A stretch of 63,642 nucleotides of DNA, counting the filler, from Basidiobolus ranarum (Eukaryota), in the NCBI GenBank assembly GCA_040143965.1. It is 43 parts of 43 records of this genome, joined end to end, with 100 filler letters (N's around TTAATTAATTAA, not from the genome) between each part and the next. Parts side by side here need not be neighbours in the genome. Positions count along the whole stretch, not along the records: positions 43,044 to 44,423 come from JASJQH010012234.1; 42 more parts are not named here. One strand, given 5' to 3'. Shown piece by piece: positions 1 to 63,642 of the stretch. The first letter of the stretch is position 1; every line of letters starts with the position of its first letter. Both the position numbers and the translations under genes were made by a program. A model generated the notes under the pieces. The model did not search any database. It had not been told where the DNA came from and saw only the letters and a program-made list of their open reading frames with translations.

Positions 1-430
1 CAGTACATGTTGGAGTGAGTTGTCTAGCTTGAGGTTGGTGTTTGGCAGCTCTTGCCTCTTCACGACAGTAGAAGCTTCATCTCTTTCAACTGGCCATGGC
101 CATGGTTGCATGGCAGTACGTCTAGGAGCAGGTTGTCTACCTTGTGGTCCATGTTTGGTGGTTTATGCTTTTTCAAACACAGTGGAAGCTTCATCTCTTT
201 CAACTGGTTGTTGCCATGGTTGCATTCCAGTACATGTTTGAGCAAGTTGTATACCTTAAGGTTTGTTTTTGGCAGTTTCTACCTCTTCAACCTTGGTAGA
301 AGCTTCATCTCTTTTGACTGCCAGCCGTGACCTCTGTTGCATGGCAGAATGTGTTGGAGCATATCATCTACCTTGAGGTTTGTGTTCAACTGTTGTAGCT
401 TCTTCAAGTGCAGCAAAAGCTTCACTATCT
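1..430 (-). repeat. 114-bp (38-codon) degenerate tandem repeat, about 3.5 units
   Basis: GAAGCTTCATCTCTTT starts at 71, 185 and 299, with a degenerate copy near 416. The minus strand gives a repeat resembling KPQGRQPAPTRTAMQPRxxPVERDEASTVFEEA. Confidence 0.85.
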
Positions 431-1389
431 CTCTCAAACACGCATTGTCTTGGTCTCATGGGTGTACACATTGTAATGGATTGCTGTCTTAGTAGATTGC
501 TCTCAGGTGTCAGATCTTCATCCAACAAAGCGGAAGGTTCAATATTCTTGTGGTTTGCCTTTCTTGCTGTCATGTGGTAGTATACATTAATCTGGTATGT
601 CTTTCTGGTGGCATTCTCCTTGGAGCTGACTCTTCTCCAGATGTAAAAAGCTCACTGGTTGGTTTTGTTGAATCAGGTAAATTGCACACTTTGATGCATG
701 ATAATGCAGGCCATCCTCTTTCTAGTTCTTTATCAACTGCTTGCTCTTCATCAAAAATGGGGGAAACATCACAGACTCTTCCAAGCTGGCATTGCTGTCA
801 ATGTGTACTACTAGCTGATGAAGCAACTTGTTGGGCTCTTGTCCTTGTTCGAGGGGCTACCTCAATTGTAGTGGTGAGTTGTGTAGATTCCTCTTGAGAT
901 ATAGATACCTTGTCAGGAGTCTCTTCAATTTGGAGTGATCTAGATACCTCTGCCACGGTCTAGACTACTCCAATTTGCCTTTGTGAATATCTTCTGATTC
1001 AATAAAGTGTCTTGCTTTTCTCTTTCCACCTCTGTTGATTACTCTTGCTAAAGTGTCCTGAAGTGTTGTTTTGAACTCTGCAACCTTCATCAACAGTTGC
1101 TACAAAGTCTCAATGAGTAGTAGTACATATCTACTTAGAACATCATTTGTCTCTAAATTTGAGGCAGCAATGGTTGCTTCCGGTCCATACAAGCAAAAAC
1201 ATAATTAGAATTGTGTCTTTGTGGACTCAAAATTAAAATTCCTATTTCTCAATTCATGCTTTCTATCCTCATGAGTCTAATTGTATATTTTCTTGCAGAC
1301 TTTTGAAGGCATGAAGATATAGTATTCTTTCCAAAACAGAGTTGAAAGTTGCTTCCACTTTTGTCTAATGCCCCCTTCCCCAGCTTCTG
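1..1389 (-). pseudogene. Decayed multi-copy ORF of unknown function (helical N-terminal part, S/T/E-rich region, 38-aa repeats)
   Basis: 810-1389 is clearly homologous to 26746-27305. It is CpG-poor with in-frame stops. Confidence 0.6.
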
Positions 1390-1489
1390 NNNNNNNNNNN
1401 NNNNNNNNNNNNNNNNNNNNNNNNNNNNNNNNNTTAATTAATTAANNNNNNNNNNNNNNNNNNNNNNNNNNNNNNNNNNNNNNNNNNNN
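1390..1489. other. Artificial contig linker N44-TTAATTAATTAA-N44 (first of 42, recurring about every 1.48 kb)
   Basis: Identical six-frame-stop spacer inside N runs. Contig lengths decrease steadily, so the contigs are size-sorted. Confidence 0.98.
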
Positions 1490-2878
1490 TTGATGCCCGT
1501 GACTACCCTTCTAAATGGCAAAACCATCAGAGAACTATCATAATATTGGTAGCTTGCATTTTGCCAGGGATTTTGATGATGTAATGGTGGTTCCTTGACA
1601 GTATTATGATGGTATTCATGCATGTTACAATATTGATCCTCATATTTGGTATGCATTATTAATTTGAGGCAATTTTTGCAAAATATAATTTTTGAATAGC
1701 AAATTACTGGGTTTACTGCTGTAGGAATTTGAATTAATATGCATGCCTTTATTTAGATATTTTAGGATTTGTATTCCAGCCATAATGAGAATCAAAAGAT
1801 ACAGGAATCTTATTGTGCTTTGTCTCTACATATGCACATACTTGACTGATCAGATATAACTCAACAACATGAATATGCATTACCAGCAAACTAACAGTGG
1901 AAAAATTGCTAAACATCTGAAATTTTGAATAGCAATGACACTTGGCAAATAGCTGACTCTTTTTACCATTCACAATGAAAATAAGATGTTGAATTTTGCC
2001 AAATTTCCATCAAGAATTTAGCCAATATATCCCCAACTTGCAGCTTTCCTAAAAATACCATCAGATTTTCACACAAGCAAATTAGTCCAATTATAAAGGT
2101 ACTTACTCTGTGTCCATGGATTGGGCTTTGTTGCTCTTATTGTGCTCAGACAATGCAAAAACCCATGAGCACATTGAAAAGAGACCTTTGTTGGCAGGTT
2201 AATATACTCTGGAGTCTCCTTAACCCATCTCAACACATCCATCACTGATTTTGCGGATACATTGTTAATCAGATTAGCATATGGTAATACTCACAATTTC
2301 ACATGGAGCATCATTTCACCACAGTTGTGCTCCATGGGGAACTCCCATAATGTAAAGCAAGGGCCTATAATCTCTAAGCATTGTGAATGATGCAGCAGGG
2401 AATGTATTGAATACCAGCATAGATTCAGTCTATCTTCTTTAAACCTGTAATAAAGTTCTTCATATCCAATTAAAAAATCTTTTCACTGTTGCTGTATCTG
2501 CCTGCAATCTGCTAATGCAAGTTGATGCCATAAGAATATATTAACAATATTGACAAACAACACCCAATGTTGCCAATACTTATCAGGCAGAAATCTTTTC
2601 AAAATTCCACTTCAAAATATACAAATCTAATACTTCAAGGCTTTGCATTTGAATAAACACCTAGATGAGAGGATATTGATTGGAGTCCTGGTAAAATATG
2701 ATGATATCTTGATGTTTTCAAGCATTTGCCTAATTGATTCAAACTTTGATCCTATCTTGAATGGCTGATTCATATTGAATTTTCCACTTTATAGCTAGCA
2801 AGTAGTATTGGAATTTTGTTGAATAGTAAGTGCATAGTGCCTAATTGGAAGCTCTGGCTCCAGCTGATCCCCTTTAGC
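1490..2878 (-). mobile_element. CACTA/CMC transposase C-terminal half plus subterminal region, decayed
   Basis: Homologous to 34157-35538 (HSLLH...GP...W.FPME..CG motif). Intron at 2049-2106. Confidence 0.8.
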
Positions 2879-2978
2879 NNNNNNNNNNNNNNNNNNNNNN
2901 NNNNNNNNNNNNNNNNNNNNNNTTAATTAATTAANNNNNNNNNNNNNNNNNNNNNNNNNNNNNNNNNNNNNNNNNNNN

Positions 2979-4366
2979 TAGGAGATATTGGCACATAACT
3001 CCCACAGAATATGTAATATCTGGCTGTGTTCCAACCATGATATTCATCAAACTACCAACCATAGATTGATAAGGAAATTTCTGGCTTTCATTTGAATCCA
3101 AGAACATCTGATTTGAGCCATTTTTGGTCAAGTTAAGATTTGTCTCCATTGGGATAGATACTGGATTACATTCTTCCATTTTAAACTTCCTGAGTATATC
3201 TAGGATATACTTAGACTGGTTTAAAGTTATTGTTTTGGTAGTTCTATCTATGTTAATTTGGATTCCAAGATAGTACGTCAGTTCACCAAGATCAGTTATT
3301 TTGAGTTTGGCAGATAAGCTGGATTTGGTGTTCTCCAAAGTCTCCAAGTCATTGGTTGCTATAATAAGATCATCTACATACAAGGCTAATAAAACTGGGT
3401 TTATCTGATCTGGCCTAAAGTAGATACTATTGTCAGCATTACTATATTGGAATTTGAGTGTTTCCAAAAAAGCATCTATCTTGCTATTCCAAGCTGTTGG
3501 AGATTATTTTAAGCCATAGAGTGTTTTCCGGAGTCTGCAAACCTTTTTAGAATTTTCTGGGTCCACAAATCTGTCTAGCTGGTCCATATAAATCTCCTCA
3601 GCAAGCTCACCATTCAAAAAGGCAGTTTTAACATCCATTTGATGTATAACAAACTGCTATTTAGCTGAAATTGCTAAAATCAATCTAATTGAATTAAACT
3701 TTGCTACAGGAGCAAAAGTTTCTGTATAATCTATTTGTGGTGTTTGGGAATAGCCTTTGGCTACTAGTCTAGCCTTGTGCCTTTCTATATTGCCATCAGA
3801 GTTGTATTAACTTCAAACACCCATCAGCAGCCAATTGATTTTCTATCACCAGGTAAGTTGGTTAAAATCCAAGTTTGATTATCAATCAAAGCCTGGTACT
3901 CATCAGCCATTGCAGATCTCCAAAATTTCATGTGAGGGCCATTCAGGGCCTCTTTTACAGTCTGGGGTTCATGTATTTGAGCTGTGCAGGCATAGGCCCA
4001 ATTTTGGGGCTCATTGATGTAGTAATCAGGGCTATTTCCGATCCGATTTGATCTCCTGGTGTGGGATAAAGATACTACAACTTCTGGCATTGTATTGGGC
4101 ACTTCAGTAGGCAAAATTTTGGTTGAAGGGTCCACAGGAATGCTATTTTCTTCATTGTTTTGGTTTGAATCAATTTGAATGATTGGATCAGGAGAAAATT
4201 GATTTTCGTCATCATCTGAGGTCATTTTGGGTGAAAAATTTTCATTTTCATTAAACAAAACATCCCTGGACTTGATTAACTTGGAAATTTTGGTATCATA
4301 GAGTCTGTAGGCCTTAGTTTGAGTACAATAACCCAGAAATATGCATTTCTTACTTTTTGGATCAAA
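2979..4366 (-). mobile_element. Ty1/Copia pol fragment (integrase C-terminus and RT)
   Basis: LALYVDDLII, TDLGELTYYLGIQI, EPQTVKEALNGP, YQSMVGSL. Confidence 0.95.
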
Positions 4367-4466
4367 NNNNNNNNNNNNNNNNNNNNNNNNNNNNNNNNNN
4401 NNNNNNNNNNTTAATTAATTAANNNNNNNNNNNNNNNNNNNNNNNNNNNNNNNNNNNNNNNNNNNN

Positions 4467-4841
4467 ATTGGGAAAATATGGGCTGTTCGGAGGAACTTTA
4501 GAAAAGTGGAGTTGTGAATAGCTTTGTGAGATTGTTGTTTATTATCCAGAAATAAAGCATTTATACTTTTTGGTGGAAATACAGAAAACTAACGCTGGGG
4601 TTGTGTTCAGAACATCTGTGGGAGTAAAATGAGCTATATTTGGGGCAATTTGGATGAGTTTGAAATTCCAATATGGATTGCTAATTCTCACATTATTCAC
4701 ATATATATATAATATATATTCCAATTGTCAGCTAAGTGATATTTGACTAAGTAATGTTAACTAACATATATGTGATATATGAAATAGTTAGGTGTATAAA
4801 GATAGAGATAACAAATATAACAAAGACAATAAACTTCAACA
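4467..4841 (-). repeat. Copia LTR type 1 (about 378 bp)
   Basis: Reverse complement matches 39163-39540 and 24782-25159. Confidence 0.9.
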
Positions 4842-5027
4842 CTTCATTAGCTGCTTTTCTTTCATATCCAAGTCAATAATTGTGTATATTTTTGAGATTT
4901 TCAATGAATAGGCCTATACTAGCCCAATTGCCATTTGCTTGCAAAAACCAGGCATAAGCAACATGAAATAAGTCAAGAACCTTCAGACTAATGCCTGGAT
5001 TTTGGTTTTTTCACAATTGGCACAAAT

Positions 5028-5530
5028 TCAGGTGATTTCAGGCAAGATTCCACATAGTTTCCAAAATACTAAACCACTCATCCTCAGAGCAGTGATGGCA
5101 GCTCTGTCATTCTGAGTTGTTTGGTTTGCCGGTTTTCCTATGAGGTTTCTACTTTGATGTGCGCAAACAAATTCAGGTTGTTGTGTAGGCTTGATGGTCC
5201 AACACCGATTCTGCCCTGCTAGCTTGTCATGGTGATGTTCATATGTATGATGAGAGATTGATTGAAATCCCATATGAGAATGGATGGAGGGAGCAGCATG
5301 TGACTGTAGCTCAGGTACAGCATTTGGAAGGCCTTGTATCATTGTTGAGTGACTCTCTAACTACTGACTACTTGCTCCCAAACACTGCATTAATTGCAAT
5401 ATTGTGGCATTATTACTTGTCATGGCCTGTATAGCACCTTCATAGTTTTTGCTTATGATTGCATAAAAATCCTTATGGTGTTCTGCCTGCAATTCCCACG
5501 TTGTAATAATTCTATCCAAATTTTCTATTA
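5028..5530 (-). pseudogene. Decayed unknown multi-copy ORF
   Basis: 5400-5525 is homologous to 25335-25460; 5028-5130 is homologous to 42420-42535 (opposite strand). Confidence 0.45.
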
Positions 5531-5954
5531 TTGTCACAAAAATACTTGTGCTATGAACGCAAGAGGCTTCATAAAAAAATAATTACAAGCACTGTACAAA
5601 GCCTGGTGAATATCAACAGTTATAAGTGCTCAAAATCAACTATAGTTTTGTCCACTGAGTCAACCAACTGTACTTTGCCTCAAAGTTTTGGTTACACTGC
5701 CAAAAGTAAAGATACCATGAATTTACCACAGTTATGTGACCAGAATAATGTAGACTGAAATGCAACTTTAGTCAAACCAGTAAGTCAAGACAACTTTGAG
5801 GACATGCTGCTAAATGTTGACCTTGGTTATTCCAGTACTGATGGTAGTATATTANNNNNNNNNNNNNNNNNNNNNNNNNNNNNNNNNNNNNNNNNNNNTT
5901 AATTAATTAANNNNNNNNNNNNNNNNNNNNNNNNNNNNNNNNNNNNNNNNNNNN

Positions 5955-6179
5955 CAGTATATTCCCTATTCAGTATATTATGTTTCACCTTGCAATGTCT
6001 ATATAAGCCCCATGTATTCCTTGATCTGACCTCAGTCTGATCAACACCAGTTATCAATAAAGATTTTTGACAAAGTAGCTTCCTTGTCTTATCTTGTCTT
6101 GTGATCTACACCCAAGTACTCTCCTGCCTTCTAGCCTCTTGTTATTGTTCCCATTCTTGTTCAATTCCTTATTGTGACA
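5955..6179 (+). repeat. 3' part of the Gypsy LTR, ending TGACA
   Basis: 5955-6065 matches 30975-31085. The TGACA end complements the TGTCA start at 30676. Confidence 0.75.
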
Positions 6180-6821
6180 ATTGGTCAGTTTAAATTGCGC
6201 AGATAAGCTGTATTTTGTTCTCTCCAAAATCTTGAAAATAAATTTTCTTCCAATCCAATCATACAAGCTGATTCAAAATAAAACAGCAAAGAAAATAGCA
6301 TTTCTGTGGACCTTTCACCCAAAATTCAGGCCACTGAAGTGCCCAACACAAAGCCAGAAGTTCTAGTACCTTTATCCCAAACCATGAGATCAAATAGAAT
6401 AAAAAACAGCCTTGATGACAATTTTCATATGCCCAAAAGTTGGGTTAATGCATGTATACTTGTATTGGCATGTAAGCCATCCTTACAACTGCAATATCTT
6501 AAAGGTTGTGTACAGTGCCCAAAAGGCACAATAATCACAGTTGTATTGCTCTGGAATTTGCTGTATTATAAGTCTGTCTCTTGTCTCTTGAGTGTTAATA
6601 CATAGAGGAACCAAGCCTCTAGATACATCTGAGGACTGATAGACCACAATGCTATGTCCACCTTACTCTGAAATAATATGCTGCCACCAGAAAAAGAATA
6701 AACCAACTTCAGTGTCCTTGGAGAAGGGTCAGATAAAAAGCATATATCAATCAAAATGAATAGTAAACTGGGTCTGCAGGGTCTTAAGCAAGGATGTGAT
6801 GAAATATTGAGCCTCATATTT

Positions 6822-7341
6822 GCCATGTGTTATTTAATCTCCAACAATTTATGCAAAAAACTAACTTTTGAATGGCAAATAACGGGGTTTACGGCTATAG
6901 GAATTCAAAGCAATATGCATGTCTTTGTTTAGATATTTTAGGCTTTGTATTCCAGCCATAATGAGGATCAAAAAATAGAAGAATTTTTTTGTGTTTAGTC
7001 TCTACACATGCCTATACTTAACTGATCAGACATAATTCAATAACATCAACATCCTTTACCAGCAAACTGAGAGTAGAAAAATTGCAAATATCTGAAGTTT
7101 GAATAGCACTGACACTTAGCAAAGAGCTGACTCTAGTTACCATTCACAATGAGAATAAGCTCTTGGATTTTGGCAAGTTTCCATAAAGAGTTCAGTCAAG
7201 TATCCCCAACTTGCAGTCAACAAATGTGCTGCCACAAGCAGATGTGTTATTGCTTGAATAGATTACCCCATGGCTAAAATGATAATACTGCCTATCTCCA
7301 TCTATCTCACCAAGAAGTCTGTCTTGTAGCTTTCCTAAAAA
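6822..7341 (-). mobile_element. CACTA/CMC transposase 3' exon fragment
   Basis: Homologous to 1640-2050 and 34157-34530. Confidence 0.8.
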
Positions 7342-7751
7342 NNNNNNNNNNNNNNNNNNNNNNNNNNNNNNNNNNNNNNNNNNNNTTAATTAATTAANNN
7401 NNNNNNNNNNNNNNNNNNNNNNNNNNNNNNNNNNNNNNNNNTTTCTGTGGTGGCCATCTCACCAGAGTAAGATCACTTCTTTTTGGGAGTTCACAAAGGG
7501 ACTACTAGCAAATCCATCGCCTCAGACCAAGCTTCATATCTGTCACAGCTTGGAGCACTAACAACACAGGTATGTAAGAGATTTCTTTGTGATTCTTTTT
7601 TCAATAGCTAAACTCTTTTTGTAGACTATACTCACCGTCACGTAAGAATAGAAACTAGTCTGGTGACTCACTAAAGGGCTGGAGCATTAGAAGCAGTAAG
7701 TTACTTCGCTACCAAAGCTAAATCCCAACCAAATATAAAGAATTTATTTAG

Positions 7752-7970
7752 TATTACATAGAAGTAGGGATTGGCACACCACGACAAGTGCTTCGATTGT
7801 TTTTCACATGGATTGGCATTGACCCAAATATCTGCAGATCCTGTGTCGATAATGAGTCTTGCCAATCCAAACCACGCTTATTTTATCCAGACAGAGTGAG
7901 TAGCTTTGTACCTGATGGTCAATCCTGGGAAATTGAATACACAGATAGTTCATTTGCCCAAGGAGTTCTT
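7752..7970 (+). pseudogene. Pepsin-like (A1) aspartic protease exon lacking the DTG motif
   Basis: YYIEVGIGTPRQVLRL...C...C...FYPDRVSSFVPDGQSWEIEYTDSSFAQG, flanked by TTTAG and GTGAGT splice sites. Confidence 0.7.
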
Positions 7971-8928
7971 GTGAGTCCTCATTCCCTGTCAATATAGCAT
8001 GGTGTATTTATTAGTGTTCTCCGATTTGGGAAAACCTGTCAATCGGACACTTGAGCTTAGGGAGTCAAAAGAGTGTTCTTGACACAAGACTTTAAGCGTG
8101 GAAGCACCGGATTGCTCACATAAGTTTGCTGTGTACCTGTTAAAGAATAGACAAAACTCCGAAATAACATTCGACCACGTGAACGAAAACTTAGTATCTT
8201 CTTAAACATGCCGCAGTATTTTGGAAAGTCTGAATTTAGCTGTGTGTTCATGCTCACTTCGAGTGGTTTTCATTTTGGCTTGGTGAATTAGTTCCAAATC
8301 ATTGCGCATCAGATGTCACTCTTACATGCTTCACTCCCGGGTGGGATAGATATCCAAACTGGATTAAATATTATTCGTGATTGCGGCGCCTACATTTTTT
8401 TAAAGAAAAATATAACTAGCATAGAGATGCCGGTGATTATTGGCCAGCTAGCAGTCACACATACCTGTACAAATCTGTTTATTTATTCAAATCAATGAAA
8501 ATATATTCGTCCATATAATAAACTTTGCTTTTATACCACAATCTATCAAACTCAGCGAAGATGTGTGGAAGGATAGTATTATCACAGGTACGCGAGTCAT
8601 CCCAAAAGAAGGATATTCACATAGCATATGAAGTAAAGGTGAATTATTTTATTGTCAATCTCCTAGGATCCTCAAACTCTACAAAACGAATTTCACATTC
8701 AAAGGTGGCAAGGACGTGATCAGTATCGACCCAGGTATTAAAACTTCGTGGTTTACAAATTCGTGTTATTTTGAGTATAATACTTCGATTATTGAACTTT
8801 GAGTAAAGTTTTAACGTAGCACCTTCCANNNNNNNNNNNNNNNNNNNNNNNNNNNNNNNNNNNNNNNNNNNNTTAATTAATTAANNNNNNNNNNNNNNNN
8901 NNNNNNNNNNNNNNNNNNNNNNNNNNNN

Positions 8929-9071
8929 ATATCTGAGAACTTCCAAGTTGGTGTCAATATTCTAAGTAAATTCCTCATGAGAATAATGGATAATATCTTA
9001 GTGAATTATAAGATAACTGAGTACTAAGCTATATATGACTATATAGGTGCTTAGGCAATGCTAACTTCAAC
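8929..9071 (-). repeat. Copia LTR type 2, 5' part
   Basis: Reverse complement begins TGTTGAAGTTAGCATTGCC and matches 28985 onward. Confidence 0.85.
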
Positions 9072-9199
9072 AGTTACCATTGCAATTATCTCCTCCATTA
9101 CCAACGCCACTGTTAGTGTTCCTGTTTCCATTAATACCCTTACCAGCTTCATATGCACGAGCTCCAGTGACGCTATTTCTATAGCAATTGTCTCCTCCG

Positions 9200-9595
9200 T
9201 TTCCAATCAAATGGACCTATTTTGCACTGTTACCGAAGGAGTAGCATGGGCTCACGGGTGGTAGGGCTAATAGGTAGGATAAGTCCATACTTACCGTGTG
9301 CACTCTTGTCGGAATGGCTTTAACCCTAACCCACATTGACCAATCAAATGGTCTAATTTTGCACTCTTACCGGAAAAGTATCCCAGTATAAGCAGTAGAA
9401 ACATTTTACCTTACCGGAAAGATCATGACCCTAAATCGATTTTTACCAATCAAATCGCTATGATTCTGCACTCTTACCGAAAGAGCAGCATGGCATAAAT
9501 GGTAGGAAAAGTGTTCTCTTACCAGAATGACACTAACACTTTGACCAATCAAATCACTACGATTCTGCACTATTACCGAGAGAACAGCCTGACAT
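9200..9595. repeat. Degenerate direct-repeat array (CCAATCAAAT...TGCACTCTTACCG)
   Basis: Units near 9203, 9340, 9446 and 9545, with extra CTTACCG sub-motifs between them. Confidence 0.7.
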
Positions 9596-10413
9596 GAGTA
9601 GTATTTGTGAATATCCATTGTTTGGATGGATAACGGATAATAAAGTATTGGTATTCTTTTTTTCTTGATTAAACACCCTTACCACGACATCCCAGATAGC
9701 ATCGAATTTACTGTTGGGTATCAGAGTATGTTTACCAGAGCTACCATTCAAATCTGCATCTAAATTCACCAGTATAAATCATGACTATATATAGTGATAC
9801 AGATTTCATGACATCTGGTATAGTTATAACATCCAGTTGAAATATGGCTCACATCTAGCATTTCATGGTAAGTATCGGGAAAACAGATTGTTGCAGAGCA
9901 CATTAAAAAATATCCGAATCTCAGATATTTGTGGATTTATTATTATTATCAACCTATTTGTTGTCATAGTTAAGGGGCAAAATTCCTGACCAAATTTACA
10001 GGAAGATACGGGAAAATTTCTGACCTAATTTCCAGGATATTTTCTAGAAACGACATCAAGGAAAGAAAATTCTCTTAAATAGCTAATCAACATACCGCAG
10101 TGAATCACTACTATCACGTGATATGGAACACTATATAATTCAATCAGTTCAGGGACTCTTGAACCAACAACACAGTACCACACAAGCAAGTAGATAATGA
10201 CGAACGTACAAAAGCAGAATGTTACCTTTGACCACCAAGGTCTCAAGATCGCTGGTATCTTGAACATTCCACACAATCTAAAAGAAACTGACAAACTTCC
10301 CGCAATTGTTTGTGNNNNNNNNNNNNNNNNNNNNNNNNNNNNNNNNNNNNNNNNNNNNTTAATTAATTAANNNNNNNNNNNNNNNNNNNNNNNNNNNNNN
10401 NNNNNNNNNNNNN

Positions 10414-10945
10414 NTGATGTTATATCCAAGGAATTCAACTTGGGCTTGATCAAATTCACATTTCTCAAGTTTAGCATGGAGCCCAGCGGGTTTCAGCTGT
10501 TCCAGGACTTGGGAAACCTGAATATTATGTTCTTCTTGAGTGCTTGAGAAGACCAAGATATTGTCAAGGTAGATTACCACATATTGGTCAAGATACTCTC
10601 TGAAGATATCATTCATCATGTGTTGAAAGACTGAGGGGAATTAGTAAGTCCAAATGGCATGACATTGTATTTGAAGTGTCCATAGTGAGTTGAAAAGGCA
10701 GTTTTCCATTGGTCTCCTGGTTTCATTCTTACAAGATTGTGAGCACCTCATAGATCAATGTTTGTAAACACCTTGGCCAAAGCAAGCTGATCCAAGAGTG
10801 AGTTGATTAATAGCATGGGGTACTGATTTTTGACTGTAATGCTCTTTAGGCCTTGATAATCAACACAGAGATGGAGGGATCCAACTGTTTTCTTAACAAA
10901 CAAGATTGGAGAGTCTGCTGGGGACTTTGAATGTTGGATAAATCT
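10414..10945 (-). mobile_element. Ty3/Gypsy RT fragment
   Basis: SKSPADSPILFVKK..GSLHLCVDYQGL, VVIYLDNILVFS, KLEKCEF. Confidence 0.93.
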
Positions 10946-11800
10946 GGCATAATATTGGTGGTTTGCATTCTGCCAGGGATTTTGATGGTGTGATGGTGGT
11001 TTCTTGACGGTATTCTGATGGTATTCATACATGTTAAAATAATGATCCTCAAATTTGGCATGTGTTATTCAATATCTGGCAATTTTTGCAAAATATAATT
11101 TTCAAATGGCAAATTACAGGGTTTACTGCTATAGGAATTTGAATTAATATGCATCCCTTTATTTAGATTTTTAAGCTTTGTATTCCAGCTATAATGAGAA
11201 TCAAAAAATACAAGAATCTTGTGGTGTTTAGTCTCTACATATGCACATACTTGACTGATTATACATAACTCAACAACATCAATATGCTTTACCAGCAAAC
11301 TAAAGTGGAAAAATTGCTAAACATCTGAAATTTTGAATCGCACTGACACTTGTCTCCTTAACCCATTGCACTACATCCATCACTGATTTTGCTGATATAT
11401 TGTTAATCAGATTAGCATATGGTAATACTGACAATTTCACATGGAGCATCATTTCACCACAGGTGCGCTCCATTGGGAACTCCCAGAATGTATAGCAAGG
11501 GCCTATAATCTCTAAGCATTGTGAAAGATGCAGCAGGGAATGTATTGAATACTGGCATAGATTCAGTCTATCTTCTTTAAACCTGTAATAAAGTTTTTCA
11601 TATCCAATTACAAAATCTTTGCACAGTCACTGTATCTGCCTGAGATCTGCCAATGTGAGTTGATGCCATAAGAATATATTAACAATATTGACAAACAACT
11701 CCCAATGTTGCCAATACTTATCAGGCAGAAATCTTTTCAAAATTCCACTTGAATATATACAAATCCAATACTTCCAGTCTTTGCATTTGAATAAATGCCT
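10946..11800 (-). mobile_element. CACTA/CMC fragment with an internal deletion
   Basis: Homologous to the other CMC copies. Deletion junction near 11352. Confidence 0.8.
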
Positions 11801-11900
11801 NNNNNNNNNNNNNNNNNNNNNNNNNNNNNNNNNNNNNNNNNNNNTTAATTAATTAANNNNNNNNNNNNNNNNNNNNNNNNNNNNNNNNNNNNNNNNNNNN

Positions 11901-13286
11901 GATTTGTCTCCATTGGGGTAGATACTGGATTACATTCTTCCATTTTAAACTTCTTTAGTATATCTAGGATATACTTAGACTGGTTTAAAGTTATTGTTTT
12001 GGTAGTTCTATATATCTTAATTTGGATTCCAAGGTAGTATGTCAGTTCACCAAGATCAGTCATTTTGAATTCAGCAGATAAGCTGGATTTGGTTTTCTCC
12101 AAAGTCTTCAAGTCATTGGTTGCTATAATAAGGTCATCTACATATAAAGCTAATGAAGCTGGGTTTGTCTTATCTGGTCTGAAGTAGATATTATAGTCCG
12201 CATTACTTTTTTGTAATTTGAGGGTTTCCAAATAGCATCTATCTTGCTATTCCAAGCTCTTGGAGATTGTTTTAAGCCATAGAGTGTTTTCCAGGGTCTG
12301 CTAACTTTTTTAGGATTTCCTGGGTCCACAAATCTGTTGGGCTGGTCCATATAAATCTCCTCAGCAAGCTCATCATCCAAAAAAGTAGTTTTGACATACA
12401 TTTGATGTATAAAGAACTGATATTTAGCTGAAATAGCTAAAATAAATCTAACTGAATTAAACTTTGCTACAGGAGCAAAAGTTTCTGCATAATCTATTCC
12501 TGGTATTTGGGAACATCCTTTGGCTAATATTCTAGCCTTGTATCTTTCTATATGGCCATCAGAGTTGTTTTTAACTTCAAACACCCATTGGCAACCATTT
12601 GATTTTCTATCATCAGGTAAGTTGGTTGAAATCCTGGTTTGATTATCAATCAAAGCCTGGCACTCATCAGCCATTGCAGATCTCCAAAATTTTGTGTGAG
12701 GTCCATTCAGGGCCTCTTCTACAGTCTGGGGCTCATGTATTTGAGCTGTGCAGGCATAGGACCAATTTTGAGACTCATTGATATAGTAATCAGAGTTATT
12801 TCTGTTCCAATTTGATCACCTGGTTTGGGATAAAGGTACTACAACTTCTGGCAATGTATTGGGCACTTGAGTAGGCAAAATTTTGGTTGAAGGGTCAACA
12901 GGAATGCTATTTCCTTCATTGTTTTGGCTTAAATCAATTTAAATGATTGGATCTAGAGAAAATTGATTTTTGTCTTCATATGAGGTCATTTTGGGTGAAA
13001 ATGTTTCATTTTCATTGAACAAAACATCCCTGGACTTGATGAACTTGGAGATTTTGGTATCGTAGAGTCTGTAGGCCTTAGTTTGAGTACAATAGCCAAG
13101 AAATATGCATTTCTTACTTTTTGGATTGAATTTAGACCAATTTTTGGTCATAATTTTGACATAAGCAATGCATCCAAAGATTGTCAAATGTTTTACATCA
13201 GGTGTAACTCCGAACTAAGCTTGATATAGTGTAGAGTTAGACAGACTTCTAGTAAAACTCCTAATCTTCAGATACACAGCTGTAGC
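11901..13286 (-). mobile_element. Ty1/Copia pol fragment (same family as 2979-4366)
   Basis: [50 protein letters not shown]. Confidence 0.95.
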
Positions 13287-13386
13287 NNNNNNNNNNNNNN
13301 NNNNNNNNNNNNNNNNNNNNNNNNNNNNNNTTAATTAATTAANNNNNNNNNNNNNNNNNNNNNNNNNNNNNNNNNNNNNNNNNNNN

Positions 13387-14244
13387 TACACATATTCTGG
13401 ATCAAACTTTGATTTGATGGGATATTCAGTTGCAAATTGGGGAAGAGATATTGAAGACAGGAGATCTACCACAGTATACTTATTTCTTTGTGGTATTAGA
13501 GCTATTTCATGGAATTCAAAGAAATAACCTACCATAGCACTTTCAACAGAAGAAGCTGAATATATGGCTGCCTGTGAAGCAACAAAAGAAGTAATATGGT
13601 TAAGAAAACTCCCAACAGATTTGGTTGTTTGCAAAATTCCCCAACTACAATATTTCAAGATAATCAAAGTTGTATCAAATTAGCTAAAAAACCCACATTT
13701 CATAATAGAAGCAAACATATAGATATTAAGCATCACTTCATTAGAGAGACTATAGAGAATAAGTCTATTGACTTAACTTGTTGTTCTATGGAAGACATGA
13801 TTGCTGATATTTTAACCAAATCATTAGCTTAACAGAAACTTGAGAAATTTAGATCATTATTAGGATTAGTTTATATGACTATTTAGTTGAGGGAGAGTGC
13901 TGTAATTAGCTTTGCCTAACCACCTTTATAGTCCTATATAGCTTGGTACTTAATTATCTTATAATTCACTAAGATATTATTCATTATTCTCAATTGGAAT
14001 TTACTTAGAATATCTTTACCAAGTTAGAAGTTCTCAGATATATAGATTTTTCAAACTTGGGCTAGAAGCCCTAAACTTTGCACACATGTTCCTGGGACCA
14101 TCCTTAACACTTGATACACATTAGTTTGTTTACATCTTGACAAAACCATAAAGTCAACTTTCTACTCAATAAATCAACTAGTGAAGACCACCAATTCCTC
14201 TAGTTCTCCAAAATACCTCCAACAGGCTCCCAATTACTTTAACA
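13387..14244 (+). mobile_element. Copia RNase H, PPT and 3' LTR type 2 (13898-14244)
   Basis: ALSTEEAEY, FQDNQSCI, RSKHIDIKHHFIRE, MIADILTK. PPT GAGGGAGAG precedes the LTR, which ends TTTAACA. Confidence 0.9.
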
Positions 14245-14638
14245 AAAACTAATCAAAAAACCAGCAAAAATGATGAAAATTTGCTCAATATGGTTCAAAA
14301 TATATCATTTGAAAGTCTTGAGTTCCCTTATCAATCTATGGTAGGTAGTTCAATCTATGATATGACTGGAACCTGGCCAGACATCTCTTTTGCAGTGGGA
14401 GTAGTTAGCCAACATGTGCATAACCCAGAATCTGAGCCTTATGCAGCAGTTAAGCAAATTTTCAGATATTTGAAGGGGACAATAGATCTGGGATTAAGAT
14501 ACACATATTCTTATGAGAATTAGAATCTAATTAGGTTTAGTGATGCAGATTGGAGATGTGATATTGAGGACAAAAGATCTATGGCTGGATATACCTCTCT
14601 CTATAGTGAAGCAGCCATATCTTGGAATAGCAAGAAAC
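14245..14638 (+). mobile_element. Copia RT/RNase H fragment
   Basis: YQSMVGSSIY..TGTWPDISFAVGVVSQ; homologous to 57010-57390. Confidence 0.85.
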
Positions 14639-14664
14639 TATTGGGATTACTTAGGGAGAAATAT

Positions 14665-14737
14665 TGGTCTGGCCAGGATTTGTACCTGGGACTTCCTTCA
14701 CTCTAGCAAGGTGCTCTAACCACTGAGCTACCAGTCA
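14665..14737 (-). ncRNA. tRNA-like sequence inside an LTR-like repeat (copy 1)
   Basis: 73-nt cloverleaf-like sequence with A-box TAGCTCAGTGG. It lies 26 nt inside the TATTG terminus at 14639. Confidence 0.7.
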
Positions 14738-14871
14738 TTGTATGCTATGCCTATATTGCTAGGGAACCTTANNNNNNNNNNNNNNNNNNNNNNNNNNNNN
14801 NNNNNNNNNNNNNNNTTAATTAATTAANNNNNNNNNNNNNNNNNNNNNNNNNNNNNNNNNNNNNNNNNNNN

Positions 14872-16256
14872 TCTGGGAGTTCCCAATGGAGTGCACCTGT
14901 AGTGAAATGATGCTCCATGTGATATTGTCAGTATTACCATATGCTAATCTGATTAACAATGTATCAGCAACATCAGTGATGGATGTAATGCAATGGGTTA
15001 AGGAGACTCCAGAGTATATCAACCTGCCAACAGAGGGCTCTTTTTCATGTGCTCATGGGTTTTTGCATTGTTTGAGCACAACAACAGCAACAAAGCTCAA
15101 TTCATGGACACACAGTTAGTACCTCTAAAATTGGAATAATTTGCTTGTGTAATAATATGATGGTATTGTTAGGAAAGCTGCAAGAAAGACTTCTTGGTGA
15201 CATAGGTCAAGATACACAGTATTATTGTTTTAGCCATGGGGTAATCTATTCAAGCAATGACACAACAACTTGTGACAGGACATTTGTTGACTGCAAGTTG
15301 GGAATATATTGGTTGAATTCTTTAAGCAAATTTGCCAAAATCCAAAAGCTTATTCTCATAGTGAATTGTAACAATAGTCCGCTATTTGCCAAGTGTCAGT
15401 GCTAATCAATATTTCAGATGTTAAGCAATTTTCCACTGTTAGTTTACATATAAAGCATATTGATGTTGTTGAATTATGTCTAATCAGTCAAGTATGTGTA
15501 TATGTAGAGATTAAACACAACAATATTCTTGTATTTTTGATTGTCATTATGGCTGGAATACAAACCCTAAAATAACTAAAGAAAGGCATGCATATGAAAT
15601 TCAAATTCCTACAGCAGTAAACCCAGTAATTTGCCACTTGCAAATTAAATTTTGCAAAAATTGCTGGAAATTAAAAATGCATGCCAAGTAGTGCATCGGT
15701 ATTTAAACATGTTGAATACCTTTGTGATACCATCATGAAACAACCATCACACCATTAAAATCCCTGGAAGAATGCAAGCCACCAATATTGTGATGGTTCC
15801 TGGCCAGTTTTGCAATTTAGAAGGATGGATCCCATCCTGATCAAATCAATTTTGTTTTTGTTACAAGTCAAGAATTCATAATATTTTACCAGGACTCCCA
15901 TCAACATCAACTCATCTAAGTGCTTATTCAAATGAAAAGACTGAAATTACTGTATTTGTTTATATTCCAGTTGAATCTTGATGACATTTTGGACAAATTT
16001 CTATTAGGGCATGGCTAAAGCAATAATACAGCATAACTTGATCTATCTCACTAAAAGTTCTGTCTTGCAGCTTTCCTAGATATACAGGCTGGTTGTCACA
16101 CAAATAAGTTAGTCCAAGTTATAGAGGTATTTACTCTGAGTCCATGAATTGGGCTTTGTTCTGTATTTGTGCTCCAACAATCCAAAAACCCATGAGCACA
16201 TTGAAGAGTGATCTTGGTCATAAGGGTGAGATACTCTTGAGTCTTCTAAACCCATT
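14872..16256 (+). mobile_element. CACTA/CMC transposase C-terminus plus rearranged pieces
   Basis: W.FPMECTCSEMM..LSVLPYANLINN; KLQERLLGDI. Confidence 0.8.
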
Positions 16257-16799
16257 NNNNNNNNNNNNNNNNNNNNNNNNNNNNNNNNNNNNNNNNNNNN
16301 TTAATTAATTAANNNNNNNNNNNNNNNNNNNNNNNNNNNNNNNNNNNNNNNNNNNNCCATTCAGAAAGGCTGTTTTTACAACTATTTGCTGTATATCAAG
16401 GTTATGGATGGCTAACAGTGCCATGATTCCTCTAATAATGCTAAACTTTGTTAGTGGAGCAAAAACTTCATGAAATCAACTCCAGGAGTATGGGAATCAC
16501 CTTTTGCAACTAATCTTAATTTGTCTCTTTCTATACTTCCATGAGCTTGATTTTTACTTTGTGGACCCATATGCAACCTATTGCACTATCCCTGATGGTA
16601 GAGGACTTAAAACCCATGTTTTATTGTCCTGAAGTGAAGAAAACTCATCAGACATTGCTTTTTCCCATAATTTTGAATCTGGACACTCCAGAGCTTGATC
16701 TAGAGTCATTGTTTGTCACAGATTGCTGCATAAGTATATACATCATCATTGGAAGTGTTCCACCAGTTTCCTGGCTTATTTCTCCTTCTGGATGATCTT

Positions 16800-17741
16800 G
16801 TGGGTAGCCACATGTGTTTCAGAGCCTAGTAATGGCTCTAGAATCAAGAATGGAAAACTTGACCTTAAATTATGTATTTGGCAGACTTCTGGATGAAGAT
16901 TTATGCAAATCAGGATCCAACCAAAAGAATGATGAAAATGCTTTAATAGGCTGTGAGAAACCTTCCTACAATGGTCAAAAGCACTTTAAGAAGAAAAGTA
17001 ACACATTCTGTGATTACTATAAAAGAACTGGCCATTTAAGCAAAGATTGCTTCAAAAGAATTGCTAAAGAAGAAAAACATACTGAATCTGGAAATGTGGT
17101 TATAACAAAAGATCACTTGTTCATATCGGCTCTATCTATGACTACCAACAAGGATTCACAGACTTAGTATATTGTTTCTAGAGCTTCCCAACATCTCACA
17201 AATGAAAAACATTGGTTTGTGGATTATGAAGAAATCCCAATTAGAAAGATTTTCATGAAAGATGACTACACATTGGATGCTATTGGAATGGGAACAATTC
17301 AAGTCAATATAACTGGAGCTTCTGAAGAAAACATATATACTTTCAAGGATGTACTATATGTTCCAGATATTGCCAAGAATTTAATATCTGAATATAAGGC
17401 CATCTCAGAAGGGCTAAAATTCAATTTTGATAAGTCAGGATGCACCATCACTGATCAAAATGGGAATTATTTTGCTTCAGGAGAATAGGATCAGAACTTA
17501 TACAAACTTATATATATTCCAAGAGGTTTATGTGTAAATATAAGTTATTCTAATCAAGAAACTATTCAATTATGGCATAAGAGATTTGGCCATATTGGAT
17601 TTGATTATTTGAACAAAATGATCAAAAATTGCCTAATTTCTGGAATTCAAATTAACCCCCCAACCAAAATGGAAATTTGTGAGGGTTGTATATATGGAAA
17701 ACAAGCCAGGCAACCATTCAAGAGCTCTGGTTTAATCAAAT
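16800..17741 (+). mobile_element. Copia gag zinc knuckle, protease and GAG-pre-integrase region
   Basis: FCDYYKRTGHLSKDC, FKDVLYVPDIAKNLIS, LWHKRFGH, ICEGCIYGKQARQPF. Confidence 0.9.
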
Positions 17742-17841
17742 NNNNNNNNNNNNNNNNNNNNNNNNNNNNNNNNNNNNNNNNNNNNTTAATTAATTAANNN
17801 NNNNNNNNNNNNNNNNNNNNNNNNNNNNNNNNNNNNNNNNN

Positions 17842-19226
17842 TATTCCTTATCTGCTCGCTTGAAGTGTCCAACTTGACGTGCTTGAATCTCCTTCTTGGC
17901 ATTCTTCAAGTGTCCAACAATATTCGACACAAGTCGCTCTTGTTGCTCTTTGTTCATCAAACGGTACAAGTCTCCTGCTTGCACAAAGTCTTCATCAGTG
18001 AGTTCATATGTATGACGACCAACCGCCCCACTGACTTCTTGCACTGAGTATGTACTGCCTTGGATGTTAGTCTGCTTTGGTCCAGCATGACTGTTGGGTT
18101 CATAGTTAGGCTGGGATCCATAGTTCCCATTCACCGTCATAGGTCCATCTCGCTGTTGGTTGGCTACTCTACTGTTGTAAGGCTGGTTGATTGGGATTTG
18201 TGTGTAGTTCGCTCCAAGACGATGGCGTTGAGTATCAGGGTAGGAGAAGAGACGTCCTTGCAACATACGATCATATGAGAGATCAATCCCTGGGACTGTA
18301 TGGGATGGAGAGAATGCTGCCTGTTCTGTCTCAGCAAAGTAGTTCTCTGGGTTACGGTTCAACACTAGTTTACCAACCGGCTGGAGTGGGTAATCCTTGT
18401 GAGGCCAGACTTTGGTCACATCAAAGATGTTCCAGCGGTATTGTTCCGCATCCTTGGGTTCCATCACTTGCACATACACACTCCACGATGGGAAGTCTCC
18501 CTTGGCAATGGAGTTGTACAAGTCACGAGTGGCGTAGTCAGGATCTTGACTGGCAAGTTTACCCGCCTCCTCTGCTGTGAAGGTTTTGTTTCCTTGGTCA
18601 GTCTTGAAATGCCATTTGACATATTTGAAGTTTCCTTGCTCATCAACCAACTTCAAAGTGTGTGAGCTGTATCCATTCATGTAACGATAGCCATTGGGTG
18701 TTCCTCGATCAGAGAACAAAATAGTCACTTGATGAATGGTCTCAGGAACAAGTGAGATAAAGTCCCAGAACATATCAGCATCTGGACAGTTCGTGGCAGG
18801 GTTTCTCTTCTGGGTATGAATGAAATCAGGGAACTTACTAGGGTCGCGAATAAAGAACACTGGTGTGTTGTTGCCCACCATATCCCAGTTGCCTTCTTCT
18901 GTGTAGAACTTCACAGCAAACCCACGTGGGTCTCTGGCGGTATCGGCTGACCCTTTCTCCCCTCCAACTGTGGAGAAGCGAAGGAAGGTAGGAGTACGTT
19001 TGCCAACACGGTTCAAGAATTTGGCTTTGGTGAGAGAGGTCACATCGTGTGTGACTTCAAAGTAACCGTGAGCACCTGCTCCCTTGGCGTGGACCACTCT
19101 CTCAGGAATTCGTTCACGGTCAAAATGAGAAAGTTTATCTAGTAAATGAAAGTCTTGGAGTAAGATAGGTCCATTGGGTCCAGCGGTGATAGAAGTTTGA
19201 TTATTTTCAACGGGGTTACCGTTAGT
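17842..19226 (-). CDS. Monofunctional small-subunit heme catalase (partial at both ends)
   Basis: Open frame across the whole contig: [67 protein letters not shown]. Confidence 0.97.
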
Positions 19227-19326
19227 NNNNNNNNNNNNNNNNNNNNNNNNNNNNNNNNNNNNNNNNNNNNTTAATTAATTAANNNNNNNNNNNNNNNNNN
19301 NNNNNNNNNNNNNNNNNNNNNNNNNN

Positions 19327-20710
19327 ACTATTTGGTGAATTGATATCAGTGATCATGTTGAAATCTGACCAGGCTCTTAATGGTAAAATCATGAAGTTTA
19401 GTGTTGTATTTGGATAGTAGTAATGTGTATGCCTGTTTGAGTAAACTCCATTGATTTGACAAAATCTACAGCAAGATAATGCATTGTGCCTGCAAAAACC
19501 TCCAAGTTTACTGATGGCAGGAGTGTCACCAATGCATACAATGATATTAGCTTTAATAAAATATTCACCCGTCTGAACCCCATTAGATAACCATTCAAAT
19601 TCCGCAATCAAAAGCTCCAAGAAGCTATCTATAAGCACTGGTGATTTAGGTCCAGATATGATTGATAGTATCAAAATATTATGACTGTTATACCGTTTAG
19701 AAGGAGGAAGATTTAAGTTGATTAAAATTATTGGCCAGCAAGCCTTTCCAACAGTATACTTGTTTAGTGAGAAACCAACCAGAGCTAATGCAAATGCATG
19801 ATTGTACATGTTCTCAAAGAAACCTTGACTTTTCAGATTCTGGTAGTGATATCCATCAAGTATATTGGTAATACCATCAGCTCTATGGTGAGTACTTTGC
19901 TATTGGATCAATGATCTATATTTGGGTGATTTCATCAAAACTTTAAGATGGGGAATCAATAGTATGGAAGCCAAATATGAGTGATAGTTACCTGGTTCAG
20001 TGATTGCCAATTGTGTGCAAACAGTACATGACTTCAGGTTTTTCAGATCACTGGTGAAAGCTAAACAACCATTTGGATATGAAGGTAGTTTAATTACTGA
20101 ACAATTATCAGTCATATGGTTGACAAGTGTTTTTGTCTTGTACCAGGCCTGTTGCAAGCAACAGTTGACAATCAACTGTGGTAAAAGTGTAAGAAAACCA
20201 ATAAACACCTGGTTGCTAAGATTGGATAGAACTCTCCACTCCTCATTATTCAAAGCAGCTTCCTTTACTGTAAGTGTTATGATTGGACTTATGTTTGCTG
20301 ATGACAAAGAGTCCATAACAAAACCGTTGTCTTCTTCTTCAACTTCTGATATACCACCATTGGGACTGGAATAACCAAGGTCAACATCTATGAAGGATTA
20401 TAAGTCATATGATTGACAAGTGTTTTCCACTTGTACCAGGTCTGTGGCAAGCAACAGTTGCTAATCAACTGTGGTAAAAGTGTGAGAAAACCAATAAACA
20501 TCTGGTTGCTAAGATTGGATTGAACTCTCCACTCCTCATTAATCAAAGCTGCTTTCTTTACTATAAGTGTTATGAGTGGACTAATGCTTGCCAATAACAA
20601 AAAGTCCATAACAAAACCATTGTCTTCTTCTTCAATTTCTGATTTACTAACATCAGTACTGGAATAGCCAAGGTTAACATCGGGGAGAATGTTGTCAAAG
20701 TAGTTTTGAC
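19327..20710 (-). mobile_element. CACTA/CMC transposase (Transposase_21-type) N-terminal and central region
   Basis: WPIILINLNLPPSKRY, ISGPKSP, DSFLELLIAEF, GDTPAISKLGGF..HNA..CCRFC. About 310-bp internal tandem duplication. Confidence 0.88.
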
Positions 20711-20810
20711 NNNNNNNNNNNNNNNNNNNNNNNNNNNNNNNNNNNNNNNNNNNNTTAATTAATTAANNNNNNNNNNNNNNNNNNNNNNNNNNNNNNNNNN
20801 NNNNNNNNNN

Positions 20811-22194
20811 AGTTTGAAATTTCCAATATGTAATTGCTAATTCTCACATAATTCACATATATATAAAATATATGTTCCAATTTGCAGCTAAGTGATATTT
20901 GACTAAATAATGTTGACTAACTAATATGTGATATATGAAATAATTAGGTGTATAAAGATATGGATAACATATATGATAAAGACAATAAACTTCAACATCT
21001 ATTATGTGACTTATCACTTGACTAACTACTTATTATCTTAACCCTTCTACCGGATCATATGACCAATCACATGATCATTACCCAATTAGTATCAACCTCT
21101 GATTCACCCACCTAGACACAAGTCAATATCAGTCACAAGATTGATAATGAATGATCTTTCATTGCCAAGACTTCAGCTGATGCATGACTCACTTATCTAT
21201 CTATCTATCTATCCAATCACATTTTCCTTTATCAGAATTAGTCATCCAATATCTTGGTGCTGACTAATTCATTTTGCAATCAAAAAGTATAAATAAAGCT
21301 AATTGAATCTTTTGTTTTAGTATGTGTTTCAACATATATAGGATCTCAACACTTCTCAGTGTTTCTGAACAAATTTAATATTCCTCTCTCATTTCTATCC
21401 AAGCCTAGTATCCACTAGCACCTACAGAACACCAAGCCTAGCTGCCTAGCAAACCTAATCTCTACCATAACATAGCAATCTTCTGCTATTCCCAAGACAT
21501 ATAATAGTTAGATCTGCTTGGCTAATACATCCTGCTTAAACAGTTCTAAGATTCTGGACTTAACTGTTTCTTTGGTTCAGTAAAGTTCAAGACTTTTTAT
21601 CCACTTTTTTCTTGGACACAACACAATAACTGAAGCAGAGTATATTGCAGCATCATATACAGCAAAGGAGGCTAAGCGGTTAAGGAAAATGTTCAAAGAC
21701 TTGGGTATTTTTCAAAGTTTACCCACTATAATTTTCAAGGATAATCAAAGTTGTATTTCTTTAGCTAAAAATCCCAAATTTCATGCTAGAAGTAAGCACA
21801 TTGACATTAATTATCACTTTGTTAAGGAAGTTATTGAGAATAAGCACATCCAATTACAATACTGTCCATCTGGGGTCATGATTGCTGACATCCTTGCCAA
21901 ACCATTGCCTAAGCCAAAAGTTGAAGTACCAAGATTTAAGTTAGGATTAAGATATATGAATATTTAGTTGAGTGGGAGTGTTGAAGTTTATTGTCTTTAT
22001 AATATTTGCTATCTTTATCTTTATACATCTAACTGTTGAAATTAGCATTGCCTAAACACCTATATAGTCATATAGAGCTTAGCACTTAGTTATCTTATAA
22101 CTCACTAAGATATTATCAATTATTCTCAATCGGAATTTACTTAGAATATTTTTACCAACTTAGAAGTTCTCAGATATATAGATTTTTCAAACTT
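20811..22194. mobile_element. Nested LTR cluster: LTR1 (20811-20997, -), LTR3 (about 20998-21623), Copia RNase H and PPT, LTR1 start (21979), LTR2 (22034 onward)
   Basis: Cross-matches to the other LTR copies. RNase H motifs FKDNQSCI and RSKHIDINYHFV. PPT AGTTGAGTGGGAG. Confidence 0.85.
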
Positions 22195-22294
22195 NNNNNN
22201 NNNNNNNNNNNNNNNNNNNNNNNNNNNNNNNNNNNNNNTTAATTAATTAANNNNNNNNNNNNNNNNNNNNNNNNNNNNNNNNNNNNNNNNNNNN

Positions 22295-22570
22295 CCTTCT
22301 AAGGGTCATCTTAAATCTCAACTGGAGGATGCTCACATTAGTAAACAGGATACACGGTTTGTGTTAGGCAATGCACTGGGCTTTGATTCACCTCGGTATG
22401 GATATTTTTCTGATTCCCAGTATTTATCTTCCAAGGACAGTAGATCAATTTTGCTGCGAGTAAACCTTCTTATTCTACTAAAGGAACTGGATCCCGATAG
22501 GCATACCAGAAATGATATATCCATCAGCTATAAGCTCTCATGCGCCAACTCAATTAATGAATTAAAATGA
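22295..22570 (+). CDS. Possible 3' end of an unknown host gene
   Basis: Frame open from the contig start to the stop. CpG retained. No recognisable motif. Confidence 0.25.
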   Translation, partial: PSKGHLKSQLEDAHISKQDTRFVLGNALGFDSPRYGYFSDSQYLSSKDSRSILLRVNLLILLKELDPDRHTRNDISISYKLSCANSINELK

Positions 22571-23098
22571 GATAGTCCTAACTTCTACATTGCAACTTTG
22601 ATTTCATTGCTATATGATCCTAACCAACTGGCTTGATTGATTAATAACTCTTGCCACTAAAGTGTGGATTGTGTATTGAATCTTTAATATCTTTAGTATA
22701 TGAAATCATTCCCAGTCCATATGTTAGAACATGTTTGTGAGTTGGAATCTGTATTATCGTTATCCAAACATACCTAGTATTTATAAACTGAGCCGTCAAC
22801 ATATTTGCCTCTTCCATTGCCTTCATAATAGCTCAGAATGTTGGAGCAATGTATTGACCACCCGACATGACAACCTGAGTGGAGCAGCATATATAAACTG
22901 AGCAAGAGCGGCACAGTTAATCAGAAAATGTAAACAGTTTATGTATGAAATTTATTCAAAAATATTGAGGAATGGAGAAAAGTATGGCAGGCGATATACG
23001 GTGGCTAGGCTTATGAATTTCCATAGGATGATCAATTTGATACTATAAAATATACACCTATTAGACATTTATAGAATTTCTGATGATTGCGAACCTAG

Positions 23099-23678
23099 TT
23101 AATATCGGGATTTAAGGAATGTAAAGGATTCTTGTTCTAATCTCTTAGCCAGAGTACGTCCAATATCAGCAATGGGTGCAGGCTTATCCATATCACTATG
23201 TTTGCAATGGATGTGTCGAGTATCTATGACTCCAACAATGTAAGGCTTTAGCATGTCAGGGGTAATGAGGAGTTGGTCTTCTTCTTCCGGTACTGTTGCT
23301 CTAAAGAAGAGTACATTACCATAATAAATCCTCGGAGAATGCTTCTTTGCCACTTTGAAGTTGTTTTCAACTACACCACGGACTTTTTTCCATAATTGTT
23401 CACCTGAGTCTGAATAATCCTTAACACCGTAGCGTGGAAGTTTTACGTACGTACTCAATTGATCCATGTCCAATTGATTACGTTGGTGGGAATAGCTTAA
23501 AGTACTATCGATTAGAGCTAAAAGTGCTACTTTTTCGTTTCGTTGTTGAAGTAATATTGCTATACTGTGAGCAACACTGCCACCGAATGACCATCCTAGC
23601 AGGTAGTAGGGACCTTTTGGTTGGATACTACGAATCTGATCGAGGTAGTCTGATGCCATGTCTTCAATAGTTTCCGCA
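23099..23678 (-). CDS. C-terminal thioesterase domain of an NRPS (partial)
   Basis: TIEDMASDYLDQIRSIQPKGPYYLLGWSFGGSVA (GxSxG nucleophile motif), YYGNVLFFRAT, IHCKHSDM catalytic His. Confidence 0.9.
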
Positions 23679-23778
23679 NNNNNNNNNNNNNNNNNNNNNN
23701 NNNNNNNNNNNNNNNNNNNNNNTTAATTAATTAANNNNNNNNNNNNNNNNNNNNNNNNNNNNNNNNNNNNNNNNNNNN

Positions 23779-25162
23779 CAAAATGTATAAATGCTTAATT
23801 TCTGGTCAATAAATAATTATCTCACAAAGCTATTCACAACTCCACTTTTCTAAAGTTCCTCCAAACAGCCCATATTTTCCCAATATGAACAAGACTGTAG
23901 GTTGTGGTATATTGATTCTGGAGCCTCTGAACAATTCTCTAATTAAAAAAAATAGTTTAAGACACTCAAAACTGACATAAACAAGAAGGTTTATATGGGA
24001 GATGACTGGCCACTAGGAGCTCTGGGAGTGGGAAAAAGTAAAGTGGATCTTGGAGACATCACTGGGGATATGTATTTGACACTGAAAAATGTGCTATATG
24101 TGCCTGGGAGAGCAACAAATTTGACATCAGTGAGTAAAGCTACATCTGAGGGCTATAGCTTTAATTTCAATCAAAATGGCTTCACAATCAGGGATCAAAA
24201 AGGTATTACATAGCTTCTGGAGCTAAGCAAAATAACTTGTATAAACTTCATTATAAGGCCTATATATGAACAAGCTAATACTGCCTTAACTGAAGAGATA
24301 AACTGGAAAATCTGGCATAGGAGATTGGGTCATCTGGGAGCTGAAAATATCAGATATTTATCAAAGACAAGATGGTTTTGGGACTAAATTTTGTAAATCC
24401 ACCAGATCTGGAGCTATGTGAAGGTTGCCTATATGGCAGGCACCTCAGACAGCCATTTGTGGGCTCTGGAATGAGCAAAATTGATCAAAAGTTGGGCCTG
24501 GTACACTCAGATCTGTGTGGCCCAATGTAGACAAAACCTTAGGTAGAAAAAGGTATTTTATGATCTTTGTTGATGATAAGACAAAATATACTTGGGTGTA
24601 ATTTGTGGCCAGTAAGGATGAAGCCTTTGATACCTTCAAAAATTCAAAGCAATGGTGGAGACTGAAACAGGTAGAAAGATTAAGATTATCCGTATTGATA
24701 ATGGAGGGGAATTTACCTCCAAACTCTCCTCTAACTTCTGCTCAACACATGGGATAAAACAGCAGACTACAGTGCAATATTAGTTGAAGTTTATTGTCTT
24801 TATCATATTTGTTATCTATATCTTTATACACCTAACTATTTCATATATCACATATAAGTTAGTTAACATTATTTAGTCAAATATCACTTAGCTGAAAATC
24901 GGAACATATATTATATATATATGTGAATTATGTGATAATTAGCAATTACATATTGGAAATTTCAAACTCATCCAAATTGCCCCAAAGATAGCTCATTTTA
25001 CTCCCACAGATGTTTGGAACACAACCCCAGTGTTAGTTTTCTGTATTTCCGCCAAAATGTATAAATGCTTAATTTCTGGTCAATAAATAATTATCTCACA
25101 AAGCTATTCACAACTCCACTTTTCTAAAGTTCCTCCAAACAGCCCATATTTTCCCAATAGGT
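23779..25162 (+). mobile_element. LTR1 3' end, Copia protease/integrase fragment and full LTR1 (about 24782-25159)
   Basis: WYIDSGAS, LKNVLYVPG, WHRRLGHLG, HSDLCGP, DNGGEF. The LTR ends CCCAATA followed by GGT. Confidence 0.9.
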
Positions 25163-25790
25163 NNNNNNNNNNNNNNNNNNNNNNNNNNNNNNNNNNNNNN
25201 NNNNNNTTAATTAATTAANNNNNNNNNNNNNNNNNNNNNNNNNNNNNNNNNNNNNNNNNNNNTGTGCAATAGTAATGATATGAGCTTGGAGTGCAAATAA
25301 GTCAACCTGCCAGTGGGTAGCAATGCTACCCCACTACAGCGTTATTGCTTGTCATGGCCTGTATAGCAACTTTGTAGTTTCTACTCATGATTGCATACAA
25401 ATCATTATGGTGTTCTTGCTGCAATTCCCTTGTTATGATGCTTCTAGCAAAATTTTTTACAAAGGGGAGTCAATTGTTGGAAAAGCAGGTATTTGGGAAG
25501 TTGATGATCTTGGCAGTGTTTCTGTTGAACTTTGCTCAACTATTAATTTACTATATAATCAGGGGATTACAGTATCTTTGCATGCACTATAGCTAGAAAG
25601 GAACACATCCCATAGATTGATAAGCTTCATCATTACTTGAGTTAGTTTATGGCATGTTAATGTCTTCAAAAGTGGAGATTGGATTGATAGATTGCTGATT
25701 AGCTAAGTCCTTTGTTCTTGCCAGTTTTTTTCCTCTTTTGCCAGCAGGCATTTGCTTGGAAACAAATTTTGACATGATTTTGAATGCTTT

Positions 25791-26645
25791 CCCTAACAAA
25801 AATAAAATTAATTTCATCCACATTGGATCCACCCTCCAAAATAGCAAAACCATCAGAGAATCATCAAAATATTGGCAGCTTGCATTCTGCCAGGGATTTT
25901 GCTGGTGTGATGGTGGTTTCTTGATGGTATCACAATGGTATTCATACATGTTGAAACATTGATCTTCAAATTTGGCATGCATTATTCAATATCCCACAAT
26001 TTTTGAAAAAACATATTTTTTGAAAGGCAATTTACTGGGTTCACTGCTGCAGGAATTTGATTTCATAATCATGCATTTATTTAGATATTTCAGGCTTTTT
26101 ATTCCAGTCATAATGAGAATCCAAAAAATACAAGAATCTTGTTGTGTTCAGTCTCTACATATGCACATACTTTACTGATTAGACATAACTCAACAACATC
26201 AATATGCTTTACCAGCAAACTAAAAGTGGAAAAATTCCTAAACATCTGAAATTTTGAATAGCACAGACACTTGGCAAATAGCTGACTCTTGTTACCATTC
26301 CCAATGAGAATAAGCTCCTGTATTTTGGCAAATTTCCATACAGAATACAGCCAATATATCCCCAACTTGCAGTGAACAAATGTCCTGCTACAAGCAGATG
26401 TATCATTGCTTGAATAGATTACCGGATGGCTGAAACAATTATACTGCATAACTTGATGTAATACTGACAATTTCACACGGAGCATCATTTCACCGCAGGT
26501 GCGCTCCATTGAGAACTCCCAGAATGTATAGCAAGGGCCTATAATCTCTAAGCATTGTGAAAGATGCAGCAGGGGATATATTGAATACCGGCATATATTC
26601 AGTCTATCTTCTTTAAACCTGTAATAAAGTTTTTCATATCAAATT
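25791..26645 (-). mobile_element. CACTA/CMC right end (terminus at 25791) plus transposase 3' part
   Basis: CCCTAACAAAA at 25791. Homology with the other copies ends exactly here. Confidence 0.8.
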
Positions 26646-26745
26646 NNNNNNNNNNNNNNNNNNNNNNNNNNNNNNNNNNNNNNNNNNNNTTAATTAATTA
26701 ANNNNNNNNNNNNNNNNNNNNNNNNNNNNNNNNNNNNNNNNNNNN

Positions 26746-27500
26746 CTCCTAGCTGATGAACCAACTTGTTGGGCTCTTGCCCTTGTTGGAGTTGTTACCT
26801 CAATTGTAGTGGTGAGCTGTGTAGATTCTTCCTAAGAAATAGATATCTAGTCAGGAGTCTCTTTAATTTAGAGTCATCTAGTACATCTGTGCAATGGTCT
26901 AAACAGCTCCAATTTGCCTTCAGGAATATCTTCTGATTTTATAAATTGTATTGCTTTTCTCTTCACACCTCTGTTGATTACTCTTGCCATAGTGTCCTGA
27001 AATGCTGTCACAAACTCTGAAATCTCCATCAACAGTTGCTGCAAGGTCTCATTGAGTAGTTGTAGATATCTATTTAGATCATCTTTTGTCTCTAAAGTTG
27101 AGGCTGCAATAGTCCCTGCCAGTTGTTACAAGCAAAAACACAATTGGAACTGTTTCTTTACAGACTCAAAATCTAAATTCCTATTTCTCAATTCATGCTT
27201 TCAAACCTCATGAGTCTTATTGTATATTTTCTTGCAGACTTCTGAAGGCATGAAGATCTAGTATTATCTCCAAAGCAGAGTCAAGAGTTGCTCCCCAGCT
27301 TCTGTCAAGTTTATCAATAACTCCCATGTATTCAAGTAAGAATTCATAGTGGATACCTGGGTATCTGCAAAATTATTAGGTGAACACTGGTTTGCACCAC
27401 CCACATCTTCATTTGATTGCTCATGCAAAATTCTGGAAGTGGTGGTTTCCTGTACCAAAGTAGGTTGTGAATCAGGAAGAATCTGTGTTGATATGATATG
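26746..27500 (-). pseudogene. N-terminal part of the unknown multi-copy ORF also seen at 1-1389
   Basis: Single reading frame with stops: NTWELLINLTEAGEQLL...HELRNRNLDFES...RYLQLLNETLQQLL. Confidence 0.55.
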
Positions 27501-27850
27501 TAACCACCATATATATATAAGATGCTAGACTTTATTTGTTTCAGTTAGAATTAGGGATCTTTTTATAATATTGGTTAAAATGTCAAAGTTAATTTGCTAT
27601 AGTGTGATCAAGCAAAATGCATTCTGCTTTGAGCCTTTTTGATCTGTATGCTAAATAAATTATTTGGATCAAACTTCAATTAATGTTGCTAATGCAGTTT
27701 ATTATATAATTTCCATGCAATTACACATAATTGAAATAATTGGGCTAATAATTATAAACAGAAATTTTATTATACAGAATATAGGGAATTTTACCATGAT
27801 GATTAAGATACTTAGATAAATAACTGACACATGCTGGATCTATCAGTATC

Positions 27851-28128
27851 ATGCCAGCTCAATACAAGATTAATATCACACTCTCCATCACCCCTAAATG
27901 GTCATTCCTCATTAATCTAAAAGCAACTACTGGCTTTCCTATCATCACCCTAGATGCAATATTTGAGAAATACTGTGGCTCATATACTCCAATACCTACC
28001 AGAGAGCAGCTAGTTAATTTGTTTGGTTAGTACAAAAACTATTGTTCAATCAGATTATAGTTCACTATATATGGTCGCAAAAGTGGGATAAGCTTTCATA
28101 CCAGGCTTCAAGTAAGTGAGAATTATCT
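27851..28128 (+). mobile_element. N-terminus of an IS5/ISL2EU-Harbinger-type transposase
   Basis: 28021-28128 is homologous to 59421-59530, which continues into the DDE core. Confidence 0.7.
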
Positions 28129-28228
28129 NNNNNNNNNNNNNNNNNNNNNNNNNNNNNNNNNNNNNNNNNNNNTTAATTAATTAANNNNNNNNNNNNNNNN
28201 NNNNNNNNNNNNNNNNNNNNNNNNNNNN

Positions 28229-29610
28229 TATAAACAAAGCTAACTGAACCTTTTGGTTTAATGTGTGTCTCAACAAATATAGGATCTCAACACTTCTCAG
28301 GGTTTCTTAGCAAATTCAATATTCCCCCTCATTTCTATCCAAGCCTAGTATCCACTAGTACCTACAGAATACCAAACCTAGCTGCCTAGCAAGCCTACTC
28401 TCTACTGTAACATAGCAACCCACTGCTATTCCCAAGAGATATATCAGTTAGATCTGCTCTGCTAATATATCCTGCTTAAATAATTTTAAGATTCTGCACT
28501 TAAACGTTTCTTTGGTTCAGTAAAGTTTGAGACTTTTGATCCACTTTTCTCTTGGACACAACAGTCCCAAAGTCCTTTTTCTTGCAGCAGCATTTTCATT
28601 TCCAGAAGAGGGAAAAGTTTTGTAAATTTGAGAAATAGACATTATAGAGAGTGCAAGCTTGGGGCTCATAATCTATCAGACTATTTGGGAGCCTGTTGGA
28701 GATGGTTTGGAGGATTAGAGAAATTGGTGGCTTTCACTTGTTGATTTATGTAGTAGGAACATAACATTGGTAGTTTTGTCCAGATGTAAACAAACTAACA
28801 TGTGGAATATGCTAAGGAAGGTCCCAGAAGCATGTGTGCAAAGTTTGGGGCTTCTAGCAGAAGTTTCAAAATCTATATATCTGAGAACTTCTGAGTTTGT
28901 AAAAATATTCTGAGTAAATTTCTCATGAGAATGATGGATAATATCTTAGTGAAATTTAAGATAACTAAGTACTAAGCTATATATTGTTGAAGTTAGCATT
29001 GCCTTAACACCTATATAGTCATATATAGCTTAGTACTTAGTTAACTTATAGTTCACCAAGATATTATCAATTATTATCAATGTGATTTTACTTGAAATAT
29101 TTTTACCAACTTAGAATTTCTGAGAAATATAGATTTTTCAAGCTTGTGCTAGAAGCCCCAAGCTTTGCACACATGTTCCTGGGACCTTCCTAAACACATT
29201 CTACGTGTTAGTTTGCTTACGTCTTGACAAAACTATAAATGTCAACTTTCTATTCAATAAACTGATAAGTGAAAACCACCAATTCCTCTAATTCTCCAAA
29301 CCACTTCCAACAGGCTCCCAAGTACTTTAGCATATAGGACTATATAGATGTTTAGGTAATGCTAATTTCAACAGTTGTTGCCATTTGGCTGAATAGAACC
29401 AATTTTGATGCATATATGTTATCATTTGGCATACAAAACAAAAGTATTGTACACTACTTAACATTAGTCAAGCACTTTAGCAGAAGATATTACAATAGGA
29501 GTGTTGGATAATTAATCTTTATTCAACATCATAGTTAACTTTAGTTATGATACATATATCAGAAACAGAAAGCAATGTATCTATAGCCCCTATATTCTAA
29601 ATAGGAATAT
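28229..29610. mobile_element. LTR nest: LTR3 end, inverted LTR2 with PBS, solo LTR2 (28985-29332) inside it, LTR4 start (about 29502)
   Basis: TGTTG...TTTAGCA solo LTR with near-TSD TATAT/TATAG. PBS-like GATTATGAGCCCC on the minus strand near 28661-28673. Confidence 0.85.
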
Positions 29611-29710
29611 NNNNNNNNNNNNNNNNNNNNNNNNNNNNNNNNNNNNNNNNNNNNTTAATTAATTAANNNNNNNNNNNNNNNNNNNNNNNNNNNNNNNNNN
29701 NNNNNNNNNN

Positions 29711-30505
29711 TGCAATATGAGTAACCATGCTTTCAGACTTTTCCATCTTTATATTGAAGAATTTTCATCTGAGAAAGAGTCTATTAGCAAGACTCTTTGC
29801 TTCATAACACTCTTCCAATATAGTCCAAGCTTGATGGGAAGTCTTTGCATATTGAATATTCACAAGTTGTGAATCCTTCAAACTTTGACAAATGACATTA
29901 AAGGCCTCCTTGTCTCTTTTCTTGTAAGTTTCCAGTAAAGAAGGGTTGAAAGGTTCCTTGTCATTTCCAGAGACTACATCCCAAAACTCCCTTTCTTCCA
30001 GCATGATTTACATCTTGAACTTCTAGAAATTGTAATTTTCTCCATCAAGTTTTTCAACATTTGAGTTAATAAAAGTGGTAGTATTGGTTTCTGTCATGCT
30101 GTAAAGGTTAGAACACAGGGCTCATAACCTATTGGGAAAATATGGGCTGTTAGGAGGAACTTTAGAAAAGTGGAGTTGTGAATAGCTTGGTGAGATAATT
30201 ATTTATTGTCCAGAAATAAAGCATTTATACATTTTAGTGGAACTACAAAAAACTAACACTGGGGTTGTGTTCAGAACATCTGTGGGAGTAAAATGAGCTA
30301 TCTTTCGGGCAATTTGGATGAGTTTGAAATATCCAATATGGAATTGCTAATTCTAACACTACTCACATATATATAATATATGTTTCAATTTTCAGTTAAG
30401 TGATATTTGCTTACATAATGTTAACTGATTTATATGTGATATATGAAATAGTTAGGTGTATAAAGACAGAGATAACAAATATGGTAAAGACCATAAACTT
30501 CAACA
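29711..30505 (-). mobile_element. Copia 5' LTR1 (30130-30505), PBS (30118-30129) and gag N-terminus
   Basis: LTR end CCCAATA followed by GGTTATGAGCCC, then MTETNTTTFINSNVEKLDGENYNF*KFKM*IMLEEREFWDVV. Confidence 0.92.
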
Positions 30506-31092
30506 GTAAGTTGCAATATTTAGTGGACTGAAAGGTATACTCAACAAATGACCAATCATGGGAGCCAGCAACAAATCTTTCCAATTCTAAGGAACTTTGC
30601 CCGGAGTTTCATGAAGCCTACCCAGAAAAACCTGACCCTATGATGTCTGGAAGCCATCACTAAAGAAGGGGATACTGTCATGATTCTGATCTTGGCATAC
30701 TGATCGACTGCAAATAGAACTCTTCAATTATTAGATTATGACATTTTATCTGCTGTGCCTTCCCTTCTCAGCAAGCCTGTGTTAGTTTATCTAGATTACC
30801 TTATATGGAGGTCATGTTCATTGGAATATTTCATATAACCTAACCAATCATGTCATCCCACACATAGTGTATTTCTGCCAAGACCTTCCATGGAAGGTCA
30901 CCTGATCATCCTTATGTCATCCCTCTCTGTATTGGTCCTTGTAGTCTGCAACACCCAAACACTTGAACTTGCCACAGTATATTCCCTATTCAGTATATTA
31001 TGTTTCACCTTGCAATATCTATACAACCCCCATGTATTCCTTGATCAGACCTCATTCTGATCAACACCAGTTATCAATAAAGATTCTTGCCT
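30506..31092 (+). mobile_element. Gypsy chromodomain end, PPT and 3' LTR (from 30676)
   Basis: KLQYLVD*K.YSTNDQSWEPATNL..EFHEAYPEKP, PPT AAAGAAGGGGA, LTR start TGTCATG. Confidence 0.85.
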
Positions 31093-31302
31093 NNNNNNNN
31101 NNNNNNNNNNNNNNNNNNNNNNNNNNNNNNNNNNNNTTAATTAATTAANNNNNNNNNNNNNNNNNNNNNNNNNNNNNNNNNNNNNNNNNNNNAAATGAAC
31201 TCGGAGACGCCAGCACATGCCCTGGGAAGAGTTTTCTTTTCTTTTTAACAGCTTATCACCCTGAAATCAGATTAACTGGAGCTAGGGTTCAATAGCTGGT
31301 AG

Positions 31303-31535
31303 ATAAGGTTCCTCAAGCCTCATACCAGATTATCGTGAAGGCCACGAATTTGAACAAAATTCGTCGTGCTATCTTCAATCTTTATGTCAAACAAGGTGGT
31401 GAACCCAGTCAATTTAACCCAGATAACTTTTATCCACATGTTACACTTGGTTTCATCAATCGTGACTTATTCGAGCAGGATGGAATCTCTAAGGGTACTA
31501 ACGCTTGTTGGGCTAAATTGAGGTTGACCCGCTAA
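31303..31535 (+). CDS. 2H phosphoesterase superfamily protein, last exon
   Basis: FYPHVTLGF (second HxT motif). CpG retained. Confidence 0.65.
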
Positions 31536-32674
31536 GGAGATTATAACTTACCATCTCAAGTATGAAGATACCCATAGTTCACCTAGATTTGCTGCATAAA
31601 ATCACCCGAACTACCTTTTGAAGAATTTTGACTTAAGCATTATTGATAATAAAGTTTATGGATTTCAGATTTATCTGACAAAATATGCCTTCTCTCTAAT
31701 CCAGAATCATGATAAGGATAGGAGTCTCCAAACATAAGTCATAGAAGCTTCTTTTCTTGGAAATTGGAAACTGAAAATCGTTCCTGAAGGTAAGACAGTG
31801 TACATGTTTAAATAGGCTTAATATCACTAAATCAAGTAGATATTTAGGTCTATTGTACCTAGATGTATAGCATTTGGCATAAAAGTACTATATATCTTTG
31901 AATTTGGCATAGATTTGAAGGTGTTGGTGGACCATAGAATGTGCTCGAATCGTGCTAAATTATTTAAATATAAGCATTTAATTGAATACAGCAACTGGCT
32001 ACTACCTGCAGACATGCAAACAATATACACTGGAGAAGACATGTGTATCAGTAGTAAAAAGGCTTGTATATGATAACTTACACTTTGCAAGTCGATATTT
32101 ATATGTATCCTTTGCAGATCGTGAGGAGCCAAAGACATAAGATGCAACGCACTAGGCACGACCTACCCCGGAGATTCTGTAGTAGTGGCCAATACTCATA
32201 GACTAAAGCTCTACTGCCAATCCATTGCCCCTGCATCCTAATAATGGGTAAATCAAAATGTGGAGAGCCTAGCACTGACTAAAAGAGACCAAATACAACT
32301 TTTCTTGAGTTTTGGATAGGTATCACTTTTCTTTTCACGTATATTTGTAACCATATATCTTGTTATGTTTGAGTCTTTGTTCAAGTTCTATGCCTTTAAG
32401 ATAACGCTTCACTTGATGTCCGCAACGTTGGCTATCAATGCACAAGGAGAGATCCAAGAATCGACGTGCTCTGAACTGGATTGCGAACTTGACCGTAGGA
32501 TATGGTGGTAATTCTTATAGACCAGGAAAGAGCACTCATCAATCCTCTTTACATTTAACATCTAGATCCCTCAGNNNNNNNNNNNNNNNNNNNNNNNNNN
32601 NNNNNNNNNNNNNNNNNNTTAATTAATTAANNNNNNNNNNNNNNNNNNNNNNNNNNNNNNNNNNNNNNNNNNNN

Positions 32675-34056
32675 AATGTGACATTAATAGAAGAACATCA
32701 AGACCATCAAAGATCAAGCAACTTGTCACATGGCCAACACCCTGCAACTTAATCTAAGCAAGAGGAAGTGTGGCTAATTGTGGATTCTTTAGCATATGTA
32801 ATCCTAATTTGTCTGAAATGGCAGAACCCATCAACTAGCTACAGAGAAAGATTGTGAAGTTTGAATGGGGACTTAATCAAGAGGATGCTTAGGAGAAGCT
32901 GAAGCAAGCACTAACATCATATCCTATCCTTAAACTACTATACTATGCATAAGCCACAAGACCACCAAGAATCATAGTTAATTCAAGCTCTGCTAGAGCA
33001 GTTGCACAGGCAACCAATATGCCGGCAGATATTCCCTGATAAAGAGAGAGCTACTTGGAGCTGAAATGTTGATCAAGAAACTCAAGGCCCAACTATATAT
33101 GACTCTCTTCATACTTGAAACAGATAAAAGACTACTTATTGGGATGACCACAAGTCAGATCTACCAGATAATGTCACCCATCAATGAATGGCTTGGCTCA
33201 ATATGTTTGAGTTAGAAGAATTGAACATACAAGGAAAAACAAATGTTGTTGTTGATGGACTATCAAGAATAGGTCCAAGACCTTGTGAAATACACTCTGA
33301 TGACTCCCTTGATACTGACATACACCAAGCTTCAATCATAACCCCTATACCTGAAGAATGGAGAGATATTTTGCCTTATTTGACTACATTACAGAGACCT
33401 TACCCCTTGCGTTCCCAGCAGTTCAGAAACCTTTTGAGAAAAGCCCATGACTTTTTTGTAATGGATAGATCACTTTTCAAATAGGCCAAGGCAGAAGAAG
33501 TACCAAGGAGAGTCATCTTTGACTCTGAAGAACAGCAGAGAATCTTGAAAGAGATTTATGAAGGAGAGCCATGAGAACACCATGGCAGAGAGGCTACATT
33601 CAAGAGCTCAACACTAAGGTATTATTAGACAGATCAATATTAGGATATCAAGGCAAAAACATTTTGGTTGTTCATCTTAGAAGACATTATTTGTCAACAA
33701 GTACTATAGATCAATTCTCTGCTGACCAAGGAGAGTTGAGGTCACTGCTGATCCAGGACCTCTGCCTGAAGTGTCACATACATATTGCACACACTGCAGC
33801 TTAGTTTTCACAAGCAAATGGGATGATTCAGAGAGGACATGGACCCTTGGTCAATGGTGAAGTGCTGTCAAGGCAAATTGCAACTTTGGCCACAAAAGTT
33901 GTACTTAGCACTATGGGCTAACAGGACCACTAGAGAGAAAACAAGCAGAATATTACCATACAAACTGATATATGGATGAGAATGCATACTTCCCATTGAA
34001 ATTGAAGCTACAACTTGGAATGCAATGAACTGGAAGACTAACATGACCACTAAAGA
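32675..34056 (+). mobile_element. Decayed Ty3/Gypsy pol (RT end, RNase H, integrase)
   Basis: FEWGLNQEDA, GKTNVVVDGLSR, HxxHxG zinc-finger region, PQANGMIQR, PYKLIYG. Confidence 0.75.
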
Positions 34057-34156
34057 NNNNNNNNNNNNNNNNNNNNNNNNNNNNNNNNNNNNNNNNNNNN
34101 TTAATTAATTAANNNNNNNNNNNNNNNNNNNNNNNNNNNNNNNNNNNNNNNNNNNN

Positions 34157-35538
34157 AATCAAAAAATACAAGAATCTTGTTGTGTTTAGTCTCTACATAA
34201 GCACATATTTGACTGATTAGACACAACTCAACAACATCAATATGCTTTACCAGCAAACTAATGGTGGGAAAATTGCTAAACATATGAAATTTTGAATTGC
34301 ACTGACACTTGGCAAATAGCTGACTCTTGCTACCATTCACAATGAGAATAAGCTCTTGGATTTTGGCAAATTTCCGTAAAGAATTCTGCCAATATATCCC
34401 CAACTTGCAGTCAACAAATATCCTGCCACAAGTAGATATGTTGTTGCTTGAACAGATTACCCCATGGCTAAAACAATAATACTGCATATCTCCATCTATT
34501 TCACCAAGAAGTCTGTCTTGCAGCTTTCCTAAAAATAGCATCAGATTATCACACAAGCAAATTAGTCCGATTATCAAGGTACTTACTCTGTGTCCACAGA
34601 TTGGGCTTTGTTGCTGTAATTGTGCTGAAACAATGCAAAAACCCATAAGCACATTGTAAAGAGCCTTTTGTTGCCAGGTTACTATACTCTGGAGTCTCCT
34701 TAGCCCATCACATTACATCCATCACTGATTTTACTGATACATTGTTAATCAGATTAGCATATGGTGATACTGACAATTTCACACGGAGCATCATTTCACC
34801 ACAGGTGTGCTCCATTGGGAACACCCAGAATGTAAAGCAAGGGCCTATATTCTCTAAGTATTGTGAAAGATGCAGCAGAGAATGTATTGAATACCAGCAT
34901 AGATTCAGTCTATCTTCTTTAAATCTGTGATAAAGTTTTTCATATCCAATGACAAAATCTTTGCACAGTTGCTGTATCTGCCTGAGATCTGCCAATGTGA
35001 GTTGATGCTGTAAGAATATATTAACATTATTGACAAACAACACCCAATGTTGCCAATACTTATCAGGCAGAAATCTTTCAAAATTCCACTTGAATATACA
35101 CAAATCCAATACTTGCAATCTTTGCATTTGAATAAGCACCTAAATGAGTGGATATTGATGGGAGTCCTGGTAAAATATGATGGTATCTTGATGTTTTCAA
35201 GCATTTTCCCAATTGATTCAAACTTTGAACCTATCTCTGATGGCTCATTTGTATTGAATTTTCCACTATATAGCTGAGTAAGTAGTATTGGAATGTTGTT
35301 GAATATTAAGTGCATGGTGCCTAATGGGAAGCTCTGGCTCCAGCTGATCCCCTTTAGCAGTTTAATCTTAGGCTTACAGTTAAGACCAAGTTTGATGTTA
35401 GACTGACTATTTGGTGAATTGATATTAGTGATCATGTTGAAATCTGACCAGGCTCTTGATGGCAAAATCAAGGAATTTAGTCTTCAATTTGGATAGTAGT
35501 AATGCATATGCCTGTTAGAGTAAACTCCATTGATTTGA
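34157..35538 (-). mobile_element. CACTA/CMC transposase, best-preserved copy (DUF4218-like region, intron at 34529-34586)
   Basis: PLGTMHLIFNNI, FKCKDCKYW, HSLLHLSQYLENIGPCFTFWVFPMEHTCG. Confidence 0.88.
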
Positions 35539-35638
35539 NNNNNNNNNNNNNNNNNNNNNNNNNNNNNNNNNNNNNNNNNNNNTTAATTAATTAANNNNNN
35601 NNNNNNNNNNNNNNNNNNNNNNNNNNNNNNNNNNNNNN

Positions 35639-36120
35639 CTGGAGATGACTCCAAGGTTGAGTACCTATTGAAAGAGTTAAAATTCGACGCCGCATTCAAC
35701 TACAAGAAGGTTGACTTGGATCAAGCTCTATCTGAGACATGCCCCAATGGTATTGATGTGTACTTTGAGAATGTTGGTGGTAAGATGCTGGATACAGTGT
35801 TGAAGCATTGCAATGACTTTGCTCGTATCCCTGTGTGTGGTCTGATCTCACAGTACAACCGTTCATCCGATCCCGAACCAATTTACAACATTGCCTTGGT
35901 GTTGAGCAAGAGAATCAGATTCCAAGGATTTATTGTTAGTGATATTGCTGCCGAATTTGCCGCACAATTTGCCAAAGATATTCCTACCTGGTTAAAGGAA
36001 GGTAAGATGGTATATAAAGAAGATCAGATTGAGGGTATTGAGAACGCACCTGTAGCTTTACTCCGTATCCTTCGAGGTGAAAACTTTGGTAAACAAGTAG
36101 TTAAACTTGCAGATCTTTAG
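35639..36120 (+). CDS. Zinc-independent MDR NADP-dependent alkenal/prostaglandin reductase-like protein, C-terminal part
   Basis: FDAAFNYK, CPNGIDVYFENVGG, RIPVCGLISQYN, GENFGKQVVKL. Confidence 0.93.
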
Positions 36121-36737
36121 ATTTGTTTATAAAACCGCGAATCAAGAGAAACATCAGTATTATTTCTCTACATGTAAACAATCAAATCGTACATAAATAA
36201 ATATTATTGATATCATATCAGCTTAACAGATAAATTCTTATGATAGTTACGAATAGCATAATTGGTTAGACTATATTCGTAACTCTGAGTTATTCGAGTA
36301 GTTTCTCATATAAGTTTTCACAGCATAGTTGTTAGCCTATATAACTTGGAAGCAAATAATCTGTTATTGAAAGCCACTATAAAACCCAAATCACATATAG
36401 AAAACAGTGTCACTATGAATAGCCGAATTGGTGGTGTTACAAACAGTCTTTCGTAACATGATTTGTTCATTAATTTCCGATCTAACATGGAAGCTATCCG
36501 AGTTGCCGAATTGCCGGTTAGATTCGTGTGAATGGTGAATTGAATCTGATTGGCTAAAACCCCAGCTATAAACGGATACGCTTAAAAAAATATCGCTGAA
36601 AAGTCACGAAATCAAGTTTACGTAATACAAGAAATGCTGACTAATCATATAGAAGGTTTCAAAGTAAATTCCAAACTATAAAAAGGTTGACTTTTTTCTC
36701 TGAACTTTATATCATCCACAAGTAAATATTCTGCAAT

Positions 36738-37019
36738 ATGGCTTCCAAAAACACTCAAGTTATCTTCAAACAAGTTCCTGAAGGTATGCCTGTTGTAGGC
36801 AAAGACATCGAGTTGGTCACCAAAGATTTCGATGTTAACTCAGTCACTCTCAATGCCAATGACGTTCTCCTTCGCAACTTGTATATGTCAGTTGACCCAT
36901 ATATGCGTGGTAGAATGCGTCCTGCCGGAACCAAGTCTTACGCTCCTGCTTTCACCCTAGGTGAGGTTATGCAAGCCGGTGGTGTCAGTGAAGTGATCAA
37001 ATCCAAGAACCCTGAATAC
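36738..37019 (+). CDS. Second MDR alkenal reductase-like gene, N-terminal part
   Basis: PEGMP, VLLRNLYMSVDPYMRGRM, SYAPAFTLGEVM. TATAAAA box near 36678. Confidence 0.93.
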
Positions 37020-37120
37020 NNNNNNNNNNNNNNNNNNNNNNNNNNNNNNNNNNNNNNNNNNNNTTAATTAATTAANNNNNNNNNNNNNNNNNNNNNNNNN
37101 NNNNNNNNNNNNNNNNNNNG

Positions 37121-37285
37121 ATCAACTCCATTAGCTGGGGATTGTATATCATCTTTGGAGCATGCGGTGTCCTTATGTTCATCTTTGTGTACTTCTTTGT
37201 GCCTGAGACTAAAGGAAAGAGTTTGGAACAAATTGACCACATGTTTGGAGGTCGTAGTAATATTGAAGAGAAAACCAAAGTTTAG
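37121..37285 (+). CDS. MFS sugar porter, C-terminus
   Basis: WGLYIIFGACGVLMFIFVYFFVPETKGKSLEQIDHMF. Confidence 0.9.
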   Translation: MNSISWGLYIIFGACGVLMFIFVYFFVPETKGKSLEQIDHMFGGRSNIEEKTKV

Positions 37286-38440
37286 ATTGATTAGACTATG
37301 AGTGAAGTTTCTGCAATCACAATCCTTGTAACTAGAAATGTATATATCCCCATTCTTTTTAATATTAATAAATCGTATCTTATCAAAGTATGAACTCTGC
37401 TACCTTATTTTTACTCGCAAATAGGGTTATTTATTAGATAGAGCTCATTAAATATTGAGTACTTGATTAAAAACCTCGGTGAGTGATATACGTTCTTATA
37501 GTATCCGCCATGGTGTGGCATGACCGTTTAGGTAAAAGAATTTGATTTAACTACCTGAAATTGAACGTACTAATATTGTTGTTTGAATCCCCGATCAACA
37601 TAGATCTTTAGCAGAGGTCCCAGTCACAACTCCTGTTAAAGATCAATTTGGACCAAATATAATGCAATTTAGACCATAAAACTCCAATCAAAGGTAGTAC
37701 AATTATTACTCGAAATATGAGAATAGAACTCTATCAATCAAAATACGACTAACGTCACTATTGTATAAAAATACGGTCTATAACAAACTGAGCAATCATC
37801 TCAACTTACTCGGTATATCCAATATCTGTTTATACAGTACTTAGGTATTAATAAGTAACTGTTGCCAGTCATGTAGCTAAGATGAAGTTTCACCTAGCTG
37901 TGATCCAAAAATCAGCGGAGTACCTTTAGTTCACGTGAGAATTCAACCCAATCGACAGATTTACATTATTAGGATATCCAATTATTTACTTGGAATTTTA
38001 AGGCCTTCTATTTGAACGATCCTGCAGGGAAGATAGAATCTATTTGGATTGAGTTCAAGTTGATATTCTTCTTTTGATCTGGTGAATTTCCTTTTTAATT
38101 ATAAACGAATATTCGAAGCCATATAAATAACTTGATTCTAGACTACCAATAAATTTGTAAGCTTTCTAATCTTTCATTCAATTAAAATCTTACTTTTACC
38201 TGTCTTCTTGACTATCCGCACAAATGGAATGATGCCTACTAGTAGGGTACCAAGGTTTCAGAAAATGTTGATGGATTAGCGTAGACTTACCAAACTGGGA
38301 AGATAGTCTGAGGGGGAATTGTCCACATTCCATAAACAAAGTTAAACCTTAAGCCACCATCTAGCCTTTTGCACGGCACGCTATATAATGCCAAGGTAAG
38401 TCTCTACAGAAGATCATAAAACATTTACAATTATCATACT

Positions 38441-38500
38441 ATGGGTGTATTAGTATATCTCGCTGCTTCAGCTGCTGCTATCGGAGGTTTCCTCTTTGGT
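38441..38500 (+). CDS. MFS sugar porter, N-terminus
   Basis: MGVLVYLAASAAAIGGFLFG (TM1 GGxLFGYD motif), truncated by the contig end. Confidence 0.75.
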
Positions 38501-38789
38501 NNNNNNNNNNNNNNNNNNNNNNNNNNNNNNNNNNNNNNNNNNNNTTAATTAATTAANNNNNNNNNNNNNNNNNNNNNNNNNNNNNNNNNNNNNNNNNNNN
38601 AGTTTGAAATTTCCAATATGGAGTTGCTAATTCTCACATTATTCATATATATATATATAATATATGTTCCAATTTTTGACCAAGTGATATTTGACTAAGT
38701 AATGTTAACTAACCTATATGTGATATATGAAATAGTTAGGTGTATAAAGATAGAGATAACAAATATGATAAAGACAATAAACTTCAACA

Positions 38790-39880
38790 AGTACCACATA
38801 TGCAATGATTCCAGAGTCATCAAGTTTCCGGAAGTAATTGTTTCAGAGTTAGAAACAGTTTCAGTTATTGGTGCAATATCCAGGTGATATAGAATCCCAA
38901 TTCTTGTTCCAGTTACTACTATTAAGCTCTTTGATTTGTATATGGTTGGTTTTCCTTGGCTGAATTTGACATCATAAGGTTTCTTTTCAATTGCTCTGAT
39001 TGAGAATAGATTTGTTGTAAATGATAGAATATAAAAGATATCTTCTGAAGTTGCTGCTACACTTTTGGTCTTACTTACTTGTAAGTCAAGTGTCACCACT
39101 CCCATTCCATATGCAGCCAGTTTGTTTCTTCCAGCTACCATGATGTTCAGAGATTGGATTTCTGTTGAAGCTTGTTGTCTTTATTATATTTGTTATCTCT
39201 ATCTTTATACACCTAGCTATTTCATATATCACATATAAGCTAGTTAACATCACTTAGTCATATATCACTTAGCTGAAAATTGGAACATATATTATATATA
39301 TATGTGAATAATGTGAGAATTAGCAATTCCATATTGGATATTTCAAACTCATCCAAATTGCCCCAAAAATAGCTCATTTTACTCCCACAGATGTTTGGAA
39401 CACAACCCCAGTGTTAGTTTTCTGTATTCCCATCAAAATGAATAAATGCTCTATTTCTGGACATTAAACAATTATCTCACAAAGTTATTCACAACTGCAC
39501 TTTTCTAAAGTTCCTCCAAACAGCCTATATTTTCCCAATAATTTCCTTATAGTCATGCATTATGTTTCTATTGTGACATATATGATCACTTGCACCAGAA
39601 TCTGGAATCCATACATTAGCAGAGTCATTTCCTGATTTAGAGGTTTCCATAAGTACTTAGTGTTCATTTACTCTTTTAGTGGTGCTATGTACTTCCCTTT
39701 TCTTTGAAACCCACTTCTTCTTTGATCTGTAATAACATGCTATGTGTCCCAGTTTTCACATTTGTAACATTTCACAGGGCTTCTTTCTGGTTGGCTATTT
39801 TGAGAACAAAATGCTTATGTAATTTTTGCTTCATCTGCAGGCTGACTTTTGTCTTTGCTTTTAAATTCTTCTTGACATAC
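38790..39880 (-). mobile_element. Copia gag/protease fragment interrupted by a solo LTR1
   Basis: WIPDSGASDHICH, TNLFSI. Homologous to 53401-53760. Confidence 0.85.
39163..39540 (+). repeat. Solo LTR1 (378 bp, TGTTG...CAATA) with a perfect 5-bp TSD ATTTC
   Basis: ATTTC at 39158-39162 and 39541-39545. The paralogous empty site near 53431 has a single ATTTC. Confidence 0.95.
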
Positions 39881-40081
39881 ACAAATGATCAGATAATGCA
39901 GAGTAAGCTTATCCCCAATTGCTTCCAAAGTGAGTACTAGGGCTGAATATGATTCAGGGAGACCATTAATTATGATAAAAGNNNNNNNNNNNNNNNNNNN
40001 NNNNNNNNNNNNNNNNNNNNNNNNNTTAATTAATTAANNNNNNNNNNNNNNNNNNNNNNNNNNNNNNNNNNNNNNNNNNNN

Positions 40082-40760
40082 GCTGGCCAATAATTTTAAT
40101 CAACTTAAATCTTCCTCCCTCTGAATGGTATAAGAGTCATAATATTTTGATACTATCCATCATATCTGGACCTAAATCACCAGTGCTTATAGGTAGCTTC
40201 TTGGAGCATTTGATTGCAGAATTTGAACGGTTATCTAATGGGGTACAGATGGGTCAATATTTTGTTAAAGCTAATATCATTGTATGTATTGGTGACAACC
40301 CTGCCTTCACTAAACTTGAAGGTTTTTGCAGGCATAATGCACTATCTTGCTGTACATTTTCTCAAATCAATTTAGTTTACTCTGTCAGGCATTAGCACTA
40401 CTACTATCCAAATACAACACTAAACTTCATGATTTTACCATCAAGAGCCCAGTCAGATTTCAATATGATCACTGATATTAACTCACCAAATAGTCAGTCT
40501 AACATAAAACATCAAACTTGATATTAGCCATAAGCCTATGATTATATTGCTACAGAGGATTAGCTGGAGCTGGAGCTTCCCATTAGGCACTATGCACTTA
40601 CTATTCAACAACATTCTGATACTACTTACTCACCTATGTAGTGGAAAATTCAATATGCATGAGCAATTCAAGATAAGATCAAAGTTTTAATTAATTGGGA
40701 AAATGCTTGAAACATCAAGATAGCATCATATTTTACCAGGACTTCTATCAATATCCACTC
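40082..40760 (+). mobile_element. CACTA/CMC transposase central fragment
   Basis: WPIILINLNLPP, ISGPKSP, GDNPA, HNALSCC. Confidence 0.85.
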
Positions 40761-40764
40761 AACA

Positions 40765-41462
40765 GTGATTAACTGTTTACTTACCATCATAAAATCCTAA
40801 AGTTAGGTTTGATTTTAATCAATTTTTTCAGTTTCAGGAGTGAAATTTTGAGATCTGGCAAAATAGTTGCGCATGATTGGCTACAATCTCAGAGAACTGT
40901 GGATCAGCACATGTGCATAAAATGTGACTCAAATTTTACACAATTGCCACTAGAACATTAATTTGTCACCTTTGAAATCACTAGTCTCTTTGATACATTC
41001 TCCTGAATATTTTTATAGAGTTCTTCATACCAAAGGTTTAGACCATACCCAACTTAAATTTGTGTCAATATCTCCATCAAAGCCCACCATTGTATTAACA
41101 TTGCTGAATCAACGTTGTTCCAACTATCTGGCAGATACCCTGCAATATTGTGATACTCTGTATTAAGTTCTTCCCAGATATCTACACAGTCAACACAAAA
41201 CTGAATGTCAAGTTGAATGTTCTTCTTCTGAAGCCACTTTTTGCTTACTTGCACTGCATTTTTCTCTTTATACTTTTAAAAATACTCCTCAAGCACTTCA
41301 ACTATTTTTGTATGCCCTTATAGTGTGACACTACTGAGGGTACTTTGCAGTGTTTGTGTGGCTTTTTGATTGCCTTTGAACTTGGGGCTACTTTCAACAC
41401 TTTGAAAAGTACCAGTTGAGAATGGAGAGCCATGAGTTTTATTTGCTGGTCTTTTGGCTTGT
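40765..41462 (-). mobile_element. Repeat with an unknown ORF C-terminus; putative CMC left arm
   Basis: Homologous to 41563-42084 and 54517-54779. Confidence 0.6.
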
Positions 41463-41562
41463 NNNNNNNNNNNNNNNNNNNNNNNNNNNNNNNNNNNNNN
41501 NNNNNNTTAATTAATTAANNNNNNNNNNNNNNNNNNNNNNNNNNNNNNNNNNNNNNNNNNNN

Positions 41563-42084
41563 TGCAGAAAGTGGCTTCAGAAGAAGAACATTCAGCTTGA
41601 CATTCAGTCTGGTGTTGACTGTGCAGATATCTGGGAAGAACTTAATACAGAGTGGCACAATATTGCAGGGTATTTGCCAGATAGCTGGCAGAATGTTGAT
41701 TCAGCAATGTTAATACAATGGTGGGCTTTGATGGAGATATTGATACAAACTTGTGTTGGGTATGAAGAACTCTATAAAAATATTCAGGAGAATATATCAG
41801 AGATACTAGGGATTTCAAAGGTGACAAATTAGTGTTCAAGTGGTAATTGTGTAAAATTTGAGTTACGTTTTTCACACATGTGTTGATCCATAGTTCTCTG
41901 AGATTTTAGCCAATCATGCACAACTATTTTGCAAGATCTTGAAATTTCACTCCTGAAACTGAAAAAATTGATTAAAATCAAATCTAACTTGATGATTTTA
42001 TGACAGTAAGTAAATGGTCAATCCCAAATGGATTAAAATTGTGATGGTTTTCCTACAATAACAATCCTCAAATTTCTGTTAGGG
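41563..42084 (+). mobile_element. Putative CMC left arm ending TTTCTGTTAGGG
   Basis: ORF end KWLQKKNIQLDI...ISKVTN* (stop near 41832), then a non-coding arm to the terminus at 42084. Confidence 0.65.
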
Positions 42085-42584
42085 AATTGCTTCCAACTTT
42101 GATACTATCTTGAATGACTCATTCACATTGAATTTTCCACTATATAGCTGAGTAAGTAGTATTGGAATGTTGATGAATAGTAAGTGCATAGTGCCTAATG
42201 GGAAGCTCTGGCTTCAGCTGATCCTCATTAGCAACATAATTTTTGGCTTATGGCTAATACCAAGTTTGATGTTAAACTGACTATTTGGTGAATTGATGTC
42301 AGTGATCATGTTGAAATCTGACCAGGCACTTGATGGTAAAATCATAGAGTTATTGCACCCTTTGGACTCCCAAAAAACCCTTACAATATTGCAGTTATAG
42401 TTGCTGCTAAGACCCTAAAACAACCACACTGGCAAACCAAGAGACTCTGAATGTCAGAACTGCTGTTACTTGCTCTGATCATGAGTGATTTAATATTTTG
42501 GAAACTGTGTGGAATCTTGCCCTAAATCACCTTGATTTAAGGTATACTCTTTCTCTTGCAGAAGCTCCAGTTCAATTGACTTGT

Positions 42585-42943
42585 ATTGTTCCCATTCCAA
42601 TAGCATCCAATGTGTAGTCATATCCTATGAAAACTTTTCTAACTGGTATTTCTTCATAATCCACAAATCAATGTTTTTCATTTGTGAAATGTTGGGAGGC
42701 TTCAGAATCAATATACCATGTCTAAGAATCCTTGTTGGTAGTCATAGATAGAGCAGATATGAACAAGTGATCTTCTGTTGTAACTATAATTCCAGAATCA
42801 GTACCTTTTTCTTCTTTTGCAATTCTCTTAATGCAATCTTTGCTTGAATGGCCAGTTATTTTACAGCAATCATAGAATGTGCTACTTTTCTTCTTAAAGT
42901 GCTTTTGACCTTTATAGGAAGGTTTCCCATAGCCTATTAAAGC
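42585..42943 (-). mobile_element. Copia gag/protease fragment
   Basis: Homologous to 16940-17300; WYIDSEASQH. Confidence 0.85.
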
Positions 42944-44336
42944 NNNNNNNNNNNNNNNNNNNNNNNNNNNNNNNNNNNNNNNNNNNNTTAATTAATTAAN
43001 NNNNNNNNNNNNNNNNNNNNNNNNNNNNNNNNNNNNNNNNNNNTTCAATCTGACAAATGATTTTCTTTAAGCTAAATTCATAGATGGCACTTTCTATTCT
43101 ATTGCATGATATACTATTTTCATTAAGTTGGAGTTAACTCATTTTATTGTGCTTGTCAAATATATTGTTTCCTTTGTATTTTATGTTCAGTCGCCCAAAA
43201 TATATAAATAACTCCATTAGAACCAGAAGCAATGACTTATTCCTTAAAAGATTTTATTCCACTGCCTTCAACTTCAAAGCTAGGCCTGGACTGAAACTTC
43301 TCCAAATTTTGTTGGCTTTTGACATTCCCATTGCAAAAGTCTTTATGCTTCCTGGTCCTTCTTCAATTACACTCTCCAATGCAATCATTCTAATATTTAA
43401 TAATATTCTCCAATACTGCCTGCAATATTGCCACTTGCCAAAGCATCTTGACAAGCACACAGTAAGTGAATATTCCTGAACCTCTTCTTCTATATGCTTA
43501 TTGGGTAAGATAAATGATTGAATATCTGTAGCAATAATACATGCAGGTGAAGGGTATGAGAGTCAACTTTGTGTGTCAATTTTGTTATGTTACTAGCTAA
43601 ACCAAACTGAATCAACACTGGATTACCACTGACTACTTTTTAAGTCTACAACTACATTGCTTTGTCTGTAACTTAGCAAAGATACTATGATAGATAAACC
43701 CTACTTGAATTTCTGTACTAACCAATCCCTATCACAAAATTTGATATAAGCTATACAAGTACTTATAATTCACTATATTATAATTGATTAGCCTAGAGAA
43801 TTAAAGCTTTTACCATGTGCTATCATTTACTATTAGGATTCTGCATCAAAACCATCAAAACACAGTATCACTTGGTTTCATATCAAACAGCAAACAAATC
43901 AATACCCCACAGAATGCTGTTCTCCAATGGAGCCTTCTTTGTACCATTAGAGATTGTATCTTCAGTACTGTTTTATACATATAGGTTGTACTGGCTTCCA
44001 ATTTAGCATTATCCATAGATTTCCATCCTCAAAGTTATATTATCAGCATATCCACATTTTTACATCCCACTTCTGGATTTAATAATAATCTGAAAGAGAT
44101 CTGGCCCCAAGGTATGTTAATCTGGTAGTATTTATATCAATTTATACTTGCTTTCCTGACTGGTATAAACTATCTATATACATAATACTTAGCTTAAGTA
44201 TACAATTCTTCATGTTTGACACCATATGCATGATCAGAGTGAATAAAGTATACATCTTTTGAAAAATAGACATCAAGGAAGAAGAATATGATATTATGCT
44301 TTGATAATACTGTTGAAATTATTTAGGGAGAAATAT

Positions 44337-44409
44337 TGGTCTGGCCAGGAATTGAACCTGGGACCTCCTTCACTCTAGCAAGGTGCTCTAACCATTGAGC
44401 TACCAGTCC
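44337..44409 (-). ncRNA. tRNA-like sequence inside an LTR-like repeat (copy 2)
   Basis: GGACTGG TA GCTC AATGGTTA GAGC A CCTTG CTAGAGT GAAGG AGGTC CCAGG TTCAATT CCTGG CCAGACC A. It lies 26 nt inside TGTTG at 44311. Confidence 0.75.
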
Positions 44410-44523
44410 TTGTATGCTATGCCNNNNNNNNNNNNNNNNNNNNNNNNNNNNNNNNNNNNNNNNNNNNTTAATTAATTAANNNNNNNNNNNNNNNNNNNNN
44501 NNNNNNNNNNNNNNNNNNNNNNN

Positions 44524-45904
44524 CCTTTTACTCAAGAAAATTCTCTGCCGCAGAAATCAACTATGACATCTATGACAAGGAACTATTGGCAATTCTTGCT
44601 GCCATTGAACAATGGTGACAACACTTGAATGGAGCAAATCACATAATCACAGTTTATTGTGATCACAAGAATCTTCCGTATTTTAGTACAACCAAAGGCC
44701 TCAACCATCATCAAGCTTGATGGTTACTATTTCTAGCCAGTTTTGATTTTGTGATTACATATTGACCAGGTAGCCAGCAAAGAAAACCTGATGCCCTATC
44801 ACATAGCACAGAATATCAGCCTAAAGAAGGAAATGAGGCCTTTGGCCAACAAAATACTTCCTTACTGAAGCCCCACCAACTTCAAACTAGTGTAACTGCC
44901 CTTTCTCTGCCTAGTTCAAGCACAATCCATGAAGACATCCACAAATTTCAATCTGAAGACCCATTGGTAATATCAATCAAGAAAGCCAGGGAAACCTCCA
45001 AAGACCTCTCAAGCTTGAACTTGTACTGCCTTTTCTCCATCATCAATGATCTCTTGCTTTATAAGAAGTGCCTTTACATTCCAGACCACACTTCCAGACT
45101 CATAATTATGCAGCAAAGACATGACTCACCACTAGCAGGACACTTTGGTATTGCCAGATCATATATGTTGGCATCCAGGGATTATTAGTGGCCCAAAATG
45201 TTTGCGTTTGTCAAGACTTATGTTTTGACCTGTGATACTTGTTCTCAAGTGAAGACTCCAAGACATCAGCCCTACAGCCTCCTACAGCCACTTCCAATTC
45301 CTGATCAGCAGTGGACATCCATATCCCTGGAATTCATAACTGATCTACCCATGTCTGCCAAATATGATTCAATTCAGGTAATTGTTGACCCTCTAACAAA
45401 GATGGCCCACTTTGCCACCCTGCAACAAGTCAATTGATGCAAAACAAACAGCAAAATTGGTAACTCAAAACATCTTCCACCTACATGGACTCCCTAAACT
45501 ATCATCTTGGACCAAGGACCTCAGTTTGCTTCCAAATTCTGGAAAAGTCTCCTCCATATCTTGGGTATCTCTGCCAATCTCTCCACTACCTTCCACCCCC
45601 AATCTGATGGCCAAACAGAAAGAGTCAATCAAGTTTTGGAACAATATTTGCGATGCACTATCAACTATAATCAGGATAATTGGACACAACTCTTGCCTCT
45701 TGCTGAATTTGCTTACAACAACTCTTATCATACCTCAACAAAACAAACTCCTTTCTTTGCAAATTTAGGATTCCATCCTTGTTTCACAATTCCCCCACCA
45801 TCCAATCTCCATTGTCCTGCTGCCTCAGACCATGCCACTTACCTTAAGGACATCCATAAACAATTAATATCTGAGTTGGAGCATGCTCAATCCCAACACA
45901 AGAN
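44524..45904 (+). mobile_element. Ty3/Gypsy RNase H and integrase
   Basis: [58 protein letters not shown]. Confidence 0.95.
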
Positions 45905-46004
45905 NNNNNNNNNNNNNNNNNNNNNNNNNNNNNNNNNNNNNNNNNNNTTAATTAATTAANNNNNNNNNNNNNNNNNNNNNNNNNNNNNNNNNNNNNNNNN
46001 NNNT

Positions 46005-46109
46005 ACCTTCCTTGTGTTGAATCTTGGTCTTGACGTTGTCGATAGTATCAGAAGACTCCCCCTCGAGGGTGATGGTCTTTACGGTAAGGGTCTTAACGAA
46101 AATTTGCAT
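46005..46109 (-). CDS. Ubiquitin N-terminal 35 aa (divergent; truncated by the contig end)
   Basis: [35 protein letters not shown]. Confidence 0.85.
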
Positions 46110-47316
46110 GGCTAAACGATTCAAGGACGAAAAAAGAGATGAGTAAGAGAAGCGTTTAATGTTGTTTTCCTTGATACAAGTGTTCGAGTGTAATACGTCG
46201 ATGGATGGATGTTTTTATCAGATGATGAGCTATACTACCATTGACTATCCACCCTGTAAAGAATTTGAAAAATAGACATGAAGCTAACCTGCTTTGAGAC
46301 CTTGCGAATACCGAAAGTGAAAGACTGTACCTAGTAGAAGGCCAAATCAATTTAAAGATGGTGAGATCACTTAGAAATTATTCTTGTCAGTTGATTGGTC
46401 AGTTCTTTTCTCGAGGACCAAGTAAGATTTGACCCCCATGAGATCAAAAATTCGTATTGTTGCTGGTAGAATGATTCACATTTTCTTTATAATCTAAGAT
46501 AACAATCTTGTCGCAAGCAATAAAGAGTCAAAAGAGTGTATCAAGATTTCATTCAAAGGATGGCGTATCTAAGACTGCACATGCAAAAAATGAACAGTAT
46601 CGAATCTTGCAATGTGTTAGATTGGCCTTTCGTGATGACAGCCATATATAAATCTTCTAACGGTTGATATACAAGTGAATATCATCTGTCTCAATAATTG
46701 TGTGGTTGACCCGTGCTGTTTAACTTGGGGAGAGATGCGAGAAATCTTTCAATTCTGTCACGGGGCATTTTAATAAATTGTCTGGAAATCACTACTAGCA
46801 AAAAATCCAGTAGAGTCCTAAAGTTCGAGCTTTTCGTCACATCCGTATCATGAAAACCAAAGTTTATTGTTCTCTGCCTTAGTACAAATAGAAGCAGCAT
46901 GTCAAACAGTTCAGTACAAGTTGTCCAGTAATACCAATTTTTATTATCTTTGCTGATAGACATCCATCCTCAGTCGTCTTTTCATGAAGATACCATCTTA
47001 CCATGACGAAGAAACCTTGGAAACATAGTGTTGATTTAGATTCATTAATACCAATATGCCTTTGATCGAAATGAGATAATATTGGATTTAATTGGTTACT
47101 TTGTTGAGCATCCAAAACGTCAACTGTCCATGGTTTATGCTTGAGTCTAAAGACTTGATTTGCCTTTCACAAATATTTTCTCGATATTCTTATGCAACGA
47201 AGTCCAAGGGTCAAACTTGGATTTTATATTGGGTTGGGCTAGACGTCCGGCAAAGACCGAGGAAGTCCGTTATTGCGGTTGTGACATGATTTTGATCTAC
47301 TCCAACATAATGATTT

Positions 47317-47377
47317 AAATGCCATGCTTACCATTAAAAGCCAAAATGCCATGCTTACCATTAAAAGCCAAAATTCC
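47317..47377. repeat. 27-bp tandem duplication
   Basis: AAATGCCATGCTTACCATTAAAAGCCA twice. Confidence 0.85.
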
Positions 47378-47483
47378 ATTCTTNNNNNNNNNNNNNNNNN
47401 NNNNNNNNNNNNNNNNNNNNNNNNNNNTTAATTAATTAANNNNNNNNNNNNNNNNNNNNNNNNNNNNNNNNNNNNNNNNNNNN

Positions 47484-47921
47484 GATGAACTTCTTGCGTA
47501 GTGCCGCATCACGTACAACAGTGGAGAAGGTTTGACTACCAGTCCAGCCACCCAACGAGATCAGAGTCTTTACACCCTTTGCACTGGCTACTTGTTTGAG
47601 TTTACGAATTCTGTTGCCATCATAGTATCTGTCGATAGTGATTTCGGTAGGGTCAGCAGTTTTCTTTGTTAGTACTCCAAATCCTGTAAAATAAAGTTCA
47701 AATTAGTCAGATATTATGAGTATTTAGAAGATGATGTGTAAAATCGAAAGCCTACCGTAGTTGATATGAGTGACCTTATCCAAACTTAGCTGTTCTGGCT
47801 CCACTTTACCCCAAGGGACATAGTAACCAACGACTACTTTGTCATCTGCTGCCAAACTACCTAAAGGTGCGAACAGTAGAGTTGTGGAGAGAGTGGAGAT
47901 CAGGAAGAGGTTGAACTTCAT
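47484..47921 (-). CDS. Secreted GH18 chitinase, N-terminal part (exons 47921-47756 and 47683-47484)
   Basis: Signal peptide, VVVGYYVPW, VTHINYGFG, 72-nt GT-AG intron, KTLISLGGWTGS. Confidence 0.93.
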
Positions 47922-48589
47922 TGTGCAACTATTCAAGTACCTTGCTGTGTGTCTTCGCTAAGATTCTCAGTGGTACTTATAGATGAACGCTTAACGACGT
48001 ATATTTTCTTTTCTCTTTCTTTAGACTTATTAATACCTATTGTAGAATGTGAATTATATGGGCCACTTCTCGATAAGGATAAGCCACATGATTGTTGCAA
48101 CATGTTGAACCGGTTTGGATGAGATCCAGAGTTGTATCTTTACATCTAGTGGCTTATATGATACTTGGTATATAAAATTACCACTGTTATCGAATTTAGA
48201 GCGGGTGACTCTCATGACTAACCGTTTATATTAATACTCTCATTAATATAGAAAGTACATACTCACAATCACATACTGAAGAGGGCTAATCATAAAGCAA
48301 ACCTCTGTTGCCTTGGCTTTTTTACGTAATTCGTTCATCTTTGTTAGGAACTTCAGTAGCTCCAATTATAGCTTCAAGCTGTCGATCAATCTAACACTTT
48401 ACTACTGAAAATTCCTGTTTATATTCTGGCATTAATTACATCAACTGTCCCGTTTTATACTAATTGCTGTAGTTATTCTTTAAAGTAAACTCGTAACTGA
48501 TTTAAGTTTATATTTTGATAAAATAGCTATAACCAGATTCATAAATTTTAATGAAATAATAATTGTAATTCAATACAGGTTGTTGGTAT

Positions 48590-48863
48590 TTAGCAAGCGC
48601 CAATGTCATTCCAGACAGACTGGCTGTTACTTCCTGGGGTATCATTCTGAGTCCACCATTTGGCTTGCCATAAATGTCCCTTGTAGGTAACTTTCTGGGC
48701 GCTGTTGTAAGCAGTAGCAGGAACCCATTCGGCAACTCCGTTGCAAATACCAGGAACTGAAGTAGGAGTCACGGAAGCAGTACTGGTAGATCCAGTGGCA
48801 ACGGTGGAAGAAGTCTTGCTAGTTACAGAGGAAGTAGCCTGGGCAGTGGAGGTGGTTACAGGA
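48590..48863 (-). CDS. S/T-rich linker plus CBM5/12 chitin-binding domain; C-terminus of a probable upstream chitinase
   Basis: W...TAY...KVTYKGHLWQAKWWTQNDTPG...W. Confidence 0.88.
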
Positions 48864-48963
48864 NNNNNNNNNNNNNNNNNNNNNNNNNNNNNNNNNNNNN
48901 NNNNNNNTTAATTAATTAANNNNNNNNNNNNNNNNNNNNNNNNNNNNNNNNNNNNNNNNNNNN

Positions 48964-50342
48964 TGCAGTGTGTATCAAAAACAGATGCCCAACAAGATTG
49001 CCACTTGAAGCCCTATATGGATCAATACCAAGTATGGATCATCTCAGGATCTTTAGTTACAAAGCACATTGCCTAATTCCAGCTCAAAAATGCTCTAACT
49101 TGGAACTCAAATGCAGAAAGTGCATATTTTGTGGTTATTGTGATGGAACTAAGACATGCAGACTCTTGGATAATAAAAATCACAAGTGAAGTAAGTGCCA
49201 AGATGTGATTTTTGATGGAAAAGCATACTTTTCACCCTAAATCACAGTTTTTGATCTAGAAAACACTATCAGCACTATTGAGGCAGTATCTGACAAAATT
49301 CATGCTGTATGCAAGCCCTATTCAACCAAAATACCAGTCCAAATCACATCAGAGGATGCTTCAGGACCAAGAAAATCATCCAGAAGATGAAATAAGCAGG
49401 AAACTAGTAGAAAACTTCCAATGATGATGTATATGCTTAGGCAGCACTCAGTGGCACACCACACACTCTGGATCAAGCTCTGGAGTGTCCAGAGTCAAAA
49501 ATATGGGAAAAAGCAATGTCAGATGAGAACTCTTCACTTCAGGACAGTAAATAGTGGGATTCAAGTCCACTACTAGCAGGGAGAAAGCCAACTGGATGTA
49601 AATAAGTCTACAAAGTCCAAAAGCAAGCTGATGGAACCAAAGAATGGTACAAAGCAAGATTAGTTGCAAAAGGTTAGTCCCAGACTTTGAGAGTTGCTTT
49701 TAATAAAATGTTTGCCCCAGCAGGTAAGTTTAGCTGCACCAGATCAATCCTGGCACTTTAATTATATCCATTACCTTGATTTACATCAAATGGATGTAAA
49801 AACAGCCTTATTGAATAGAAATCTAGAAGATGAGATGTATATGGAGCACCATGATGGATTTGTTGACCCAAAACACCCTGATATGATCTATACAATGTAA
49901 AAGTCACTATACGGATGCAAGCAAGCCCCCAAGGCATGGTACAACACGTTAGAAACCTATATGGAATCCCTAGAATTCCAAAAATGCACAGCAGATTACA
50001 GAATTTACATCAAAACAAGCAGAAATTGAATCCTTATCTTAGCACTCTATGTGGGTGATTTGATCATAGTCACAAATGATCTAAAAGCCTTTAATCAAAG
50101 AAAAAGCGGCTTATCAACCAATTTTAGATGACTGATATGGGTGAATTAAGTGATTTTCTTGGAATCCAAATCAATACAGACAAAACTAATCAGAAAATCA
50201 TGCTGAATCAGTATGGATACATCCTAGATATCCTAAAATGCTTCAACATGGAGAATAGCAAGCCTGTATCAACACCAAAGGATCCCAAAATGATTCAAAT
50301 CGGAGCCGGGAGTTTCCTAACCAACCCATGGTGAGAGTTTAA
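48964..50342 (+). mobile_element. Decayed Copia integrase end and RT
   Basis: [27 protein letters not shown]. Confidence 0.9.
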
Positions 50343-50442
50343 NNNNNNNNNNNNNNNNNNNNNNNNNNNNNNNNNNNNNNNNNNNNTTAATTAATTAANN
50401 NNNNNNNNNNNNNNNNNNNNNNNNNNNNNNNNNNNNNNNNNN

Positions 50443-51821
50443 ACTTTGTGCCCTGCAACAAGTCAATTGGTGCAAAACAAACAGCAGAATTGGCAACTCA
50501 AAACATTTTCCACCCCCATGGACTCCCTGAAACTATCATCTCTGTCCATGGACCTCAGTTTTCTTCCAAATTTTGAAAAAGGCTTCTCCATGCCTTGCAT
50601 ATCTCTGCCAGTCCCTCCACTGCCCTCCATTCACAATCTGATGGCCAAACAGAAATAGTCAACCAAGTTTTTGAACAATATTTGTAATGCACTATCAGCT
50701 ATAATCAGGATAATTGGACATAACTCTTGCCTCTTACTGAATTTGCTTACAACAACTCTTATCATACATCAACAAAACAAACTCCTTTCTTTGCAAATTA
50801 TGGATTCAATTCTTGCTTTACAATTCACCCATCATCTAATCTACCTTGCCCTGCTGCCTCAGACCATGCCACTTTCCTTAAAGACATTCATAAACAATTA
50901 ATATCTGAGTTGGAGCATGCTCAATGCCAATACAAGAACTTTGCTGATAAGAAAAGAAAGCCATGCCCAAATCTCAACCCAGGAGATTATGTTTGGCTAC
51001 TTCGGAAAAATATAAAAACCACTAGACCTTGTGATAAACTGGATTGAAAAAGACTAGGGCCTTTTAAGATTATTCAGCAAATCAATTCAGTAGCCTTCCA
51101 CCTTGAACTTACAGCCCATTTCAAAGTCCACAATGTATTCCATGTGTCTCTCTTAGAGCCACTGGCCAGAAATGCCTTACTGGGCCAATCCATGGACCCA
51201 CCCCCAGCAATCCAAGTGGAAAAACACCCTGAATATGAAGTTGGCAAAATTCTAGATTCCAGAATTTTTTTATGTAAATTGCAATATTCAGCAGACTAGA
51301 AGGGAAACTCAGCAAATGATCAATCATGTGAGCTAGCAACTAATCTTTCCAATTCTAAGAAACTTTGCCAGGAGTTTCATGAAGCCTACCCAGAAAAACC
51401 TGGCTCCATGATGTCTGGAAGCCATCACTAATAAAGGGATTGCTCTCATGAATCTGTTCTCAGCATACTGATCCACTGCAAATAGAACTCTTCTATTATT
51501 AGATTACAACATCATATCTGCTGCACCATCCCTTCTTGGCAATCTTGTGTTAGTTCATCCAGGTTACCTTATATGGAAGTCATATTCTTTGGAACATTCC
51601 ATGAAACCTAACCAATCATGTCATCCCACACATATTGTATTTCTGCCAAGACCTTCAACGGAAGGTCACCTGATCATCCTTACATCATCCTTACATGATC
51701 CCTCTTTGTATTTGTCCATGTAGTCCCCAAAACCCCAACACTTGAACATGCCACAGTATATTATGTTGCATCCTGCAATATCTATATAAGCTCCATGTAT
51801 TCCTTGATCAGACCTCAGTCT
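50443..51821 (+). mobile_element. Gypsy integrase, GPF/Y module, chromodomain and LTR
   Basis: EFAYNNS, RPCDKLD*KRLGPFKI, HNVFHVSLLEP, EYEVGKILDSR. The LTR matches 30676 onward. Confidence 0.9.
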
Positions 51822-51921
51822 NNNNNNNNNNNNNNNNNNNNNNNNNNNNNNNNNNNNNNNNNNNNTTAATTAATTAANNNNNNNNNNNNNNNNNNNNNNN
51901 NNNNNNNNNNNNNNNNNNNNN

Positions 51922-52549
51922 AATCTATTCAAGCAATGACACATCTACTTGTGGCAGGACATTTGTTGACTGCAAGTTGGGGATATATTTGCTGAATTCT
52001 TCTTGGAAATTTGCCAAAATCCAAGGGCTTATTCTCTTTGTGAATGGTAACATGAGTTGGGTATTTGTCAAGTGTCAGTGCTATTCAAAATTTCAGATGT
52101 TCAGCAATTTTTCCACCATTAGTTTGCTGGTAAGGCATATTGATATTGTTGAGTTGTGTCTGATCAGTCAAGTATGTGCATATGTACAAACTAAACACAA
52201 TGAGATTCTTGTATTTTTTGATTCTCTGTATGGCTGGAATACAAAGCCAAAGATATCAAAATAAAGACATGCATATTAATTCAAATTCCTACAGCAGTAA
52301 GCTCAGTAATATGCCATTTAAAAGTTAAATTTTTGCAAAAATTTCTGGAAATTAATAATACATGCCAAGTATGAGGATCAATTGTTTAACATGCATGAAT
52401 ACCATCAAAATGCCATCAAGAAACCACCATCACACCATCAAAGTCCCTGGCAGAATGCAAGGCACCAATATTATGACAGTTCTCTGATGGTTTTGTGCTT
52501 TAGAAGGGTGGATCTGATCTGGATCAAATTGAACTTATACTTGTTAGGG
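51922..52549 (+). mobile_element. CACTA/CMC 3' end, terminus TTGTTAGGG
   Basis: Abuts Copia protease sequence immediately after 52549. Confidence 0.8.
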
Positions 52550-52550
52550 A

Positions 52551-53300
52551 TTGGATGCTATTGGAATGGGAACAATTCATTTCAGTTTAACTGGAGCTTC
52601 TGAAGAGAAAGTATATACTTTTAAGTATGTAATACATGTTCCTGGTATTGCCAAGAATTTAAAATCTCTATGCAAGGCCATCTCAGAAGGGCTAAAATTC
52701 AATTTTGATAAATCAGGATGCACCATCACTGACCAAAATAGGAATTATTTAGCTTTGGGAGAAAACAATCAAAACTTGTAAAAACTTACATATAATCAAA
52801 GGGAGTTATGTGTAAATATAAGTTATTCCAATCAAGAAACTATTCAATTATGCCATAAGTGATTTAACCATATTGGATTTGATTATTTAAGCAAAATGAT
52901 CAAAAATTGCCTAATTACTGGAACTCAAATTAACCTCACAACAGAAATAAAAATTTGTGAGGGTTTTATATATGGAAAACAAGCCAGGTAGCTGTTAAAG
53001 AGCTCTGGTTTAATCAAATATGTCACAAAATTGGATCTAATTCATTCTGATTTGTGTGGACCTATGCAAAATTTATCTTTGGGCAGAAAAGATATTTAAG
53101 CACATTTATTGATTATTATAAAAGATACACTTGTGTTTACTTCATGGAAAGAAAACAAGAAGCTCCCACTATCTTTAGAGATTTTAAATCACTTGTGGAG
53201 ACTGAAACTGGAACTAAAATCAAGAAAATGTATACTGCTAATGGTGGAGAAAATACGTCCACCCTATTTAAGCACTTTTGCAAAGTTCTTGGAATTAAGC
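52551..53300 (+). mobile_element. Copia protease/integrase fragment
   Basis: Homologous to 17273-17741; IHSDLCGP, NGGE. Confidence 0.9.
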
Positions 53301-53400
53301 NNNNNNNNNNNNNNNNNNNNNNNNNNNNNNNNNNNNNNNNNNNNTTAATTAATTAANNNNNNNNNNNNNNNNNNNNNNNNNNNNNNNNNNNNNNNNNNNN

Positions 53401-54466
53401 CTTTCAGCTACCGTGATGTCCAGAGGTTCTATTTCCTTATAGTCATGCATTAAGTTTCTATTGTGACACATATGATCACTTCCATCATAATATAGAATCC
53501 ATACATCAGCAGAGTCATTTCCTAATTTAGATGTTGCCATAAGTACATAGAGTTCATTTCCTCTTTTAGTGGTGTTGTATGCTTCCTTTTTCTTTGAAAC
53601 CCATTTCTTCTTTGATCTGCGGTAATGTGCTATATGTCCCAGTCTACACATTTATAACATTTCATAGTGCTCCTTTCTGGTTTACTATTTTGAAAATAAA
53701 ATGTTTATATAGTTTTTGTTTTGTCTGCAAGCTGACTTTTGTCTTTCCTTTTAAATTTTCTATGTAGCATCATCAAGTGAGCAAGCCCTTTTTGCTCATG
53801 ATGTTCCACTAGGATTTCCCATACATTCTTGGCCAAGTCAGCATTTCTGACTAGCATAAATTGTTGTGATCCCAGTCTTAGACATATTTCCCTAAATGCC
53901 AATCTGGCTTTTTCTTTGAAGGAAGCCCTGCTTCTTTAGTTGTTGGCTTCTTTGTTTCAGTGTCAGAATCTGTACTTTCTTCTTCAGAAGTTTCTTCTTC
54001 TTCATCTGGTTGACCCACTTCCCAGACATGTTTCCCTTCAAGCACAAGTTGCATCTTGAATTTCCATTCATAGAAATCTTCCCCATTGAATGTTGGAATA
54101 TTACTGATCTCCTTTTGGGAAGAAGACTCTAATTCACTCACTGCCACCATGTTGGAGCATCTCAACATAATGGGGGTAGATTTTGAGTATTAGAAGCTAC
54201 TTGTGATAGCATGTCTTAGTTACTTTATTCTTAAGAGTATATGGTGACTTATATAGTACAAAAGTAAATCAACAGTTTGAGATATTCAAGAGTTTGTGTA
54301 ATAAGATATAAAAGATAAGTGGGGGTAATAAGACATACTTTCTATAGAGATACACAGATATTCCTATTTAGAGTATAGGGGCTATAGATACATTGCTTTC
54401 TGCTTCTGGTATATGTCTCATGACTAAAGCTAACTATGATGTTGAATAAAAATTGATTATCCAACA
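53401..54466 (-). mobile_element. Copia 5' LTR4 (54150-54466), PBS and gag
   Basis: TGTTGG...CCAACA then TGGTGGCAG. IPTFNGEDFYEWKFKMQLVL, CYKCVDxGHIAHY. Confidence 0.88.
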
Positions 54467-54516
54467 GGTTCCTTTTCATCTCCAGAGGCTACAAAGCTCC
54501 CTGTCTTCTAGCATAA

Positions 54517-54779
54517 CCCTAACAGAAATTTGAGGATTGTTATTGTAGGAAAACCGTCACAATTTTAATCCATTTGGGATTGACTGTTTACTTACCGTCA
54601 TAACATCGTCAAGTTAGATTTGATTTTAATCAATTTTTTCAGTTTCAGGAGTGAAATTTCAAGATCTTGCAAAATAGTTGCGAATGATTGGCTAAAATCT
54701 CAGAAAACTATGGATCAACACATGTGCGAAAAACGTAACTCAAATTTTACACAATTACCACTTGAACGCTAATTTGTCA
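54517..54779 (+). mobile_element. Putative CMC left terminus CCCTAACAGAAA
   Basis: Homology with 41820-42084 (reverse complement) begins exactly at CCCTA. Confidence 0.7.
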
Positions 54780-54879
54780 NNNNNNNNNNNNNNNNNNNNN
54801 NNNNNNNNNNNNNNNNNNNNNNNTTAATTAATTAANNNNNNNNNNNNNNNNNNNNNNNNNNNNNNNNNNNNNNNNNNNN

Positions 54880-56190
54880 GGCTGTGGCTTGTCACAAAAT
54901 GCTGCAGAAGCATATACAACCTCATAGGAAGTGGTCCACCAGTTTCCTGGCTCATTTCTCCTTCTGGATGATCTTCTGGGTCCTGAATCATCCTTTGCTG
55001 TAATTGGGACTGAAATATTGATTAAATTGGGCTCCAATACAGCTGTATTTTTGTCAGACACTTCTTGAATAGTGCTGATTGTTTTTTCCGGATCAAGAAC
55101 GGTCATTTGAGGTGAAAATTTGCTTTATCATCAAAAAAGATATCTCTGCACTTGATTAACTTCTGATTTTTGGTATCAAACAGTCTGTCAGCCTTAGATC
55201 CATCATTGTAACCAAGAAATATGCATTTTCTGCTTTTGCGTTCCAATTTTGAGCATTTTGGAGCTGGAATTAGGCAATATGCTGCATGACCAAAGATCCT
55301 GAGATGTTCCACACTTGTTTTTCATCCATAGAGGGCTTCAAATGGAGTAGAATTTTGTAGCAATCTTGTTGGGCATCTGTTTTTGATATATACTGCAGTG
55401 GAGATAGTTTCAGCCCAATATTGGTAATCTAACTTTTGATCATGTAACATTGATCTTGCCATCTTCACTATGGTTCTATTAGCATGTTCTGCAACTCCAT
55501 TTAGCTGTGCAGTAAAAGGTAGAGTAGTTTGTTGCTTAATTCCATGTTTAGAACAAAAACTAGTAAAGTCTTTAGAGCTGTATTCTCCACCATTATCACT
55601 CCTTAGTACCCTTATTGCTTGTGCTGATGCAATCTCTACCATTGCTTTGTAGTGCCTGAATGTAGCTAAGGCTTCAGATTTTGATTTGAAAAAGAGTACC
55701 CAAGTCTATCTTGTTTTGTCATCAATAACGGTCATAAAGTACCTTTTCCCACACAGTGAGATGTTTTTCAGGGCCCACATAGGTCAAAATTAGTCAGGGA
55801 AAATTTCTGAATGGATTTGATTCCTCTAGAGCTTGAAAATGGCTGTCTGTGTTGTTTTCCATATATACAACCTTCACACAGATCCAATTTAGTGATATTT
55901 CCAACTTCAAAGGCTGAAACAAGCTGATGTCAGATCATTTGGGTCAGTTTTTGTTCCCCAATATGGCATAGAAGATCATGCCATGTTTAACAACGTATTT
56001 CACCAGTTTTGGCCAAGTTTGCATCCTCAGAATGGAATATATTGATTTCTAGCTTGTATAAGTTTTGAGTTTTGATCCCAGTAGCTAATTTGGTATTATT
56101 CTGATCTGGATAGTGCATCTAGTCTTACTGAACATCATATTTAATCCTTGAGTTGTTGCTTGGCTTACTGAGAGTAGATTCTTGGCTAAT
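54880..56190 (-). mobile_element. Copia integrase
   Basis: LRSDNGGEY, QLNGVAEHANRTI, KCIFLGY. Confidence 0.95.
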
Positions 56191-56357
56191 ATTTGGCCAT
56201 CACAAATTTCCATTTTGGTTTGGTGGTTAATTAGAATTCCAGAAAACAGGCGATTTTNNNNNNNNNNNNNNNNNNNNNNNNNNNNNNNNNNNNNNNNNNN
56301 NTTAATTAATTAANNNNNNNNNNNNNNNNNNNNNNNNNNNNNNNNNNNNNNNNNNNN

Positions 56358-57735
56358 TATTTTGTTGGAAATACAGAAAACTAACACTGGTGTTGTGTTC
56401 AGAACATCTGTGGGAGTAAAATGAGCTATTTTTGGGGCAACTTTGATGAGTTTGAAATTTCCAATATGTAATTGCTAATTCTCACATCATTCACATATAT
56501 ATAATATATGTTCCAATTTTCAGCTAAGTGATATTTGACTAAGTAGTGTTAACTAACTTATATATGATATAGGAAATAGTTAGGTGTATAAAGATAGAGA
56601 TAACAAATATGATAAAGACAATAAACTTCAACACTCCCACTCAACTAAATATTCATATATATTAATCCTAACTTAAATCTCAATGCTGCAAATATTGGCT
56701 TGGGTAATGGATTTGCAAGGATGTCAGCAATCATGTCCTCAGTTGGACAGTACTGTAGTTGGACATGCTTATTTTCAATAGCTTCCCTAACAAAGTGATG
56801 TTGAATGTAAATGTGCTTACTTCTAGCATGAAATTTGGCATTTTTTGCTAGAAAAATACAACTTTGATTGTCCTTGAAAATTATGGTGGGTGAATATGTA
56901 TTAATGCCCAAGTCTTTGAGCAGTTTCCTTCACCACATAATCTCCTTTGTTGCATATGATGCTGCCATGTATTCTGCTTCAGTTGTTGAAAGTGCTACAG
57001 TGGGTTGTTTCTTGCTATTCCAAGATATGGCTGCTTCACTAGAGAGAAAGATAAATCCAATGATAGATCTTATGTCCTCAATATCACATCCCTAATTTGC
57101 ATCACTAAACCCAATTAGATCCTTATTCTCATAAAAATATGTGTAACTTAATCCCAGATCAATTGTCCCCTTCAAATATCTAAAAATCCGCTTAACTGCT
57201 GCATAATGCTCAGATCCTGGGTTTTGCACATGTTGGTTAACTACTCCCACTGCAAAAGCAATATCTGGCTGGGCTCCAGTCATAGCATAGATCAAACTAC
57301 CCACGATAGATTGAGAAGGGAACTCAGGGCTTTCAAATGACATATTTTGAGCCATATTTGGCCTATTTTCATCATTTTTGATTGGATTTTTGACTAGTTT
57401 CACACCTGGATCCATGGGAGTTGCTACTGGCATACAATTCTTCATCCTGTAGCATCTGGAAATGTCTGAGATGTATTTAGATTGATTCAGAGTGATAGAC
57501 CTGCTCAATATATCTGTATAGATCTGCAGACCTAAAAAATATGTAAGTTTACCTAAATCAGTCATCTTGAATTGGACTGATAGATCTCTTTTGGTGTTCC
57601 TGAGAGCTTCATCATTATTGGTAGCTATAATCAGATCATCTACATATAAGGCAAGTATCACCTTACTGTCCTTATCTGTCTTAAAGTAGATCCCAAAATC
57701 CGCCGTACTCTTTTGGAAATCAAGTGATTCCAAGT
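56358..57735 (-). mobile_element. Copia RT and RNase H, PPT and 3' LTR1 (56358-56633)
   Basis: LALYVDDLII, GFSDAN, ALSTTEAEY, RSKHI. PPT at 56634-56646. Confidence 0.95.
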
Positions 57736-57835
57736 NNNNNNNNNNNNNNNNNNNNNNNNNNNNNNNNNNNNNNNNNNNNTTAATTAATTAANNNNNNNNN
57801 NNNNNNNNNNNNNNNNNNNNNNNNNNNNNNNNNNN

Positions 57836-59212
57836 CACAGAGTAAGTACCTCTATAATCAGACTAATTTGCTTGTGTGATAATCTGATGGTATTTTTAGG
57901 AAAGCTGCAAGACAGAATTCTTGGTGAGATAGATCAAGATATGCAGCATTATTGTTTTAGCCATGGGGCAATATATTCCAGCAATGACACATCAATTTGT
58001 GGCACAACAGTTGTTGACTGCAAGTTGGGGATATATTGGCTGAATTTTTTAAGGAAATTTGCCAAAATCTCAGAGCTTGTTCCCATTGCAAATGGTAACA
58101 AGAGTCAGCTATTTGCCCAGTGTAAGTCCTATTCAAGATTTCAGATGTTTAGCAATTCTTCCACCATTAGTTTGCTGCTAAAGCATATTGATGTTGTTGA
58201 GTTATTTCTAATAGGTCAAGTATGTGCATATACAGAAACTAAACACAATATGATTCTTGTATTTTTTGATTCTCACTGTGGCTGGAATACAAAGCCTAAA
58301 ATATTTATATAAAGGCATGCACATTAATTCAAATTCCTACGGCAGTAAATCCAGTAATTTGCCATTCGACAATTATATTTTTACAAAAAGTGCCGGATAT
58401 TGAATAAATCATGTCAAATTTGAGGATCAATATTTTAACATGTATGAATACTGTCAAAGTACCATCAAAAAACCACTATCACACCATCAAAATACCTGGC
58501 AGAATGCAAGCCACCAATATTTTGACAGTTCTCTGATGGTTTTGTTATTTTGGAGGGTGGATTCAATCTGGATCAAATTGATTTTATTTTTGTTAGGGAC
58601 AGTTTTGATGAAATCACCCATATATAGATCATGCTTCCAATACCAAAGTACTCACCATAGAGCAGATGATATAACCAATATACTTGATGGATACACTACC
58701 AGAATATGAAAAGTCAAGGTTTCTTTTGGAACCGGTATGATCATGCATTTGAATTGGTTCTGGATGGTTACTTCCTAAACAAATATGCCATTGGAAAGGC
58801 TTGCTGGCCAATAATTTTAATTAACTTAAATCTTGCTCCTTCAGAACAGTATAAGAGTCATAATATTTTGATACTATCCATTACATCTGGACCTAAATCA
58901 TCAGTGCCTGTAGATAGCTTCTTGGAGCCTTTGATTGTGGAATTTGAATGTTATCTTATGGGTTTCAGATGGGTAAATATTTTACTAAAGCTAATATCAT
59001 TGTATGTATTGGAGACACTCCAGCCATTAGTAAACTTGGAAGTTTTTGTGGGCACAATGCACTATCTTGCTGTAAATTTTGTCAAATCCATGGAGGCTAC
59101 TCAATCAGGCACACACATGACTACTCTTCAAATACAACACTAAACGTCATGATTTTACCATTAAGAGCCTGGTCAGATTTCAATATGATCACTGATATCA
59201 ACTCACTAAATA
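57836..59212 (+). mobile_element. CACTA/CMC 3' exon and right end (58598), joined to another CMC transposase piece
   Basis: Intron at 57842-57899. Terminus TTTTGTTAGGG, then WPIILINLNLAP...GDTPAISKLG. Confidence 0.85.
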
Positions 59213-59420
59213 NNNNNNNNNNNNNNNNNNNNNNNNNNNNNNNNNNNNNNNNNNNNTTAATTAATTAANNNNNNNNNNNNNNNNNNNNNNNNNNNNNNNN
59301 NNNNNNNNNNNNTGCCAAAGCAGCAGGTGCGGCCGGGGCCCATGATAGGGGCGCCTCGAAGGAGGGTGCCCAGTTAGCCAAAGGGCCGGCAACTAAAGAA
59401 ACTCCCTCCTCGGCTGCCCC

Positions 59421-60182
59421 TGTTGGGTTACTACAAAAACTTTTGCCCAATTAGATTTAAGTGCACTATCAATGGTAGTAAAAGTGGGAGAATCTTTCAT
59501 ACCAAGCTTCCAGTAGGTGAGAATTATCTAGCTTCAGTGATTAATGATGTTAAAGTGGCCTAGGACAAAAGATTCAGAAACTCTACTTTCCTTCCATATC
59601 CTGGAGTATTTCCCAATAGAGTTTATACCAGAAGTATTCATGACACATTTTCTGTGAGAATTAACAAGCCCAAAAGCAACCAAAAGCTATTCTATTCTGG
59701 CAAGTACAAAGCTCACTGTGTAAATTTCCAGGCTTTGACAAATTTGGAAAGAGACATTATTTGGCTTAGTGGGTCACATCCACGGAAACACCCTAACAAA
59801 ATGCTCTGGGCTGCAAGGCATGAACCATTTGTAAGATATGAAAAGACTATGGCTGATTTCACATATATTAGGGCAAAATGCAGAAGGCTAGGATAAGTCA
59901 CATCTAACAAGATATGAGAAGAATATGGCTGATTTTGCATATGTTAGGGCAACATGCAGAAGGCTAGGATGTGTCTCAGCTAACAAGAGGCCCAGAGGAG
60001 GGATACTCACAGAGAGGCAAAAGCTTTTGAATGACCATTTTCCCCATTTTAGAGCAAGGGTAGAACATAGCTTTGGTTTCCTAAAGAGATATAGAATTGT
60101 AGCAGCAAAGTATAAAGGAAAATCTTGTTGTGGGCCTCAACCCAAGTTAGGCAAAGTGCTTAAAATCTTCATTAATTCTTAA
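59421..60182 (+). mobile_element. IS5/ISL2EU-Harbinger-type DDE transposase (DDE_Tnp_4-like), decayed
   Basis: DTFSVRINKP, FYSGKYKAHCVNFQ, ADFAY, RARVEHSFGFLKRY. Confidence 0.85.
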
Positions 60183-60209
60183 TACATTTATACTTATAGA
60201 TATACATTC

Positions 60210-60689
60210 TGATAAAAGTGTTTAGGGGATTTGGAAGTGTTTTGGACAAGAATTGGATTTGTGAATTAGACACTTAAGTTTTATTGAATTGAATATGTCC
60301 TATTTATAGTTTACTATGAAATAGGACTATTGGACATGCTTAGATCATAATAAACATGCCTGTTAAGCATGGGTGAAAATTTGAGGTGATTTGGAGAAGT
60401 TTTGAGAAAATAGTGAAAATTGATAAAAGTGATCTAATTGATATTTCTATCAATTAGAGTAATAAACACATGTTTTTGAATGACATAATTGAGTACTAAA
60501 TAATCAGAATATGAATAAACCAACTACTAAATAATGAGTTGCTATTTACCTAATTTCAACATTCCCACTCAACTAATTATTTTGTGTTTCTCTTAAACCT
60601 AACTTATATCGTAATATTTCAAATTGTGCCTTAGCTAAAGGTTTGGTTAAGATATCAGCTATCATCTCTTAAATAGGGCAATAGACAAG
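60210..60689 (-). mobile_element. Copia RNase H end, PPT and 3' LTR5 (60210-60561)
   Basis: MIADILTKPL. PPT AGTTGAGTGGGAA. The LTR matches 61623-61973. Confidence 0.85.
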
Positions 60690-60789
60690 NNNNNNNNNNN
60701 NNNNNNNNNNNNNNNNNNNNNNNNNNNNNNNNNTTAATTAATTAANNNNNNNNNNNNNNNNNNNNNNNNNNNNNNNNNNNNNNNNNNNN

Positions 60790-62130
60790 AAGAAGATGAA
60801 GATGAAGATGACAGTTTTCCTCTGGCTTCTATGTATTTAACAAGTATTAGTATACTTGCAACACTTGCAGTAAAGGAAGCAGCTTTGATTATCAAGCAGT
60901 GGAGAGTTCCATCCTATCTCAGATACCTGCTGTTCACTAGCTTTCTTACACTTTTACCACAGTTGATGGGCAACTGTTGCTTGCCACAGACCTGGTACAA
61001 GTAAAAAATAGTTGTCAAGTGTATGACTTAGTATGTTTCGATAATTAACCTACCTTCATGTCCCAATGTTTGTTTGGCTTTCATTGGTGACCTGAAGAAC
61101 CTGAAGTCATGATTGTTTGCACAATTGGCAATCACTGAATTATGTTAATATTTTTCATATTTGGCATACAGACCATTAATTCTCTATTGTAAAGTTTTTA
61201 TGAAATCACTCAAATATAGATCATTGATCCATTACCAAGGTACTCACTGTAAAGCTAATGATATTTCCAATATAGTTGATGGATATCACTTCCAGAATAT
61301 GAGAAGTCAAGGTTTCTTTGAGAATATGGATGAACATGCGTTTGCATTAGCTCTGAATGGTTTCTGACCAAACAAATATAATGGACTTGTTCTCTGTGAT
61401 AGTGCCAGATTGTGCTGTATATATCACATTGGATAAAGTATTATAAAATTTATGCGGCACAAATTGGCACTATCCATCACCCTCTGGTATGATCAGTTTC
61501 AATCACATTTACTTTAATATATTGATCCAAGGTCTGATAAATTCTGGCACAATGGAACAAGTCCAATGTTGGAAAGGCTTGCTGGCCAAGAACATTAATT
61601 AACTGAAATTTTCCTCCTTCTGTGTTGAAATTAGGTGAATAGCAACTCATGATTTAGTAGTTAGTTTATTCATATTCAGATTAATTGGCACTCAAATCTG
61701 TCCTTTAAAAATGTGTGTTTAATGCTCTGATTGGTATTTCTATCAATTAGATCACTTTTACCAATTTTCACTATTTTCTCAAAACTTCTCCAAATCACCT
61801 CAAATTTTCACCCATGCTTAACAGGCATGTTTGTATGGTCTAAGCACATCCAATAGTTCTATTTCATAGTAAAGTATAAATAGGACATATTCAATTCAAT
61901 AAAACTTTAGTGTCTAATTCACAAATCCATATCTTGTCCAAAACACTTCCAAATCCCCTGATCACTTTTATCATTCTGGATGGTACAAGAGTCATAATAT
62001 CTTGATACTATTTAACAGATTTGGGCCCAAATCACCAGTGCCTATAAATAGCCTCTTGGAGCCCATTGTTATCAATTGACCAAATAGTCAGTTTAATACC
62101 AGACTTGGGACTAGCTGTAAACCCAAGATT
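60790..62130 (+). mobile_element. Highly decayed CACTA/CMC transposase
   Basis: Homologous to the reverse complement of 19600-20340. Confidence 0.75.
61623..61973 (+). repeat. Solo LTR5 (351 bp) with a perfect TSD TTCTG
   Basis: TGTTG...TATCA flanked by TTCTG at 61618-61622 and 61974-61978. Confidence 0.92.
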
Positions 62131-63370
62131 ATATCCTAACAGATATTTGAGCATTGTTACTGTAGGNNNNNNNNNNNNNNNNNNNNNNNNNNNNNNNNNN
62201 NNNNNNNNNNTTAATTAATTAANNNNNNNNNNNNNNNNNNNNNNNNNNNNNNNNNNNNNNNNNNNNTTGATAAGGTGAAATTGCCCAGCCTTGTGTTCCT
62301 CGGATTTAGTGCGCATACAGGGGAGATATCAGGTAATACGAATCTGTATTTGATATGGTGTTACTCGACTAATCTTCGTTGATTTACAGACTCCCATGAG
62401 ATCGTCAGTATTACATCTCACTCCGTGAAAAAGGTAATGCATAGTATATATGATATAGATGGTCATGATTCGATACTTATCCCATGTTTGTGCTGTGGTG
62501 TGGATATATAGAAAATGGTAACTCAACCTATGTACTCTGCCAAACCTGTAAATCACCGTGAGGGTTCTGGTTGGCTATGGAAGCTTTTAGCGCTGGGTGG
62601 AGTGGGTGGAGTAATCTACTACATTTACAAGAACAACAATCAAAACAGTAAACAGTTTTAGAATTCATATGCGACGTAATCCACCAGTATCCGTATCCGT
62701 ATTCGCAGCTGTATCTGTATACACGCTTCAGTACCAATATCAATATCTCTAGTAATAAATCCATTTATATATAGTTATGGTGCCTTTCTAAATCGAGATG
62801 GACTAACTTAATCTGTGAATAATCTTTCCAATCCTATCATGGTTCTATAGTGAAAGTAGGGTTCTCTTTAGATTCTCATTAGATTGAGACTGCTCCCTAC
62901 GAATCAAACAGCTATTTAGTTTCACCTGTTTACCAATGGATTTGTTGATTTGATGGGATGTTGAAGCCACATAGGGGCTTGGGTAGGGATGTGCAATAAC
63001 AAGGTGTGGGTGTGACTGACTCCCAACCCTCTTGAGTCTACTCCTAATCTACTCACCATCAGATATCATTCATATCCGGATACCTGTCTGCTAGAAGCAG
63101 CGAAGGTTGGGGTTAGAGTTCAGATTCTCGGTTCCCTCTGTCAAATCAGCTTCACTGAATTTGGTGGGTGTGACTTGTGTCGCATGAAGTGATCACTATG
63201 GCTACTGCGAATGACAGTGGTGAGTTTTAATAAGAGAGATGATACATATATTACAAAGTAGGCTGGTGGTTAAAATTAGATGGATCAAGACAAGCGAAAG
63301 GGTGGTATAGAATTATGTTATGTAATATTGTCGATAGTGATCTATCTGTGTTCAACTTGTGTGTTCAATT

Positions 63371-63640
63371 TTACCCACGAATACGCGAAACTGGGGAGGA
63401 AGAATGATTCCCAAATGATGTTCCTGAATAGAGTCCTGCACAAGCTGGCTCTTCTTCTCCCGGGGAGCTGTTACGGGGTGGAATCGGCACCGGGTTAGTG
63501 AACGATGTAGTACTGGGGCTATTGATGAAGTAATCCGAGGTATAATTGTCATATCCATTCCAAGTGGTTGGCTGTTCATCCCATGGAATGACATCACTCC
63601 CATTGGAATGCTCATAAGAGTTGTGTGGGGGATGGGCGAA
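63371..63640 (-). CDS. Possible S/P/T/N-rich host exon, product unknown
   Basis: Frame open from the window end (FAHPPHNSYEHSNGSDVIPWDEQP...). CpG retained. No recognisable domain. Confidence 0.25.
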   Translation of the reverse strand, partial: FAHPPHNSYEHSNGSDVIPWDEQPTTWNGYDNYTSDYFINSPSTTSFTNPVPIPPRNSSPGEEEPACAGLYSGTSFGNHSSSPVSRIRG

Positions 63641-63642
63641 CA

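Follow-up and report, generated by a model that had tools for sequence, protein, structure and literature searches.

Two repeat termini with an embedded tRNA-like unit in Basidiobolus: a candidate Helenus-type miniature LTR retrotransposon

Abstract

We describe two repeat copies in a transposon-rich stretch of Basidiobolus DNA that are best explained as two separate insertions of a single LTR-type repeat family, seen at their outer ends, with a decayed tRNA-derived unit lying 26 nt inside the terminus. We give an even chance to the proposal that this repeat is the LTR of a Helenus-type (TRIMp3), Copia-dependent TRIM, and consider it plausible that it constitutes a new family in this fungal lineage. 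If this reading is correct, TRIMs with Pol III promoters reach beyond rusts and a few mushrooms into an early-diverging phylum of fungi, which would support repeated independent origins and imply that the capture of Pol III promoters by LTR parasites recurs across fungal phyla. The units also carry a practical warning, in that tRNA predictors label them as tRNA-Ser(AGA).

Introduction

Helenus elements (TRIMp3) are TRIMs that harbor tRNA-derived sequence inside their LTRs, and the accessible part of the paper that describes them (Kojima 2024, PMC10886601) provides the frame of reference for this work. According to that text, Helenus elements are non-coding, have a total size below about 1-1.3 kb and are built as paired LTRs around a short internal stretch that opens with a PBS next to the 5′ LTR and closes with a PPT next to the 3′ LTR; their promoter motifs read TRGCY...YGG for box A and GGTTC for box B. 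Fungal Helenus elements generate 5-bp TSDs, evidence suggests that they are mobilised by Copia elements, and a primer type based on the anticodon arm of tRNA-iMet is reported both for fungal Copia and for most fungal Helenus elements (PMC10886601). Helenus elements account for hundreds of spurious tRNA calls in rust genomes (tRNA-Thr, Ser-AGA, Ala and others), the families behind false tRNA-Ser-AGA calls being, for example, Helenus-9_PSt, Helenus-2_UVF and Helenus-6_CroRib (PMC10886601).

The accessible part of the same source gives Pucciniales and a few Agaricomycetes as the published fungal hosts of Helenus elements, from a survey that covered only relatives of known host genomes, and it remarks that tRNA-like parts occur in 'not a few' Repbase LTRs, only a portion of which are TRIMs (PMC10886601). 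It further describes the Cassandra TRIMs of plants, which carry a 5S rRNA-derived Pol III promoter in their LTRs, start transcription inside the 5′ LTR and have had their Pol III transcription validated (PMC10886601). Among the titles and abstracts retrieved on Helenus/TRIMp3, on Basidiobolus retrotransposons and on Basidiobolus tRNA genes, none describes such elements for Basidiobolus; the supplement of PMC10886601 might alter this. Since the concept was already published in 2024, the case presented here would extend a known kind of element instead of adding a new one, a useful and, to a specialist, unsurprising step.

Materials and methods

The window analysed in this work is the whole stretch of DNA under study, comprising 63,642 bases. 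It consists of 43 unrelated contigs of 1,376-1,389 bp each, arranged in order of length and joined through 100-base linkers with the layout N44-TTAATTAATTAA-N44. Candidate tRNAs were located with ARAGORN and with Rfam covariance models, for which the cutoff of the tRNA model is 29 bits. Repeats were compared by BLAST within the window and assessed against shuffled sequences, and protein domains were assigned with Pfam.

Results

The window has an overall GC content of 36%, and the majority of its contigs are decayed, nested transposon pieces with a mutual identity of 65-96%. The Pfam domains detected comprise RVT_2 (Copia RT), integrase, SH3_retrovirus and fragments of CACTA-type Transposase_21, together with a few host-type genes. 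The best named match of an ADH gene fragment is a Basidiobolus ranarum protein (92% identity), and an NRPS thioesterase fragment matches two B. ranarum proteins at 85% and 70% and a B. meristosporus protein at 51%; Basidiobolus belongs to the Basidiobolomycota (NCBI). The best protein match of the Copia RT stands at 58% identity, and the Protein Atlas clusters matched from the window are mainly from Streptophyta, neither result being informative on the host.

An earlier note on this DNA had placed two copies of a repeat in unrelated flanks, and its coordinates and anatomy agree with those obtained here (Table 1). The two copies share 92.2% identity across 115 nt (BLAST within the window), with about 8% divergence and 9 differing positions. 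Both abut a linker directly and are hence truncated by the assembly, leaving a single end visible in each case, of 133 nt for copy 1 (contig 10) and 113 nt for copy 2 (contig 30). No third copy was found in the window by BLAST at word size 7 and E 10. The contig that ends in copy 1 is a nest of two Copia fragments plus one LTR of the family designated A below, which sits right behind the 3′ end and PPT of a Copia internal region, at 13887; the left flank of copy 2 matches no other contig of the window.

Table 1. Coordinates of the repeat copies, their parts and the associated Copia features in the window
Feature	Position	Strand	Description
Element copy 1	14639-14771		133 nt, from repeat terminus to end of contig 10; the more decayed of the two; followed by linker 14772-14871
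tRNA-like unit, copy 1	14665-14737	-	ARAGORN tRNA-Ser(AGA); Rfam tRNA 45.2 bits, E 2e-6
Element copy 2	44311-44423		113 nt, from repeat terminus to end of contig 30; followed by linker 44424-44523
Terminal segment, copy 2	44311-44336		26 nt; first 11 nt are TGTTGAAATTA, LTR terminal motif
tRNA-like unit, copy 2	44337-44409	-	ARAGORN tRNA-Ser(AGA); Rfam tRNA 57.8 bits, E 7e-10
Far-side segment, copy 2	44410-44423		14 nt, upstream of the tRNA-like unit in the tRNA sense; 13/14 identical to 14738-14751
Copia RT/RNase H fragment interrupted by copy 1	14246-14638	+	Homology stops exactly at 14638
Uninterrupted Copia paralog (empty-site reference), contig 39	57007-57400	-	87.8% over 394 bp to contig 10
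Family A Copia LTR, complete	28985-29373	+	389 bp; both termini carry the element 11-mer or a 1-mismatch variant
Family C solo Copia LTR	39163-39540	+	378 bp; 5-bp TSD ATTTC at 39158-39162 and 39541-39545
PBS GGTTATGAGCCC	30118-30129	-	Immediately past family C LTR 3′ end
PPT-like TTGAGTGGGAA, then family B LTR start TGTTGAAATTA	60551-60572	-

Each copy contains a tRNA-like unit of 73 nt on the minus strand, separated from the repeat boundary by exactly 26 nt, which is where the earlier note had recognized a cloverleaf and where both ARAGORN and Rfam now place a tRNA. Relaxing the Rfam search to E<=1 adds no tRNA to these two units in the window, and 5S rRNA yields no match in the window either at the Rfam gathering threshold or at E<=1. 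The A3:A70 and G31:G39 mismatches that had been described for both units appear in the Rfam alignment, together with a variable region of 5 nt, and copy 1 has an additional U1:C72 mismatch. Eukaryotic tRNA-Ser requires a long (class II) variable arm. Neither copy presents the class II arm and fully paired stems of a genuine tRNA-Ser gene in the Rfam alignment, and because that arm is needed and the unit combines a 5-nt variable region with stem mismatches, the unit is not a working tRNA-Ser, the conclusion that had also been drawn from the AGA triplet and the missing long arm.

The A-box and B-box motifs previously attributed to both copies hold for copy 2, where box A and box B are intact and TAGCT, TGG and GGTTC match all three Helenus promoter motifs; in copy 1, box B is mutated to GGTAC and thereby broken, and two of the three motifs are retained. 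The minimum-energy fold of the copy 2 unit is a cloverleaf. The thermodynamic z-scores of the cloverleaf are not significant, and non-significant folding z-scores are regarded as usual for tRNAs. On the plus strand, Rfam returns a match to 'Plastid-ycf2' at 32.1 bits, below the 65.7-bit cutoff of that model, and this sub-threshold match presumably corresponds to the tRNA-like unit read from the opposite strand. An origin through PBS read-through, with an antisense tRNA copied from the primer, was considered and rejected on the grounds that a 26-nt LTR is impossible and that there is no encoded CCA end.

The insertion site of copy 1 can be read against an intact relative. Copy 1 had been proposed to interrupt a Copia RNase H whose paralog near 57005 reads on with AACCCA, and this is what the comparison of contigs 10 and 39 returns: their homology ends at the last base before the element, and the paralog continues past the junction as ...AAGAAAC AACCCACTG. 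At the junction, the paralog peptide (...AAISWNSKKQPTVALSTTEAEY...) aligns with residues 1225-1255 of a Copia polyprotein of 1,362 aa (P0132), in which RVT_2 ends at residue 1113, so that the junction peptide lies 112 aa beyond it. By this alignment, the copy 1 junction maps to the predicted RNase H region of Copia, with the boundary falling inside a codon. Occurring at the same position in two unrelated flanks, the boundary is a true mobile-repeat terminus. Contig 15, a candidate for the opposite flank of copy 1, was discarded: it breaks about 20 nt off, at the point where a different repeat (family D) has its 3′ end. The family D repeat shares nothing with the element.

Three LTR families co-resident in the window (A, B and C) provide a local standard for what a Copia terminus looks like. 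Their PPTs, PBS and 5-bp TSD establish them as real Copia LTRs, and the LTRs known in the window measure 377-389 bp. A Copia internal 3′ end, followed by the PPT-like sequence TTGAG(T/G)GGGA(G/A) and an LTR start, is found at four sites (13887+, 21968+, 56644- and 60572-), and the PBS G(G/A)TTATGAGCCC lies downstream of LTR 3′ ends at two sites. We take this PBS, including the form GGTTATGAGCCC, to be complementary to the anticodon arm of tRNA-iMet.

The 11-mer that opens copy 2, TGTTGAAATTA, occurs exactly five times in the window, as compared with 0.17 occurrences expected, and none of 100 shuffles reaches five. The other four occurrences are all termini, located at both ends of family A and at the 5′ end of family B in two copies. 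The first 8 nt of copy 1, TATTGGGA, exactly match the 3′ end of the family C LTR (TCCCAATA) when reverse-complemented. Followed beyond the unit, both copies finish 26 nt past it in ...TTTCAACA / ...CCCAATA, that is, ...TAATTTCAACA / ...ATCCCAATA. The terminal matches support an LTR-like terminus for the element, as the earlier note had proposed. Beyond the termini, no similarity of the element to families A, B or C was found by window BLAST or shuffle test, and none of the Copia LTR families of the window carries a tRNA-like unit (BLAST, Rfam E<=1). The dinucleotide immediately outside TGTTG-type termini is AC in both element copies and in 7 of the 15 tabulated outer LTR termini, against a background of 0.05, a bias that fits a common integrase target preference as a post hoc observation on few termini.

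The orientation of the element within its LTR admits two readings. The term 'antisense', applied to the unit in the earlier note, merely reflects the strand that was read, and a sense reading is equally open. LTR termini here are inverted repeats, and the visible end may therefore be a plus-strand 5′ end or a minus-strand 3′ end; the unit would be antisense in the former case and sense, 26 nt from the LTR end, in the latter, and the two cases are equally compatible with the terminus. The 11-mer TGTTGAAATTA fits the family A 3′ end (3/2000 shuffles) and the family B 5′ end (16/2000) about alike, and the sub-terminal resemblance between the element and the 3′ end of the family C LTR falls short of significance (111-133/2000 shuffles). 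All four PPT-adjacent LTR 5′ ends begin with TG, LTR 3′ ends close with CA or TA, and the copy 1 terminus is of the TA type, a pattern that gives a weak hint in favor of the sense reading. On the sense strand, the 26-nt tail is free of any run of at least four T and could thus let a Pol III transcript pass. The Pol III model depends on the sense reading and would collapse with an antisense unit.

Relatives of the unit were also sought outside the window. A metagenome scan with the 24-nt core of the unit returned 0 matches. With the anticodon left free, the metagenome scan returned 17 loci, 7 of which had a BLAST match to the copies (E <= 1e-3) that extended over merely 24-27 nt in each case, and ARAGORN placed no tRNA at the matched sites; we read these metagenome matches as chance. 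Scanning of viral contigs produced a single match (L018), whose contig has the same length as that of L008 and so looks like the same sequence, and scanning of prokaryote genome contigs produced 0 matches.

Discussion

The reading that we favor, a Helenus-type TRIM dependent on Copia, can be laid out as a sequence of steps. The element would read along the minus strand of the window, with the tRNA-like unit in sense orientation and close to the LTR 3′ end. Box A and box B in the 5′ LTR would recruit RNA polymerase III, and the resulting transcript would pass through the 26-nt tail into the PBS, the short internal region and the PPT, with reverse transcriptase and integrase provided in trans by co-resident Copia elements. 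The observations establish the repeat with its tRNA-like unit and exact boundary, its LTR-type terminal motif, its insertion into a Copia gene and the presence of a suitable Copia lineage; we infer that the LTRs are paired, that the element is small, how it is oriented, that Pol III transcribes it and that Copia mobilises it. For the far junction of copy 1, where the target reads GAAAC AACCCACTG, the model predicts a duplicated GAAAC followed by AACCCACTGTAGC.

Fragments of Copia RT, RNase H and integrase, together with PPTs at four sites and PBS at two, occur in the window, and they point to Copia elements of this genome as potential autonomous partners; the partnership itself we infer. By analogy, the false tRNA-Ser-AGA calls and the Copia dependence of rust Helenus elements would support a Helenus-type reading here. 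Several points weigh against the same reading: the window has two copies only, about 8% diverged and giving no sign of recent activity, and one of them bears a broken box B; the visible ends, one per copy and at most 133 nt long, display no defining structural feature of a TRIM; and the scans of metagenome, viral and prokaryote collections brought up no relative.

The terminus described above could also belong to a Pol II-transcribed element of the ordinary Copia type, either full-size or large but non-autonomous, in whose LTR a captured tRNA gene or SINE rides as a passenger in either orientation. An LTR-type terminus in a Copia-rich context fits such an element equally well, as do both orientations of the unit with respect to the terminal sequence. 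Many Repbase LTRs, moreover, have tRNA-like parts and only some are TRIMs (accessible part of PMC10886601), and with LTRs of 377-389 bp in the window a 133-nt view is uninformative on element size. We consider this explanation unlikely, while granting it appreciable weight: box A and box B of copy 2 are intact even though the unit is no tRNA, which fits selection for promoter function, and the Copia LTR families of the window are all without a tRNA-like unit. A LINE-dependent, tRNA-derived SINE, read on the minus strand, appears very unlikely to us, notwithstanding box A and box B in a tRNA-like head, the presence of more than one copy and an assembly that breaks at that point. Conservation of 13 of the 14 nt upstream of the unit (44410-44423 versus 14738-14751) speaks against a SINE whose 5′ end would be the tRNA head, and the two copies terminate at the same base, 26 nt past the unit, in an LTR-type terminus, where the element end presents no A-rich, simple-repeat or LINE-derived tail. 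The Pfam matches of the window, in addition, include no LINE-type domain.

Two further explanations dispense with mobility or with the insertions themselves. The strong tRNA covariance scores, and the presence of two copies only in the window, would accord with a dispersed tRNA pseudogene, or a true tRNA family with conserved flanks, spread by segmental duplication. An AGA anticodon on a class I body with two stem mismatches is at odds with such an origin, as are a boundary located within an RNase H codon of a Copia sequence that has an intact paralog and an LTR terminal 11-mer at the boundary, and we regard it as highly improbable. Chimeric contig ends arising from short-read collapse on a repeat might be suspected from copies that occupy the last 113-133 nt of ~1.38-kb contigs in a fragmented, repeat-rich assembly. 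This we find scarcely credible, for the identical junction base is seen in two independent contigs with different flanks, and the 9 differences between the copies indicate two distinct sequences and not a single collapsed one; even chimeric ends would leave the repeat real.

A broader claim, to which we assign slightly less than an even chance, is that the element represents the first Helenus-type lineage outside Dikarya, a Copia-dependent one in Basidiobolomycota that arose through an independent tRNA promoter capture and is maybe numerous enough to break short-read assemblies and inflate tRNA-Ser(AGA) counts in Basidiobolus genomes. The location of the repeats at the ends of fragmented contigs is consistent with their breaking the assembly. 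Independently of the element, the window offers a short profile of the Copia lineage that is the likely partner, comprising its termini, its PPT, a putative tRNA-iMet-type PBS and its 5-bp TSD.

Comparison with known systems places the element among several types of repeat with which it shares part of its anatomy. Its closest neighbors in the window are Copia families A and B, with which it has the terminal 11-mer TGTTGAAATTA in common, and family C, with which it has the 8-mer TCCCAATA in common, the AC flank bias being shared as well; the similarity is, however, confined to the termini, and the LTRs of these families have no tRNA-like unit. With SINE2 elements it shares a tRNA-like head with the internal type of Pol III promoter, as well as a dispersed and non-coding nature, but SINEs have the tRNA head as their first part and a LINE-like or A-rich tail as their last, whereas the element has conserved upstream sequence and an LTR terminus. 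The likeness to Cassandra is one of concept, in that a miniature LTR retrotransposon would hold the promoter of a small-RNA gene within its LTR; in the accessible account of Cassandra (PMC10886601), the embedded gene is 5S rRNA and the host a plant, while here the unit is tRNA-like and the host a fungus, and Pol III transcription, validated there, is presumed here.

The comparison with Helenus, as these elements are portrayed in the accessible part of PMC10886601, is made by description and not by consensus sequences, from the one element end known here, and it sets a host in Basidiobolus (Basidiobolomycota) against the published Pucciniales and few Agaricomycetes. Within that scope, the likening of the element to Helenus-type repeats in the earlier note is apt, given that the 'tRNA-Ser-AGA' excess of rusts stems from Helenus LTRs (PMC10886601). 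In both systems an LTR-type repeat houses a tRNA-derived unit that has box A and box B, both carry an AGA anticodon on a class I body that makes no working tRNA, and both reside in fungal hosts rich in Copia elements with 5-bp TSDs and a PBS of the tRNA-iMet anticodon-arm type, putative in the present case.

Composition of the window and its LTR-type repeats

The window comprises 43 unrelated contigs of 1,376-1,389 bp each, arranged by size and joined by linkers of the form N44-TTAATTAATTAA-N44 (e.g. 14772-14871 and 44424-44523), and the features reported here (see the table) are to be taken within single contigs only, never across a linker.

The long terminal repeats (LTRs) of Copia families A and C have termini resembling those of the LTR-like element copies. 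The terminal inverted repeats of the family A LTR are unusually long (~54 nt, 85% identity), and this LTR is adjoined in contig 20 by a truncated, inverted relative (A′), the terminus of which reads ...GTCTGATA and is followed by the primer binding site (PBS) GATTATGAGCCC at 28662-28673 (-). The solo LTR of family C is accompanied by a 5-bp target site duplication (TSD), ATTTC, and the PBS behind the family C 5′ LTR in contig 21 is presumably the complement of the anticodon arm of tRNA-iMet. A further LTR-like repeat, family D, measures at least 626 bp and has the terminus ...CTTGGACACAACA; in contig 15 it has inserted into the RNase H region of a Copia element, at a site ~20 nt away from where element copy 1 struck a different Copia copy.

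The dinucleotide AC lies directly outside 7 of the 15 tabulated outer LTR-type termini, against a background of 0.05, in a post hoc count on a small sample, and may reflect a GTNAC-like integrase target preference.

Features of the window, by contig
Feature	Position	Strand	Contig	Basis or remark
Family A Copia LTR	28985-29373	+	20	389 bp
Family C Copia LTR, solo	39158-39545		27	378 bp; positions include TSD
Family C 5′ LTR copy, then PBS GGTTATGAGCCC	30118-30137	-	21	
Family D, LTR-like repeat	20998-21623	+	15	
Family D, LTR-like repeat	28229-28563		20	
Outer flanks of LTR termini (examples)	22032-22033, 9073-9074, 29374-29375, 14637-14638, 44309-44310			
CACTA/En-Spm-type transposase fragment	19327-19899	-	14	Pfam Transposase_21
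CACTA/En-Spm-type transposase fragment	58688-59140	+	40	Pfam Transposase_21
Catalase ORF	17844-19226	-	13	Pfam Catalase, E 1e-200
NRPS-type thioesterase fragment	23102-23677	-	16	Protein similarity

Other features

At 44336-44409 (+), where the tRNA-like unit of element copy 2 occupies the other strand, a match to the Rfam family Plastid-ycf2 5UTR RNA scored 32.1 bits, below the 65.7-bit cutoff; this sub-threshold hit is probably that unit in reverse complement rather than a real feature. The two Transposase_21 fragments share ~89% nucleotide identity.

The catalase ORF encodes 461 aa without interruption and spans all of its contig, the GC content of which is 47%, vs ~36% in the remaining window; contamination, horizontal acquisition and a host gene lacking introns are the possible explanations. 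The thioesterase fragment shares 85% identity with a carrier-domain protein of Basidiobolus ranarum, and its next named relatives are NRPSs of Mortierellaceae and of Burkholderia-related endosymbionts (40-53%), a pattern of protein similarity suggestive of a bacterial-type NRPS.
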